Source: Nitrospirota bacterium (GTDB lineage: Bacteria > Nitrospirota > Thermodesulfovibrionia > Thermodesulfovibrionales > JdFR-86). Taken from it: a stretch of DNA of 64,000 nucleotides. Where the stretch lies: contig CAVRJY010000001.1 in NCBI GenBank assembly GCA_963721805.1, forward strand, positions 576,001-640,000. The letters run 5' to 3'. Made by a program: the position numbers and the translations under genes. Of the stretch, positions 1-64,000 are shown one piece after another (position 1 is the stretch's first letter; each line of letters begins with the position of its first letter). Under the pieces are notes generated by a model. The model ran no database searches. It had not been told where the DNA came from and saw only the letters and a list, made by a program, of their open reading frames with translations.

Positions 1-1151
1 GCGTAGCTGTCAACCTCCAGGGGATAGAGAAGGAATCCGTCAGGCGCGGCGACACGCTGGCCGCGGCCGGGAGGCTTCAGCCCACCCGAGTCCTGGACGC
101 GAAGATCTCGCTCCTCCCCGAGGCCCCACCTCTTAAAAACCGCAAGACGGTTCACCTGCATATCGGCACTAGCGAGGCCGTTGCAAGGGTCGTGCTCCAT
201 GACCGCGACCACATCGAGCCGGGCGAGTCCGTCTTCTGCCAGCTCAGGCTCGACGTCCCGGTGGTATCGCAAAGCGGAGACAGGTTCATCATCAGGAGGT
301 TCTCGCCGGTAGAGACCATCGGAGGCGGCGAGGTCCTGGACCCCACGCCCCCGCGCCGCAAGAGGAGCGAGGGGCGCGATGACCTCGCGGTGTTCGAGAC
401 CGGAACGCTTACCGAAAAGATCGCGGTCAAGGTCCGGCGTGCCGGGCTTCAAGGCATTGGAAGCAGGACGATCGAGGGCTGGATAAATTCCGAGATTCCG
501 GCCGTCTCGGCCTCGATTGACTCGCTGGCCGCAAAAAAGATCATCGTACGCCTCGGAGACCTGCTGATGCACGCCGAGGCGGTATCGGCCTTCAGGGATG
601 CGGCCGCTGCCCGGCTCAAGGATTATCATGAAAAAAATCCGCTCAAGCCTGGCATGCCGAAGGAAGAACTCCGCACCGCGCTGCGCATCGAGGACGGCCG
701 CGTCTTTGCCGAGCTGCTCGCGACAGCCGTTGACGTGGTGGTCGAGAAGGACACCCTAAGGCTAAAGAGCTTCAGCGCGGCCGCCTCCTCGGCGGAGCGC
801 GACGAGATCTCGGCCATGCTCCTGCATGACGGCTTTCAGCCGCGCACCCCGGCAGAACTCGCCGCCGCGTCAGGGAAGACCGAGCGCCGGATCGAGGACG
901 TGCTAAAGCTCATGCATAAAGAAGGCTCGGTCGTGCGCATATCGGGTGAGGTCTATCTCTCCCGCGAATACTATGACAGGATGCTCGCCGCTCTGCGCGC
1001 ACATTTCGGAGCAAAGGCCGATATGACTGTGGCCGAGTTCCGCGACCTGCTGGGCACCTCGCGCAAGTATGCCCTGCCGTACCTGGAATACCTCGACGGA
1101 AACCGCATCACGCTCCGCGTCGGCGACGTCCGCAAGCTGCTGTTAAAGTGA
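1..1151 (+). CDS. selB: Selenocysteine-specific elongation factor SelB, 5' truncated by the window edge
   Basis: Frame is open from base 3 (VAVNLQGIEKESVRRGD...LHIGTSE...GDRFIIRRFSPVETIGGG). C-terminal winged-helix motif FRDLLGTSRKYALPYLEYLD is typical of SelB. Confidence 0.95.
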   Translation, partial: VAVNLQGIEKESVRRGDTLAAAGRLQPTRVLDAKISLLPEAPPLKNRKTVHLHIGTSEAVARVVLHDRDHIEPGESVFCQLRLDVPVVSQSGDRFIIRRFSPVETIGGGEVLDPTPPRRKRSEGRDDLAVFETGTLTEKIAVKVRRAGLQGIGSRTIEGWINSEIPAVSASIDSLAAKKIIVRLGDLLMHAEAVSAFRDAAAARLKDYHEKNPLKPGMPKEELRTALRIEDGRVFAELLATAVDVVVEKDTLRLKSFSAAASSAERDEISAMLLHDGFQPRTPAELAAASGKTERRIEDVLKLMHKEGSVVRISGEVYLSREYYDRMLAALRAHFGAKADMTVAEFRDLLGTSRKYALPYLEYLDGNRITLRVGDVRKLLLK

Positions 1152-1163
1152 TATCCGCTTAAA

Positions 1164-1193
1164 TTGACATTTGGCGGAGCGATTAAATAGAAT
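1164..1193 (+). promoter_or_regulatory. Sigma70 promoter of the tol-pal operon, apparently leaderless
   Basis: TTGACA (1164-1169), 18 nt spacer, TAGAAT (1188-1193). ATG lies 6 nt later with no Shine-Dalgarno (SD). Confidence 0.75.
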
Positions 1194-1199
1194 CAGAAG

Positions 1200-1826
1200 A
1201 TGCAGAACACGTTCATTGAGACCGTGCTCAATGCCGGTCCGGTAGTCAAGTTCATACTGCTGGTGCTCCTGACGTTCTCGGTGATTTCCTGGGCTATTAT
1301 CTTCTACAAGTTTTTTTATCTCTTGCGCGCCCGCAGGGAAAACGAGTCGTTCTACTCCGCGTTCCGCGCTACGCACCGTCTCGAGCGCCTCTCGGCCAAC
1401 GCCGAAGACCTCCATACCGGGCCGATGAGCAATGTCTTCCGGGCGGTCTATGCCGATTTCTCAGGCCGCGACCGGCAGGAGACCCGCCGCATGTTGCACC
1501 GCTTTGAGACCCTCGAGATCGAGAAGCTCGAGCGCTACCTGAGTTTCCTGGCCACCACCGGCTCGACCACGCCCTTTATCGGGCTCTTCGGCACCGTATG
1601 GGGCATCATGGACGCCTTCAGGGGCATCGGGGCGTCAGGCTCGGCCTCACTCGCGGTTGTCGCACCGGGCATAGCCGAGGCCCTGATCACCACCGCCGTC
1701 GGCCTGGCCGCGGCAATACCGGCGGTCGTCGCTTACAACTACTACGTCGGGCGCATAAGACAGGTCGTGGTGGAAACGCAGGACTTCTCGGAGGAGATCC
1801 TCGACCTCCTTTCGCCGGGTGCATAG
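1200..1826 (+). CDS. tolQ: TolQ (MotA/TolQ/ExbB proton channel)
   Basis: LATTGSTTPFIGLFGTVWGIM and VAPGIAEALITTAVGLAAAIPAVVAYN motifs; tol operon context. Confidence 0.93.
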   Translation: MQNTFIETVLNAGPVVKFILLVLLTFSVISWAIIFYKFFYLLRARRENESFYSAFRATHRLERLSANAEDLHTGPMSNVFRAVYADFSGRDRQETRRMLHRFETLEIEKLERYLSFLATTGSTTPFIGLFGTVWGIMDAFRGIGASGSASLAVVAPGIAEALITTAVGLAAAIPAVVAYNYYVGRIRQVVVETQDFSEEILDLLSPGA

Positions 1827-1829
1827 CCT

Positions 1830-2231
1830 GTGAGGACGGAGCGCGGCCGCGGGCTGATGTCCGAGATCAACGTCACGCCTTTCGTAGACGTCATGCTCGT
1901 GCTCCTGATTATCTTCATGGTCACGGCCCCGCTGATGCGCCAGGGCCTGGACGTCAACCTCCCGGAGGCCAAGGGCAAGGCGCTCCCCGAGGAGCAGCGC
2001 ATAGATATCACGATCACTAAGCAGGGCGCCATCGAGCTAGACGGCAGCACGGTTACTATCGAACAGCTCGGAAGGAAACTGCAAGCGATGAAGGCCGGCC
2101 AGCCGAATGTCTTCCTGCGGGCTGACAAGGACGTGTCCTACGGCGTGGTGGCCGAGGTAATGGGGGAGATCAAGAGCGCCGGTCTCGAGCGCCTCGGCAT
2201 GGTGACGGAGCCAAAGCAAGCCCTGCGATGA
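1830..2231 (+). CDS. tolR: TolR (ExbD/TolR)
   Basis: SEINVTPFVDVMLVLLIIFMVTAP motif. Confidence 0.93.
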   Translation: MRTERGRGLMSEINVTPFVDVMLVLLIIFMVTAPLMRQGLDVNLPEAKGKALPEEQRIDITITKQGAIELDGSTVTIEQLGRKLQAMKAGQPNVFLRADKDVSYGVVAEVMGEIKSAGLERLGMVTEPKQALR

Positions 2232-2983
2232 GAGGCAACGGCCTATACTGGGCTACGGTTATCTCGGCGTTTGTTCATGCGGCATTCTTTTTTCTGGCGC
2301 TTTTCATCCTGAAACAGTCGGACGTGCATATAAACGCCTCGGTATACACGGTGAACCTCGTTGACGCGATGCCTCGGCGCGCCGCCGAGCCCGCCAGGGC
2401 CCAGCTGAAGCCCGAGACAAAACCACAGGCCGAGGAGAAGAAGCTGGAGCCGCTTGAACAGCCCCCAACCGTATCGAAGAGCGCGATGGTCTATGCGGCC
2501 CAGAAGCTCAAGGCCATGGAGAAGCGGCTGTCCGAGGAAGTGCGCGCCGCGCAGCGGATTCAGGAGATCGCAAGGCAAAAGGCCGAGGAGAAGGACGCCG
2601 CGAAGCGGATCGCGGAGCTCAAGTCGAAGAAGCGTTTTGAGAACATAAGGCAGTCGGCCTCGGTAAAGGCCGATGCGGAACACGCAGTAGTGGACAGCTC
2701 GCGGGCCGAACGTACGCTCGATGAGTACACCTCAAAGGTCAACGACAAGATAAAGCGCGCATGGGTCTATCCGGACCTTGGGCAGATGGCGGGCATGGAG
2801 GCTACCGTATCGGTCACGGTGCAGGCAGACGGACGAATTATCGTTAACCGCATCGAGCGGACATCCGGCAATGCGATATTCGATCGCTCGGCGCTCAGGG
2901 CCATAGCCAAGGCAAGCCCGGTCGCGCCTCCGCCGTATGCACCGTTTGAGTTAGGAGTGAGGTTTTCCCCAGATGATAAATAG
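2228..2983 (+). CDS. tolA: TolA/TonB-family energy transducer
   Basis: N-terminal TM helix with S-x3-H, K/A/E-rich coiled linker, TonB_C-like end (SGNAIFDRSALRAI); lies between tolR and tolB. Confidence 0.85.
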   Translation: MRGNGLYWATVISAFVHAAFFFLALFILKQSDVHINASVYTVNLVDAMPRRAAEPARAQLKPETKPQAEEKKLEPLEQPPTVSKSAMVYAAQKLKAMEKRLSEEVRAAQRIQEIARQKAEEKDAAKRIAELKSKKRFENIRQSASVKADAEHAVVDSSRAERTLDEYTSKVNDKIKRAWVYPDLGQMAGMEATVSVTVQADGRIIVNRIERTSGNAIFDRSALRAIAKASPVAPPPYAPFELGVRFSPDDK

Positions 2984-4220
2984 ATTGCATAAGATCGTAT
3001 TGGCACTTCTCGTCGCCCTTTGCTTTACCAGCGCGGCCGAGGCAAAGGTTTACATAGACGTCGTGGCAGCGCCGCGCGTGATGCCGATAGCGGTGCAGCC
3101 GCTCGCCGGGCAGGGCGGGGTAGAGGTATCCTCCGTGATCGCCGACGACCTGCTATATACCGGCCTGTTTTCGGTGGCCGACCCTCTTAAGTGTTCCGAG
3201 CGGCCCGAGGAGGGCTTCTCGGCGGCCCGATGGTCGGCGCTTGGCGTCGAGGCCGTGGTCAAGGGGTTCGTCAAGGACGGGACAGTCACGGTATACCTAT
3301 ACGACGTGCTCGAAGACCGCGTGCTGATGCAGAAGCTCTACAGGGCCGACCAGCGCGGCATGAGGCCCGTAGGGCATCAGGCCGCGGCCGACATATATGA
3401 AAAGATCACCGGGGAGCACGCTGCCTTCACCTCACAGCTGGCCTACGTCGCTGGGAGGTCAGGGAGCAAGTCCCTGCGCATCTGCGACTGGGACGGCAAG
3501 AACGTGCGGCAGGCAGGGAAGCCCTCGCAGATGCTGGTCTCGCCGCACTGGGCCCCTGACGGGACGAAGCTCATATTCTCTGCCAACCGCTCCGGCACGT
3601 GGGGCATCTATATGTATGACCTCAGGACGGCCCAGGAGAGCGCGGTCTACTCCACTGACGGCATCTGCATCGCCGGGGACTTCTTCCCGAGTGGCGACGA
3701 GTTCACGCTCTCGTCATCGATGATGGGCACCGCCGATATCTATGTGTACAGCCTGAAATCGAAGCTCGCATCGCGCCTTACCACTGACCGCGGCATAGAG
3801 GTCACGCCATCCGTATCCCCCGACGGAGGCACCATAGCGTACGTCTCTGACCGCAGCGGCGTCCCTCAGGTTTACAGTATGGACAGATTAGGATATAATA
3901 GCGCGAGGCTGACGTTTACGGGCAGTTATAACACTTCGCCCGTCTGGTCTCCAAGGGGGGACAAGATAGCATTCAGCGGCCGGTTTGAGGGCAAAAACCA
4001 GATATTCGTCATGAACTCCGACGGCTCGAAGCCGGTCAGGCTCACGGACAGGGGCAACAACGAGGACCCGACCTTCTCGCCGGACGGCAGGTTCATCGCC
4101 TTCACCTCCGACCGCGAAGGGCCGAAGGCCGTCTATGTTATGAGGGCCGACGGCTCGGGCGCAAAGAAAATATCTTACCCCGGGGAGTCTGCATCGTCGC
4201 CCCGGTGGTCTGGAAGATAG
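2973..4220 (+). CDS. tolB: TolB beta-propeller protein
   Basis: Signal peptide and repeated P-x-W/F-SPDG (PD40) motifs. Confidence 0.93.
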   Translation: MINRLHKIVLALLVALCFTSAAEAKVYIDVVAAPRVMPIAVQPLAGQGGVEVSSVIADDLLYTGLFSVADPLKCSERPEEGFSAARWSALGVEAVVKGFVKDGTVTVYLYDVLEDRVLMQKLYRADQRGMRPVGHQAAADIYEKITGEHAAFTSQLAYVAGRSGSKSLRICDWDGKNVRQAGKPSQMLVSPHWAPDGTKLIFSANRSGTWGIYMYDLRTAQESAVYSTDGICIAGDFFPSGDEFTLSSSMMGTADIYVYSLKSKLASRLTTDRGIEVTPSVSPDGGTIAYVSDRSGVPQVYSMDRLGYNSARLTFTGSYNTSPVWSPRGDKIAFSGRFEGKNQIFVMNSDGSKPVRLTDRGNNEDPTFSPDGRFIAFTSDREGPKAVYVMRADGSGAKKISYPGESASSPRWSGR

Positions 4221-4250
4221 ATAATTAAATTAAACCCTGGAGGTGGATTC

Positions 4251-4832
4251 ATGAAAAAAATCCTTGCTATCCTCATTGCGCTGATGTTGATGCTCTCGGC
4301 TTATGGCTGCGCCGAGAAGAAAGCCGTTGTGAAGTCCTCCGAGGAGACCGCTACGTCCGAGGCCCAGAAGGCAGCTGAGGCCCAAAAGGCAGCCGAGGCC
4401 CAAAAGGCAGCCGAGGCTCAGAAGGCCACGGACGCACAGAAGGCCGAACGCGAGGCCGCCGAGGCCCAGAGGGCTGCAGAGAAGGCCAAGGACATGTTCG
4501 GCGATATCCATTTTGATTACAACAAGTACGCGATACTCGACACCGATAAGCCCACGCTGAAGGACCTCGGCGCATGGCTCAAGGCAAACAAGGCCGCGAA
4601 GCTCCAGGTCGAGGGAAACTGCGACGAACGCGGCACGAACGAGTATAACCTCGCCCTCGGCGACAGGCGCGCCCGCGCGGCAAAGGAGTATCTGGTATCG
4701 ACCGGAGTGGCCTCGGCCCGCATCAAGACCGTCAGCTACGGCGAGGAAAGGCCGATCTGCACCGAGCACGATGAGGCCTGCTGGACGAAGAACCGGCGCG
4801 ACCACTTCACGGTCATCGGCGGAGCGCATTAA
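4251..4832 (+). CDS. pal: Peptidoglycan-associated lipoprotein Pal
   Basis: Lipobox AYGC; OmpA-like domain EGNCDERGTNEYNLALGDRRA. Confidence 0.95.
   Translation: MKKILAILIALMLMLSAYGCAEKKAVVKSSEETATSEAQKAAEAQKAAEAQKAAEAQKATDAQKAEREAAEAQRAAEKAKDMFGDIHFDYNKYAILDTDKPTLKDLGAWLKANKAAKLQVEGNCDERGTNEYNLALGDRRARAAKEYLVSTGVASARIKTVSYGEERPICTEHDEACWTKNRRDHFTVIGGAH
4359..4448 (+). repeat. 18-bp in-frame tandem repeat in the pal linker (EAQKAA x4 plus a degenerate copy)
   Basis: GAGGCCCAGAAGGCAGCT / GAGGCCCAAAAGGCAGCC x2 / GAGGCTCAGAAGGCCACG / GACGCACAGAAGGCCGAA. Confidence 0.9.
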
Positions 4833-5749
4833 TGACGAAGATGCGGATGAAGGGGCTCCTGCTTGGGGCCCTCGCCCTCGTTTTGCTTGCGGCCTGCCAG
4901 GCGCAGGAGGAGATGAGGGCCGACATAAACGACATCCGCGCCTCGACGGTCGAGCTAAAACGCAGCAACGATGCACTCGCGTTGAGGGTCGACGCGCTTT
5001 CTAAGTCCGCCTCCGCGCTTGAGGCCAAGCTCAAGGATCTGCCGGACAAGGACACCGTCTCGGCGCTTGGCGAGAGCCAGACCTCGCTGCTTGAGCGCGT
5101 AAACGACCTTACCCAGCAGTTCCAGGAGATAAACGGCAAGGTCGAGGAGAGCAAGTACGGGATCGACCAGTCGATAAAGCAGACGGCGGCCGAGGTCGAG
5201 GTCCTTAAGAGCAAGGTCGAGGCCACTGAGGGTCACACAGTCGATCCGACAGCCTCGATCTCGGAACTCAAGACCCGTCTCGATGCGATCGAGGCCGACC
5301 TCGCAACGATCAAGGGCAAGGTCGCGATTTACGACGAGGCGCTCAAGCCCCAGCCGGCCGCCGCTCAGCCGAAAGAGGACCCCAAGCTCCTGTATGACAA
5401 GGCCCTTAAGGCGTTCAACGGCAAGCAGTACCCCGAGGCGCGCCAGGGGTTCAAGGATTTCATCAAGCAGGCCCCCGACAACAAGCTGGTCTCGAACGCA
5501 CAGTTCTGGATCGGCGAGACGCTCTTTGCAGAGAAGTCCTATGACGACGCTATACTTTCCTACGAAGATGTGATCCAGAAGTATCCCGACAGCCCCAAGG
5601 CCCCGGACGCGATGCTCAAGCAGGCATACGCATTTCTGGAACTCGGGGACAAGAAGGCCGCGCGCGGCATCCTGGGTGCGCTGATCGAGAAGTTCCCCAA
5701 GAACAAACTTGCCGAGACCGCGCGCAAGAAACTGTCCTCAATCAAGTAG
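4832..5749 (+). CDS. cpoB: Tol-pal protein YbgF/CpoB (coiled coil plus TPR, lipoprotein)
   Basis: Lipobox LAAC, coiled coil, [11 protein letters not shown]...[13 protein letters not shown]; follows pal. Confidence 0.9.
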
Positions 5750-5765
5750 AGGCGCGCTAATAACC

Positions 5766-6251
5766 ATGGCGCGCCCAGGAAGGCTCACCCACCTTAACGA
5801 AAAGGGCGAGGCCCGCATGGTCGACGTATCCGCCAAGCCCCCAACCATGCGCGAGGCCACCGCATCCGCCCGCGTGTTCATGGAGCCCGCAACACTCGCG
5901 CTGATCTCCGAGGGCCGTATCGAGAAGGGCGACGTGCTCGCTGTCTCCCGGATCGCCGGGATCATGGCCGCCAAGCGGACGCCCGAGCTGATCCCGCTTT
6001 GTCACCCGATAGCGCTGAGTTCGGTTCAGGTAGAGCTTATCCCCAACCCCGAGGGCCCATCGGTCGATATCACCGCGACCGCGGCTGCCACCGGGCCTAC
6101 AGGAGTTGAGATGGAGGCTCTCATGGCCGCGTCCGCAGCGGCGCTCACGGTCTATGACATGTGCAAGGCCGCGGAACGCGGGATGAGGATCACGGACGTC
6201 ATGCTGCTTGAGAAAAAAGGCGGCCGGAGCGGCCACTGGAGGCGCAAGTGA
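5766..6251 (+). CDS. moaC: Cyclic pyranopterin monophosphate synthase MoaC
   Basis: [41 protein letters not shown] motifs; start moved to ATG 5766. Confidence 0.95.
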
Positions 6252-6847
6252 GCAATGGCACGCTTGGCGTCATACTTGCCGGCGGGCGGAACACCAGGTT
6301 TCCGTATCCGAAGGGCCTGATCCGAATCGACGGCCTGACGATCATCGAACGGCAGGCGGCCATGCTCGCGAAACTCACCGGAAGGGTTATCATCAGCACC
6401 AACATGCCCGAGCTTTACTTCCGCTATGGCCTGCCGATGATCGGAGACACCGTACCCTCGCGCGGGCCGATCTCGGGGATATTCTCGGCCTTGAGGTGGT
6501 CCGGCGCGGGCCGAGTGCTCGCGCTCTCAAGCGACATGCCCTACATCGGCGAAAACCTGCTAGAATATTTACTGAAGCATGCCGCGCTCGACGCGACCGT
6601 CTGCATGCGCGGCGGCTGGGTCGAGCCCATGCCCGGCATATACGCGGCGTCCGCCTTGCGCGCGATCGGGCAGGGCGTGCTGGGCGAGGGCAGCGGATCG
6701 ATGCTCAGGCTGCTTGGCTCGATCGAGACGCGATACATAAGCGACGCCGAGGTCCGCGCGCTGGACCCGGAGGGGAAGTCCTTCGTCAACATCAACACCC
6801 CGGAGGACCTGGAAGCGAACCTGAATCCAACAGCGGATCGCGCGTAG
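6248..6847 (+). CDS. mobA: Molybdenum cofactor guanylyltransferase MobA
   Basis: [31 protein letters not shown] motifs. Confidence 0.88.
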
Positions 6848-6880
6848 CGCCGAGCACTCACCGGCAAGGAGGCATTGGAG

Positions 6881-7099
6881 ATGGATTTTTTTAGTCTGCC
6901 GCATTTGTTGGTCATACTGCTTATTGTGCTCGTAATCTTCGGCGGGGCGAAGCTGCCCGAGCTCGGCAAGGGCCTGGGCTCCGCGATCCGCAATTTCAAA
7001 AAGGCCGCCGCGGGCGAGGACGAGATAGACGTGACGCCGAAGCCCAAGGTAGAGGGCAAAGAAAAAGAAGAAGCGAAGAAAGACGAGAAGGGTGCGTAG
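6881..7099 (+). CDS. tatA: Twin-arginine translocase TatA
   Basis: [32 protein letters not shown] spaced for ATG 6881. Confidence 0.93.
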
Positions 7100-8201
7100 A
7101 GGGCTCACAGCCGAGATCGACCTCGCCGCCGCCGGGCGCAACCTGGCTGCTGTCAGGAGAGCCGCGGGCGGGACGCCCGTGATCGCTGTCGTCAAGGCCG
7201 ACGCATACGGCCACGGGGCCGTCGAGCTGGGCCGGGCGTTTCAGCGTGCGGGGGCAGAGGCGCTTGCCGTTGCGTTTCTGCACGAGGCGCTGCAACTGCG
7301 CGAATCCGGCATAAGCGGACCCGTCATCGTCCTGTTTGACCGCACCGGCCCGGAGGAGTACTTCGAATACGGCCTCACCCCGGTCGTGCATGACATAAAG
7401 ACGGCCCTCATGCTCTCGGATGCCGCGACGCGCCGGGGTACGACGCTGGACATACACGTAAAGCTCGATACCGGCATGAGCCGCATGGGTTTTGAGGACC
7501 CCTCGGGGATATACGAGACCGCCTCGCTCCGGGGCCTGCGGATATCAGGGCTCATGAGCCATTTCGCCAATGCCGACATGGCCGACAGGGACTTCTCGCT
7601 CGAGCAGCTCAAGAAATTTAACGAGGTTAGAGAAGGGCTGATGAGAAAAGGGATATCTCCCGCGTGCCATATCGCGAACAGCGCGGCAGCGCTCAGCTCG
7701 TCCGAGTCGCGCTTTGATGCCATCCGGCCCGGTATCGCGCTGTACGGCTGTTCCCCGTTTGAGCCCGGGGTGGCGATGCCCGATGGCATCAAGCCCGTTA
7801 TGAGCCTGACCGCCCCCGTGCTGAGGCTCCGCCGCATACCCAAGGGCAGGCCGGTGAGCTACGGAGGCACGTTCATCACCGGCCGCGATACGCTTGCCGC
7901 GGTCGTGGCCGCAGGATACGCGGACGGCCTCGGGCGATGGGCATCGAACCGCTCGGCTGTGCTGGTTAATGGGAAGCGCGCCCCGATTCTCGGGCGCGTA
8001 TGCATGGACCTCGCGGTCGCGGACGTAACCGAAGCCGGGGAGGTCGACGAATTCTCGGATGCGGTCTTGATGGGCCGATCGGGGGATGAGGGCATCACGG
8101 CCGAGGAACTCGCCGCCGAGGCCGGGACGATCCCCTATGAGATATTGCTCCGGTTTGGGCGGCTCGCGAGTCGCAGGTTCGTAAACGGCGGCGAGGCATA
8201 G
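7092..8201 (+). CDS. alr: Alanine racemase
   Basis: [11 protein letters not shown] (PLP lysine), [22 protein letters not shown]. Confidence 0.96.
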
Positions 8202-8202
8202 C

Positions 8203-8970
8203 ATGAACTTCATCGGTTATATAGGACGCATGCTTATAAGCTTCACGCGCGTATTCGGCAGCGTGCTCAGGCTGCTGCTCGATACCTTGCGCCAGATCGT
8301 CACGCCTCCGTATCAGATAAGGCTGATAATGAGCCAGTTATACGAGGTCGGCGTGAAGTCCGTCCCTGTGGTGCTGATAACGGGCGTATTTACGGGCATG
8401 GTGCTCGCTCTGCAGTCCTATACGGGTTTCAAGCGCTTCGGGGCCGAATCCCTCGTGGGCTCGGTCGTCGCGCTCTCGATGACTCGCGAGATGGGCCCGG
8501 TGCTCACGGGGCTTATCGTGACAGGCCGCGCCGGTGCTGCGATGGCCGCCGAACTCGGCACCATGAGGGTGACCGAGCAGATCGACGCCCTCGAGACGCT
8601 CGCCACCAACCCGGTCAAATATCTGATCGTCCCGCGGTTCATCGCGGGGGTGATTATGCTCCCGGCCCTGAGCGTGCTTGCCGACATTATCGGCATCCTT
8701 GGCGGCTACGCGATCACGGTGGGGCTGTTCAACTCAAGCCCTGCCCAGTACTGGAACCGCACCTGGGACATCATGAAGATGGAGGACATCTATAACGGGC
8801 TGCTGAAGGCAGCGTTTTTCGGCGCCGCGCTCTCGATCGTATGCTGCTACAGGGGGTTTTATTCCGAGGGCGGGGCCGAGGGCGTAGGCAAGGCCACGAC
8901 CGGAGCGGTCGTTGTCTCGTTCATGACCATACTGATATCCGACTACTTCCTGTCGGCCTGGCTGTTCTGA
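8203..8970 (+). CDS. mlaE: MlaE-family ABC permease
   Basis: REMGPVLTG...GAAMAAELGTMRVTEQIDALE. Confidence 0.93.
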   Translation: MNFIGYIGRMLISFTRVFGSVLRLLLDTLRQIVTPPYQIRLIMSQLYEVGVKSVPVVLITGVFTGMVLALQSYTGFKRFGAESLVGSVVALSMTREMGPVLTGLIVTGRAGAAMAAELGTMRVTEQIDALETLATNPVKYLIVPRFIAGVIMLPALSVLADIIGILGGYAITVGLFNSSPAQYWNRTWDIMKMEDIYNGLLKAAFFGAALSIVCCYRGFYSEGGAEGVGKATTGAVVVSFMTILISDYFLSAWLF

Positions 8971-8983
8971 GGCTCATGGATAT

Positions 8984-9742
8984 ATGATCGAGGTCGAGGG
9001 GCTATATAAGGCATTCGGGGACAAGAAGGTGCTCGAGGGAGTCGACCTTCGGGTAGAGGACGGCCAGAGCATGGTCGTCATCGGCGGCAGCGGCAGCGGC
9101 AAGAGCGTGCTGATCAAGCACATCATAGGCATCCTCAAACCGGATGCGGGCCGCGTGCTCGTAGACGGAGAGGACGTCACCGCGATGGACGGCAAGGCCC
9201 TCCAGGGCGTCAGGCGCAAGTTCGGTATGCTTTTCCAGGGCGCCGCGCTCTTCGATTCGCTGCGCGTATGGGAAAACGTAGGGTTCGTCTACATGCAGGA
9301 GCGCAGGATGAAGGCCTCCGAGATACGCGCTATAGCCACGGAGAAGCTGCGCCTCGTAGGGCTCGTGGGCGTCGAGGACCTCATGCCCTCGGAGCTCTCC
9401 GGGGGCATGAAAAAACGCGTCGGGCTCGCCCGCGCGATAGCGCACGGCCCGAAGATCCTTCTGTACGACGAACCCACCACAGGGCTCGACCCTATCATGG
9501 CCGACGCGATAAACGACCTGATAGTAGAGATGAAGATGACACTCGGCGTGACATCTGTTACAATTACGCATGATATGCACAGCGCCTATAAAATCGCGGA
9601 CCGCATAGCCATGCTCTACAACGGAAAGATCGTAGCTGCCGGCACGCCTGAGGAGATCCGCGCCTCCGATGACCCATACGTGCTGCAGTTCGTAACCGGG
9701 AGTTCGGCCGGGCCGATCAAGGTTCAGGGGGCAGGTTTATGA
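8984..9742 (+). CDS. mlaF: MlaF-family ABC ATPase
   Basis: Walker A GGSGSGKS, signature LSGGMKKR, YDEPTTGLDP. Confidence 0.92.
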   Translation: MIEVEGLYKAFGDKKVLEGVDLRVEDGQSMVVIGGSGSGKSVLIKHIIGILKPDAGRVLVDGEDVTAMDGKALQGVRRKFGMLFQGAALFDSLRVWENVGFVYMQERRMKASEIRAIATEKLRLVGLVGVEDLMPSELSGGMKKRVGLARAIAHGPKILLYDEPTTGLDPIMADAINDLIVEMKMTLGVTSVTITHDMHSAYKIADRIAMLYNGKIVAAGTPEEIRASDDPYVLQFVTGSSAGPIKVQGAGL

Positions 9743-11220
9743 AAGGTGCGCGCGCGGATATGGCGGTAGGGCTGTTCGCGGTCGCGGTCATCGCCGTCCT
9801 CGCCCTGATGACGTTCAAGGTCGGGGGGTTCATGTTCGGGGGGAAGAGCGGCTACAGGCTTTACGTGATATTCAATAACACCGGTGGGCTCGACGAGAAG
9901 AGCCGCATCAAGATCGCCGGTGTCGATGCCGGGATGGTCGAGAAGATCAGCCTAGATGACGGCCGCGCAAAGCTCACCCTGCGCATCAATAAGGACATCA
10001 AAATTTACTCCGACGCCTCCGCTTACATACGCTCTTCCGGCCTGCTGGGGGACAAATACCTCGAAATCAATGTGGGCTCCAGGCTCCCGCTGCTCAAAGA
10101 CGGCGACTACATCCCTGCCGCGCACGAGATGGCGGACATTGATGACCTTGTGCGCAACCTGACGTCCGCCTCGGCCAACCTGATGGGTCTGATCTCGGAC
10201 CTCAACCAGCCCCAGCTGAAAGAGAACCTCCGTGAGACGATCGAGAACATGAAATACATTACCGAGGACCTGCGCGGCACCCTCTCGTCCAACAAAGGCG
10301 GCATCAGCTCGGTTATCTCGAAGATCGACCACCTGGCGACCACCCTAGATTCGCTGGCTACGGAGAACCGCTACGCCCTCACCAACACGATAAACAACTT
10401 CGACGCGTTCTCGGCGAACCTGAAGGCCGAGACCCCGGAACTCATCAAACAGCTCAGCGAGGCCTCCATCGCGCTCAAGACCGTCATGAACAAGGCCGAG
10501 CCCATAGTGGCCAACACCTCGACGGGCATCTCAACGTTCTTCGGCACCGCAAACGATATCGCCAACAAGGTCGACAGCGGCCAGGGCACCATCGGCAAAC
10601 TGATCAACGACACCAAGCTCTATAACTCGATCACCAACACCGTGGACAGCCTGCAGTACATGCTGACCAGCGTCAACCGCTTCCATACGTTCGTCAGGAT
10701 GGACGGGCTGTACCTGAGCAAACTCAAGGACTCCCAGGGGAACTTCTACGTCACGCTCCAGCCGGTGCCCGACAAATATTACGTATTGGGCGTTTCGAGC
10801 GACCCGCTGGGCATTTCCACTACGACAATAAGGAGGAAGGACGGTGTCGTCTCGCGAGTTAAAAAGACCACCTCCGACGTTACATTCACGGCCCAGTTCG
10901 CCAAGCGATATGACAATACGGCCTTGCGGCTGGGTTTAAAACAAAACTCATTCGGGGCCGGCGCCGACCAGTTTTTCCTGAACGACAAGCTTAAGGTCTC
11001 GGCCGACGCCTGGGACTTCAGCGAGCACGAATACAGGTCCACGAACCCTCACGTGCGCGTCGGTGCGGACCTTTTCGTGTTTAAGAACATCTTCGTCTCC
11101 GGGGGCTATGACAACCCGTTTAACTCCCGCACCGGAGGCCCGTACCTGGGCGCCGGGGTGAGCTTCGAGGACGAAGACCTCAAATACCTCCTGAGTTCGA
11201 TGCCCAGGATTACCCCCTGA
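9739..11220 (+). CDS. mlaD: MlaD/MCE-family protein with long helical and C-terminal beta region
   Basis: N-terminal TM, MCE motif GLDEKSRIKIAGVDAG...SGLLGDKYLEI. Confidence 0.85.
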   Translation: MKGARADMAVGLFAVAVIAVLALMTFKVGGFMFGGKSGYRLYVIFNNTGGLDEKSRIKIAGVDAGMVEKISLDDGRAKLTLRINKDIKIYSDASAYIRSSGLLGDKYLEINVGSRLPLLKDGDYIPAAHEMADIDDLVRNLTSASANLMGLISDLNQPQLKENLRETIENMKYITEDLRGTLSSNKGGISSVISKIDHLATTLDSLATENRYALTNTINNFDAFSANLKAETPELIKQLSEASIALKTVMNKAEPIVANTSTGISTFFGTANDIANKVDSGQGTIGKLINDTKLYNSITNTVDSLQYMLTSVNRFHTFVRMDGLYLSKLKDSQGNFYVTLQPVPDKYYVLGVSSDPLGISTTTIRRKDGVVSRVKKTTSDVTFTAQFAKRYDNTALRLGLKQNSFGAGADQFFLNDKLKVSADAWDFSEHEYRSTNPHVRVGADLFVFKNIFVSGGYDNPFNSRTGGPYLGAGVSFEDEDLKYLLSSMPRITP

Positions 11221-11388
11221 TTACCCCGGCCTCCGGCCTTCGTAGGATAAGGGGTATAACGGCAGTCGGGGGATAAGGGGGCAGCGCGCCCTGAGAAAAG
11301 GGGTTCGTGACCCGCCTGCGTCTTTCCAAACCCCAGTATTTATGCTTATAATAGATATTGGACTATTGTGTCCATACATATATAGACA

Positions 11389-13113
11389 ATGGCGGACCAA
11401 AAAGGCATAAAGACTCAAATTACGCCTCTTGCTGCGGCGGCCTCCTCGCGTCCGCGCATCGGCGAGATCCTCCTCGGGCACGGCCACATCACCGATTCCG
11501 AACTCCAGCGCGCGCTCGAGCTGCGCAACGCTCCGGGTGAGACGCGGCGCCTGGGCGAGGTCCTACAGGGCATGTCGCTCACCGAGCAGCAGCTCGCCGA
11601 GGGCCTGTCCAGGCAGTTCGGCATCCCGATGCTCACGGAGGAGATGATCCCCGAGCATATGCCGCTTGAGAGGGTGTCATTCGAGTTCCTGCGCCGAAAC
11701 TCGGTGCTTCCTGTCTCGGTCGAGGGCTCCACGTTAACGGTGGCGGTCTCGGACCCCACTGATTCGGCGTGCATCGAGAGCCTGCGAGCTTCATACGATC
11801 TGGGTATCAGGACGCTCATGTCCACCCGCACCGCCATAGCCGACGCCCTCCAGAGGCTCCAGAGTTCCCAGGAGACTGTTATGCAGAAGCTCCTGGAGGA
11901 CGTGGACGAGAAAGACATGTCCATGGAGGTCGACGGCGAAGTCAGTCACCTGAAGGACCTGGCGCAGGAGAAGGGCATAATAAGCCTGGTCAATCACGTC
12001 ATCGAGCGCGCGACGCTGGAGCGCGCCAGCGACATACACGTCGAGCCCTCCGAGACCTCCGTGCGCATCCGCTACCGTATAGACGGCATCCTCTACGAGC
12101 GCGAGACCCTGCCCATAAAAATGCAGGCGGCCCTCTCGTCGAGGATAAAGCTCCTTTCGAACATGAACATCGCAGAGCGAAGATTGCCGCAGGACGGCCG
12201 CATGAGGGGGCGCTTCGGCGGCCGCGAACTCGACATGCGCGTCTCGACCCTCCCGACCATATACGGCGAGAGCATAGTCATGAGGCTCCTCGACAAGGAC
12301 GCCAAGACGATCACGCTCGAAGACCTCGGCTATGACGAAATGCTCCTCGGCAAATACGCCGAGATGATCAAGAAGCCATACGGCATGATACTGATCACCG
12401 GGCCCACGGGCGCGGGCAAGACCACCACGCTTTACGCATCGCTTGAGAAGATCAACTCCTCTGAAAAGAAGATCATCACTATCGAGGAGCCTGTGGAGTA
12501 CATACTCAAGGGCATAAACCAGATCCAGGTGCGGACGAAGATCGGGCTGACGTTCGCAAACGGGCTGCGCTCGATCGTCCGGCAGGACCCGGACGTGATC
12601 ATGGTCGGCGAGATCAGGGACCTCGAGACCGCCTCCATCTCCATACACGCCTCGCTTACCGGGCACCTGCTGTTCAGCACGCTTCACACCAACGACGCCG
12701 CCAGCGCGATCGCGCGCCTCATCGACATGGGCGTGGAGCACTACCTCGTGAGTTCGACCCTGATAGGGGTCGTGGCCCAGAGGCTCGTGCGCCGCCTCTG
12801 CCCCAACTGCAGGAGCGAGCACCCTGTGCCCGAAGACCTGACAGCGGTGCTCGGCGAGGGCGTCAAGACGGTCTGGCGCGGCGAGGGCTGCGACAACTGC
12901 ATGCACACGGGCTACAAGGGCCGCGTGGGCATATTCGAAATCCTCATGGTGGACGCCGAGATCAAGGAACTCATCATGGCCAAGGCCAACGCAAGCGAGA
13001 TCAAGAACGAGGCCGTGAAGCTCGGCATGCGCACGCTGCGCGAGGACGGCCTCGAGAAGATACGCTCGGGTCTCACCACGGTCGACGAGGTCATGAGAGT
13101 GACCTATGCGTAA
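11389..13113 (+). CDS. gspE: Type II secretion ATPase GspE (N-terminal MshEN-like RIGEIL/RLGEVL motifs)
   Basis: ASDIHVEP, RLPQDG, Walker A TGPTGAGKTT, RQDPDVIMVGEIRD, CPNC/CDNC zinc motif. Confidence 0.92.
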   Translation: MADQKGIKTQITPLAAAASSRPRIGEILLGHGHITDSELQRALELRNAPGETRRLGEVLQGMSLTEQQLAEGLSRQFGIPMLTEEMIPEHMPLERVSFEFLRRNSVLPVSVEGSTLTVAVSDPTDSACIESLRASYDLGIRTLMSTRTAIADALQRLQSSQETVMQKLLEDVDEKDMSMEVDGEVSHLKDLAQEKGIISLVNHVIERATLERASDIHVEPSETSVRIRYRIDGILYERETLPIKMQAALSSRIKLLSNMNIAERRLPQDGRMRGRFGGRELDMRVSTLPTIYGESIVMRLLDKDAKTITLEDLGYDEMLLGKYAEMIKKPYGMILITGPTGAGKTTTLYASLEKINSSEKKIITIEEPVEYILKGINQIQVRTKIGLTFANGLRSIVRQDPDVIMVGEIRDLETASISIHASLTGHLLFSTLHTNDAASAIARLIDMGVEHYLVSSTLIGVVAQRLVRRLCPNCRSEHPVPEDLTAVLGEGVKTVWRGEGCDNCMHTGYKGRVGIFEILMVDAEIKELIMAKANASEIKNEAVKLGMRTLREDGLEKIRSGLTTVDEVMRVTYA

Positions 13114-14029
13114 CAATGAACGGGGCGTGGTACTGCTGATGGCCATGTGGGCGCTCGTCATGCTCTCGGTGGTCGCGCTTAATTTCTCCCTCTCCACCCG
13201 CGCTGGTTCGGCCGGGGCGCGGAATTTCAAGGAGGACACCAGGGCTTATTACCTCGCCGAGTCAGTATACGAGGAGGCCGTAAATTACCTGCTCGCAGAC
13301 AGCGAGAGGGCGTATGACTATATGGACGAGGATGGCAACCTGCACGTCGACGATGAGCACCCGCCCATCAGCGGCGAGCGCGAGGTAGAGGGCGCCAAGG
13401 TAGTGCTGAACATCACGGACGAGGAATCCCGCCTGAACGTCAACAACATTAACGCGGCCACGATGACGAAGCTCCTCGAATACACCGGGGCGCCGACGGA
13501 CGAGGTGGCCACCATGATGGACTCTCTCGCGGACTGGATGGACAATGACGATATACCGCGTCCCTCCGGCGCCGAGGACGACTACTACGAGCCATTCGGG
13601 TACAAGACAAAGCCCGGCAGGCTTGAGACCCCGCAGGAGTTGCTGCTGATCAAAGGGTTCACGCCCGGTTACGTATACGGCAGCGACCGCAACCCCGGGC
13701 TCTACCCGCTGCTGACGACATGGGGCGACGGCTCGATAAACGTCAACACCGTATCCGAAGACCTGCTGAGCGCGCTTGGCCTCAGCGCGGTCGAGATAGA
13801 CGGCATCATAGGGCACCGCCCCCTGAAGTCGCTGCCAGGAGGCTTGCGCATCCCGGCAAAGACCACCTCGTCGTTTTTCAGGATCGATGTCGCGACCACG
13901 ATGCCGATGAGCGCCCAGACCGTGCGCATAACGGCAGTCGTCAAGCGCGAGGCCTCCAAGGACAATAAGGACGTGTACAAGGCAACGCCCGTATACTGGA
14001 GGGAAGACGTTGAAAACAGCGGGGCTTAA
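13106..14029 (+). CDS. gspK: Type II secretion minor pseudopilin GspK
   Basis: Prepilin N-terminus ERG/VVLLMAMWAL, DEESRLNVN, LADWMDND, INVNT. Confidence 0.88.
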   Translation: MRNNERGVVLLMAMWALVMLSVVALNFSLSTRAGSAGARNFKEDTRAYYLAESVYEEAVNYLLADSERAYDYMDEDGNLHVDDEHPPISGEREVEGAKVVLNITDEESRLNVNNINAATMTKLLEYTGAPTDEVATMMDSLADWMDNDDIPRPSGAEDDYYEPFGYKTKPGRLETPQELLLIKGFTPGYVYGSDRNPGLYPLLTTWGDGSINVNTVSEDLLSALGLSAVEIDGIIGHRPLKSLPGGLRIPAKTTSSFFRIDVATTMPMSAQTVRITAVVKREASKDNKDVYKATPVYWREDVENSGA

Positions 14030-15266
14030 CATCGAGGGCCTCAAGCTCGGGGTATCCGTGATGTCGCGGTCCATCGGCATGCTCTCGCATGTTAAATCCG
14101 AGGAATACGCCCTGCCCGCCGACCCAGTGGAACATCCCGCGTTCATTCGCGAGGTACTTCTGGCCCTTAAGGCCGAACACGGGATAAGCGGATTTTCGGT
14201 CGGCCTGGAGCTGGGGCTGTTCGCAGCGCGGATCGTGGAGCTGCCGTTTAAGGGCCGCGAGGATATCGCAAACGCCCTCGCCTTCGAACTCGAGACCCAG
14301 CTGCCGCTGCCGCCAGAGGAATACCGCTACGATTTTATGACCCTAAGCACATCCGGGGCTTCATCGACGAACCTCATCTTCGCGATTAAGCGCGACCGGC
14401 TGGCGTGGCTCGCCGAGTGCGTCGAGGAGACGGGGCTTAAGCTCCATTCGGTGCGCTGCGCCCAGATAGAGGCGCTCAACGAGCTCCTCTCGATCCGCGA
14501 TGCCCGCCACTCGCTGTTCGTACAGCGCGTCGGGGAGGGATTCCATATCATAGGGCTCGACGCCGGAAAGCCTGTTCTATTTTTGTCTGCCCACTCGTTG
14601 GATGAGGCAGTGGCCAAGGCGACCGAGCATGCGGCGGCATTCAAGGGGCTCTATGTCAGCGGGATCCCGGACCTCGCGCCGTTTGCAGGGCTTACCCCGG
14701 CTTCGGTTTCATACGACCTCGCCTCACTCGTTGCCGCTTCGGACCTCAGGCGCAAACCCATCAGGCTGAACTTCATACCCGAGGCCCTCGCCCCTAGAAG
14801 GCTGGACCTGTTCCCATACGTGGCGGCCGGGCTCGCGGCGCTCTGCGTGCTGCTGTACCTCACCACCTCGGTCGTGGCCTACTATAAGGAGAAACGGGCC
14901 CTCGACGGCGTGAATGCCTCGCTCCAGGACATGGAGAAGGCCTCGCACGAACTCCTGCAGACCAGGAAGGAGAGCGAGACGATCCTGGACAAGCGCCGCT
15001 TCCTCCAGGAGTTCGTGGCCCGCAGCAACAGGAAGATCGGGTACATAAGGGACCTCAGCACTGCGCTGCCCGATAGCGCATGGCTGGTCTCGCTCAATAT
15101 AGACGGCAAGGGCAGGGTCGAGATCGAGGGCTACGCCGAGAGGACCGCTGATATCATAGGGCCGCTCGAGCACTCAGGGGCCTTCAAGCACGTCGAGATC
15201 ACCGCCCCCGTGCTGCTGCGCGAGGGCCTCGAGAGGTTCTCCATCAGGATGGAGGTCGCCCAATGA
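14010..15266 (+). CDS. gspL: GspL/PilN-like assembly platform protein
   Basis: Actin-like N-terminal region, NFIP motif, TM helix and PilN-type C-terminal domain; T2SS operon context. Confidence 0.75.
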   Translation: MKTAGLNIEGLKLGVSVMSRSIGMLSHVKSEEYALPADPVEHPAFIREVLLALKAEHGISGFSVGLELGLFAARIVELPFKGREDIANALAFELETQLPLPPEEYRYDFMTLSTSGASSTNLIFAIKRDRLAWLAECVEETGLKLHSVRCAQIEALNELLSIRDARHSLFVQRVGEGFHIIGLDAGKPVLFLSAHSLDEAVAKATEHAAAFKGLYVSGIPDLAPFAGLTPASVSYDLASLVAASDLRRKPIRLNFIPEALAPRRLDLFPYVAAGLAALCVLLYLTTSVVAYYKEKRALDGVNASLQDMEKASHELLQTRKESETILDKRRFLQEFVARSNRKIGYIRDLSTALPDSAWLVSLNIDGKGRVEIEGYAERTADIIGPLEHSGAFKHVEITAPVLLREGLERFSIRMEVAQ

Positions 15267-15785
15267 GCCGCACGAGGCTCGTGCTGCTGGTGGCCCTTGC
15301 GGTCGTCGTCGGGGCCATGCTCCTGGCCGACAAGCTCGACACCGAGCGCGCCGCGCTTCACGAGACGCTCGTGGTCAACCACGCAACTTACGTCAAGAGG
15401 AAGGCGTTTATCCAGCGCACCCTGAAGGCCGGCTCCGAGATCAAGGCCGCGCTGGAGGACCTGCAAAAGAGCGAATCGAAGATCATACCGCAGTCAGACC
15501 CCTCGCTTGGGTTTGCGGCGCTGCAGGCCCGGGTGCAGGACATCGCGCAGGGCACGGGCATGCGGATTTTTGCGATCAGGCAGCTCCAGAGCGTCACGGC
15601 CAGGGGCTACATAACCCTGCCGATCTTCGTCGAGATGCGCGGGGACATCGAGACGTTCAGCGCCTTCCTGCGACAGCTTGCGGCCGGCGAGGACTTCATC
15701 GGCGATCGACAACATGAACGTCACCACCTCGCAAGAAGGCGTCTTGAGGGTGCGCATGCAGCTCTCGGGGCTCATGAAGCCATGA
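15263..15785 (+). CDS. gspM: GspM/PilO-like protein with an apparent +1 frameshift at about 15701
   Basis: Removing one G at 15701 gives ...EDFIAIDNMNVTTSQEGVLRVRMQLSGLMKP*, ending at a TGA that overlaps the next ATG (ATGA). Confidence 0.7.
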
Positions 15786-16309
15786 TAAGGAAACTGGCGA
15801 TAGTCCTGCTGCTGCTGGCCGGTGCCGGCGTGCTCGGGGCTAACTTCGTCCGAAACGGGCTGTATTTCGAGCCCCTAGCCTCGATGGGCCAGACCGCGGA
15901 AACCCCCGAGGCCGGCCGCGAGGCCCTGGCGAACTCCGAAGTCGGCTGGGGCGAGGAGATCGTCCAGCACAACCTCTTCGACCCGGACAGGGCCGAGCCG
16001 GTAAAGGCTTCGGAAAAGGCCCAGCCCGCGGCTGCCGCGGCCGCGGTCAAGGAGAAGGAGCAGCCAAAGATCGATCTTAGTGGTATAATACTCAATCAAT
16101 ACGGGGAACTTGTCGCGTATCTCGCGATAAACGGCACCGCGCCCCGCGAGGCGCGCAAGGGAGATACCATCGATGAGATCAGGGTGCTCGACGTTACAAA
16201 GAAGGATGTCGATCTAATGTGGGACGGGAAGCCCATCTCGCTCACGATGGAGAAGATAAGGACCGTGAAAGACAAGAAAGACATCACAGACGGGACGCCC
16301 TCCAGATGA
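15782..16309 (+). CDS. T2SS accessory membrane protein (GspC/PilP-like)
   Basis: Own start MIRKLAIVLLLL, NLFDPDR motif, LSGII...AYLAING...KGDTIDE beta domain; precedes the secretin. Confidence 0.6.
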   Translation: MIRKLAIVLLLLAGAGVLGANFVRNGLYFEPLASMGQTAETPEAGREALANSEVGWGEEIVQHNLFDPDRAEPVKASEKAQPAAAAAAVKEKEQPKIDLSGIILNQYGELVAYLAINGTAPREARKGDTIDEIRVLDVTKKDVDLMWDGKPISLTMEKIRTVKDKKDITDGTPSR

Positions 16310-18291
16310 GGCGCGCCATCATGGCCGTTTTAGCTCTGGCGCTCGCGCTGTCCGCGCTCTCGTGCGCCGCGCAAAAAGCTGTAAAACCCGAGCCCCAGAT
16401 GGCGGTGCCCGAGACCTTCAAGCTCCCGCCGGTCCTGCCTAAGCCAAAGTCCGCGCAGGCCGCCACTCAGACATCGCGAGTCGAACCTATACGCATCACT
16501 CAAGAAAAGGAAGAAAAATACATAGTCCTCAATTTCGACAACACGGACATCAAGACCATCATAGCCAGCTTCGGCGAACTGCTGAACATCAACTATGTGG
16601 TCTCCCCCGGCGTTACCGGAAACATCACCATACAGTCGTATAAGAAGATCCCGGTCTCCGAGCTCTTCCCGGTATTCCAGAGCATATTGGAATTAAACGG
16701 CCTGACAGCGATCAAAGACGGACCCTTCTACAAGATCGTTCCGATAGATTCCGCAAAGACCCAAAGCGTAGGGGTTGAGGGCGGCAAGGAGCTGAAGCTC
16801 GAGCTCGACTCGACGTTCGTAACGCAACTCGTGCCGCTTGAGCACATCAAGGCCAAGGACACGGAGGCTACCCTTGCGGGTTTCCTCCCCCGCGGGGCGA
16901 ATATCGTGGTCTACGAGCCCACGAACATGCTAATAATAACCGCGTTGCCCCCAACCATAGCGCGACTGATGAAGATCATCGAGGCCATCGACGTCGCTGA
17001 CATCGCGACCGAGTCCCCAAGGACCTATGTATATGACGTCGTAAACGGAGAGGCCAAGAAACTCGCCGACGTGCTGAAGTCCGTGCTCACAAGCGAGAAG
17101 GGCGCCGAGAAGCCCTCGACCTCGCCGGTAAGTGCTTTGAGGCCTCCCTCGACATTCCCGGCGCGCACTCCGGCCGCCCGGATGCCGATAACACCAGCCG
17201 CCACGCAGGCGCAGATCACGAGCGTCAATGCCGAGGGCATCTCGATCACCGCATACGAGGACATAAACGCTCTGATCATCAAGTGCTCACCCAAGGACTA
17301 CGTCGCGCTCCTTGACCTGCTGAGGCAGCTGGACCTCCCGCCAAAACAGGTCCTGATGGAGGTCATGATCGCCGAACTCACGCTCTCAGACGAGTTGAAC
17401 TTCGGGCTTGAATGGCTAGTGAAAAACAGCCATGGCAATCAATTCGGATCCCCAGGTGCCACCTTTGGCACGCCTGGCTCTGTGGGCATCAGCTCCTTCA
17501 CAGGATTCTCATCGCTGGTCTCGGGCGTGATCGACGACGCTGCCTTCCAGTCCATCCTATCCTTTGTCGAGGGTTCGAGCAAATTCAATATCGTCGCAAG
17601 CCCGTTGATCCTCGCTGTCGACAACAAAGATGCCGAGATCACGATCGGCAGCTCTGTGCCCGTTGCTACCGGCCTCAACCAGACGCAGTCGCTCGATACG
17701 ACCGTTGCCAACCCGACGCTGGTCTCCTCCGGTCAGATAGATTACAGAGACATCGGCACGATCCTTAAGATCACGCCGCACATAACCGAAAAGGGCAACG
17801 TCTCTCTAAGCATATACGTGGAATCAAGCAGTGTGGCCGATTCTCCGACCAAAATATCGGGAAATGACTTTACGGCCTTCAATAAACGCGACGCCAAGAC
17901 CAATGCGGTTGTGGGCGACGGCCATACGCTGTTCATCGGTGGCATAATAGACAACCAGGTCAACCAGTCCAATTCCGGTATACCGTTTCTGAGCAGGATT
18001 CCGATTATCGGACATCTGCTGATGAACCATGAACACATAAAAAAGGACAAAACGGAACTCCTCATAATGATTACGCCGCATGTGATCAGGGATCAGGAAA
18101 GCGCGGACGACCTGACCGAACGATATAAGAACAAGATAAGGGTCGTCGAGAAGGCTTTCTTAACCGGCGGCGACGATAAGGTCCTGCGCCAGTCCGATGC
18201 AGAGGAACGTGCCGAGCACAATCAGACAATCAAGTCCGAAGAAGCAGCAGAGCCTGCCACCCCGGCAGCCGCTCAGCCCGCGGCGAAGTAA
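16306..18291 (+). CDS. gspD: Type II secretion secretin GspD (lipoprotein)
   Basis: Lipobox ALSC, LNFDNTDI N0 domain, LDLPPKQVLMEVMIAE, GIPFLSRIPIIG...KTELLIMITPHVI. Confidence 0.93.
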   Translation: MRRAIMAVLALALALSALSCAAQKAVKPEPQMAVPETFKLPPVLPKPKSAQAATQTSRVEPIRITQEKEEKYIVLNFDNTDIKTIIASFGELLNINYVVSPGVTGNITIQSYKKIPVSELFPVFQSILELNGLTAIKDGPFYKIVPIDSAKTQSVGVEGGKELKLELDSTFVTQLVPLEHIKAKDTEATLAGFLPRGANIVVYEPTNMLIITALPPTIARLMKIIEAIDVADIATESPRTYVYDVVNGEAKKLADVLKSVLTSEKGAEKPSTSPVSALRPPSTFPARTPAARMPITPAATQAQITSVNAEGISITAYEDINALIIKCSPKDYVALLDLLRQLDLPPKQVLMEVMIAELTLSDELNFGLEWLVKNSHGNQFGSPGATFGTPGSVGISSFTGFSSLVSGVIDDAAFQSILSFVEGSSKFNIVASPLILAVDNKDAEITIGSSVPVATGLNQTQSLDTTVANPTLVSSGQIDYRDIGTILKITPHITEKGNVSLSIYVESSSVADSPTKISGNDFTAFNKRDAKTNAVVGDGHTLFIGGIIDNQVNQSNSGIPFLSRIPIIGHLLMNHEHIKKDKTELLIMITPHVIRDQESADDLTERYKNKIRVVEKAFLTGGDDKVLRQSDAEERAEHNQTIKSEEAAEPATPAAAQPAAK

Positions 18292-18300
18292 CCCCGATTA

Positions 18301-18351
18301 AAAACACCGAGGCCTCCGGCGGGACGATCCCTCCGGAGGCCTCGGTGTTTT
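18301..18351. terminator. Bidirectional intrinsic terminator between convergent gspD and pfk
   Basis: Perfect 19-bp arms AAAACACCGAGGCCTCCGG...CCGGAGGCCTCGGTGTTTT. Confidence 0.85.
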
Positions 18352-18358
18352 CACTATG

Positions 18359-19570
18359 CTAGAAGTGTCTTTCGATCTTGCCCTTGAGCTCGCTGAAGAC
18401 CGGCTTATACTCGACAGCCTTGCGGCCGAAGCAGACGCCGAGCGCCTCATACAGCGATATCTCGTCGAGGTCTACGTAGCGCTGCTTTATGACCTCGCTC
18501 GTGCTCTGGTAGAAGATCTCGTTGCCCCTGACGTCGACTACGGTAACGCCGTTTATCCCTGAGGTCATGAGCTTGACCGCTGCCGCTCCGGCCTCGAGGC
18601 CGAAGACCACGTCATAAGCTGAGCTCGCGCCCGAGCGCACGAGGTGCCCAGGGGTGACCTCGCGAATCTCGGGGCTTTCGTATACGCCGGGGACGAACAT
18701 GCCCACGTCCTTCATGAACTGCTTGACCTCGGGGTCAGGCTTCATGCGCGCCTCCAGCTGCTTGCGCACGTACTTCCCGGCGCCGGAGAGCTTGACGTGG
18801 CCGAAGGCATCGCGTTCGACCGAGTCGTCCGAGATGTTTTCGCCCCTTATGTCCTTCATGCCCTCGGCGGCGACTATAGTGTACGTCCCGGCCCTTACGT
18901 CGCTTGCGCGGATGCGGCTCATATAAAGCGACTTCATATGCGAGTAGACCGCGTCGAAGTCCACCGGGACCTCGGGCAGCAGGATGCAGTCCGCCTCGGC
19001 GCCAATGCCGCCCCTGTACGCTGTATGCCCGGCGTACCGGCCGAAGACCTCGATGACGAGGATGCGGTTGTGGCTCATGCCTGTGGTCTTGAGGTCGCGG
19101 ACCATGACGGCCACGCGGTTGATCGCCGAGTCGCCGCCGACGCTGTAGGACTGCAGGTCGAGGTCCATCGTCTTGGGGACGTGCACGCAGGATATGCCCT
19201 GTCCGCCCAGGTCCACCGTGACGCTCCCTGTGTCGTCGCCGCCGCTGATGATGAGGCCGTCGATGCCGAATTTTTTGAGTCCGTCCTTGATGCGCTGGTA
19301 CTTGTTCGGGTCGTCGATCTTCTTGATCTTGACTCGCGAGTGGCCTGCCTCGGAGCCCGCGACCGAGGCCTCGATCAGGCTCAGCCGCTCGGGGGTCATC
19401 TGGGTCAGTTTTTCCATGTCGAGCATGTTATAAAGGCCCGCGTAGCCGTTTGGTATGATGAAAGTCTCGATGCCCATCGATGCGGCCATCTTCGACACGC
19501 CCTTAATGACCGCGTTTAAGCCGCCGCAGTCGCCGCCGCTCGTAATGATGCCGAGTCTCTTTACCGCCAT
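18359..19570 (-). CDS. pfp: Phosphofructokinase, likely pyrophosphate-dependent
   Basis: TSGGDCGGLN, GGDDT and PKTMDLD carry the Asp/Lys pair associated with PPi specificity. Confidence 0.85.
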   Translation of the reverse strand: MAVKRLGIITSGGDCGGLNAVIKGVSKMAASMGIETFIIPNGYAGLYNMLDMEKLTQMTPERLSLIEASVAGSEAGHSRVKIKKIDDPNKYQRIKDGLKKFGIDGLIISGGDDTGSVTVDLGGQGISCVHVPKTMDLDLQSYSVGGDSAINRVAVMVRDLKTTGMSHNRILVIEVFGRYAGHTAYRGGIGAEADCILLPEVPVDFDAVYSHMKSLYMSRIRASDVRAGTYTIVAAEGMKDIRGENISDDSVERDAFGHVKLSGAGKYVRKQLEARMKPDPEVKQFMKDVGMFVPGVYESPEIREVTPGHLVRSGASSAYDVVFGLEAGAAAVKLMTSGINGVTVVDVRGNEIFYQSTSEVIKQRYVDLDEISLYEALGVCFGRKAVEYKPVFSELKGKIERHF

Positions 19571-19612
19571 ATTAGCGCTCCTCCTGTTTTATCCGTATGA
19601 TTGCGCGGCGGG

Positions 19613-20566
19613 TCACTTGGCGTGCTGCCGCCACCACCTCTGATTGTCCACATACCACCTGACCGTGCGCTCGATGCCCTGCTCGAACGTTACGGACGCA
19701 CGCCAGCCGGTCTCGGCCTTCGCCTTTGAGGCGTCGAGGCTGTAACGGAAGTCGTGGCCCGGCCTGTCGCCGACGAACTCGATCAGGGACTCCGGCTTAT
19801 CGAGCAGCGCAAGTATGGCCCTCACGACCTCGATGTTCCTGCGCTCCTCGCCGCTGCCGATGTTGTATGCCTCTCCGGCCCGGCCGCGCTCAAGTACGCT
19901 TAGGACGCCACGCGCGCAGTCCTCGACGTACAGCCACTCGCGCACGTTGAGGCCTGCCGCATAGACGGGGATCGGCTTGTTTGAGAGCGCCCTGTGTATG
20001 ACCACCGGGATGAGCTTCTCCGGATACTGCCACGGGCCGTAGTTATTCGACGGCCGGACGATTACGGCCGGGAGGCCGTACGTGTGGTGGTATGCCCTGA
20101 CGAACTGGTCCGCCGCAGCCTTGCTGGCCGAATAAGGGCTGCTCGGGTTGATGGCTGATGTCTCCTTGAAACTGCCGCGGCTGCCGAGAGCGCCATATAC
20201 CTCGTCGGTCGAGATATGCACGAAGCGGCTGACCCCGTGCCTGCGCGCCGCGTCGAGGAGCGTGAGCGTTCCGCGGACGTTCGAGCGCTCGAATGGGTAG
20301 GGGTTTTTGATCGAGTTGTCCACGTGGGACTCGGCCGCGAAGTGCACGACTGTATCGATGCCCTTTTTGAAGACCTCGGCCACGGCCCGCTTCGAGCATA
20401 TGTCGGCCTCGATAAACGTGATGGCCGCCATGCAGGACTTGAGCCGGGCGCGGTCACCGGCATACGTGAGCTTGTCGAGCACGAATATCTTTGTATCGCG
20501 GCCAAGAAGCATTCGCACGAAGTTCGCGCCTATGAACCCGGCCGCGCCGGTGACGAGCAGTTTCAT
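19613..20566 (-). CDS. rfbB: dTDP-glucose 4,6-dehydratase
   Basis: LVTGAAGFIG, HFAAESHVD, STDEVYG, YSASKA, DRPGHDFRY. Confidence 0.96.
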   Translation of the reverse strand: MKLLVTGAAGFIGANFVRMLLGRDTKIFVLDKLTYAGDRARLKSCMAAITFIEADICSKRAVAEVFKKGIDTVVHFAAESHVDNSIKNPYPFERSNVRGTLTLLDAARRHGVSRFVHISTDEVYGALGSRGSFKETSAINPSSPYSASKAAADQFVRAYHHTYGLPAVIVRPSNNYGPWQYPEKLIPVVIHRALSNKPIPVYAAGLNVREWLYVEDCARGVLSVLERGRAGEAYNIGSGEERRNIEVVRAILALLDKPESLIEFVGDRPGHDFRYSLDASKAKAETGWRASVTFEQGIERTVRWYVDNQRWWRQHAK

Positions 20567-21411
20567 CGCGATGCGGCCTCTCTGAGAAACCTCTCGGTCG
20601 CGTCCTGCCACGCGGGCATCGGGGTGCCGATTGCATGCTCAAGCGGAAAATTGTCGAGTACCGAGTACGCTGGCCGCCGTGCCGGGGTCGGAAACTCGGC
20701 GCTCTTGCCTCGCTCCAGAACGCCGTCCCAGCCGATGCACTTAAGTATGTGGGCCGTCCACTCATATCGGCTCGCCGAGCCGGAGTTGGTCATGTGATAA
20801 AGCCCGAAGTTGCCGGTGGCGACGAGCCTTAATGTCGCCTCTGCAAGGTCCACCGAGTATGAGGGGCTCGATACCTGATCGTCAGAGACGCGGAGCTTGC
20901 GGTTCGCGGCGGCCCAGCCGAGCACCTTTAGAGGGAACGAGAATTTCCCCTGCCCGAAGACCCAGCTCGTGCGTATGAGGAAGAACCTCTCGCAGTGGTC
21001 CCGAAGCAGGCGCTCGCCCAAGAGCTTGCTCTTGGCGTAGCGGTTGAGCGGGGAGGGCGTATCCGCTATGGTATAGGGACTTGACGCGTTGCCGTCGAAT
21101 ACGAAGTCCGTGCTGTAGTGCACTACCATGGCGTTTGCTTCGCGTGCGGCGTTTGCGAGATTTCTAACCCCGATAGCGTTGGCCATGTATGCTGTCTGCC
21201 AGTCCGCTTCCGCGCCGTCGACGTTGTTATATGCCGCGCAGTTGATGACCGCATCGGGCCGGATATGCCTGAAGCGGGCCGAGACGCTGGCGTAGTCAGC
21301 GATATTCAGATCAGCGCGTCCGGCGGCTATAACGTCGTGGCCGAGCGTGCCGCCATGCTTTACGATCTCGCGTCCGACCTGTCCCTCAGCGCCCGTGACC
21401 AGAAGCCTCAT
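20563..21411 (-). CDS. rfbD: dTDP-4-dehydrorhamnose reductase
   Basis: TGAEGQVG, STDFVFDG, YAKSKLLGE, FPTPARRPAYSVL. Confidence 0.95.
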   Translation of the reverse strand: MRLLVTGAEGQVGREIVKHGGTLGHDVIAAGRADLNIADYASVSARFRHIRPDAVINCAAYNNVDGAEADWQTAYMANAIGVRNLANAAREANAMVVHYSTDFVFDGNASSPYTIADTPSPLNRYAKSKLLGERLLRDHCERFFLIRTSWVFGQGKFSFPLKVLGWAAANRKLRVSDDQVSSPSYSVDLAEATLRLVATGNFGLYHMTNSGSASRYEWTAHILKCIGWDGVLERGKSAEFPTPARRPAYSVLDNFPLEHAIGTPMPAWQDATERFLREAASR

Positions 21412-21878
21412 GCGTCCACCTTATAGATCGTATCCGGATCGTTTTCGTAGCGTATCTCGTCGATGGGCTCTTTGCGGTCCCGGCCGGCAAACAGGCGGTT
21501 GGGGAAATTATGCACAGCGCCTTCGGCCTGGCCGATGTTTTTATATGCGTGCACCACGCCCGGCGGGATGACCACGGAACATGGATTGCGCTCCCCGCAG
21601 AGGCTGACCATGCGGTGGTTATAGGTTGCCGAGCCCTCCCGCCGGTCCCACAGTACGAGCCTGAACTCGGAGGACATGAATACGAAGCGGTCGGTCTGAT
21701 GCACGTGCTCGTGAGGGCCGCGCGCGGTGCCCGGCAGGGTCATCGAGACGTAGCCCATTACGGGCATAAGCGCCCCTGCCGTGTCCTCTCGGAATATCTC
21801 GGTCAGCCAGCCTCGCCCGTCGGTTATGAACTTAAGGGGGCTTATCACGACGCCCTCGATTGGTCCGTCTATAAACAT
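21408..21878 (-). CDS. rfbC: dTDP-4-dehydrorhamnose 3,5-epimerase (cupin)
   Basis: DGRGWLTE, RGPH, DRREGSATY, IPPGVVHAY; rml cluster. Confidence 0.88.
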   Translation of the reverse strand: MFIDGPIEGVVISPLKFITDGRGWLTEIFREDTAGALMPVMGYVSMTLPGTARGPHEHVHQTDRFVFMSSEFRLVLWDRREGSATYNHRMVSLCGERNPCSVVIPPGVVHAYKNIGQAEGAVHNFPNRLFAGRDRKEPIDEIRYENDPDTIYKVDA

Positions 21879-21879
21879 C

Positions 21880-22947
21880 TTAGATCGTGACCTCCGAGTC
21901 GTCCCCTATATGCACGCGCAGGGCCTTGTTGGCGCCCTTGCCCCTGGAGATAGTGGATTTCTTGCCTACCAGGCTCTCTTCGAGGCGCTCTATGTCCGTG
22001 ACCTTCGAGCCGTCGAGTATCACCGAGAACTCGACCGAGGTGCGCTCCAGCAGGCAGTCGTCCCCTATGCTCGTATACGGGCCCACGAAGGTGTCGCGCA
22101 CGACCGTGCCCGAGCCTATGATGGCGGGGCCCCGGACCTCGCTGTTTTCAATCAGCGAGCCCGCGCCGATACAAACGCGCCCGAGCACCTTGCTGCCGGC
22201 GTCTATGCGGCCCTTGATGTCGGTGGTGAGCATCTCGTCGAGCACGACGCGGTTGGCCTCCAGCATATCGTCCTTCTTGCCGGTGTCGAGCCACCATGAA
22301 TCGAGGATGTGGCTTCGGACCTTCATGCCACTGGTGATCAGCTGCTGTATCGCGTCTGTGATCTCAAGCTCGCCGCGCGCGGAGGGCTTTATGTTGTCAA
22401 TGGCCTTGTGTATCGCAGCCGAGAACACGTAGACGCCTACGAGCGCCAGATTGGACGGCGGCTCGGCCGGCTTCTCTATAAGCCTCACCACCGCGCCCTG
22501 CGCGTCCACCTCGGCCACGCCGAAGCGCTGCGGCTCCGAGACGGCCTTAAGCAGTATCACGGCCTCGGTCGGCTCGGCCTCGAACTCCTCGACGAATCTT
22601 TTGATGCCCGATCCGATGAGGTTGTCGCCCAGGTACATCACGAACGGTGAGTCCCCGAGAAACGGCCGCGCGGTCTTTACGGCGTGCGCAAGCCCCATCG
22701 GGGCATCCTGCTCGATGAACGTGATCTTCGCGCCCCAGCGGCTTCCGTCTTGGAGCGCGGCGCGCACGTCAGCGCCGGTCTCGGGGGCGATGATTACGCC
22801 GATCTCGCTAATTCCTGCGGCCACTATCGCGTCGAGCACGTAGTGGATAATAGGCTTGTTGGCGACCGGGATGAGCTGCTTTGCGGTGGTGTGCGTGAGG
22901 GGCCTGAGCCTCGTGCCCCTGCCGCCGCTTAAAACAAGCGCTTTCAA
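21880..22947 (-). CDS. rfbA: Glucose-1-phosphate thymidylyltransferase, long form
   Basis: LSGGRGTRLRPLT...KQLIPVANKP, PSARGELEITD, C-terminal beta-helix; TTG start with SD GGAGG. Confidence 0.95.
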   Translation of the reverse strand: MKALVLSGGRGTRLRPLTHTTAKQLIPVANKPIIHYVLDAIVAAGISEIGVIIAPETGADVRAALQDGSRWGAKITFIEQDAPMGLAHAVKTARPFLGDSPFVMYLGDNLIGSGIKRFVEEFEAEPTEAVILLKAVSEPQRFGVAEVDAQGAVVRLIEKPAEPPSNLALVGVYVFSAAIHKAIDNIKPSARGELEITDAIQQLITSGMKVRSHILDSWWLDTGKKDDMLEANRVVLDEMLTTDIKGRIDAGSKVLGRVCIGAGSLIENSEVRGPAIIGSGTVVRDTFVGPYTSIGDDCLLERTSVEFSVILDGSKVTDIERLEESLVGKKSTISRGKGANKALRVHIGDDSEVTI

Positions 22948-23048
22948 CCGATCTGACCTCCCCGAAGAGTTTTCCGAAGTATAACACAGCACTATGGTGT
23001 ATGCAATATTATGAGGGCGGCAAATACAGCAAATACGCCGATTTACGC

Positions 23049-23510
23049 TTAGGCGAGCGTCCCCAGCAGGTCGGCCATGCAGAGGCCGAGCACCGGGTGA
23101 GTGGTCTCGGGCGCGATCTCTGCCATCGGGGCCAGTACGAATATGCGCTCGTGCATCCGGGGATGTGGGATGGTAAGCTCCGGCGTGTCGAGGACGAGGT
23201 CCCCATATAGCAGGATGTCGAGGTCGATCACGCGAGGGCCCCAGCGCTGCTCGGTGCAGCGGTCGCGGCCCATCTCAAGCTCTATGGCGCGCAGCGCAAC
23301 AAGGAGTTCGTGAGGCGAGAGCGAGGTCTCGAGCCCGCAGGCGGCGTTGATGAACCGCGGCTGGTCGGCCACGCCCCATGGCTCGGTCTCAAATAGCGAG
23401 GAGCTTGCGGTTATCAGCCCCGCGCGCTGGCCTAGAAGCTCGACCGCACGCCTGACGTTTTCCTCGCGGTCACCGAGGTTCGATCCTATCCCGATGTATG
23501 CGATGGGCAT
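23049..23510 (-). CDS. folK: HPPK, folate biosynthesis
   Basis: AYIGIGSNLGDR, RWGPRVIDLDIL, IPHPRMHER. Confidence 0.96.
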   Translation of the reverse strand: MPIAYIGIGSNLGDREENVRRAVELLGQRAGLITASSSLFETEPWGVADQPRFINAACGLETSLSPHELLVALRAIELEMGRDRCTEQRWGPRVIDLDILLYGDLVLDTPELTIPHPRMHERIFVLAPMAEIAPETTHPVLGLCMADLLGTLA

Positions 23511-23612
23511 ATGGAATAATAGCGCATAAAGGGATGGAATTAAAATTATAAAGCTCACCGTTCTTGAATACAGAGGATTTATACATAGTTTTTTGCTGAA
23601 TGAGGGGGTGAA

Positions 23613-24257
23613 TTATTGTTTTTTGTTTGCGAGGTTATTGTTTGCTTCTTTGATGAGTATCTTATCGAAATCTCTGGGTGTCAGCTTCTGTGATAGTTGT
23701 TCCTCGAATTCAAGCTTTTGAGCATACGCTTTTAAGAAAAATGTGGCGTATTGGGTATCAACTTTATTATTCAAATGATCCTTATATTCTTTGGGTACAG
23801 TGGAGATTAACTTGCTGAGTGCGCTAACGGCACGAGAATCATAAATGAAGAATAAGTTGGGACAATGGAAATGTAAATATTTTGAGCTTAACGATCTATT
23901 GTGGTGCCCCGTCAGGCTATAAAATAAATCACACAAATACTTATGAATGAGCAATATATTATCTATCGATTCATCGGACAAGCTTGTTCTTATAATCGCT
24001 TTGAGACGAATATCGAGTTCAGATTTTCTGATAGAAGACGCCACTTTATATGTATAGAAATCATCATTGTTATATTTATCTTTGATTTTTCTTCTTTCAA
24101 TGGCTGCGGCGTATGCTCGCCCAATCAGCCAAACCTTCGCTATAATTATATCGTCTTTTTTGTGATAGGGATATTTTGAGCAGAGATCATACAAGACATT
24201 GTTGCCAAAATCCCATTCTTTTTCCTGAATGGCTTTTAAAATCATTTCATTCTGCAT
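23613..24257 (-). CDS. AT-rich hypothetical protein, possibly HhH-glycosylase-like
   Basis: 214-aa ORF with composition sharply different from its flanks and its own consensus promoter; motif SLSSKYLHFHCPNLFFIYDSRA. Confidence 0.8.
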   Translation of the reverse strand: MQNEMILKAIQEKEWDFGNNVLYDLCSKYPYHKKDDIIIAKVWLIGRAYAAAIERRKIKDKYNNDDFYTYKVASSIRKSELDIRLKAIIRTSLSDESIDNILLIHKYLCDLFYSLTGHHNRSLSSKYLHFHCPNLFFIYDSRAVSALSKLISTVPKEYKDHLNNKVDTQYATFFLKAYAQKLEFEEQLSQKLTPRDFDKILIKEANNNLANKKQ

Positions 24258-24262
24258 GAGAG

Positions 24263-24291
24263 ATTCTAATCATCTATTATGAGCCTGTCAA
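24263..24291 (-). promoter_or_regulatory. Near-consensus sigma70 promoter of the AT-rich gene, leaderless
   Basis: Minus strand TTGACA, 17 nt, TAGAAT, 5 nt, ATG. Confidence 0.8.
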
Positions 24292-24355
24292 TCTTGAAAA
24301 TGCGTAACCGTAGGCTGCCTGTTTCGGAATCATTTGATCGCGCACGAACTGGTAA

Positions 24356-24800
24356 GCCGCCGCATTGAAAATCAAAGCTAACGACTGAAGCGGCTTCGGG
24401 GAATGGATACCCGTTGACCTGTCCGAGCCATGGATGGCGAGTTGTCAACGGGTCGAAGGCCGCGAAGGTAGTGAGCGTCCCGAAGGGTTGATTTTTTTAA
24501 GCGGCGAGTTTTTATCCAACTTTTGGCGGCCCAAAAGTTGGCGCGGGTGTGGGAGCGCGCAGCTCCCACGGTTCTGAATTCATTTAGCGTTTTTACTGAA
24601 GAGGTTTAATCTAAGCGGGATGCTATGCGCTCCCGCGCCCAGCAGGAGGAGCCCTTTGCTGGCCCAAAGGGCTCCTGCCTTCTCAAAAGGGCCTGAAAGT
24701 ATGAAGGCATGCAATAGCCATCTTGAACGCCAGCGGGCCGAGAGAACCAAATATATCTATCATGAAACTCACGCGGACATGGGAGCGCGCAGTGCCCATG
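24356..24800. repeat. Cluster of palindromic REP-like hairpin repeats
   Basis: Nested stems 24356-24505; perfect hairpins 24516-24541 and 24648-24675; three GGGAGCGC hairpins at 24549-24569, 24615-24636 (inverted) and 24778-24800. Confidence 0.75.
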
Positions 24801-24815
24801 ACAAGCGCTATAAAT

Positions 24816-24853
24816 AAAAAACGGAGACGGAGAGGTCTCCCTCTCCGCCTCCG
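24816..24853 (-). terminator. Intrinsic terminator of dapL
   Basis: CGGAGACGGAGAGG-TCTC-CCTCTCCGCCTCCG hairpin preceded by an A tract (U tract on the minus strand). Confidence 0.75.
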
Positions 24854-24866
24854 CGACAGGTACTAA

Positions 24867-26027
24867 TTAAAGCGAGTTTTTGATCCGCTCGGCTGCCTCT
24901 TTGATCCGGGCCACCGGGACGGTGAGCGCGAAGCGGACATAGCCCTCGCCGGGGTCGCCGAAGCCGTTGCCGGGCGTGATCAGGACCCCGGCCTTCTCGA
25001 GCACGTGCGTGGCGAAGGTCGAGGAGTCGAAGCCCTTGGGGACGCGGGCCCAGAGGTAAAAAGTGGCCTCGGGCTTACGCATCGTCATCCCGGCCGAGAT
25101 AAGCCCTTCATAGAGCGCGTCGCGGCGGGCCTGATAGGTCGCGCGGATCTCGCCGAGCACGTCCTCGCCGGTGCCAAGCGCCACTATCGCGGCCTCCTGC
25201 ACGGCCTGAAACGCGCCGGAGTCGATGTTGGACTTTATCTTCGCGAGCCCTGCGATGATCTCGCGGTTGCCGACCGCATACCCAATGCGCCAGCCGGTCA
25301 TGTTGTAAGTCTTGCTAAGCGAGTGCATCTCGATGCCGACCTCCATCGCGCCCGGCACCTCGAGGAAACTCATCGGCCGCTTGCCGTCGAAATAAACCTC
25401 GGAATAAGCCGCATCGTGGCAAACGATGATGTCGTACTTCTTTGCCACCGCAATAGCCTCCTCGAAAAACCCGCGCCCTGCCGAGGCCGCGGTCGGGTTG
25501 TTGGGGTAATTGATCCACATGAGCCGCGCGCGCTTGAGTACGTCCTCGGGGATGGCCTTGAAGTCCGGGAGAAAATCGTTCTCATCCCGAAGCGGCATGA
25601 AGTGGCTCTCGCCGCCCGCGAACAGCGTGCCGATGTTATAGACCGGATAGCCCGGCGAGGGTACGAGCACGACGTCTCCCGGATTCACGAACGCCAGGGG
25701 CAGGTGTCCCACGCCTTCCTTGGACCCGATCAGCGAGACGACCTCGCCCTCTGCCCTGAGCGGCACGTTAAAGCGCCGCGCGTACCAGTCGGCCACGGCC
25801 TGCCTGAAGCTGAACATGCCGTTTGATGAGGGGTAGCGGTGGTGCTCCGGGTTCTCTACGGCCTTCTGCATCGCTTTTACGATATGCGCCGGGGTCGGGA
25901 TGTCCGGGTCCCCGATGCTAAGGTCTATGAGGTCCACGCCCCTGCCCAGCGCCTCGCGCTTCATCTCATCTATGCGCGCGAAAAGATACGGTGGGAGATG
26001 CTTAACCCTGTCTGCGAGTACCGGCAT
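24867..26027 (-). CDS. dapL: LL-diaminopimelate aminotransferase (class I/II PLP)
   Basis: [38 protein letters not shown]. Confidence 0.85.
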
Positions 26028-26100
26028 GATTCCTCCTGAGGGGATTGATTCAAAAAAGGTATTTTACACGAAAACGCAGGCTGGACGCACGAGGCGCTAT

Positions 26101-26718
26101 TTAGCTTTTCGCGACAAAGTCTTTGAAGCCTTTGAGAATGGAAAGCCCCACGGCCTGGGACTTCTCTGGGTGAAACTGTGTGGCGAAGACGTTGTCCTTC
26201 CAGATCATCGAGGTAAACTCGATCCCGTAGTCCGTGGTTGTGGCGACTATCGAGGCGTCCTCGGGCGCGACATAATATGAGTGCACGAAATAGACGAACG
26301 AGCCGTCAGGTATCCCGGAGAGTATCGGGGCGGGACGCTTAATATTGATCGAGTTCCAGCCCATGTGCGGGACCTTGAGCCCCATGTTGTCGGGGAACCT
26401 CGGGACGTGGCCCTTGAAGACGTCGAGGCCCTGCGTGCTCCCGAACTCCTCGCTGTCGGTAAACAGTGCCTGAAGCCCGAGGCATATGCCCAGAAAAGGC
26501 TTGCCCTTGGCGATGTTGCCCTTGATCGCGTCTATGAGGCCGAGTTCTCCCAAGTGGCGCATGCAGTCCCCAAAAGCGCCCACGCCCGGAAGCACGATAG
26601 CCGCGGCGTCATCGAGCGCCTTTGGCGTCGAGACGACCCGTACCTCGGCCCCTACGCGCTGTAGCGCCTTCTCGACGCTGCGCAGGTTGCCCATCCCGTA
26701 ATCGACTATCGCTATCAT
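26101..26718 (-). CDS. hisH: Imidazole glycerol phosphate synthase glutaminase subunit
   Basis: [30 protein letters not shown]. Confidence 0.97.
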
Positions 26719-26742
26719 AAGATTTATTTTAACACGTTGGTT

Positions 26743-27645
26743 CTATTCGAAGAGGGCGTCGACGAACTCTTTAGGGTTGAAGTCCCTGAGATCGTCGATC
26801 TTCTCGCCGATCCCGATCAGACGCACCGGGATGCCGAGTTCCTTGCGGATCGCGAATACGATGCCGCCTTTGGCTGTCCCGTCGAGCTTGGTAAGCGCGA
26901 TGCCGGTTACCCCGGCGGCCTCATGGAAGAGCTCGGCCTGGCGCATCGCGTTTTGCCCGGTCGTCGCGTCCAGCACGAGCAGGACCTCCTGAGGGGCGTC
27001 CGGCATGGCCTTCGTTATGACGCGCCGGACCTTTCGGAGTTCCTCCATCAGAGAGGACTTCGTATGAAGCCTCCCGGCTGTGTCGATCAAGACGACGTCA
27101 GCGCCGCGAGCGCGTGCGGCCTCGACCGCGTCAAACGCTACAGCGGCCGGGTCCGAACCGCTTTGGTGCTTAACGATCTCGGCCCCCGAGCGCTTGGCCC
27201 ATATCTCGAGCTGCTCTATGGCGGCCGCTCGGAACGTATCCGCCGCGCCCAGGACGACCGAATGGCCCTCGGAGGCGAAGCGGCTCGCGAGCTTCCCTAT
27301 CGTGGTCGTCTTTCCGGTGCCGTTTACCCCGACCGTGAGGATCACAAAAGGCTTCTGGCCGAAGCTCACGAGCGGGTGCGCATTGCCGAGGATGCGGAGC
27401 ATCTCCTGCTTTATGGCCTCGCGGATGCCGCCTGTCCGGCGTATCTCGTCCTCGCGCTCGCGGATGTGCGAGACTATATCGGTGGTGGCCGCAACGCCTA
27501 CGTCCGAGGCCAGGAGGATCTCTTCGAGTTCCTCGAGGCTCGTCTCGTCGACCGCGAAGTCGGCCTTGAATATGGAGTCTATCCGGCTTGAGAGAGTCTG
27601 CCGGGTCTTTTTTAGCCCTTCTTTAAGCCTGTCGAAAAATCCCAT
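26743..27645 (-). CDS. ftsY: SRP receptor FtsY
   Basis: [40 protein letters not shown]. Confidence 0.97.
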
Positions 27646-27690
27646 CGCTGCGGTTGACCTCCGAATTTGCGCAATCACATATAATACATC

Positions 27691-29076
27691 ATGGGTATTG
27701 CCCAATTCCTCATGCCCCGCCTAAACGGGGCGGATATCGGGCGCGAGATGCCGCGCCTTCTTGCTCTGGTGCGCGAGGGCATAGCCGGGTTCATCGTATT
27801 CGGCGGAGAGCTCGGCGAGGTGCGCGAGGGCATACTGGAGTTACAGTCCGCGGCCCCGGTGCCGCTGATCATCGGCTCGGACCTCGAGCAGGGCCTTGGG
27901 CAGCAGCTCCGCGGCGGGACGGTCTTCCCTCCGGCGATGGCGGTGGCCCGAGCAGGAAAGCTCGAGCCGGGGCTCATGGACGCGGCGTTTGAGCAGATGG
28001 CGGACGAGGCCGCATATGCCGGGATCAATACGGTCTTCGCCCCGGTGCTCGATATAAACACCAACCCGCGCAACCCGATCATCTGCACGCGCGCCTTCGG
28101 CGAGGACGCCGAGACCGTCTCTGACGCCGCGCTCCGCATGATCCGCGCCTTCGGCTCTCGCGGCATCGCCGCGTGCGGCAAGCACTTCCCCGGCCACGGG
28201 GACACAGAGACCGACTCGCACATCGGGCTTCCGGTCATCAATAAAACGCTCGAAGATCTGGAGTCGGCCGAACTCGTGCCCTTCCGCCGCGCGACAGGCG
28301 TCCCGATGCTGATGCTCGCGCACCTGAGCGTCCCGGCGCTCGACCCCGAAGGCACGCCGGTCTCTCTTTCAAGGCGAGCGGTCGGTTATCTTAGGGACAA
28401 GATGGGATACCGGGGCATGCTGATTACGGACGCGATGAACATGGGCGGCATAGGCGGATACTCTCAGGCCGACGCCTCTCTGATGGCGCTGCGCGCCGGG
28501 GTGGACATCCTCCTGCACCCGGACGATCCGGAGCGGCTCATTAAGGAACTCTCACCGCATGACCCGGAGTTCGATGCCCGCAGGCTCGATGCGTTCAGAA
28601 GCTCGATAAGGCTTGCTGGGCCAGTTGCCGCGCCGTCTTTCGACCCCGCGCTCAGCCGGAGGATTACGGGGCTTGCGATCAGGCTCGAAGGCACGCCCGG
28701 GCGGATGGCCCGGCCCCATCTGGTCATATTCAACGACTCCGGCGAGCCGGAGAAGGGAGCCGCGTTCGCCGCGGCATTGGGCGAAACGCTGGGCGGGCTC
28801 GAGGTCACCCGGTATTCAGGCGATGGGACGCTAAGCGTGCCGCCGGACGCGGACGTGATAGCCGCGATATTCTCGCCCGTGAGGGCATGGAAGGGCGGAG
28901 AGTCCGGCTGGATAGGGCGCGAGCTAAGCGCGCTCGGCCTGATGATACGCGCGGTGGTCTCGTTCGGAAGCCCGTATATACTGTCAGACGCCCCCGAGGG
29001 TGCGGCGCGGCTATGCGCATATTGGGATTCGGACGAGGCACAATCGGCTGCCGCCCGCAGACTCATCGGGCGATAG
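27691..29076 (+). CDS. nagZ: GH3 beta-N-acetylhexosaminidase
   Basis: KHFPGHGDTETDSH motif, APVLDIN, ITDAMNMG. Confidence 0.88.
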   Translation: MGIAQFLMPRLNGADIGREMPRLLALVREGIAGFIVFGGELGEVREGILELQSAAPVPLIIGSDLEQGLGQQLRGGTVFPPAMAVARAGKLEPGLMDAAFEQMADEAAYAGINTVFAPVLDINTNPRNPIICTRAFGEDAETVSDAALRMIRAFGSRGIAACGKHFPGHGDTETDSHIGLPVINKTLEDLESAELVPFRRATGVPMLMLAHLSVPALDPEGTPVSLSRRAVGYLRDKMGYRGMLITDAMNMGGIGGYSQADASLMALRAGVDILLHPDDPERLIKELSPHDPEFDARRLDAFRSSIRLAGPVAAPSFDPALSRRITGLAIRLEGTPGRMARPHLVIFNDSGEPEKGAAFAAALGETLGGLEVTRYSGDGTLSVPPDADVIAAIFSPVRAWKGGESGWIGRELSALGLMIRAVVSFGSPYILSDAPEGAARLCAYWDSDEAQSAAARRLIGR

Positions 29077-29158
29077 ATTATAGATATAGTTGGCAGAGAG
29101 ACAGGGGCTTAGCCGCACCCCCGGTGGCGCACGCCGCTGCGAATCGTTATAATAACGC

Positions 29159-30496
29159 ATGAACCGGCTCATACGATTGCTGAGTTCGCGGAAGCTCGCG
29201 GTGGTGCTGCTGGCCGTGATGGTGGCTGCGCTGCTGGGCTCGACTTATTTCCCCAACAAGTTCACGATTTCATCCCCGGCGGGGTGGGAACAGCTCAAGG
29301 CCGATAAACCCTACCTCTACGAGCTTTCAAAATACCTGTCCACCGACGAGCTGGTAAAGAGCTGGCCGTTTATAGGGCTCTCCGCGTTCCTGTTCCTCTC
29401 GACGCTCACCTGCACCGTGCTGCGCATCCTGCAGTGGATGAGGCTCAGGAAGACTGAATTTGAGAAGGAGAAGGCGTTTTCGTTCTCAAAGGAAGTCAGC
29501 TCTGACATGCCGGTGGACGAGGCGCGGCGCACGGTGCTTGGCCGCCTGTCTGAAAAGGGCTGGCAGTATGCCGAGGACGGCGGCGGGGTGCAGGCCCAGC
29601 AGGGCATCGCGCTTGGATTCCTCGGGTCCATATTGTTTCACGTCGGGCTCATTTGCGTATTCCTTGCCGCGCCCATAACGGCGCTGACGTCCATTACCGC
29701 CTCTGTAGTCCTCACGGACGGGATAACGGAGCAGTCGCTGCGCGATGTGGCCGACGGCGCGGGAGCGCGCCAGCTGCCCGACGTACAGATCACGGCAAGC
29801 GGGCTCTGGGGCAAGTATTATGAAGGCTTCTATAACGTGGACTTCGGGGGCACGCTCAAGATCGGCGACTGGGAAGGCCCGGTGCTGGTCAATAAGCCGG
29901 CATATTACGATGGATTTCAGTTCGCGCTGACGCAGTACGGATATTCCCCGTGCGTTAACGCAGAGTCCGGGGACGAAACGCTGATGCACGCGTGCTTCAA
30001 GCTCGACTACGATAAAGGCATGATGGAGCCTGCCGGCGTCCTAGGGCCGGGCATGTCGATGTACCTGATGTTTTTCCCTGACTTTGACCGCGAGGGGGGC
30101 AATCTCATGAGCAGGGGCAATGAGGCCAAAAACCCGGTGCTCCTCATCAAGCTTTACCGTGACGGAAAGGCGCTCCATAAAGGGTTCCTGCTTAAGCCCG
30201 GCGAGGAGGGCGAGTTTGAGGGTATGAGGTTCAGTTTCCCCGAGCTCCGCAACTGGGGCGGTTTCATGGTCACAAAGGAGTTCGGGATGGTCGTAGTCCT
30301 GATAGGCTCGCTCTTCGGCATCCCCGGGCTTCTGGTGAGGTTCCTGAGCAACGAGCGCAGGATAGAGTTTGAGTTCAGAGAGGCCGGAGGCGGCAGCAAG
30401 GTGCTCATCAGGGGCTATTCGCGATACTATCCGGCGTTTCTCGAAAAGGAAGTCATCGAGACCGCCGAGCTGTTTGACCGGGAAAGGAATAAATAG
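29159..30496 (+). CDS. resB: System II cytochrome c biogenesis protein ResB/CcsB
   Basis: N-terminal TM helices, GSILFHVGL conserved His, large periplasmic domain, C-terminal TM; adjacent to resC. Confidence 0.8.
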   Translation: MNRLIRLLSSRKLAVVLLAVMVAALLGSTYFPNKFTISSPAGWEQLKADKPYLYELSKYLSTDELVKSWPFIGLSAFLFLSTLTCTVLRILQWMRLRKTEFEKEKAFSFSKEVSSDMPVDEARRTVLGRLSEKGWQYAEDGGGVQAQQGIALGFLGSILFHVGLICVFLAAPITALTSITASVVLTDGITEQSLRDVADGAGARQLPDVQITASGLWGKYYEGFYNVDFGGTLKIGDWEGPVLVNKPAYYDGFQFALTQYGYSPCVNAESGDETLMHACFKLDYDKGMMEPAGVLGPGMSMYLMFFPDFDREGGNLMSRGNEAKNPVLLIKLYRDGKALHKGFLLKPGEEGEFEGMRFSFPELRNWGGFMVTKEFGMVVVLIGSLFGIPGLLVRFLSNERRIEFEFREAGGGSKVLIRGYSRYYPAFLEKEVIETAELFDRERNK

Positions 30497-30498
30497 CG

Positions 30499-31311
30499 AT
30501 GGGTACATATGAGGCCGTGTTCGTATGGGTTTCCATCTCGATATACGGCGCCGGCTTTCTGCTGTATCTCTCCGGCCTGGTATTCAAGAAGGAAAAGCAC
30601 CAGAGGTGGGGCTATGCGGCATCGCTGCTGGGTTTCGGGTTTCATACCGCGGCGATAGCCGCGCGCTGGATAGTGACCGGCCACCCGCCGGTGATGGCAA
30701 CGTACGAAAACGCCCTTATGGGCACTTGGGTCATGATGCTCACCTATATAATCATGTCGAGGGTGTTTCCGCCGGCCAAGGCCTTCGGGGTGGCGGTGCT
30801 CCCGCTTGCGCTGTTGATACTCGGCAACGGGGTGCAGACCGGCGGCGTGCTGAGGCCGCTTGAGCCCCCGTACAGGAGTCCCTGGCTGTATATACACGTG
30901 CTGTTTGCGTGGTTCGCGTTCGGCTCTTTCGTGACCGCGTTCGCCACAGGGGGGATGTATCTGCTGAAGACCCGCTCAAGCAAGGGCGTCCTGAGCCGCC
31001 TGCCCGAGCTAAAGGTGCTTGACGAACTCTCGCTGAGGCTCATACTATTCGGATTTTTCGCTATGGCCGTCACGATAGTATGCGGGGCGATATGGGCTCG
31101 CAGCCTCTGGGGCAGATACTGGGGGTGGGACCCGGTCGAGACCTGGTCGCTGATATCATGGCTGATATACGGCCTGAACCTGCATCTGCGCATAACGATG
31201 GGCTGGCGCGGCAAGCGCGCAGCGTGGCTCGCGATCGTATCGCTGGTCGGAGTAGGATGCCTGTTTTTCGGGGTTGGTTTCGTCTCGAACCTCCATACCG
31301 GGATTTTTTGA
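30499..31311 (+). CDS. ccsA: System II cytochrome c biogenesis protein ResC/CcsA
   Basis: WWD-type motif GAIWARSLWGRYWGWDPVETWSLISW; WLYIHV; terminal LH. Confidence 0.92.
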   Translation: MGTYEAVFVWVSISIYGAGFLLYLSGLVFKKEKHQRWGYAASLLGFGFHTAAIAARWIVTGHPPVMATYENALMGTWVMMLTYIIMSRVFPPAKAFGVAVLPLALLILGNGVQTGGVLRPLEPPYRSPWLYIHVLFAWFAFGSFVTAFATGGMYLLKTRSSKGVLSRLPELKVLDELSLRLILFGFFAMAVTIVCGAIWARSLWGRYWGWDPVETWSLISWLIYGLNLHLRITMGWRGKRAAWLAIVSLVGVGCLFFGVGFVSNLHTGIF

Positions 31312-31508
31312 ACCGTCCGCGCCCCGGGGGTTGCGCTTCAAGGACCGCGGCAAGGTCTGATATCTCGACCGGGGGCTGTGGCAAATCACACATCATGGGC
31401 TATATAGCCCATCTGTTTAGCGGATTTATAGTGACATAAAATGACAATATGAATATTGCATGAAGGAATTGTCTTTTAAATAGAGCGTATTTCTCTCTGC
31501 CATGATCA

Positions 31509-31524
31509 TGGCACGCCTATTGCA
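31509..31524 (+). promoter_or_regulatory. Sigma54 (-24/-12) promoter of the cytochrome gene
   Basis: TGGCAC-GCCTA-TTGCA matches TGGCAC-N5-TTGCW exactly; AT-rich tract upstream. Confidence 0.88.
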
Positions 31525-31575
31525 CTCGTTTATGCGGTTAAGGTTCTAAATCCAGATGGAAAGGAGGTGAAAACT

Positions 31576-32361
31576 ATGAAAAAGACAATAATTTTAGCCC
31601 TTGCGATTAGCATGGTCATCGCTGGCGTTGCTATGGCGTCGGTTGTAAGCTCCAAGCACGACATGCGTTACATCGCCCTTCCTGGGACCGCCCTGGCCAA
31701 CAGGATCACTGCAGGACCTACTGAGATGACCTCACAGGTCTGCGTGTTCTGTCACCATCCTCACCGCGGCGCGACCTCAAACGGCGTGACCAACACCCTG
31801 CTGTGGAACATCAATGCGGCGGCTCACAACTATCCGGTCTATGCGAATACCGCTACGCTGGATTACGCAACGCATGCCGATGGCTACACTGTAGGCACGG
31901 ACACTGGCGAGGATGCAAGGTACACCCTGCTTTGCCTGGGTTGTCATGACGGTACGACCGCAGTTGCTTCCAACTCGTTCATCCGCACGGCAGCTGACGG
32001 CTCTCTGGGTGCCTTCCCGGATCTGACCCAGACGAACACTTCAGACAACGGCGCAGCCAACCTTGGCACGACCCTCGCGGACGACCATCCGGTTGACTTC
32101 ACGTACCCGACTCTGAGGGCTGGTTCCGACACTGACGTCAACATCGTTGTTACCGGTGGTAAGGTTGACGGCGAGGCGGACGGAATCCAGGTTCTGTATC
32201 CTCTCTTCGGCGGCACGATGCAGTGCGCCACCTGTCATGACGTTCACAACGGCAGCTCGCCGCACGTGGAGTTCATGAGGGGTCTCAATCCTGCTGACAT
32301 GTCCGAGCAGGACGTTATCACCAGCTCCAAGATCTGCAGGGACTGCCACACCCACAAATAG
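31576..32361 (+). CDS. Secreted tetraheme c-type cytochrome, OmcE-like
   Basis: Signal peptide; four CxxCH (CVFCH, CLGCH, CATCH, CRDCH); KHD, LWN, CHDG, ANLGTTLADDHPV motifs; SD AAGGAGG spaced for ATG 31576. Confidence 0.9.
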   Translation: MKKTIILALAISMVIAGVAMASVVSSKHDMRYIALPGTALANRITAGPTEMTSQVCVFCHHPHRGATSNGVTNTLLWNINAAAHNYPVYANTATLDYATHADGYTVGTDTGEDARYTLLCLGCHDGTTAVASNSFIRTAADGSLGAFPDLTQTNTSDNGAANLGTTLADDHPVDFTYPTLRAGSDTDVNIVVTGGKVDGEADGIQVLYPLFGGTMQCATCHDVHNGSSPHVEFMRGLNPADMSEQDVITSSKICRDCHTHK

Positions 32362-32389
32362 TGGTTACTGTTCGCAAGCGACTTGCCGG

Positions 32390-32417
32390 GGGGGCCTGAA
32401 AAGGCCCCCTCTTTTTT
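32390..32417 (+). terminator. Intrinsic terminator after the cytochrome gene
   Basis: GGGGGCCT-GAAA-AGGCCCCC followed by TCTTTTTT. Confidence 0.85.
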
Positions 32418-32584
32418 GGCGGCTGAATGTCGACGACTGTCCGCTGAATTAGCGGGACACGGCTGTCCCCCTGAATCTGCCCGTCAGGCCCCGGAGTGAG
32501 AGGCGCCTTCCGCGCCTCGAATAGGGAGAGGTGCCCGTGGCACCCTTTGACAAAGAGTTTTCCTATTGATTAAGCTAAATGATT

Positions 32585-33844
32585 ATGCTAAAGAATACTG
32601 AAGAAATAACCAAGACGAAGAAGCGCATCACGTTTGAGATCCCGGCCGAGGCATTTGAGGCCGAGTTCCAGAAGGCCGTGACCGAAATCAGGGCCAAGAC
32701 GCGGCTGCCCGGCTTCAGGCCCGGCAAGGCCCCGCTTGCGATGATCGAGAAACGCTTCAGCAAAGAGATAGAGGGCGAGGTGATGGAGAAGGTCATCCCG
32801 CGCTTTTACTCCGAGGCGCTCACAGAGGCTGGCATCACGCCTGTGACCGAGCCCGTGATCGAGGGCGGCATGGACTTCAAACGCAACAGCCCTATGACGA
32901 TCACCTTCACGGTCGAGTTCCGGCCGGAGGTCGGGGACATATCCTTCGAGGGCATTACGGTAAGGCGGCTCTCGGCCGATGTGGACGAAAAGGACATCGA
33001 CGAGACGCTCGTACGCATCAGGGACGAGCGGGCGCAGTTCGAGCCCTCCGACGCCCCGGCCAGGGATAACGACCTTGTGCTGATCGACTACGACGAGCGC
33101 GAGGGCGGAGACTCCCACAAGGACGAGGCGTTCCGCGTCGGCGCCGAGACGATGCCGCTCGGGTTTTACGAGAAGATCAAGGGGCTCAAGAAGGGCGACA
33201 AGGCCACGGTCGAGGTGACATACCCGGCCGACCATCACACAAAGGAACTGGCCGGACAGACGCGCAGGGTTGACGTGACCGTAAAAGAGGTCAAGAGCCC
33301 GGTCATGCCTGAGCTGGACGACGAGTTCGCCAAGGACCTCGGTCTCGACAGCCTGGAGGCGCTCAGGCAGAAGGTGCGCGAGAGGCTCGGCGAGGCGCGC
33401 GAGAGGACCTCGCGCCGCGTGATGAAGGCCGAGGCGATGAAGAAGCTCCTCGATCTCCATACGTTCGAGGTGCCCGAGACGCTGGTCCAGCGCGAAATGG
33501 AGTCCCTGATCGACAACGCCCGGATGAGCGGCCGCAAGGACGACCCTATCGAGGCCCTGCGCGCCGATTTCAGCGGCCCGGCCGAGCGCAACGTCCGCGC
33601 ATCGATGCTCCTGCAGATCATAGGGGAGCGCGAGAAAGTCGAGGTCACGGAACCAGAGCTGCGGGAGCGGGTCATGGCCATAGCGTCCGAGATGAGGCTA
33701 TCGCCCGAGAACGTCATGAAGTACTATATATCCAGGGACGGCAACCTCGACGGCCTGCGCCACGGGGTTTTGGAAGACAAGGTCCTCGACCTGGTCATCG
33801 AGAAGGTCCAGCAGGTCGAGATGCAGGAGGAGACAACGGCATGA
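32585..33844 (+). CDS. tig: Trigger factor
   Basis: [10 protein letters not shown] ribosome-binding motif; tig-clpP-clpX synteny; promoter TTGACA (32547), 18 nt, TAAGCT upstream. Confidence 0.95.
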
Positions 33845-34434
33845 GCATTATCCCGTTCGTAATCGAACAGACCGGGCGCACCGAGCGCTCGTATGACATC
33901 TTCTCGCGCCTCCTTAAGGACCGCATCGTCTTCATCGGCACCGGCATAGACGACAACGTCGCCAACATAGTGATCGCGCAGCTCCTGTTCCTGCAGACCG
34001 AGGACCCGGAGAAGGACATCCACATATACGTCAACTCCCCCGGCGGGCTCGTCTCGGCCGGGCTGGCTATTTACGATACGATGCAGTTCGTCAAGCCCGA
34101 CATCTGCACCTACTGCATCGGGCAGGCCGCGAGCATGGGCGCGATACTGCTTATGGCCGGCACGAAGGGCAAGCGCTTCTCGCTCCCGAACTCGAAGGTC
34201 ATGATCCACCAGCCGATGGGCGGGTTCAAGGGCCAGGCCACCGAAATCGAGATACATGCAAAAGAGATACTGAAGACGCGTGACACAATTAACCGGATCA
34301 TCCAGCGCCACACGGGCCAGGACCTCTCGAAGATCGAGGTCGACACGGACCGCGACTACTTCATGACGGCCGAAGAGGCCAAGGCCTACGGATGTGTGGA
34401 CGAGGTCATATCGAACGTCAAGGACAAGGCCTAG
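33841..34434 (+). CDS. clpP: Clp protease proteolytic subunit
   Basis: [37 protein letters not shown]. Confidence 0.98.
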
Positions 34435-34477
34435 GCCGCGCCCGCTAGGCACTTTCTTCGAAAGGATTTATATAGAA

Positions 34478-35713
34478 ATGGCGAAAAAGGAAGACCAGCA
34501 GTTTAAGTGCTCCTTTTGCGGACGGACGCAAGAGGACGTCAAGAAGCTCATAGCTGGCCCCTCGGTCTATATCTGCGACGAGTGCGTCGGCCTCTGCAAC
34601 GACATCATCGCCGATGAACTCCACGAGGAGATCAAGGGCGACGTCATACAGAAGCTCCCCGCTCCGAAGGAGATAAAGAAGTTTCTCGACGAGTACGTCA
34701 TCGGCCAGGAGCGCGCGAAGAAGATCCTCTCGGTCGCGGTCTATAACCACTTCAAGCGCATATACTCGCAAAACGACAGCGACAACATAGAGCTCCAGAA
34801 AAGCAACATCCTGCTCGTGGGCCCCACCGGCACCGGCAAGACCCTGCTCGCCCAGACGCTGGCGCGCATCCTTGACGTGCCGTTTACTATCGCGGACGCC
34901 ACGACGCTCACCGAGGCCGGATATGTCGGCGAGGACGTCGAGAACATCATCCTCAAGCTCCTGCAATCGGCAGAGTATGACGTCGAGCGCGCGCAGCGGG
35001 GGATCATCTACATAGACGAGATCGACAAGATCTCAAGAAAGTCCGACAATCCATCAATAACGCGTGACGTCTCGGGCGAGGGCGTGCAGCAGGCCCTGCT
35101 GAAGCTCATCGAGGGCACCGTGGCCAACATCCCGCCGCAGGGCGGCAGGAAACACCCGCAGCAGGAATACATCCAGATAAACACGACCAACATCCTATTT
35201 ATATGCGGCGGGGCGTTTACGGGGATGGAGGACGTCGTAGGGCAGCGCACGGGCAAGAAGGTCGTCGGGTTCGGCGCGGACCTGAAGGGCCGCAAGAACC
35301 GCAAGGCCAGCGAGCTGCTCTCGATGGTCGAGCCCCAGGACCTGATCAAGTACGGCATGATCCCGGAATTCGTCGGCAGGATGCCGGTCGTCGCCACACT
35401 CGACGACCTCGACGAGTCTCAGCTCGTGCAGATACTCAGCGAGCCCAAAAACGCGCTGGTCAAGCAGTACCAGAAGCTGTTCATGCTCGACAACGTGAGG
35501 CTCCGCTTCACCGAGGGCGCGCTCAGGTCCGTCGCCAAGAAGGCCTTGAAACGCAAGGGCGGCGCGCGCGGGCTCCGTGCGGTGTTAGAGGAGACGATGC
35601 TCGACGTGATGTACGAGATACCCTCTGACAAGAGCATCACCGAGTGCGTGATAGCCGAGGACGTGGTCGAGCGCGGCGAGACGCCGCTGCTCGTCAAGCG
35701 CCAGACGGCCTAG
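34478..35713 (+). CDS. clpX: Clp protease ATP-binding subunit ClpX
   Basis: CSFCG...ICDEC zinc finger, [31 protein letters not shown]. Confidence 0.98.
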
Positions 35714-35733
35714 GGGGCCACGGCCCCTTTTTT
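35714..35733 (+). terminator. Intrinsic terminator after clpX
   Basis: GGGGCCACGGCCCC followed by a T run. Confidence 0.75.
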
Positions 35734-35890
35734 ATAACGGACGCGCTGCATATTAGCGCGGGGTGAACGGTAAAAGTATCGGCGCGGTCGGCTTATGTTA
35801 ACGGCTGGCCGCGCTGTTTTTCACCCATTGGGGGACACGGTCCCCTTTTTATACCGCATCATATTTCTTCATACTTGATGCCGTACCCTT

Positions 35891-35977
35891 GGAGGGGTGG
35901 CTGAGCGGTTTAAGGCGGCGGTCTTGAAAACCGTTGTAGGGGTGACCCTACCGTGGGTTCGAATCCCACCTCCTCCG
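35891..35977 (+). tRNA. tRNA-Ser (anticodon TGA), CCA not encoded
   Basis: Acceptor GGAGGGG/CCTCCTCC, anticodon arm GCGGT-CTTGAAA-ACCGT, long variable arm GTAGGG-GTGA-CCCTAC, T arm GTGGG-TTCGAAT-CCCAC. Confidence 0.96.
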
Positions 35978-36151
35978 TATCCTCAAATCTTTGCCCGGCA
36001 AGGGTTTGCGCCTGAAACCACCCCCAGAATCTCGTTCTGGAGCTATCTTCAAACGCACACGCATCAAGGATGCTTTTGGGGGAGATTGTGTGTATAAGAA
36101 AAGGGACCTTCCCTCTTGGGGAAAGGGGACCTATCTCCATTCATTGTTCCA

Positions 36152-36706
36152 CTATGAGTTAGAAAATGCCAACTCTTTTCCCTGTTCCATCCTGAACTGA
36201 TCCGGTGTCAGATTACCCAAGCAACTGTGTGGCCGCTCTTGGTTATATTCTATGCGCCACTCTTCAACAACCCGCCTTGCATGATCGAGGCTCAGAAACC
36301 AGTTCTGATTAAGGCACTCGTCACGCAGCTTGCCATTGAAGCTCTCCATGAAAGCATTGTCAACAGGCTTGCCTGGCCGTTTAAACTGTAGCTTAATCCA
36401 TCTCTCATAGGCCCAGGCATCAAGTGCATTGCTGATGAACTCCGGGCCATTATCAACCCTGATATGGTCTGGCAAGCCCCGCATAGCTCCTACACGGCTT
36501 AAGGCTTCTGCGACCCTCTGGCCTCCGATTGAAGTGTCCACCTCGATCCTGAGACATTCTCTCGTGTACGTATCAATGATTGGCAGCAAGCGTATACGCC
36601 TGCCGTTACTCAGGGCATCGCTGACAAAGTCCATCGACCATAACTCGTTGATGCGCAGAGCCTTCGGTTGCTCAACCCTTCCCTGAGGCCTCGTTTTCGC
36701 GTGCAC
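36152..36706 (-). mobile_element. IS3-family transposase remnant (integrase core only)
   Basis: NELWSMDF, RVDNGPEF, PGKPVDNAFMESFNGKLRDECLN, YNQERPHS; the N-terminal part and OrfA are missing. Confidence 0.88.
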
Positions 36707-36964
36707 GGGGGATGAGTTTATCCCGGGAAAGGCTCAACGCGGTTTCGACGCTTCTGAGCAAGGAATACGGCATCCCCGAATCCGCCATTAGGGTCAGCGT
36801 AGGCAAAAATACAGTGAAGGAACCACAAGTCAAAATTTCCATCAGTATCCAGCACGGTGAAGTTTAACGAATTGTATTAATTGCGAGACGTGAAAGCTCT
36901 TATCCTCCTTGACCTTTCCCGCATGTTGCACTAAGATGAGGCTAAATCAAGGAGGTACTTCAAA

Positions 36965-37978
36965 ATGGCCAGTAATAATGAGGACCGGTATGAGAGGGCT
37001 ACGTTTGCCGGGGGATGCTTTTGGTGCATGGTGCCGCCGTTTGAGCACATCAACGGCGTTAAACAGATAATCACCGGGTATACGGGCGGCACAAAGGAGA
37101 ACCCCACCTACGATGAGGTTTCAGGCGGGGCTACAGGGCATTTTGAGGCCGTAGAGATTACCTTTGACCCCTCGCTGGTGACATACGAGAGACTGCTTGC
37201 GGTCTTCTGGCGGCAGATCGACCCCACCGACCCCGACGGTCAGTTCACGAACCGTGGGCCTCAGTATCGTACCGCGATTTTCTATCACTCGCCTGAGCAG
37301 AAAGCAATGGCCGAGCAATCAATGACCGCGCTTCAGCAATCAGGAAGGTTCCTCGACGAGATTGTCACCGAGATACTGCCAGCAGGGAAGTTTTATCCAG
37401 CCGAGGGTGTTCATCAGGGTTACCACAAGCAGAACAGGGCAAAGTATAAGGCCTACCGGCAGAACTCCGGACGTGATCTGTTCATCAGGCAGACGTGGGG
37501 TGCCGAGGCGCACCCGGAGCGTCCGCATAGAAAATGGATGGACGCTGTGAAGCCCTCGGACGGGGAACTCAAATCAAGGCTCACCGCCCTGCAATACGAG
37601 GTCACGCAGAAGAATGAGACAGAGCCTGCGTTCGACAACGAATACGCGGACAACAAGCGCGAGGGCATATACGTGGACATCGTCTCCGGGGAGCCGCTGT
37701 TCAGCTCTCTGGATAAGTATGATTCCGGCACCGGATGGCCGAGCTTCACCGAGGCGCTAGAATATAGCAACATCGTCCTGAGTGACGATTCAAGCTTCTT
37801 TAAGGACAGGACAGAGGTCAAGAGCGCTCATGCCGGATCTCACCTCGGTCACCTGTTCAAGGATGGTCCTGAGCCTACAGGCGACAGGTATTGCATGAAC
37901 TCCGCGGCCCTGAGGTTTGTATCAAAGGAAGACCTCGAAAAGGAAGGCTACGGGGAATATCTGGAGTTGTTTGAGTAA
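36965..37978 (+). CDS. msrAB: Bifunctional methionine sulfoxide reductase MsrA/MsrB
   Basis: MsrA FAGGCFWC; Msr[24 protein letters not shown]. Confidence 0.95.
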
Positions 37979-38131
37979 AGGGTCAACGCCAGGCGAATTA
38001 TCGAAAACACAAAAGCCGTCGAATCCTAGGTGCATCATACAAAGCCTGTATAAGCGGAGCCGGGCATATCATGATGATCTGGAGGATGCCTAATAAAACA
38101 ATACATCATCAGGTCAGATAAAGAGAGAACT

Positions 38132-39793
38132 ATGGGAATAAGCCCCCTTGCTGGGAAACATGCCGCCCCGGCGATGCTGGTAAATGTACCCAAACTTATC
38201 GCAGCCTATTATACCGGGGTGCCTGACCCTTCGGTGCCGTGGCAGAGGGTATCCTTTGGCACATCGGGACATCGCGGCTCGTCTTTTGATAACACTTTCA
38301 ACGAGTGGCACATCCTCGCCATCACACAGGCGATATGTCTGTACCGCAGGCAGCAGAAAATCGGCGGTCCGCTGTACTTGGGCATGGACACGCACGCGCT
38401 ATCAGTTCCGGCCCATGCAAGCGCGTTGGAGGTGCTGGCCGCCAACGGGGTCGAGGTCATGCTTTCAGAGGCAGATGAATACACCCCTACACCCGTCATA
38501 TCACATGCGATTCTCACATATAACCGGGGGCGCAAGACCTCTTTCGCCGACGGCATCGTGATAACGCCCTCGCACAACCCGCCCCAAGATGGGGGATTTA
38601 AATACAACCCTCCAAGCGGAGGGCCTGCGGAGAGCGCCGTCACAGCGTGGATCGAAGCGAAGGCGAACGAATTTCTCGAAAACGGTCTTCAAGGGGTTAA
38701 GAGGATTCCGGTGGAGCTTGCCCTTCGCGCAACCACTACGCACAGGCACGACTACCTCAACACTTACGTTGCTGACCTTGGCAATGTGATCGACATGGAC
38801 GTCATCCGCAGTGCTAAGATCAGCATTGGAGTCGATCCGCTGGGCGGTTCCGGGGTACACTACTGGGGGCCGATTGCCGAGCGCTATGGCCTCGACCTCA
38901 CTGTTGTCAACGATTCGGTTGATCCGACTTTCCGGTTTATGACGGTAGACTGGGACGGTCAGATCCGCATGGATCCCTCATCGCCTTATGTAATGAAGGG
39001 ATTGATCGACCTGAAGGATCGCTTCGATATCACCTGTGCCTGCGACGCTGACCACGACCGGCACGGGATCGTCACCAAAAGCGAAGGCCTTATGCCGCCG
39101 AACCATTACCTCTCAGTCGCGATCTCATATCTCTTCCCGCACCGGCCCGAGTGGCGCAAAGACGCAGCTGTCGGCAAGACCGTGGTGAGCAGCCAGATGA
39201 TCGACCGCGTAACGGCCAGGCTGGGACGGAGGCTTTACGAGGTGCCGGTCGGCTTTAAGTGGTTCGTCGACGGCCTGCTGGACGGCTCACTCGGCTTCGG
39301 CGGTGAAGAGAGCGCTGGAGCGTCGTTTGTCCGCCGCGATGGCAGCGTCTGGACGACCGACAAGGACGGGTTCATCCCGTCGTTGCTCGCTACAGAGATC
39401 ACGGCCCGTATGGGGCGCGATCCCGGCGAACTATACCGCGAACTAATCGGTGAGTTTGGTGAGCCGCAATACGACAGGGTCGAGGCCCCGGCCACGCGTG
39501 AGCAAAAGGCGATGCTCGGGCGGCTTTCACCCCAGCAGGTTAAGACCGCAGAGTTGGCTGGGGAGAAGATCTTGACCATACTCACCCATGCGCCGGGCAA
39601 CGGTGCGTCCATAGGCGGGCTGAAAGTAATCGCGGAAAGCGGATGGTTCGCGGCGCGTCCGTCAGGGACCGAGGACATCTACAAAATATATGCAGAGAGC
39701 TTTCTAGGCAAGGAGCATCTGCGCCTCATCCTGCAGGAAGCCCAAGCCATCGTCAACGATACCCTGGCTGCGCGCGATTCAGAGAAGCCATGA
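38132..39793 (+). CDS. pgm: Phosphoglucomutase (alpha-D-glucose-1,6-bisphosphate-dependent)
   Basis: [45 protein letters not shown]. Confidence 0.96.
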
Positions 39794-42333
39794 ATGAACA
39801 ACCCCCTGTAATCAAAACAGTTCACAGCCTTTTGCCAACGGACATAAACGGTTTCGATTCTCTGGTCGAGCTGGCCCTGGATATGCGCTGGTCATGGAAT
39901 CACTCTACGGACGAAGTGTGGCGGACGCTCGATCCGAGGCTGTGGGAACTGACTCATCATCCATGGGATGTCCTTCAAACCGTTTCCCGGCAAAAGGTCC
40001 AGGACGTTCTGACCGATCCGGTCTTCCGAAAGAAGATAAATGATCTTGTACAGGCCAGGCGTCAGGCTGCGAAATCCCCTGCATGGTTTCAGCAGGACCA
40101 TCCCCAGTCACCGCTGAGCTGCATTGCATATTTCAGCATGGAATTCATGCTAAGCGAGGCGCTTCCGATCTATTCGGGGGGGCTTGGAAATGTGGCCGGA
40201 GATCAGCTCAAGGCCGCCAGCGATCTGGGCGTGCCTGTTATCGGCGTGGGGCTGCTCTACCAACAGGGCTATTTCAGGCAGGTGATTGATCGCGACGGGG
40301 CACAACAGGCCATTTATCCTTATAACGATCCCGGCCAATTACCCATAACGCCGTTGCGCCTGCCTGACGGCGAGTGGTTGCGGGTGGAGATCGCCCTGCC
40401 CGGCTACTCGGTCTGGCTGCGCGCATGGCAGGTCCAGGTCGGCAGGGTGAAGCTCTATCTTCTGGACAGCAATGACGTGGCGAACTTCCCCATTCATCGG
40501 GGGATTACCAGCGAGCTTTACGGCGCTGGGATTGAGTTGCGCCTCAAACAGGAGGTGGTGCTCGGGATCGGCGGGTGGCGGTTGCTCAACATGCTCGGCC
40601 TTAAGCCCGAGGTCTGTCATCTCAACGAAGGCCATGCGGCCTTTGCCGTGCTGGAGCGAGCCCACTCTTTCATGCAGGAGACGGGCCAGCCGTTCGATGT
40701 CGCACTTGCCGTTACGCGAGCGGGTAACCTCTTCACCACGCACACGGCAGTATCTGTTGGTTTTGACCGTTTTGCCCCGACCCTCATAGAGCAATACCTC
40801 GGCGGGTATGCCGAGCAGAAGCTTGGGATCAAGATCAATGACCTATTGGCGCTCGGCCGCCAGAACCCGAACGATCAGGCTGAGAGCTTCAACATGGCCT
40901 ATCTCGCGATTCACGGAAGCGGGTCGGTCAATGGCGTGAGCCAGTTGCACGGGAAGGTGAGCCGAAACCTCTTTTCGCCGCTCTTTCCGCACTGGCCCGA
41001 AGACGAAGTTCCCGTAGGCCACGTAACGAACGGGGTTCACATGCCGACCTGGGACTCCGCAGCGGCAGACGATCTTTGGACCGAGACCTGTGGAAAAGAC
41101 CGCTGGCTGGGGACAACTGAAAACTTGGAGCATGATATCCGCCGAGTCTCTGACGCTAGGCTCTGGCAGTTCCGCATCGACGCGAGCAGGGTTTTTGTGG
41201 ATTACGTCCGCGGACGGGTGAGCGCGCAACTGGCTTCCTCGGGTGCATCGTCCGCTGCCGTGGAAGAGGCAAGACATATGTTCGACCCCGACGCGCTGAC
41301 CTTGGGCTTTGCGCGCCGCTTCGCCACTTACAAGCGACCCAACATGCTGCTGCACGACCCTGAGCGTCTGCTTCGCCTTTTGACCAATCCTCAGCGCCCC
41401 GTCCAACTCGTCATCGCCGGTAAGGCACATCCGGCGGACCAATCAGGGCAGGATTTGATAAGACAGTGGACGCAGTTCATCAATCTGCCAGAGGTGCGCC
41501 CCCATGTGATCTTCCTCAGCGATTACAACATGCTTCTGAGCGAGTGCCTTGTGCAGGGCGTCGATGTCTGGATCAACACACCTCGACGTCCCTGGGAGGC
41601 CTGTGGCACCAGCGGTATGAAGGTGCTTGTAAACGGCGGCATAAACCTCTCGGAACTCGACGGCTGGTGGGCGGAGGCCTATTCGCCCGAGATCGGTTGG
41701 GCATTGGGAGACTTCCAGGAGCATGGCGACGATCCCGCATGGGACGCTGTCGAAGCCAACGCGCTCTATGATCTGCTCGAACGCGAGGTCGTGCCCGAAT
41801 ATTACACCCGCGATGCACAGGGCATCCCCACTGCATGGGTAGGCCGGATGCGGGAGAGCATGGCGCGGCTGACACCGCGCTTCTCGGCCAACCGCGCGGT
41901 GAGAGAATACACCGAACAACACTACCTCCCGGCTGCCGCGAACTATCTGAAGCGAGTTGAAAACAAAGGGGCCAAGGGCAGGCAGATGGTCGATTGGCGA
42001 TATGAAATAGAGCAAAAATGGGGTGCGATCAAGTTCGGCGAGACTAAGGTGGAGACCCGTGACGGGCTCCACGTATTCGAGGTCCGCCTTTCTCTCGGCG
42101 ACTTGGATCCAAAGGCGGTGCGCGTGGAGCTTTACTCTGATGGAACAAATGGAGGTCCGGCGATGCTGCAAGTGATGCGACAAGGACGACGGCTGGAAGA
42201 TGGAGGCTATATATACGGCTCGGATGTATCTGCAGACAGGCCAGCTGCGGATTACACGCCCAGGGTGATACCATGCCTCGACAGCAGCTTCGCGGTTCCC
42301 CTGGAAGAGGCCCACATTCTGTGGCAGCGCTAA
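39790..42333 (+). CDS. glgP: Alpha-glucan (glycogen/starch) phosphorylase
   Basis: [40 protein letters not shown] 39790 overlaps the pgm stop. Confidence 0.95.
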
Positions 42334-42343
42334 AGGAGACCAA

Positions 42344-44860
42344 ATGAAGCCCGATACCGATCAGCCCAAGGCGCCCAATTCCAAACCGGGAGCGAAGCCG
42401 GAAGCGACGCCCATTGCGGCGGACGATTTGAAGTCGATGCCCATGCCTGAAGTGCTCAAGAAACTGGGCTCGTCGTCTGACGGCCTCACGCAAGCCGAGG
42501 CAGCTAAGCGGCTGACCAAATACGGTCCTAACGAGATAGAGGAAAAGAGAGTCAATCCGTTCCTGAAATTCCTCTCCTATTTTTGGGGTCCGATCCCGTG
42601 GATGATCGAGGCTGCGGTGATCCTGTCGGCGGTGGACAAACATTGGCCGGACTTTGGCATCATCCTCCTATTGCTCGCGGCCAACGCCGTGGTTGGATTC
42701 TGGGAAGAACATCAGGCGGGCAACGCCATCGCCGCCTTGAAGGCAAAGCTGGCGATCAAGGCCCGGGTGAAGCGCGATGGAAAATGGGTCAACCCCGAGG
42801 CGCGCGAACTTGTTCCTGGCGACGTCATTCGTCTGCGACTGGGCGATATTGTACCGGCTGATGCGCGATTGCTCGAAGGTGACGAGGTTGAAGTGGACCA
42901 GTCCGCGCTTACCGGAGAGTCACTGCCCGCCGTGCGCAAGGCTGGCGAGGCGGTGTTTTCAGGCTCGATCATCCGTCAGGGCGAGATCGAAGCGCTCGTA
43001 TATGGCACGGGTTCAAATACCTACTTCGGCAAGACCGCGCAATTAGTGCAGGGGGCTCAAACCGCCAGCCACTTCCAGCGTGCTGTGTTGAAGATCGGCA
43101 ATTACCTGATCATCCTCGCGGTGGCGCTGGTGGCGATAATTATCGCGGTCGCGCTATTTCGTGGCGACCACCTCCTCACCACGCTTCAGTTTGCGCTGGT
43201 GCTGACCGTGGCTGCGATCCCTGTGGCGATGCCAACTGTCCTGTCGGTCACAATGGCAGTCGGTGCGCACCTGCTGGCCAAGAAAGAAGTCATCGTAACC
43301 CGGCTGGCGGCTATTGAGGAACTGGCGGGCGTGGACATACTGTGCGCGGACAAGACCGGCACCCTGACGCAGAACAAGCTGACGCTGGGCGATCCATTCA
43401 GCGTGGAGGGCATCGAACCCGAGCAGGTCATCCTGAGCGCCGCGCTTTGCTCGCGCGCGGAAAACAAAGACACCATCGACCTTGCCGTGCTAGGCGGCAT
43501 GAAGGACATTAAGGCACTAAAGGCATACGAGGTCACACACTTCCAGCCGTTCGACTCAGTGCATAAGCGCACCGAGGCCACCGTCAAGGGCAAGGACGGG
43601 GTGGAGTTCAAGGTGACCAAGGGCGCGCCGCAGGTGATTTTGGAACTCTCGGCTAATGCCGCGCAGGTGAAGGATGCAGTCGATAATGCGGTCAACGAGT
43701 TCGCAACGCGAGGTTTCCGCGCGCTCGGAGTGGCGCGCGCAGACGCGCAGGGTAAATGGCTTATTCTCGGAGTGTTGCCCCTGTTCGACCCGCCAAGGGA
43801 CGAGGCCAAAGAGACGATCTCGACCGCGCGGAAGATAGGCGTGAAAATCAAGATGCTAACGGGCGACGCGCTTGCCATCGCGCGCGAGACAGCCGAAAAA
43901 CTGGGACTTGGCGCGAATATCCTCGATGCCAGCGGCCTGGGCGACTCGAAGCAGCATGAAACGGCGGAGATGGGGGAGGCCATTGAGAAAGCGGACGGTT
44001 TCGCGCAGGTGTTCCCCGAGCACAAGTTCCATATCGTAGACGTCCTTCAGCAGCGCGGCCACATCGTCGGCATGACGGGTGACGGGGTCAATGACGCCCC
44101 GGCGCTGAAGAAAGCCGACTGCGGCATCGCGGTCTCGGGCGCTACGGACGCGGCGCGCGCAGCGGCATCCATCGTGCTGATGCCGCCCGGCCTGACGGTG
44201 ATAATCGACGCGATAAAGGAGAGCCGTAAAATTTTTCAGCGACTGAACAGTTACGCGATCTACCGCATCGGCGAGACCCTGCGCGTGCTGCTGTTCATGA
44301 CGCTGGCGATACTGGTATTCAACTTTTACCCATTGACGGCGGTGATGATCGTGATGCTGGCGCTTCTCAATGACGGGGCTGTACTGTCCATAGCATATGA
44401 CAATGTAGTATACAAGGACAAGCCCGAGGCATGGAACATGCGCATGGTGCTCGGGGTCTCGACGGTGCTGGGTGTCATCGGGGTCGTCTCCGCCTTTGGT
44501 CTGTTTTATCTCGGCGAGCGGGTCTTTCATCTCGACCGCGCACATATCCAGACGCTGATGTATTTAAAACTGTCCGTGGCTGGACATCTGACTATATTCC
44601 TGACGCGCACGCGCGGTCCGTTCTGGTCTAATCGTCCAGCGCTGATTTTGTTAGTAGCCGTGCTCGGCACTCAGACCGTGGCCACGATTATAGCGGTTTA
44701 CGGATTGTTTATGACTCCGATCGGATGGGGCTGGGCCGCGTTCGTATGGGGATATGCGCTGCTGTGGTTCCTCTTCAACGATCGAGTGAAATTGCTTGCG
44801 TATCGGGTGTTCGATCCAGTCCGAGACAAACCTAACCCCGAAGCCAATGGTCAGATTTGA
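42344..44860 (+). CDS. Plasma-membrane proton-efflux P-type ATPase (P3A type)
   Basis: FWGPIPWMIEAA, TGES, IPVAMPTVLSVTMAVGA, DKTGTLT, FAQVFPEHKF, GDGVNDAPAL, ALLND. Confidence 0.92.
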   Translation: MKPDTDQPKAPNSKPGAKPEATPIAADDLKSMPMPEVLKKLGSSSDGLTQAEAAKRLTKYGPNEIEEKRVNPFLKFLSYFWGPIPWMIEAAVILSAVDKHWPDFGIILLLLAANAVVGFWEEHQAGNAIAALKAKLAIKARVKRDGKWVNPEARELVPGDVIRLRLGDIVPADARLLEGDEVEVDQSALTGESLPAVRKAGEAVFSGSIIRQGEIEALVYGTGSNTYFGKTAQLVQGAQTASHFQRAVLKIGNYLIILAVALVAIIIAVALFRGDHLLTTLQFALVLTVAAIPVAMPTVLSVTMAVGAHLLAKKEVIVTRLAAIEELAGVDILCADKTGTLTQNKLTLGDPFSVEGIEPEQVILSAALCSRAENKDTIDLAVLGGMKDIKALKAYEVTHFQPFDSVHKRTEATVKGKDGVEFKVTKGAPQVILELSANAAQVKDAVDNAVNEFATRGFRALGVARADAQGKWLILGVLPLFDPPRDEAKETISTARKIGVKIKMLTGDALAIARETAEKLGLGANILDASGLGDSKQHETAEMGEAIEKADGFAQVFPEHKFHIVDVLQQRGHIVGMTGDGVNDAPALKKADCGIAVSGATDAARAAASIVLMPPGLTVIIDAIKESRKIFQRLNSYAIYRIGETLRVLLFMTLAILVFNFYPLTAVMIVMLALLNDGAVLSIAYDNVVYKDKPEAWNMRMVLGVSTVLGVIGVVSAFGLFYLGERVFHLDRAHIQTLMYLKLSVAGHLTIFLTRTRGPFWSNRPALILLVAVLGTQTVATIIAVYGLFMTPIGWGWAAFVWGYALLWFLFNDRVKLLAYRVFDPVRDKPNPEANGQI

Positions 44861-45241
44861 TTCCTCAGGTCGTCAAGTGAGTCCATGAACTCATTGAACT
44901 CCAAGGTCGCCGCTATGGCCATGCTACTCAAGACTGGCTTTAGGCGACGTATACAAAATTAGCTACAATCGGCTTCGTTCTGGACTCGTTCTGGAGCCGC
45001 CCGCAAACCCAATACCGGTGCGCCCCAGGTCGTGTCGAATCCCACCTCCTCCGTATCCTCAAATCCTTGCCCGGCAAGGTTTTGCGCTTAAAAACACCCC
45101 TCAAATGCCGATATGGTTTCGATCCGGGATGTCCCGGGCGGCGATGAGAGAAGCCTTCCCCTTCAGCTGCAAAGCCGGAATTGGTGCCTGCGCTATTCGG
45201 ATGCGGTAACGTTAGCTAACCGTCAGGACATTGAGAGTGGC

Positions 45242-45271
45242 TTGACAATTATATGCAAGTATGCGTAAATT
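45242..45271 (+). promoter_or_regulatory. arsR-operon promoter with overlapping imperfect palindromic operator
   Basis: TTGACA, 18 nt, TAAATT; the spacer holds ATATGCA-AGTA-TGCGTAA. Confidence 0.6.
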
Positions 45272-45298
45272 TGAATATAAGCGTCAAGGGAGGAAACC

Positions 45299-45679
45299 AT
45301 GTCAGAAGCTTTAGCCTGCCCGGCGGGTTTCAAGGAGGATGCGGATTTCAGCCGCAAGGTGGATATCCTCAAGGCGATTGCCCACCCGGTGCGGATCATG
45401 ATACTAGATGAACTGGCCAAGGGAGTGAAGTGCGTAAGCGACTTTGCGGACTTTCTTGAAATCAAGCAGCCGAACATCTCACAGCACCTCACCGTGCTGC
45501 GCAACTGCGGGATTATCGACCACTACATGGACGGCAGGCTCAGGTGCTATTTCCTCAGGGAACCGCTCATCCCGGACATGCTGAACCTCATGCACACGAA
45601 GTATGAGAGTCTGCTTCCCGCCCCGGCGTGCTGTCCGGTTACCAAAAAAGGCAAGTACCCTGGAGACAGGAAGAACTGA
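45299..45679 (+). CDS. ArsR/SmtB-family repressor, Cys-rich
   Basis: LKAIAHPVRIMIL...CV...QPNISQHLTVLR HTH; C-terminal CC pair. Confidence 0.92.
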   Translation: MSEALACPAGFKEDADFSRKVDILKAIAHPVRIMILDELAKGVKCVSDFADFLEIKQPNISQHLTVLRNCGIIDHYMDGRLRCYFLREPLIPDMLNLMHTKYESLLPAPACCPVTKKGKYPGDRKN

Positions 45680-45731
45680 CAACGAAAGGAGGACTCATGA
45701 CAATGACCGCAGCGAACAGGAGGTGGGCGGC

Positions 45732-46076
45732 ATGAGCCGTGAACTGGTTTTGTTCCTGTCCACGACGCCGTATAGCTACGAGAACACGCATACGATCATC
45801 AGGCTCGCGAACGCGGCGCTCTCAAAGGGGCGCAAGGTGCGTCTCGTGGCCTCAGGTGACGGTGTGTTTTCACTGGTAAAAGGGCAGGTCCCGCAGTCGC
45901 AGGCCGCGCTCGTCGATCTCGTCGGGCGGGGCATGAAGGTGGACATATGAACGGGCTGCCTGAACAGCCGCGGTCTTGCGGCTGAGGATTCGATAGAGGG
46001 CGGGGAGCTTAGTTCTTTAGCGAGGCTCTTCGATACCATCAAGAGCGAACCCATATTCCTGAATCTCGGCGCATGA
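45732..46076 (+). CDS. DsrE/TusD-family sulfurtransferase, predicted selenoprotein (Sec73, UxxC)
   Basis: LFLSTTPY...GDGV N-terminus. The in-frame TGA at 45948-45950 is followed by TGCLNSRGL...FLNLGA*, completing a 114-aa DsrE fold. Confidence 0.85.
45965..45984 (+). promoter_or_regulatory. Candidate bacterial SECIS hairpin
   Basis: CAGCCGC-GGTCTT-GCGGCTG begins 14 nt after the in-frame TGA; the loop contains GGUCU. Confidence 0.75.
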
Positions 46077-46086
46077 GGGGGCGAAC

Positions 46087-46437
46087 ATGAAGGTCAGCTT
46101 TATTCTCAGGCGGCCGCCATATGGCACCGCCGATGCGGCCGAGGCCGTGAGGCATGCCCTTGGCGGGCTAACGAACGATGTCGATGTCACGCTTATCCTG
46201 CTCGACGGCGGCGCGTTCGCGGCGATCAAGGCGCAGGATGTCGCGGGCACCCCCTATCAGTCGCTCTCGGAGGGGATAGCCGACTGCATAGACATGGGCG
46301 CGGAGGTCGTCGTCGATGAGGCGTCGCTTGCCGAATGCTGCATGGGCATCGAAGACCTCGTGCCCGGCGTAAAGACGACGGACAGCGCCGGTGTGGCGCG
46401 CATAGTCGGCGAGTCCGGCTTAACGATGATATTTTAA
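46087..46437 (+). CDS. DsrF/TusC-family protein
   Basis: FILRRPPYGT...EAVR, LLDGG, SL motif, ends in a short beta strand (TMIF); follows the dsrE homolog. Confidence 0.8.
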   Translation: MKVSFILRRPPYGTADAAEAVRHALGGLTNDVDVTLILLDGGAFAAIKAQDVAGTPYQSLSEGIADCIDMGAEVVVDEASLAECCMGIEDLVPGVKTTDSAGVARIVGESGLTMIF

Positions 46438-46452
46438 AAAAAGGGAGACCTC

Positions 46453-46728
46453 ATGCTGATACTGGTCAAATCCTCACCCGAGACGGCCGAGGCGCGCCGG
46501 GCCTTGCAGATCGCCTCCGAGGCGAAGGCCGAGGTGGTTTTTCTCCAGGCTGCCGTCTATCACGCGGTCAAGGACCGGTTAAAAGGCATCAAACTGGCAA
46601 AGGCATACGCCATTGACGAGGACATGAGGATGCGGGGGATCGATAAATGCCAGTCCGTCGAGGCGATAAGCTACGGCGCGCTCGTCGAGCTGATGGACGC
46701 CCATGAAAACATAACCGGGCTTTATTGA
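46453..46728 (+). CDS. DsrH/TusB-family protein
   Basis: LILVKSSP, FLQAAVY, AIDEDMRMRGI, ISYGALVEL. Confidence 0.85.
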   Translation: MLILVKSSPETAEARRALQIASEAKAEVVFLQAAVYHAVKDRLKGIKLAKAYAIDEDMRMRGIDKCQSVEAISYGALVELMDAHENITGLY

Positions 46729-46750
46729 TAAGTAACGGGAGGTATCCCCC

Positions 46751-47934
46751 ATGCCAAGGATAGCGATCATAGGCGGCTCGTTTGGCGGGTTGACCGCGGC
46801 GTTCGAGTTAAAGAGGCTTCTCGGCAGGAAGGCCGAGATCACGGTCATATCCGACTCAGACCGTTTCATCTTCATCCCCTCGCTTCCGTGGGTCGCGATG
46901 GGGTGGAGGAAGGCCGGCGACATTACGCTGCCCCTCAAGGGCATCCTCGAATCCAGGGGGATCGCCTTCATGCACACCGAGGCGAAGGGCATAGACGCTG
47001 ACGCCTCAAAGGTATTGACCACGTCAGGCGAGGTGCCATATGACTACCTCGTGATCTCGACCGGCCCTGAGCTCGCCTTCAGTGAGATACCCGGGTTCGT
47101 CCCCGGCAGCGGCAGCACGGAGTGCATCTTCACCCTCGGGCAGGCGGAGCACGCGCATAAGGCCTGGGAGCGCTTCCTGGAATCCCCCGGCCCAGTTGTA
47201 GTGGGGTCGGTGCAGGGGGTCAGTTGCTTTGGCCCGGCATATGAGTATGCATTTGAGATAGACGCCGAACTCAGAAGGCGCGGCATCAGGCATAAGGTCC
47301 CGATTCAGTTCGTCACGAGCGAGCCGTATATCGGGCATTTCGGCATCGGAGGGTTCGGGTCTCGCGCAGATGGCTTGAGGACGAGTTTGCGCAGAGGGAC
47401 ATCAAGACGCTAGCAAACCAGGCGGTCGAGGAGTTCGCCCCGGAAGAGGTGCGGCTCAAAGACGGCACGAAAATACCCTCCAGGCTTACGATGTTCGCCC
47501 CGGCGATGAAGGGCGTGCCCGCTGTCGCCCACCTAGGCAATCCGAGGGGCTTTATCCCTGTCGATGAGAACCTGAGGCACAAGAAGTTCAAAAATATATT
47601 CACAATCGGCGTCGCGGTCGCCATCGCCCCGCCGGAACCGACGCCAGTGCCCACCGGAGTGCCTAAGACCGGATACATGGCCGTGCGTATGGCAAAGACC
47701 GTGGCTGCCGCGATAACGTCGGATGTAATGGGGCAGGCCGCGGGCGCCTATGAGATGGACGTGGTATGCATCATGGACATGGGCAACACGGCCGCGTACA
47801 TGAGCGCAAGGCCGCTGCTGCCTCCGAGGCAGGAGATCACGCTAAGGAAGGCCATATGGGCTAAGTGGATGAAGGTTTGGTACGAGCGCTACTTCCTCTT
47901 CAAGATAAAGCACGGCATTTCCAATCTGCCGTGA
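46751..47934 (+). CDS. sqr: Sulfide:quinone oxidoreductase with an apparent 1-bp deletion at about 47357-47359
   Basis: IGGSFGG FAD motif, FIPSLPW, VSCFGPAYE, PTGVPKTGYM, VCIMDMG. Adding one base at the G run joins the two ORFs via SRRWLEDEFAQRDIK. Confidence 0.88.
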
Positions 47935-48596
47935 CCAATGCAATACAAGCGGCAGCTCATATTGCGAAGGCATGCCAGCCATAGATGATATTATATCAAG
48001 ACGGCCTAAGGTGAATTAATGTTGCGAGAGGTATCTACTTAGCGCAAGGCTGTACAGTAATCCTCGCTTCACCGTCTATCATCTTGGGAGTTAGCCCCCG
48101 CCTTCTCTCAGCCATATGCCTTGGCACTCCCGCCGGTGACAAAGGCTATGACCCGGAGCCTTTTTTCATGTCGTCCCTCTTGATGAGCACTATTTTCCAG
48201 CGCCTATCCACGGTGTCCTTTGCAGCCCGGTTCCTGCGAACCAGCCCAGCGCAAGGTACCACCTTACTAACTAAAGTTAACCGGAAGTTAATAGAAAACG
48301 CACGGGGATCAATTTTTCTTATAAACTTCGGTTTATATATAAACCATGGTATATCGCTTTTTCAGATATCGTTATGCTTCAATACCATATGAGGCTGATA
48401 TGCTCATTTTAAGGACGCGGGAAACGGGGCTGAAGCCGGTGGGCGGCGCGGAAACCGTTTCTGAACGCATGAACACGGGCGGGTTCGAAAAAACGATGAA
48501 ATCCGGTGGGTTGGACTGTTTTTTCTCCGTTCACTTGAACACTATAAAAAAACGCGCGCGCACACGCGCGCGTTATACTGACTAGGCGATAACCAT

Positions 48597-49970
48597 ATGA
48601 AGATCCATTTCTCGGGCATAGGCGGAAGCGGGGTGTCGGCCATAGCCGGATTCATGGCCGAGGCCGGCCACAGCATAAGCGGCTCGGACCGCGCGTTTGA
48701 CGCCAATCCCGCCCACCCGGCCAGGCAGGCCCTGATCACACTCGGTGCGGCCATGTATCCACAGGACGGAAGCGGCGTGGCCGGGGACCTGGACCTGCTC
48801 GTCACGAGCACCGCTGTCGAGCCGGATAACCCCGAACTCGTGAGGGCCCATGCCCTGGGCATCCGCGTTGTGACGCGCCCGGAACAGCTCGCCGAACTCG
48901 TCTCGGCACATCGCACCATAGCTGTTGCAGGCACCAGCGGGAAGTCCACGGTCTCCGGCATGCTCGCATACGCGATGCGAGAGTTGGGGCTCAAGCCGAA
49001 CTTCATCGGCGGGGGGAGGGTGCTACAGTTTCAGGACGGCTCGCACGCCGGGAACTTCATCACCGGCAAGTCTGACACGCTCGTGATCGAGGCCTGCGAG
49101 TCCGACGGGAGCATCGTGCACTACGCGCCGGAGCACACGATAGTCCTGAACCTCGACCTCGACCACCATTCCATAGACGAGACCGCGGCTATGTTTTCGA
49201 CCCTGCTTGCAAGGACGCGCGGGCTGAAGGTCATCAATGCGGACGACGCCCGGCTGGCCGCTATAGCGCCCGCCGATGCGGTCGGATTCTCGATAGACGC
49301 GGCGTCGCGTTATCAGGCCCGCGACCTCGTGCTCAGGCCGTTCGGCTCGGAGTTTACGGTCAACGGCCAGCGTTGCCGGCTCTCGTCCCCTGGGCGGTAT
49401 AACGTGCAAAACGCGCTTCCGGTGATCGCGCTGCTCTCGGAGCTGGGCCTCGATGCCAAGGCCATCGCTGCCTCATGCGAGAGTTTTCTGGGGATCGGCC
49501 GCCGGTTCGAGCGCCACCTCGACGAAGGCCGATACCTCGTGATCGACGACTACGCGCACAACCCGCACAAGATCTCGGCCCTGATGGCCGCGGCCCGCGG
49601 GGTGCGCGAGAGCATTTGCTATATATTCCAGCCCCACGGCTTCGCGCCCACGCGCCTGATGAAGGAGGGCTACATCGAGGAGTTCGCAAGCGGGCTCAGG
49701 CCCGCCGACCACCTCGTGCTCCTGCCGATCTTCTACGCCGGGGGCACCGTGGCGCGCGACATATCGAGCGATGCGCTGGCGGAGGGAATCAAGGCCCGAG
49801 GCGGATCGGTCGAGGTCATACAGTCGCGCGATGAGCTGATTGGGCGAGTTGGCCATGCTGGCAAGTGGGACGGGTATATAGTGATGGGCGCCAGAGACGA
49901 GACGCTCTCGCTGCTTGCCGCGCGGATAGCCCAAGAGCTTAAAAGCAGAACTCCTGCTGTGCGGCGCTGA
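48597..49970 (+). CDS. MurC/Mpl-family Mur ligase
   Basis: IHFSGIGGSGVS, SGSD, AGTSGKST, IEACESD, DDYAHNP, FQPH. Confidence 0.85.
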   Translation: MKIHFSGIGGSGVSAIAGFMAEAGHSISGSDRAFDANPAHPARQALITLGAAMYPQDGSGVAGDLDLLVTSTAVEPDNPELVRAHALGIRVVTRPEQLAELVSAHRTIAVAGTSGKSTVSGMLAYAMRELGLKPNFIGGGRVLQFQDGSHAGNFITGKSDTLVIEACESDGSIVHYAPEHTIVLNLDLDHHSIDETAAMFSTLLARTRGLKVINADDARLAAIAPADAVGFSIDAASRYQARDLVLRPFGSEFTVNGQRCRLSSPGRYNVQNALPVIALLSELGLDAKAIAASCESFLGIGRRFERHLDEGRYLVIDDYAHNPHKISALMAAARGVRESICYIFQPHGFAPTRLMKEGYIEEFASGLRPADHLVLLPIFYAGGTVARDISSDALAEGIKARGGSVEVIQSRDELIGRVGHAGKWDGYIVMGARDETLSLLAARIAQELKSRTPAVRR

Positions 49971-50588
49971 GCTTCTTAAGCGCGGCCCCGAACCTCCGTC
50001 CTGCATCGTCCATGACCGCTTTTTGAAGCCACCTCTGCTGCCCGAGCCTGCGGTAGACCGCCTCGCTCTTGCCGGGGTAGTTCATCCTGTCGACGAGCAC
50101 CGAGTCGACCGTCCCGGCGAGCATCCCGGCCAGCGCCTCCGGGTCCATCGGGAGGATCGGGCCGACGAAGGCGTACGTGCGGACCCCGGCCTCGTGCAGC
50201 CGCCTCAGGGCTTTTACGCGGGACCTGATAGCAGGCGCCTTGGGTTCGAACGCGGCCCTGATGCGGTCGTCATCCGTAGTGACCGTCATCCCGACCTCGA
50301 CCAGCCCCGGCGCGGCATTTATGAACAGGTCCATGTCCCTGAGCACGAGCGGGGACTTCGTGAGGATGTCCACCCCGACGCCGTGTGCTAGAAGGATCTC
50401 GATGCACTGCCGCGTCAGCCGCCACTTGTGCTCTGCGGGCTGGTAGCAGTCGGTCACGGACGAGAGCATAACACGGCCCGGTTTAGTCTTTCTAAGCGCG
50501 CGCTCGAGGAGTTCCGGGGCGTTTTCCTTGGCGTCGACGAACGTGCCCCATGGCTCCTCGTGGCCGCTGTAGCGGGCCATGAACGCGG

Positions 50589-51683
50589 CGCGGATTGTAA
50601 TGTGAAGTGCAACACCTGTGAAAGAAAAAGCCCATCGTCATCCTGTTCTGTTAGAGTCAAGTACCAACCAGACGAAACAGAGAGGGAGGGACGATGGGCT
50701 ACAGTCATTTTAGCATTGATGAGCGGGAGGGCATCGCAAGGATGCGTTATGCGGGGGTGAGCATACGTGAGATCGGGCGCCAGCTTGGCCGCTCGCCATC
50801 GAGCGTGAGCCGGGAGCTGCGGCGCAACACGAAGAAGTCTTTCTATGGCGCGCACGCCGCAACCGTGCTCTATGTCCGCCGAAGGCATTTTGCGAGCAGA
50901 CGCCTGAAGCGCTGGCCGGACGGCCTGATCGGCTATGCGATGGCGGGACTTTGCAGGCGTTGGTCGCCGGAGCAGGTGTCGGGCCGCCTTAAGCTTGACC
51001 ATCCACATAGCACAGAGATGCGGATATCCTTTGCCACGCTATACAGATGGATACGGCAGGACAGGGCGATGGGGGGCTCGATGCATCGCATGCTGAGGCG
51101 TAAGGGAAGGAGCTACAGAAAAGCCCGGGGGCCTGAGACCAGGGGCCGGTTCAATGGGGCGTTGAGCATCAGGCAGCGCCCCGAGATCGTGGTCCGGAAG
51201 GGACGCTTCGGGGATTGGGAGGCGGATACCGTCTACGGGTTCGACGGGAAAACGTGCATCGCAACGTTTAACGAGCGCAAGAGCCTCTACCTTATATCGA
51301 GGAAGATGCCGAGGCCCGGCTCGGAGGCGTTGAGGGAGGCCGCCGTATCGGCGCTGGGAGGCCTGCGGCAGGGCATGCGTATGACCATGACCGTGGACAG
51401 GGGCAGCGAGTTTGCATGCTACAGGGACTTAAAATACATGATGGGGATCGACGTATACTTCGCCAACCCCTATTGCTCATGGCAGCGCGGCCAGAACGAA
51501 AACCTCAACGGGCTGCTGCGGCAGTACTTTCCGAAGGGGATCGACTTCAACACAGTAACGCAGGAGCAGCTGGATCGCGTCGTTGATGAGATTAACAACA
51601 GACCAAGAAAAACGCTGGACTACAGGGCACCCGCCGAGGTTGCGGCAAATGCGCGCCTGTTGCACTTGGCTTGACAATCCACT
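50589..51683 (+). mobile_element. IS30-family insertion sequence, 1095 bp
   Basis: Imperfect terminal IRs (GGATTGT..AAGTGCAACA, 19/23 identical); 2-bp GG target duplication at 50587-50588 and 51684-51685. Confidence 0.92.
50694..51674 (+). CDS. IS30-family transposase
   Basis: HTH LGRSPSSVSRELRRN, WSPEQ, GDWEADTV, TVDRGSEF, WQRGQNENLNGLLRQYFPKG, INNRPRKTL. Confidence 0.96.
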   Translation: MGYSHFSIDEREGIARMRYAGVSIREIGRQLGRSPSSVSRELRRNTKKSFYGAHAATVLYVRRRHFASRRLKRWPDGLIGYAMAGLCRRWSPEQVSGRLKLDHPHSTEMRISFATLYRWIRQDRAMGGSMHRMLRRKGRSYRKARGPETRGRFNGALSIRQRPEIVVRKGRFGDWEADTVYGFDGKTCIATFNERKSLYLISRKMPRPGSEALREAAVSALGGLRQGMRMTMTVDRGSEFACYRDLKYMMGIDVYFANPYCSWQRGQNENLNGLLRQYFPKGIDFNTVTQEQLDRVVDEINNRPRKTLDYRAPAEVAANARLLHLA

Positions 51684-51849
51684 GGCGTAGCAGTATACGC
51701 AGGCGTGCTCGCACCCGACATAGGGGTTGATGACGTACTGCACACCCGGGATGCCGGACTTGCTCAGTATGCTCTTGGCCCTGCGCGCCGCCGCTTCGAT
51801 CGCCATGTTTATATTTTACCACCCGCTTCGGATGGTGGTATCATATTGG

Positions 51850-52122
51850 ATGAGTACGCAGGTGCTGCCAGAAACGGGGTATTCGACGTTCGTCATCGAG
51901 CCCTGGAACGTGGTGCTGCTCAACGACGAGCACCACACGTTCGACGAGGTGATCGTGCAGCTTGTCAAGGCCACGGGATGCACTACCGATCAGGCCGCGG
52001 AGATCGCCTGGAAGGTGCACACGGCCGGAGAGGCAGTATGCTTTTCGGGCCCGCGCGAGCGGTGTGAGCATGTCGCATCTGTGCTGGAGCAGATCAAGCT
52101 CCGCGTGCGGCTCGAGAAATAG
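51850..52122 (+). CDS. clpS: ClpS-family N-end-rule adaptor
   Basis: VVLLNDEHHTFDEVI...VHTAGEAVC; ATG 51850 follows an extended -10. Confidence 0.85.
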   Translation: MSTQVLPETGYSTFVIEPWNVVLLNDEHHTFDEVIVQLVKATGCTTDQAAEIAWKVHTAGEAVCFSGPRERCEHVASVLEQIKLRVRLEK

Positions 52123-52140
52123 CGGGGGCAATCTAACGCT

Positions 52141-52731
52141 ATGAAGAGGGTTCGGCAAATAAGGCATATGGCTGCATTGGTCATGGTGCTCTCGCTCGCC
52201 GGCTGCGCCACGCCCCGCGAGCGGGCGATCTCGCTGAGCTCCGAGGCCGCCTCCGGCTATTGGGGCGAATGGGATGTCGTGCTGAACCTTACGAGCGAGG
52301 CGATAGCTATCGACCCCAAGTTCGCCTGGCCTTATTCCCAGCGCGGCGCGGCATACGACGAACTCGGGATGTACGACGAGGCTATAGCGGACCTCAAGAC
52401 CGCGATAGGCCTCGACCCGGCCTTCGGCCCGGCTTATACGAACCTCGCTATGGCCTATATCCGCTCCGGGCAATTCGAGATGGCGGGCCCGCCGCTTCGG
52501 GAGGCCCAGAGGATAACGCCCGCAGACCCGCTCATGATGGTGACGTCGGCCGAGTATGCCGCCTTGAGCGGAGACGGGGCCGGCGCCTGCCAATGGCTCG
52601 GAAAGGCCGTGCAGCGCGGCTTCACCGACTGGGACCGGCTGGAGTCGGAGGACTGCTTCGACAGCTTCAGGGACTCGGATTGTTACAAGGCAATATACAG
52701 AGACTCGCTGAATTCTCCCGCGAACCAATGA
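52141..52731 (+). CDS. TPR-repeat lipoprotein
   Basis: Lipobox LAGC; TPR units AIAIDPKFAWPYSQRG and AIGLDPAFGPAYTNL. Confidence 0.8.
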   Translation: MKRVRQIRHMAALVMVLSLAGCATPRERAISLSSEAASGYWGEWDVVLNLTSEAIAIDPKFAWPYSQRGAAYDELGMYDEAIADLKTAIGLDPAFGPAYTNLAMAYIRSGQFEMAGPPLREAQRITPADPLMMVTSAEYAALSGDGAGACQWLGKAVQRGFTDWDRLESEDCFDSFRDSDCYKAIYRDSLNSPANQ

Positions 52732-52764
52732 ATCGCGCACGCGGAAGGGCCATAGAGACAAGAT

Positions 52765-55050
52765 ATGGGCGATAACGACAAAGACACTTCCAGGCAGCCC
52801 GACGCGGGCAAGCCCGGCGAGCCGTTGCCGCTCGATGCGAAGCTGCTTTCCGAGGCGATCATAGAGTTTAATATCTCGCGCCGCAACGTGGGCATCTATC
52901 CCTCGGGCCATGGCATCATAGCGGCTTCCATAGAGCGCGCGAGGGAACTGTTCCTGAAACTCTTCGAGATGAGGAGCGAGATCTCCCTTGGCATCGCGCA
53001 CGACGCCCTGGTCGTGGACCGCCGGATGCTCGACCGCACCCACCCCGTCTTCCGCGAATGCGCCCTCTCGTTCCATGAGCACGGCATCGCCTCGATCACC
53101 TTCTTTAAGGGCATGAGCCGCGACGAGCTGACCGGTTTTCATGAGCTCCTCACCTGCGCCGACAGCCCCGCCGGCCGTGAACTCGCCGCCGCGGCCTCCG
53201 AACGGGGCATCACGCACATCAGGATCGAGCCTATCAATTACGCGCACTTCGCCTTTGTCGAGGGCCGTTATAGCACCGACGGAAAGACCTCCGAGGCCAT
53301 ATGGCAGGACTACCTCCACGGCCTGCTGACCGGCAGCCTCAGCACGGACGATGCGTCCGACGCGATACTGGGCGCACCGCCCGAGGAGGTGGCCGACGCC
53401 ATCAACGCGGCCGCATTCGGCGCCGGAGCCGGTGATGCAGCATCCCCGGCCGGTAGCGCGGAGGCCGCGGAGTCAGCCGAGTCTGACGAGTCCAATCGCT
53501 CGGCTGCATACGACAAGGTCATAGCCTCGTACCTGACGAAGAAGGGCGAGACCAAGCTGAGTCCCGAGGCCATGGGCAAGCTCATGACGCTGGTCGACCG
53601 CCTGAACCCCAAGCTCAAGGGCGAGTTCCTCTCGCGGACTTTCAACCACCTGACCGTGGACATGGCCGAGACCGAGAAGACCCTCGCCGAACTCACCCCG
53701 GAGGCCTTCAAGAAGCTCGTCGAAACGTTCGGAGAACAGACCTCGGTGCTCCCGGAGTCCCTGAAGAACATCTTCAGCAAGTTCACCGAGGCCGGCAACA
53801 CCAGGCCCTTCGAGTTCGATACCCTGCTGAAGGGCTCGGCCGTCGTGCACGACATAGAGATGGAGGACGAGGTGGCCGGGATGTTCACCGAGGACTACTT
53901 CAGGGCTTACGTGGGTTCCGAGTACGCGGGGATGCTCAAGGGCGCAGCGTCGCGCCGCCCCGGCGTCACGGAGTCCGCCGAACTCTCAGCGATGGCCGCG
54001 CGGATGCGGCCTTCGTCCGTCGACAGCATATTTACGGACATCATGCTCGAGCTCGCGTCGGGCGAGACGATGTCCAAGTCCAACTACCTAACCTTCGCCG
54101 AAAAGCTCACCGCCATGGCCGAGGACTTCGTCGGGACCGGGAGGTTCGACGAGGCCTATCGCATCATCGAGGCGTTCTGGGCCCAGGCGGCCGAGAGCGC
54201 GTTCATGGACGAGGCGGCGGCCCTGCTAGAGCTGTTCTTCCATAGCGAGGAGTTCCTCGAACAGACGGTCGGCTCGATACGCCTATGGGGCAGGCTGCGC
54301 CGCGAAGAGAGCGCACGCCTCTCGCTCTCGCTCGGCACCCCGATGATCCATCCGCTGATGGACGCGCTGCTTGACGAGCAGGACCCGAGCCGGAGGAAAT
54401 TCCTGATCTCGACGATCTCGGAGTTCCGCGAGGCAGCGGTACCGGCCGCGCTTAAGAAGCTCAAGGACGACCGCTGGTTCGTGCTCCGCAACATGCTGGT
54501 AATCCTCACCGAGTGCGACAGCGGCTCCTCGGTCGAGCACGTGCGCAGGTTCGCCAAGCACCCTGACCACAGGGTCGCGGAAGAGGCCGTCAAGTACATG
54601 CTCAAGCTCTCCCCGAAGGAGGGGCCGCTATACCTGAAGCTCTGCCTCGATTCGCCGGACAGCGAGACCCGCCTGCACGCGATGAGGCAGGCCGGGGCCT
54701 TTAAGGTCCGCGTCGTAGTGCCCCTGCTGATGGGCGTCGTCGCCTCCAACTCTGCGGCCGAGGAGAAGCGCGCGGCGGTCAGGGCGCTTGCTGAGATCGG
54801 GGAGCCGTCAGTGCTGGAAGGGATGCTCGAGATCTGCAGGCGGCAGCCGATGCTGTTTAAGGCCGCGCACGAGGAGCTGAGGCTCGAGATATTCAAAACC
54901 CTCCAGCATTACCCGCCCCCGAGCATAGCCCGGTTCGTCGAATACGGGCTTGGCGTGAGGGACGAAAACATACGGAAGATCAGCGCCGCCCTGATGGCAT
55001 CGGTCCACGTGGCACCGAAGCGGGAAGCCCCGAAAGGTGAGAGGCCATGA
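52765..55050 (+). CDS. Large helical protein with C-terminal HEAT repeats
   Basis: LKDDRWFVLRN, HPDHRVAEEA, AVRALAEIG HEAT-like units. Confidence 0.8.
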   Translation: MGDNDKDTSRQPDAGKPGEPLPLDAKLLSEAIIEFNISRRNVGIYPSGHGIIAASIERARELFLKLFEMRSEISLGIAHDALVVDRRMLDRTHPVFRECALSFHEHGIASITFFKGMSRDELTGFHELLTCADSPAGRELAAAASERGITHIRIEPINYAHFAFVEGRYSTDGKTSEAIWQDYLHGLLTGSLSTDDASDAILGAPPEEVADAINAAAFGAGAGDAASPAGSAEAAESAESDESNRSAAYDKVIASYLTKKGETKLSPEAMGKLMTLVDRLNPKLKGEFLSRTFNHLTVDMAETEKTLAELTPEAFKKLVETFGEQTSVLPESLKNIFSKFTEAGNTRPFEFDTLLKGSAVVHDIEMEDEVAGMFTEDYFRAYVGSEYAGMLKGAASRRPGVTESAELSAMAARMRPSSVDSIFTDIMLELASGETMSKSNYLTFAEKLTAMAEDFVGTGRFDEAYRIIEAFWAQAAESAFMDEAAALLELFFHSEEFLEQTVGSIRLWGRLRREESARLSLSLGTPMIHPLMDALLDEQDPSRRKFLISTISEFREAAVPAALKKLKDDRWFVLRNMLVILTECDSGSSVEHVRRFAKHPDHRVAEEAVKYMLKLSPKEGPLYLKLCLDSPDSETRLHAMRQAGAFKVRVVVPLLMGVVASNSAAEEKRAAVRALAEIGEPSVLEGMLEICRRQPMLFKAAHEELRLEIFKTLQHYPPPSIARFVEYGLGVRDENIRKISAALMASVHVAPKREAPKGERP

Positions 55051-56144
55051 GCGACAGGGGGCTTGAGCTGATATCCGCCGTCGCCACCGCGATCACGAGC
55101 TGCTCTTTGTACTCGAAAGAGCACGAGGTCGTGCTGGCCCAGTGCGCCAAGGCCGTCGGCCTGATCGAGGGAATGTACGACGAGGGCCAGCTCGGCTTGA
55201 CGGTGCTCGGCGAGGCCCTGCTCGTAAACGGCAGGAAGGTCAAGTCCAAGGGCCTCCACGCCGTAAATTTCATCGGCAGGATGCGGCGCAAGGGCATCCA
55301 GCAGTTAGTCTTCCATCAGGGCGTCACCGCGCCGGAGCTGGTCGAGTGCATCGCCGGCCTCGCCGCTAAGGGCTCTCCGAAGGCGAACCTGCCCCACATA
55401 GCCGTCGGGAGCCTCGAGATCAGGTTCAACGCCGCGGGCGGCAGCGACCCTGCCGCGGTCATCAGCGCCGGGGCGGAACGCATTAAGGCCCTGCACTCCA
55501 GCGTCTCGCACTTCGGGTCCATCGACATCGTGGGGATCGAGGAGATCGTGATCGGGTTCCTCTCGGTGCTCCGCCGCCAGGAGAACGTCCTGCGGATAGT
55601 CCAGCCGATCAGGGCGCACAGCGACTATACTTACGCGCACTCGGCGAACGTCACCGTGCTCTCGATGTTCATCGCCGAGACGATCGGCGTGGACGACGAG
55701 GTGCTGCAGGACGTGGGCGTGGCAGGGCTCATGCACGATATCGGCAAGGTCTTCGTCGACAAGAAGATCCTCGAGAAGGACTCGAAGCTCGACGCCGGGG
55801 AATGGGACGAGATGAAAAAACACACGGTCTTCGGGGCCCAGTACCTCGCCTCCCTGCCCGAGGTCCCGAGGCTCGCGTTCGTGGGCGCGTTTGAGCACCA
55901 TATGAAGTTCGACGGCACGGGGTATCCCAACACGAGGCTGCACGGCAGGAGGCAGCACCCTGTCAGCCAGATCATAGCCATCGCGGACTTCTTCGACGCC
56001 CTGCGCACCGAGAGGCCGTACAGGAGGCCGCTTGAGATGCCTGCCATCCTCGGCATGCTGAAGGACTCCTCGGGCAAGGACTTCAACCCGGTGCTGGTGG
56101 ACCACTTCATCCGCTCGCTCTCTGCAATACCCGGCGGGTTCTGA
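55047..56144 (+). CDS. HD-GYP cyclic-dinucleotide phosphodiesterase
   Basis: YTYAHS, MHDIGK, EHHMKFDGTGYP, IADFFDALRTERPYR. Confidence 0.9.
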   Translation: MSDRGLELISAVATAITSCSLYSKEHEVVLAQCAKAVGLIEGMYDEGQLGLTVLGEALLVNGRKVKSKGLHAVNFIGRMRRKGIQQLVFHQGVTAPELVECIAGLAAKGSPKANLPHIAVGSLEIRFNAAGGSDPAAVISAGAERIKALHSSVSHFGSIDIVGIEEIVIGFLSVLRRQENVLRIVQPIRAHSDYTYAHSANVTVLSMFIAETIGVDDEVLQDVGVAGLMHDIGKVFVDKKILEKDSKLDAGEWDEMKKHTVFGAQYLASLPEVPRLAFVGAFEHHMKFDGTGYPNTRLHGRRQHPVSQIIAIADFFDALRTERPYRRPLEMPAILGMLKDSSGKDFNPVLVDHFIRSLSAIPGGF

Positions 56145-56240
56145 GCGGCAGGCGTTACGCACTCCCCCGCTGAGGTGTGGTAAATTAAAAGACGCATATG
56201 AAGAAGCCGGAGAACTCAAATGGAGACGCCAAAGAGCTCT

Positions 56241-56294
56241 GATGAAAAAGCCAAGGAACTATGATGAAAAAGCCAAGGAACTAAGATGAAAAAG
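56241..56294 (+). repeat. 22-bp tandem repeat spanning the cimA start
   Basis: GATGAAAAAGCCAAGGAACTA at 56241 and 56263, partial GATGAAAAAG at 56285. Confidence 0.9.
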
Positions 56295-57944
56295 ATTGAG
56301 ATATACGACACGACGCTCCGCGACGGGGCACAGGCCGAGGACATATCGTTCTCGGTCGAGGACAAGCTGCGCATCGCCGAGAAGCTCGACGAGCTCGGCG
56401 TCCATTACATAGAGGGCGGATACCCCGGCGCCAACCCGCGCGACGAGGAGTTCTTCCGCAAGGCCCGCGAGCTGAAACTGAAAAATGCCGTCCTCACCTC
56501 GTTCGGCAGCACGCACCGGCCCGGCATAAGGCCCGCCAAGGACAAGACGATGAAGGCCCTGCTCGATACGGGCACGGCGGCCGTTACGATCTTCGGCAAG
56601 ACCTGGGACTTCCACGTGAAAAACGCCCTGCGCGTGAGCCTCGACGAGGGCGTGGACATCATCGCCGACTCGGTCGCTTACCTCGCAAAGCGCGTCGACA
56701 AGGTCTTCTTCGACGCCGAGCATTTCTTCGACGGGTATCTGCGCAACGAGAAATACGCGCTCAGGTGCCTCGCGGCCGCGCGCGACGCCGGGGCCTGCTG
56801 CCTCGTCCTGTGCGACACCAACGGCGGCGTGCTCACTCACGATATCGCGCGCATTACCAAGGCCGTGATCAAGTCGACGAATGCGCCCGCCGGCATCCAC
56901 GCGCACAACGACTCCGACTGCGCCGTTGCGAGTTCGGTCGAGGCGGTGCTCGCGGGCGCCGGGCACGTCCAAGGCACGATCAACGGCCTTGGCGAGCGCA
57001 CGGGCAACGCGAACCTGTGTTCGATCATCCCGAACCTGCAGATAAAACTCGGTTACCGCTGCCTGAGGGACGTCCAGCTTGGACGGCTCCGCGAGGCGTC
57101 GCGCTTCATCAACGAGATCGCGAACGTCCGCCACTTCAAGCGCCAGCCGTTCGTCGGCGACAGCGCGTTCGCACACAAGGCCGGGATGCACGTCAGCGCG
57201 GTCATGCGCTCCTCGGAGATGTACGAGCACATGAAGCCGGAGCTCGTCGGCAACTCGCAGCGCATACTGGTCTCGGACCTCGCCGGGAAGAGCAATATCC
57301 TCAGGAAGGCCGCGGAGTGCGGCATCGAGATCCCGGACGCATCGAGCCCGGCCGTGCACTCGATCGTCACCGAGCTCAAGCGCCTCGAGAACGAGGGTTT
57401 TCAGTTCGAGGGCGCGGAGGCCTCCTTCGAGCTGCTGATGAAGAAGGCCCTCGGCCTGCACCGCAGGTTCTTCGAGCTGATAGGCTTCAGGGTGATCATC
57501 GAGAAGCACGACGAGGGCGAGACGCCGCTTAACGAGGCGACGATAATGGTCAGGACCCCGGACGGCGCGGTCCAGCACATGGCGGCGGTGGGCAACGGCC
57601 CGGTAAACGCGCTTGACAGCGCGCTCAGGAAGGCCCTCGTGGTTTACTACCCGGAGCTCTCGGAGGTCGAACTCATCGACTACAAGGTCCGCGTGCTGAC
57701 TGCCGGCGTGGGCACGACCGCCCGCGTGCGCGTGCTCGTGGAATCGGGGGACGGCTTCCGCAAGTGGAACACGGTAGGCGTCTCGGAAAACATCATCGAC
57801 GCCTCATACCAGGCGCTCGTGGACAGCATAGAGTACAAGCTCCTCAAAGACGAACCCCAGGATACGCCTGTGGCGAGCGGAGAAGTCACCACTCGAAAGC
57901 GTCCAGTGCAAGCTCCTCAAAAAAGACGAGCCAAAGTAAGCTGA
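56286..57944 (+). CDS. cimA: Citramalate synthase
   Basis: YDTTLRDGAQ, IFGKTWDFHV, FDAEHFFDG, HAHND, AFAHKAGMH, GNGPVNALD. Confidence 0.9.
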   Translation: MKKIEIYDTTLRDGAQAEDISFSVEDKLRIAEKLDELGVHYIEGGYPGANPRDEEFFRKARELKLKNAVLTSFGSTHRPGIRPAKDKTMKALLDTGTAAVTIFGKTWDFHVKNALRVSLDEGVDIIADSVAYLAKRVDKVFFDAEHFFDGYLRNEKYALRCLAAARDAGACCLVLCDTNGGVLTHDIARITKAVIKSTNAPAGIHAHNDSDCAVASSVEAVLAGAGHVQGTINGLGERTGNANLCSIIPNLQIKLGYRCLRDVQLGRLREASRFINEIANVRHFKRQPFVGDSAFAHKAGMHVSAVMRSSEMYEHMKPELVGNSQRILVSDLAGKSNILRKAAECGIEIPDASSPAVHSIVTELKRLENEGFQFEGAEASFELLMKKALGLHRRFFELIGFRVIIEKHDEGETPLNEATIMVRTPDGAVQHMAAVGNGPVNALDSALRKALVVYYPELSEVELIDYKVRVLTAGVGTTARVRVLVESGDGFRKWNTVGVSENIIDASYQALVDSIEYKLLKDEPQDTPVASGEVTTRKRPVQAPQKRRAKVS

Positions 57945-57945
57945 A

Positions 57946-58121
57946 AACCTGTCTCAAAATTGATTCTGAGGCGAAAGAGAGAGGAAATTGCGGCAGACAA
58001 GGAGAAGAGGAAAAATCGGACGCAGGTGTAGCAGCGCTACATTGAGGACGATTTTTGCTTGTGCGACGCAGTATCCCGCGATTTCAGCCTCTTTCGGCCA
58101 GAAGCGATTTTGAGATAGGTT
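57946..58121. repeat. 176-bp long imperfect palindrome, MITE-like
   Basis: Ends AACCTGTCTCAAAATTG / CGATTTTGAGATAGGTT, nested stems and central TGTAGC-AGC-GCTACA. Confidence 0.8.
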
Positions 58122-58124
58122 CAA

Positions 58125-60152
58125 ATGGGCATCTTCCGCGTATCGACCGACTTCGAGCCGAGGGGCGACCAGCCCGCTGCGATACGCAGCCTAGTCGAGG
58201 GCTGCCGCGCCGGCGCCCCGCACCAGGTGCTGCTCGGCGTCACCGGATCGGGCAAGACCTTCACGATAGCGAAGGTGATCGAGTCGCTCGACCGGCCTGT
58301 CCTCGTGATCGCGCACAACAAGACCCTGGCCGCCCAGCTATATGGCGAGTTCAGGGAGCTCTTCCCGGAAAACGCGGTCGAGTTCTTCGTGAGCTACTAC
58401 GACTACTACCAGCCCGAGGCCTACCTGCCGACGACCGACACCTTCATCGAGAAGGACGCGATGGTCAACGACGACATCGACCGCCTGCGCCACTCCGCCA
58501 CGCGCGCGGTGCTCGAGCGGCGCGACGTCATAGTGGTGGCCTCGGTCTCGTGCATATACGGCATAGGCTCGCCGCAGGACTACATGGCCATGCACCTCGT
58601 GATCGAGGAGGGCATGCACGCCAAGCGCGACGCCCTGCTGCGGCGCATGGTCGATATGCAATACCAGCGCACGGACGCGGAGTTCAAGCGCGGCCGGGTG
58701 CGGGTGCGCGGCGACGTGCTCGAGGTCTTCCCGTCGTTCTCGGTCGACCGCGCGATCCGCATAGAGTTCTTCGGAGACGACGTGGACCGCCTCGTGGAGT
58801 TCGATGCCAGGACCGGCACGACCACGCGCGCGCTGAGCTCTTTCGCGCTCTTTCCGAACACGCACTGGATCACGCCCAAGGAGAAGATCGACGGCGCGAT
58901 CTCGGCCATCATTGGCGAGATGAAGGAGCGGGTGGAGTACTTCAACACGATGGGCCGCGCGGTAGAGGCCCAGAGGATCGAGCAGCGCACGCTCTTTGAC
59001 GTCGAGATGCTCCGCGAGTTCGGATACTGCCACGGGATAGAAAACTACACGCGCCACCTGAGCGGCCGGATGCCCGGCGCTCCTCCCTCGACGCTGATCG
59101 ACTACTTCCCGGAGGATTTCCTTACGGTGATCGACGAGTCGCACGCCACGGTGCCGCAGATCGGCGGGATGTACGAAGGCGACCGCTCGCGCAAATCCAC
59201 GCTCATAGACTTCGGGTTCCGGCTGCCCTCGGCGCTCGACAACAGGCCGCTTCAGTTCCATGAGTTCCAGTCCCGCGTCAGGCAGGCGGTATACGTCTCG
59301 GCCACACCGGCGGTGTACGAGCGCGAGAAGGCCGGCGGCCGCATCGTAGAGCAGATCATCCGGCCTACGGGCCTGATCGACCCCGAGATGGTCATCCGCC
59401 CGGTCTCGGGGCAGGTCGATAACCTGCTCGGCGAGATACGCCTGCGCGCGGCCGTCGGGGAGCGCGTGCTGATTACGACGCTGACCAAGAAGATGGCCGA
59501 GGACCTCACGAACTATTACACCACGCTTGGGGTGCGCGCACAGTACCTGCACTCGGACATCGACACGATGGAGCGAGTCAAGATCATACGCGACCTCCGC
59601 CTGGGGGAGTTCGACGTCCTGGTGGGCGTCAACCTGCTCAGAGAGGGGCTCGACCTGCCGGAGGTATCGCTCGTTGCGATATTCGACGCGGACAAGGAGG
59701 GGTTCCTGCGCTCGGAGCGCTCGCTGATCCAGACCGCCGGACGCGCCGCCCGGAACATCAACGGCAAGGTCATACTCTATGCCGACGTGATCACCGGCTC
59801 GATGCAGCGCGCGATGGACGAGACCGAGCGGCGGCGCGCGATACAGCTCCGGTACAACAGGGAAAACAAGATCACCCCCGAGACCGTGCGCAGCCACATC
59901 AAGGACATCCTCGGCTCGATCTACGAGGCCGACTACCCCGGCATACCGCTTGCTGCCAGGCAGGAGCCGGCATATTATGGCGAGGACGCCGCAAGTATAG
60001 ATGCCTTAGAGGCCGAGATGCGCGAGGCCGCCCGCGTGCTGGACTTCGAGCGCGCAACAATTCTCCGCGACAGACTCCGCGCTATAAAGGAGAAGGGACC
60101 CTCGGCCCCCCCGGCCCCAGTAAAGCCGCGCAAGGCGTCCAAACGCGCGTGA
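58125..60152 (+). CDS. uvrB: Excinuclease ABC subunit B
   Basis: [51 protein letters not shown]. Confidence 0.98.
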
Positions 60153-60195
60153 TCGCATTGACGTTCCTGCCCGCCGCCTCGGTTATAATATAACC

Positions 60196-60975
60196 ATGAT
60201 CCGAAACACCTTCATCCACCTCGACGGGATGGGCCAGAAGACCGAGCGGAGGCTCTGGGCCGAGGGCGTCCTCACATGGGAGGACTTCATCCGAAGGCCG
60301 TCGATCAGGTCGGTATCCGCGGGGCGCAAGGCCGCGATGGACGCCGCTCTGACCGAGGCCACGGAGAGGCTTGCGCTGCGCGATGCGGCGTACTTCAGGG
60401 CCGCGCTCAAGACGCGCGAGCACTGGAGGCTCTATGGCGAGTTCCGCGAGGACGCGGCGTTTCTGGACATAGAGACCAACGGGCTCGCGCCGGACGCAGG
60501 CGGCTACCCCACGATGGTCGGCATCTCGACGTACGATGGATACAAGGCATTCATCCGTGGCCGCGATCTCACAGCGGCCAACCTCATGGAGGCGCTAAAG
60601 GGCGTCAAGTGCCTCGTGACTTTCTTCGGCACGGTGTTCGATATGCCGTTTCTCGCCAGGACTATGCCAGCGCTCGAACTGGACCTCCCGCACTTCGACC
60701 TCTGCTTTGCCGGAAAGAAGGTCGGGCTCTCGGGCGGGCTCAAGGCCGTAGAGAAGACTATCGGCATCTCGCGGCCGGCCGAGGTCGATGGCATGGACGG
60801 GTATGCAGCGGTGCTGCTATGGAACCGGCACCTCGACGGCTACAGAGATGCGCTCAAGACTCTGGTGACGTATAACCGCGAGGACACCGTGAACTTGCAG
60901 CTTCTCGCGGACAGGGTATACGCGGCCCTGCGCGGGCAGTCAGGCATAGAGGGACATGCGCATGCCGGTGCTTAG
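60196..60975 (+). CDS. YprB-like RNase H-fold (RNase_H_2) exonuclease
   Basis: AFLDIETNG, LVTFFGTVFDMPFL, HFDL, GGLKAVE, YNRED. Confidence 0.85.
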   Translation: MIRNTFIHLDGMGQKTERRLWAEGVLTWEDFIRRPSIRSVSAGRKAAMDAALTEATERLALRDAAYFRAALKTREHWRLYGEFREDAAFLDIETNGLAPDAGGYPTMVGISTYDGYKAFIRGRDLTAANLMEALKGVKCLVTFFGTVFDMPFLARTMPALELDLPHFDLCFAGKKVGLSGGLKAVEKTIGISRPAEVDGMDGYAAVLLWNRHLDGYRDALKTLVTYNREDTVNLQLLADRVYAALRGQSGIEGHAHAGA

Positions 60976-61834
60976 GGAGTTCTCCGCGTACCTCGCGATA
61001 GAAAAGGGGCTCTCCAGAAACACCGTGACCGCATACTCGGCAGACCTCGGGAAGCTGGCCCTGTTTCTGGAAGGCCGGGGCGCGCGGCTTGCCGGGTTCG
61101 GCAAGGACGACGTCGCCGAGTTCATGGCTTCGCTCCACGCGGCGGGGATCTCGGCCGCAAGCTCAGCGCGCATGCTCTCGTCCATTCGCGGGCTGTGCAG
61201 GTATCTGCTCCTGCAGGGGCGCATCACTGAAGACCCGACCGAGAACATGCCCTCCCCAAAGAAATGGCAGACCGTGCCCAAGGCCCTGAGCTTCAACGAG
61301 GTAAGCGCGCTTCTGGCCGCAGACTCGCAGGGCGGCCTCGGGATGCGCGACGAGGCGATGGTCGAACTCCTGTACTCCTCCGGGCTCCGAGTCAGCGAGC
61401 TTGTCTCGCTGAAGCTCTCGAACGTGGATTTCACGGCCGGGTTCATGAAGATCACGGGCAAGGGCTCGAAGGACCGGATCGTCCCGGCTCACGAACGCGC
61501 TCTCCTTAAGGTGCGGCGGTATGTCGAGGAACTCAGGCCGAAGCTCCTAAAGGACCTCCGCTCGGACTACCTCTTCCTCACCGGCCTGGGCAGGCCGATG
61601 ACCCGCCAGAGGTTCTGGCAGGCCCTGAAGGTGCGCGGAAAGCGGGCCGGTGTGGAGCTGTCCCCGCACGTGCTCAGGCACTCGTTCGCGACCCATCTGA
61701 TAGAGGGCGGGGCGGACCTCAGATCGGTCCAGAAGATGCTCGGACACTCGGATATTTCGACCACTCAGATATATACAAAAGTTACTGTGGAGCGGCTTAA
61801 AAGGGTATATAATAAAAATCATCCGCGGGCATGA
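60956..61834 (+). CDS. xerD: Tyrosine recombinase XerD
   Basis: EKGLSRNTVTAY, LYSSGLRVSEL, GKGSKDR, SPHVLRHSFATHL, LGHSDISTTQIYT. Confidence 0.92.
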   Translation: MRMPVLREFSAYLAIEKGLSRNTVTAYSADLGKLALFLEGRGARLAGFGKDDVAEFMASLHAAGISAASSARMLSSIRGLCRYLLLQGRITEDPTENMPSPKKWQTVPKALSFNEVSALLAADSQGGLGMRDEAMVELLYSSGLRVSELVSLKLSNVDFTAGFMKITGKGSKDRIVPAHERALLKVRRYVEELRPKLLKDLRSDYLFLTGLGRPMTRQRFWQALKVRGKRAGVELSPHVLRHSFATHLIEGGADLRSVQKMLGHSDISTTQIYTKVTVERLKRVYNKNHPRA

Positions 61835-61873
61835 TGCGGGCAATATTACACGGATATTGGAGGGCTTACGACC

Positions 61874-64000
61874 TTGGAGACACTGAAGCCGGAGCAACTC
61901 TACGCGCGTTGCAGACACTGACTGCCTGAAGTTCCTGACCACGAACGACCTCACGCCGCACTTCGACACCATCGGGCAGGAGCGCGCGATGCGCTCGCTG
62001 GACTTCGGGCTGAGCCTCGACAGCACTGGGTTTAACATATTCATGCTCGGCGAGAACGGCACCGGCAAGATGACGACGATCAAGACCCTGCTGGCCGCGC
62101 AGGCCGCATCCGAGCCGATCCCGGACGACTGGTGCTATGTATTCAACTTCAAGGACCCGGACGTGCCGAACGCTGTCTCGCTCAAGGCCGGCAGGGCCGT
62201 CGAGTTCCATAAGGACATGGAGGAACTCATAAAATCCCTCCGCGCCGAACTGCCCAAGATCTTCGACACGAAGGAGTACGAAAAGACACGGAGCGCGGCT
62301 ATCGAGGAGTTTCAGAAATACCAGCGCGAGCAGCTGGTCGGTCTCGAAGAGGAGGCCAAGGCCAAGGGCTTCACGATCCGCAAGACCGCGGCCGGGCTGT
62401 TCATCGTTCCGATGACCCCGGCCGGTGAGCCGCTCACAGAGGAGGAGTTCGAGAAGCTCGACGCGGAGCACAAAAAGCGCATAGAGGAGATCGGCAAGGC
62501 CCTCCAGGAGAAGCTCGACGATATCGTCCGCTCGATGCGCACGGCCGAGAAGTCACTGAAGGAGCGCCTCAACAAGATCGAGCGCGACGCCGCGATGGGC
62601 TCGATCGGCCACTACATCGAGGAGATAGCGGCGAGGTTCTCCGACTACCCGAAGATCACCGCATACCTCGGCGAGGTCCGCGAGGACATCCTCGAGCACC
62701 TCGACGAGTTCAAGGGCGAGGAGGCGGAGCAGCCCTCTCCGCTGCCGTTTCTGAGGCCGCAGAAGGCCGAGCCGAGCTTCGCGCGCTATGTGGTAAACGT
62801 GCTCGTAAACAACGCCGAGACCACGGGCGCGCCGTGCGTGTTCGAGTCAAACCCGACCTACTACAACATATTCGGCCGCGTGGAGCACAAGTTCCAGTAC
62901 GGCATGGCCGTGACGGACTTCACGATGATCAAGGCCGGCTCGCTGCATAAGGCGAACGGCGGCTATCTCGTCATAGACGCGATGGACCTGCTTAAGAACA
63001 TCTTCGCCTACGAGGGCCTGAAGCGCTCGATCCGCAACCGCGAGATAAGGATCGAGGACGTCTGGGAGCAGTACAGGCTCATGTCCACCGCGACCCTCAA
63101 GCCCGAAGCCGTGCCGCTGCATATCAAGGTCATACTCATAGGCACGCCGTACCTGTACTACATGCTCTACTCCCTCGACGAGGAATACCGCGAGCTGTTC
63201 AAGGTCAAGGCCGACTTCGACAGCACGATGAAGCGCTCGGAGGGCTCGATCACGCGGTACGCGGAGTTCATAGCCTCCAAGGGCAAGGAGGAGGGGCTGC
63301 TGCCGTTCGACCCCGGAGGGGTGGCGCGCGTTGTGGAGTTCGGCTCGCGTCTCGCGTCCGACCAGCGGAAGCTCTCGTCACAGTTCAGCGAGATCGCGGA
63401 CATCGTGCGCGAATCGCACTACTGGGCCAGGAAGGCCGGCCGGGAGGCTGTATCGGACGAGCACGTCGAGACCGCGATCAGGGAGAAGGTCTACCGCAGC
63501 AGCCGCATCTCGGAGCGCATACAGGAGATGATGGAGGACGACACGCTCATACTGCCGACCTCCGGAGGCATCGTCGGGCAGATCAACGGGCTCGCGGTGA
63601 TGGGGATGGGCGACTACATGTTCGGGAAGCCCTCGCGCATCACGGCCAAGACCTTCGCCGGGAAGGCCGGGGTCGTAAACATCGAGCGCGAGACCAAGAT
63701 GAGCGGCAAGATACACGAAAAGGCGATCCTCATCATTAGCAACTACCTCGGCAGCCGCTACGCCTACAAAAAGCCGATCACCCTCTCGGCCTCGATCACC
63801 TTCGAGCAGCTATATGACATGATCGAGGGCGACAGCGCGACCTGCGCCGAGCTCATCGTCCTTTTAAGCAGCCTCAGCGGCGTGCCTATAAAGCAGTCCT
63901 TCGCTATCACAGGCTCGATGGACCAGGGCGGCGAGGTCCAGCCCATAGGCGGCGTCAACGAGAAGATCGAGGGCTTCTTCGACCTCTGCGCCGCGCGCGG
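61874..64000 (+). CDS. Lon-like (LonC/YcbZ-type, peptidase S16) protease, 3' truncated, apparent +1 frameshift at 61913
   Basis: Absent from the ORF track. TTG start after SD GGAGG; IGQERA, GENGTGK, AGSLHKANGGYL, GQINGL, EGDSA (catalytic Ser), QPIGGVNEKIEGFF (Lys). Confidence 0.88.

Follow-up and report, generated by a model that had tools for sequence, protein, structure and literature searches.

Selenoproteins of a "DsrE-like protein" family (PF02635, with a UxxC motif) have been in print since 2004-2005; PMC1088965 has them among the selenoproteins of the Sargasso Sea and PMC1794560 among those of Desulfovibrio vulgaris, and the family reappears in reviews of 2022 and 2026 (PMC9312934 and PMC13188914). 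An earlier note on the DNA analyzed here, in which a hidden selenoprotein of this kind was proposed, had cautioned that DsrE-like selenoproteins were predicted before and that the family is not new; the literature bears this out (PMC1088965, PMC1794560, PMC13188914). The bacterial SECIS is a stem-loop situated within the ORF just past the UGA, its apical loop being small and including a G (PMC1088965). The DsrE fold itself is represented by DsrEFH of A. vinosum (2hy5) and TusBCD of E. coli (2d1p), each encoded by three adjacent genes of the E, F, and H type, and by E. coli YchN (1jx7), a protein of 117 aa that is labeled hypothetical in its deposition, with no function assigned. YchN is, to our knowledge, not part of an E-F-H trio. 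Cys78 of both DsrE and TusD (numbering counted from the sequences shown in printed alignments) is what we take to be the active-site residue that carries the persulfide. DsrEFH is cited as the sulfur donor to DsrC, and it serves for inferring which organisms oxidize and which reduce sulfur (PMC10591310).

Judged by its sequence, the gene described here, which lies in a 64,000-nucleotide stretch of Nitrospirota DNA analyzed as a whole (the window), has every feature that defines the DsrE-like selenoprotein family at that level, namely the PF02635 domain, a predicted Sec in a UxxC motif paired to Cys in homologs, and a stem-loop after the UGA; like the members already described, it is predicted by bioinformatics only. 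In contrast to them, it opens an E-F-H trio, accompanied by an ArsR regulator and often by a sulfide:quinone oxidoreductase (SQR)-like gene, and it belongs to a large Thermodesulfovibrionia branch that the passages on this family in the respective papers do not mention. With DsrEFH and TusBCD it shares the adjacency of three E, F, and H-type genes, the fold (TM 0.84-0.87 by Foldseek), a reactive residue at the column of Cys78 in the context C/U-x6-R-G, and an F subunit without that Cys. It differs from them in that Sec would replace Cys and a second Cys completes the UxxC motif, in that it lacks an insertion of ∼11 residues which the alignment shows in DsrE and TusD, and in that the trio stays below the equivalog cut-offs; whereas dsrEFH of sulfur oxidizers is encoded with dsrAB/dsrC, neither dsrAB nor dsrC is adjacent here. 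The best match in both sequence and structure is YchN, which is of similar length and carries a CxxC at the same two columns, with Cys where Sec is predicted here. Overall, the locus is best explained, and we hold this with high confidence, as encoding a DsrE-like E subunit of a DsrEFH/TusBCD-like trio with Sec at position 73, the recoding being directed by the hairpin. The features on which this reading is built are compiled in Table 1.

Table 1. Coordinates of the DsrE-like gene, its recoding signals, and neighboring features in the window.
Feature	Position	Strand	Basis or remark
selB, 3′ part, Sec-specific elongation factor	1..1133	+	TIGR00475, 380.3 bits
ArsR/SmtB-family regulator heading the operon	45299..45679	+	weak BigR-like match
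Shine-Dalgarno-like GGAGG	45719..45723	+	8 nt ahead of the ATG; sequence inspection
Predicted DsrE-like selenoprotein gene	45732..46076	+	114 codons plus stop, predicted Sec at codon 73, motif U-T-G-C
In-frame TGA, predicted Sec73	45948..45950	+	conservation in relatives; Cys at this column in homologs; alignment with Cys78 of DsrE/TusD
SECIS-like hairpin	45965..45984	+	7-bp stem (45965-45971 with 45978-45984), loop GGUCUU; conservation and covariation
DsrF/TusC-like subunit gene	46087..46437	+	no Cys at the catalytic column; adjoins in 37/37 related loci
DsrH/TusB-like subunit gene	46453..46728	+	TIGR03011, 46.3 bits (cut-off 49.2); in 37/37 related loci
SQR-like flavoprotein gene	46751..47934	+	frame change near 47358-47372

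The ORF begins with the ATG at 45732, and related loci use the same Met. After 72 sense codons the frame meets the TGA as codon 73, and it then stays free of stops over codons 74-114, that is, for 41 codons (U-TGCLNSRGL...NLGA), so that the read-through product would have 114 residues and contain the stretch V-D-I-U-T-G-C-L-N-S-R-G. The coordinates proposed earlier for the ORF (45732-46076), for the TGA (45948), and for the 41 open sense codons behind it were re-read and all are correct. The terminal TGA (46074-46076) overlaps a purine-rich stretch ahead of the ATG of the next gene (46087). A stop of this kind sets the gene apart from all 17 close relatives described below, which end in TAA or TAG; it holds one TGA that is presumably recoded and one that terminates, 126 nt apart. 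The Pfam DsrE domain (PF02635; 50.2 bits) spans the UGA, as its match covers residues 7-104 of 115 and profile positions 5-108 of 116; the similarity expected on both sides of the codon is thus present.

Two sets of related loci were assembled. A scan in which each GTDB species was represented by a single genome yielded 17 close relatives, all metagenome-assembled genomes labeled Nitrospirota, Thermodesulfovibrionales, or Ca. Sulfobium. In 17/17 of them a TGA occupies the same codon and is followed by a conserved, open continuation of 41 codons that ends, at a shared position, in TAA or TAG. When 201 genomes of the class were searched in six frames, 157 contained matches, and these fall into two tiers of identity (60-75% and 40-50%). 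All 99 best matches (E <= 9.3e-19), originating from ∼95 genomes including this one, contained the in-frame TGA; the match ranked 100th covers residues 1-72 only. The lower tier (40-50%) supplied the distant set of 20 loci (L037-L056), and there U-x-x-C was found at the same column in 20/20, as UGGC in 19 and as UGAC in one. The earlier proposal that Sec73 is part of a UxxC motif agrees with these data, the motif being UTGC in the window gene and in 17/17 close relatives and UxxC in every distant one. L037-L056 represent a second and more divergent branch of the operon, with UGGC for UTGC and with F-R-C or F-R-R in place of the conserved R-G.

Homologs were collected in an exhaustive HMMER search of 1.84 billion representatives. 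The search returned 115 matches, of which 24 were dropped (fragments or truncated forms shorter than ∼100 aa, three long proteins, and matches confined to the stretch ahead of the TGA), and the remaining 91 full-length sequences were aligned. The column of the UGA is Cys in 82/91, the second Cys (giving CxxC) is present in 69/91, and Arg80 and Gly81 are kept in 86/91 and 83/91, respectively; the counts for the two Cys columns answer the question raised by the earlier note of whether homologs have Cys where this gene has UGA. The closest Cys form (46% identity) is labeled Chloroflexota. A profile of the 91-homolog alignment matched YchN (1jx7), DsrE (2hy5_A), and TusD (2d1p_A), and in these comparisons the U column coincided with the CxxC of YchN and with Cys78 of both A. 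vinosum DsrE and E. coli TusD, in a C-x6-R-G context. The UGA was accordingly placed correctly when it was first assigned to the active Cys position in this context. An AlphaFold2 model built with 86 sequences reached a pLDDT of 95.8; in it, strand 69-73 ends with residue 73, where helix 74-79 starts, and the C-terminal 41 residues provide two of the five strands. A product of only 72 residues would therefore be without part of its core. Foldseek retrieved YchN, DsrE, and DsrF at TM 0.86-0.87.

The sequence after the UGA can form a hairpin with a perfect 7-bp stem (CAGCCGC/GCGGCTG) that begins 14 nt past the UGA. Stem and spacing were described correctly in the earlier note; the loop was given there as GGUCU, the actual one being GGUCUU (6 nt) or, if a G.U pair closes it, GUCU. 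The apical loop of the E. coli fdhF SECIS contains GGUCU. Folding of the single sequence did not distinguish the region from chance (z = -1.61; 14 of 200 shuffles folded as well), and support for the hairpin is drawn from conservation and covariation. In a gap-free alignment of 38 sequences (the window gene, the 17 close, and the 20 distant relatives), the stem keeps the same register after the TGA. Standard pairs occupy 88.4% of the stem cells, compared with 37-50% after a shift of the 3′ partner by one to three columns. Compensatory changes on both sides were found in 5/7 stem pairs, and the covariation score of 0.411 (0.159 when shuffled) was reached by 0/500 shuffles, although such counts overstate independence because the sequences are related and coding. 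Several of the compensations couple a synonymous change of an Arg codon to an amino acid change on the opposite side, for example from CGC/GCG to CGA/TCG or CGT/ACG.

The loop reads GGUCUU in this branch, and the more distant one has UGUAUY or CGUGCW; the second and third loop bases, G26 and U27 (T27 in the DNA), are at least 90% conserved across the 38 sequences. Rfam models, applied at the gathering threshold, retrieved nothing except a tRNA-Ser, and an E-value search of 45850-46120 gave only chance matches (E >= 2.3); Rfam is not known to contain a broad model of the bacterial SECIS. As in bacterial SECIS elements of the E. coli fdhF type, a stem-loop within the ORF follows the UGA, with a small loop containing G and a conserved G-U; in contrast to these, the hairpin sequence is specific to the family and the loop varies between branches. 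A conserved stem-loop in the ORF directly after the UGA and a small loop with a G, both features of bacterial SECIS elements, are present here, the loop measuring 6 nt. The SECIS-like element for which the earlier note had asked is thus kept, with compensatory changes, across 38 sequences.

Decoding of UGA as Sec requires the respective machinery to be encoded in the genome (2.78 Mb, 9 contigs, 94% complete). A tRNA-Sec with anticodon UCA (71.2 bits; C1:1472361-1472453), selA (575.8 bits), selB (TIGR00475, 380.3 bits; G000:C1:575289-577133), and selD (355.7 bits) were all found above curated cut-offs, which establishes that the Sec-decoding trait is present and settles affirmatively the search for selA, selC, and selD that had been suggested. 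That selB lies in the window holds for its last 1.1 kb only and not for the whole gene, as the window begins at contig position 576001. The selD gene, too, is a selenoprotein gene, an in-frame TGA lying within its motif CSGUAAK (C1; L034:1531), and simple MFE folding revealed no clear hairpin like that of the DsrE-like gene after this TGA. A tRNA-Ser (anticodon TGA) at 35890-35978 (+) was the second-best match of the tRNA-Sec model with 52.3 bits; it is not selC.

Of the stop codons used in the window, TGA is the most frequent, ending 19/37 long non-overlapping ORFs. Genetic-code reassignment of TGA is ruled out by this count, and the recoding must therefore be site specific. Besides the DsrE-like gene, 46 ORFs bridged by a TGA were identified in the window as candidates; when the 19 with the longest flanks were compared with Pfam, no domain crossed a TGA. 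The ORF at 50694-51674 (+; 326 aa) carries an HTH_38 domain (57.4 bits) at its N terminus, of the kind found in IS30-type transposases; its frame stays open beyond its TGA, yet no domain crosses there.

The UGA could be translated without Sec being the residue inserted: Cys, Trp, or Gly might enter at codon 73 by way of a near-cognate tRNA or a mischarged tRNA-Sec, or the codon might switch between Sec insertion and termination depending on the selenium supply. Low-level read-through of UGA does occur, the Sec pathway can insert Cys under selenium shortage, and the identity of residue 73 as Sec is here a prediction. However, a conserved hairpin at a fixed spacing with G-U in its loop is the signature of SelB-dependent decoding (compare the SECIS features in PMC1088965), the genome encodes the complete Sec machinery, and TGC or TGT would serve if Cys were to be incorporated, as it does in the 82 Cys homologs. 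We consider insertion of another residue, or such a switch, improbable; the UGA at codon 73 is in all likelihood read as selenocysteine.

If, on the other hand, the TGA were a genuine stop, the gene would yield a 72-residue DsrE fragment, and the 41 codons downstream would be untranslated or the remnant of a pseudogene. This is how databases annotate it: among the best 120 of 155 database matches, nearly all have 72 aa and correspond to the part before the TGA only (63% of the query), including a Ca. Sulfobium mesophilum entry named "putative DsrE subunit of DsrEFH protein". The prevalence of TGA among the stops of the window and the frameshift in the SQR-like gene of the same operon would also fit. 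The sequence downstream of the TGA speaks against it. In the window gene and 16 close relatives (L017 left out), the continuing frame was free of stops in all 17 sequences, whereas both alternative frames contained stops in 15/17 and one alternative frame in the other two; the open downstream frame exceeds chance. In the same set, variable columns by codon position numbered 24, 12, and 37 of 40 downstream of the TGA, and upstream (window gene and 16 relatives) 34, 23, and 69 of 69. The variation behind the TGA follows a coding pattern, like that of the part before it. The frame is thus open, conserved, and coding in character in every relative examined, the downstream part aligns with full-length Cys homologs and gives two core strands in the AlphaFold2 model, and a remnant would not remain open in ∼95 genomes. 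Termination at this codon as the normal outcome is accordingly very improbable.

An error of sequencing or assembly in this genome, at which the frame change in the SQR-like gene hints by suggesting an indel-prone assembly and to which the public runs (one DNA run with a share of 0.12, no RNA run, and a single 151-nt contig at 46443-46500, hence no read over the TGA) offer no objection, is barely conceivable and in fact untenable because the same TGA occurs in 37/37 independently assembled relatives and, among the 201 genomes, in the 99 top matches, which stem from ∼95 genomes. The TGA and the conserved continuation across relatives rule out a sequencing error and a decaying pseudogene alike.

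The gene neighborhood is conserved to different degrees. The F and H genes follow the E gene in 37/37 related loci, the ArsR gene precedes it in 29/37 (12/17 close and 17/20 distant), and an SQR-like gene is located downstream in 22/37. Here the SQR-like gene falls into two ORFs (46751-47413 and 47449-47934), while its orthologs in related loci are single unbroken ORFs, the one in the relative L008 having 395 aa. The frameshift may reflect a real pseudogene or an assembly indel; either it weakens the functional coupling in this genome or it is an error of the assembly. None of the curated selenoprotein or DsrE equivalog models of NCBIfam claims the E protein, for which no TusD/DsrE match was obtained at E <= 0.01; the F subunit falls below the TusC/DsrF equivalog cut-off (24.5 vs 94.15 bits) and the H subunit slightly below that of TusB/DsrH (46.3 vs 49.2 bits). 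The dsrA and dsrB genes are located at C1:419156-421367, ∼200 kb from the DsrE-like gene (C1:621732). Homologs of DsrC (5 matches) and TusA (6 matches) are encoded in the genome, and none of the dsrC copies adjoins the DsrE-like gene. Three DsrC/TusE matches have an identical score of 158.3 bits (G000:C1:801077-801394, C7:8096-8413, and C8:9038-9355) and may represent a repeated segment or redundant small contigs. A connection to the Dsr pathway is something we infer, because the trio scores below the equivalog cut-offs and dsrAB is ∼200 kb away; for the same reasons the trio is named DsrEFH-like rather than canonical DsrEFH.

With selenocysteine at position 73 as the preferred reading, the locus could function as follows. 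The UGA would be decoded by SelB and Sec-tRNA(Sec), directed by the in-CDS SECIS hairpin beginning 14 nt downstream, to give a 114-residue protein with the DsrE/YchN fold in which Sec73 replaces the persulfide-carrying Cys (Cys78 of DsrE/TusD). The three adjacent genes would supply a DsrEFH/TusBCD-like trio in which this protein is the reactive E subunit, and their products presumably form a complex. Sec73 may accept sulfane sulfur as a selenenyl-sulfide (Se-S) or may undergo redox cycling with Cys76, and Cys76 might assist in forming the Se-S adduct or resolve it. The sulfane sulfur would plausibly be generated by SQR via the oxidation of sulfide and could be handed to further carriers, for instance TusA or DsrC, and the ArsR-type repressor may sense it. 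Homology and gene order suggest such a role in sulfur relay for the trio, and we regard the chances that it has this role as evenly balanced.

According to a survey published in 2024, the majority of the Thermodesulfovibrionia that have reductive dsrAB "possess dsrFH, but no dsrE" (PMC11033732). The Sec codon probably explains this statement. As gene callers cut the protein to a 72-residue stub, the reactive subunit becomes invisible or is mis-scored in genome surveys. A literature search (supplements aside) found no paper tying a Sec-containing DsrE to an ArsR-DsrE-DsrF-DsrH(-SQR) operon; what joined Nitrospirota, selenocysteine, and DsrE were general reviews only, and in the main text of the Ca. 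Sulfobium paper both "dsrE" and "selen" are absent. The selenoprotein family is known, and what is added to it is a large, mis-annotated Nitrospirota branch with an informative operon context; a specialist in selenoproteins will not be surprised by the finding. It is useful for annotation and for surveys of sulfur-cycle markers, in which the presence of DsrEFH informs whether oxidation or reduction is called.

A wider proposal, put forward tentatively and with more doubt than conviction, identifies the Sec-containing E subunit with the "missing dsrE" of those Thermodesulfovibrionia that have reductive dsrAB; together with DsrF, DsrH, SQR, and a persulfide-sensing ArsR/BigR-like repressor, this subunit might constitute a selenium-dependent relay of sulfane sulfur from membrane sulfide oxidation to TusA and DsrC. 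The chemistry of Se-S relay would find a natural test case in a DsrE-type protein that has Sec where the persulfide is carried. If the proposal is true, the presence or absence of DsrEFH has been mis-scored in Thermodesulfovibrionia as a marker of oxidative versus reductive metabolism, and the supply of selenium could gate the sulfane-sulfur branch of their sulfur metabolism.
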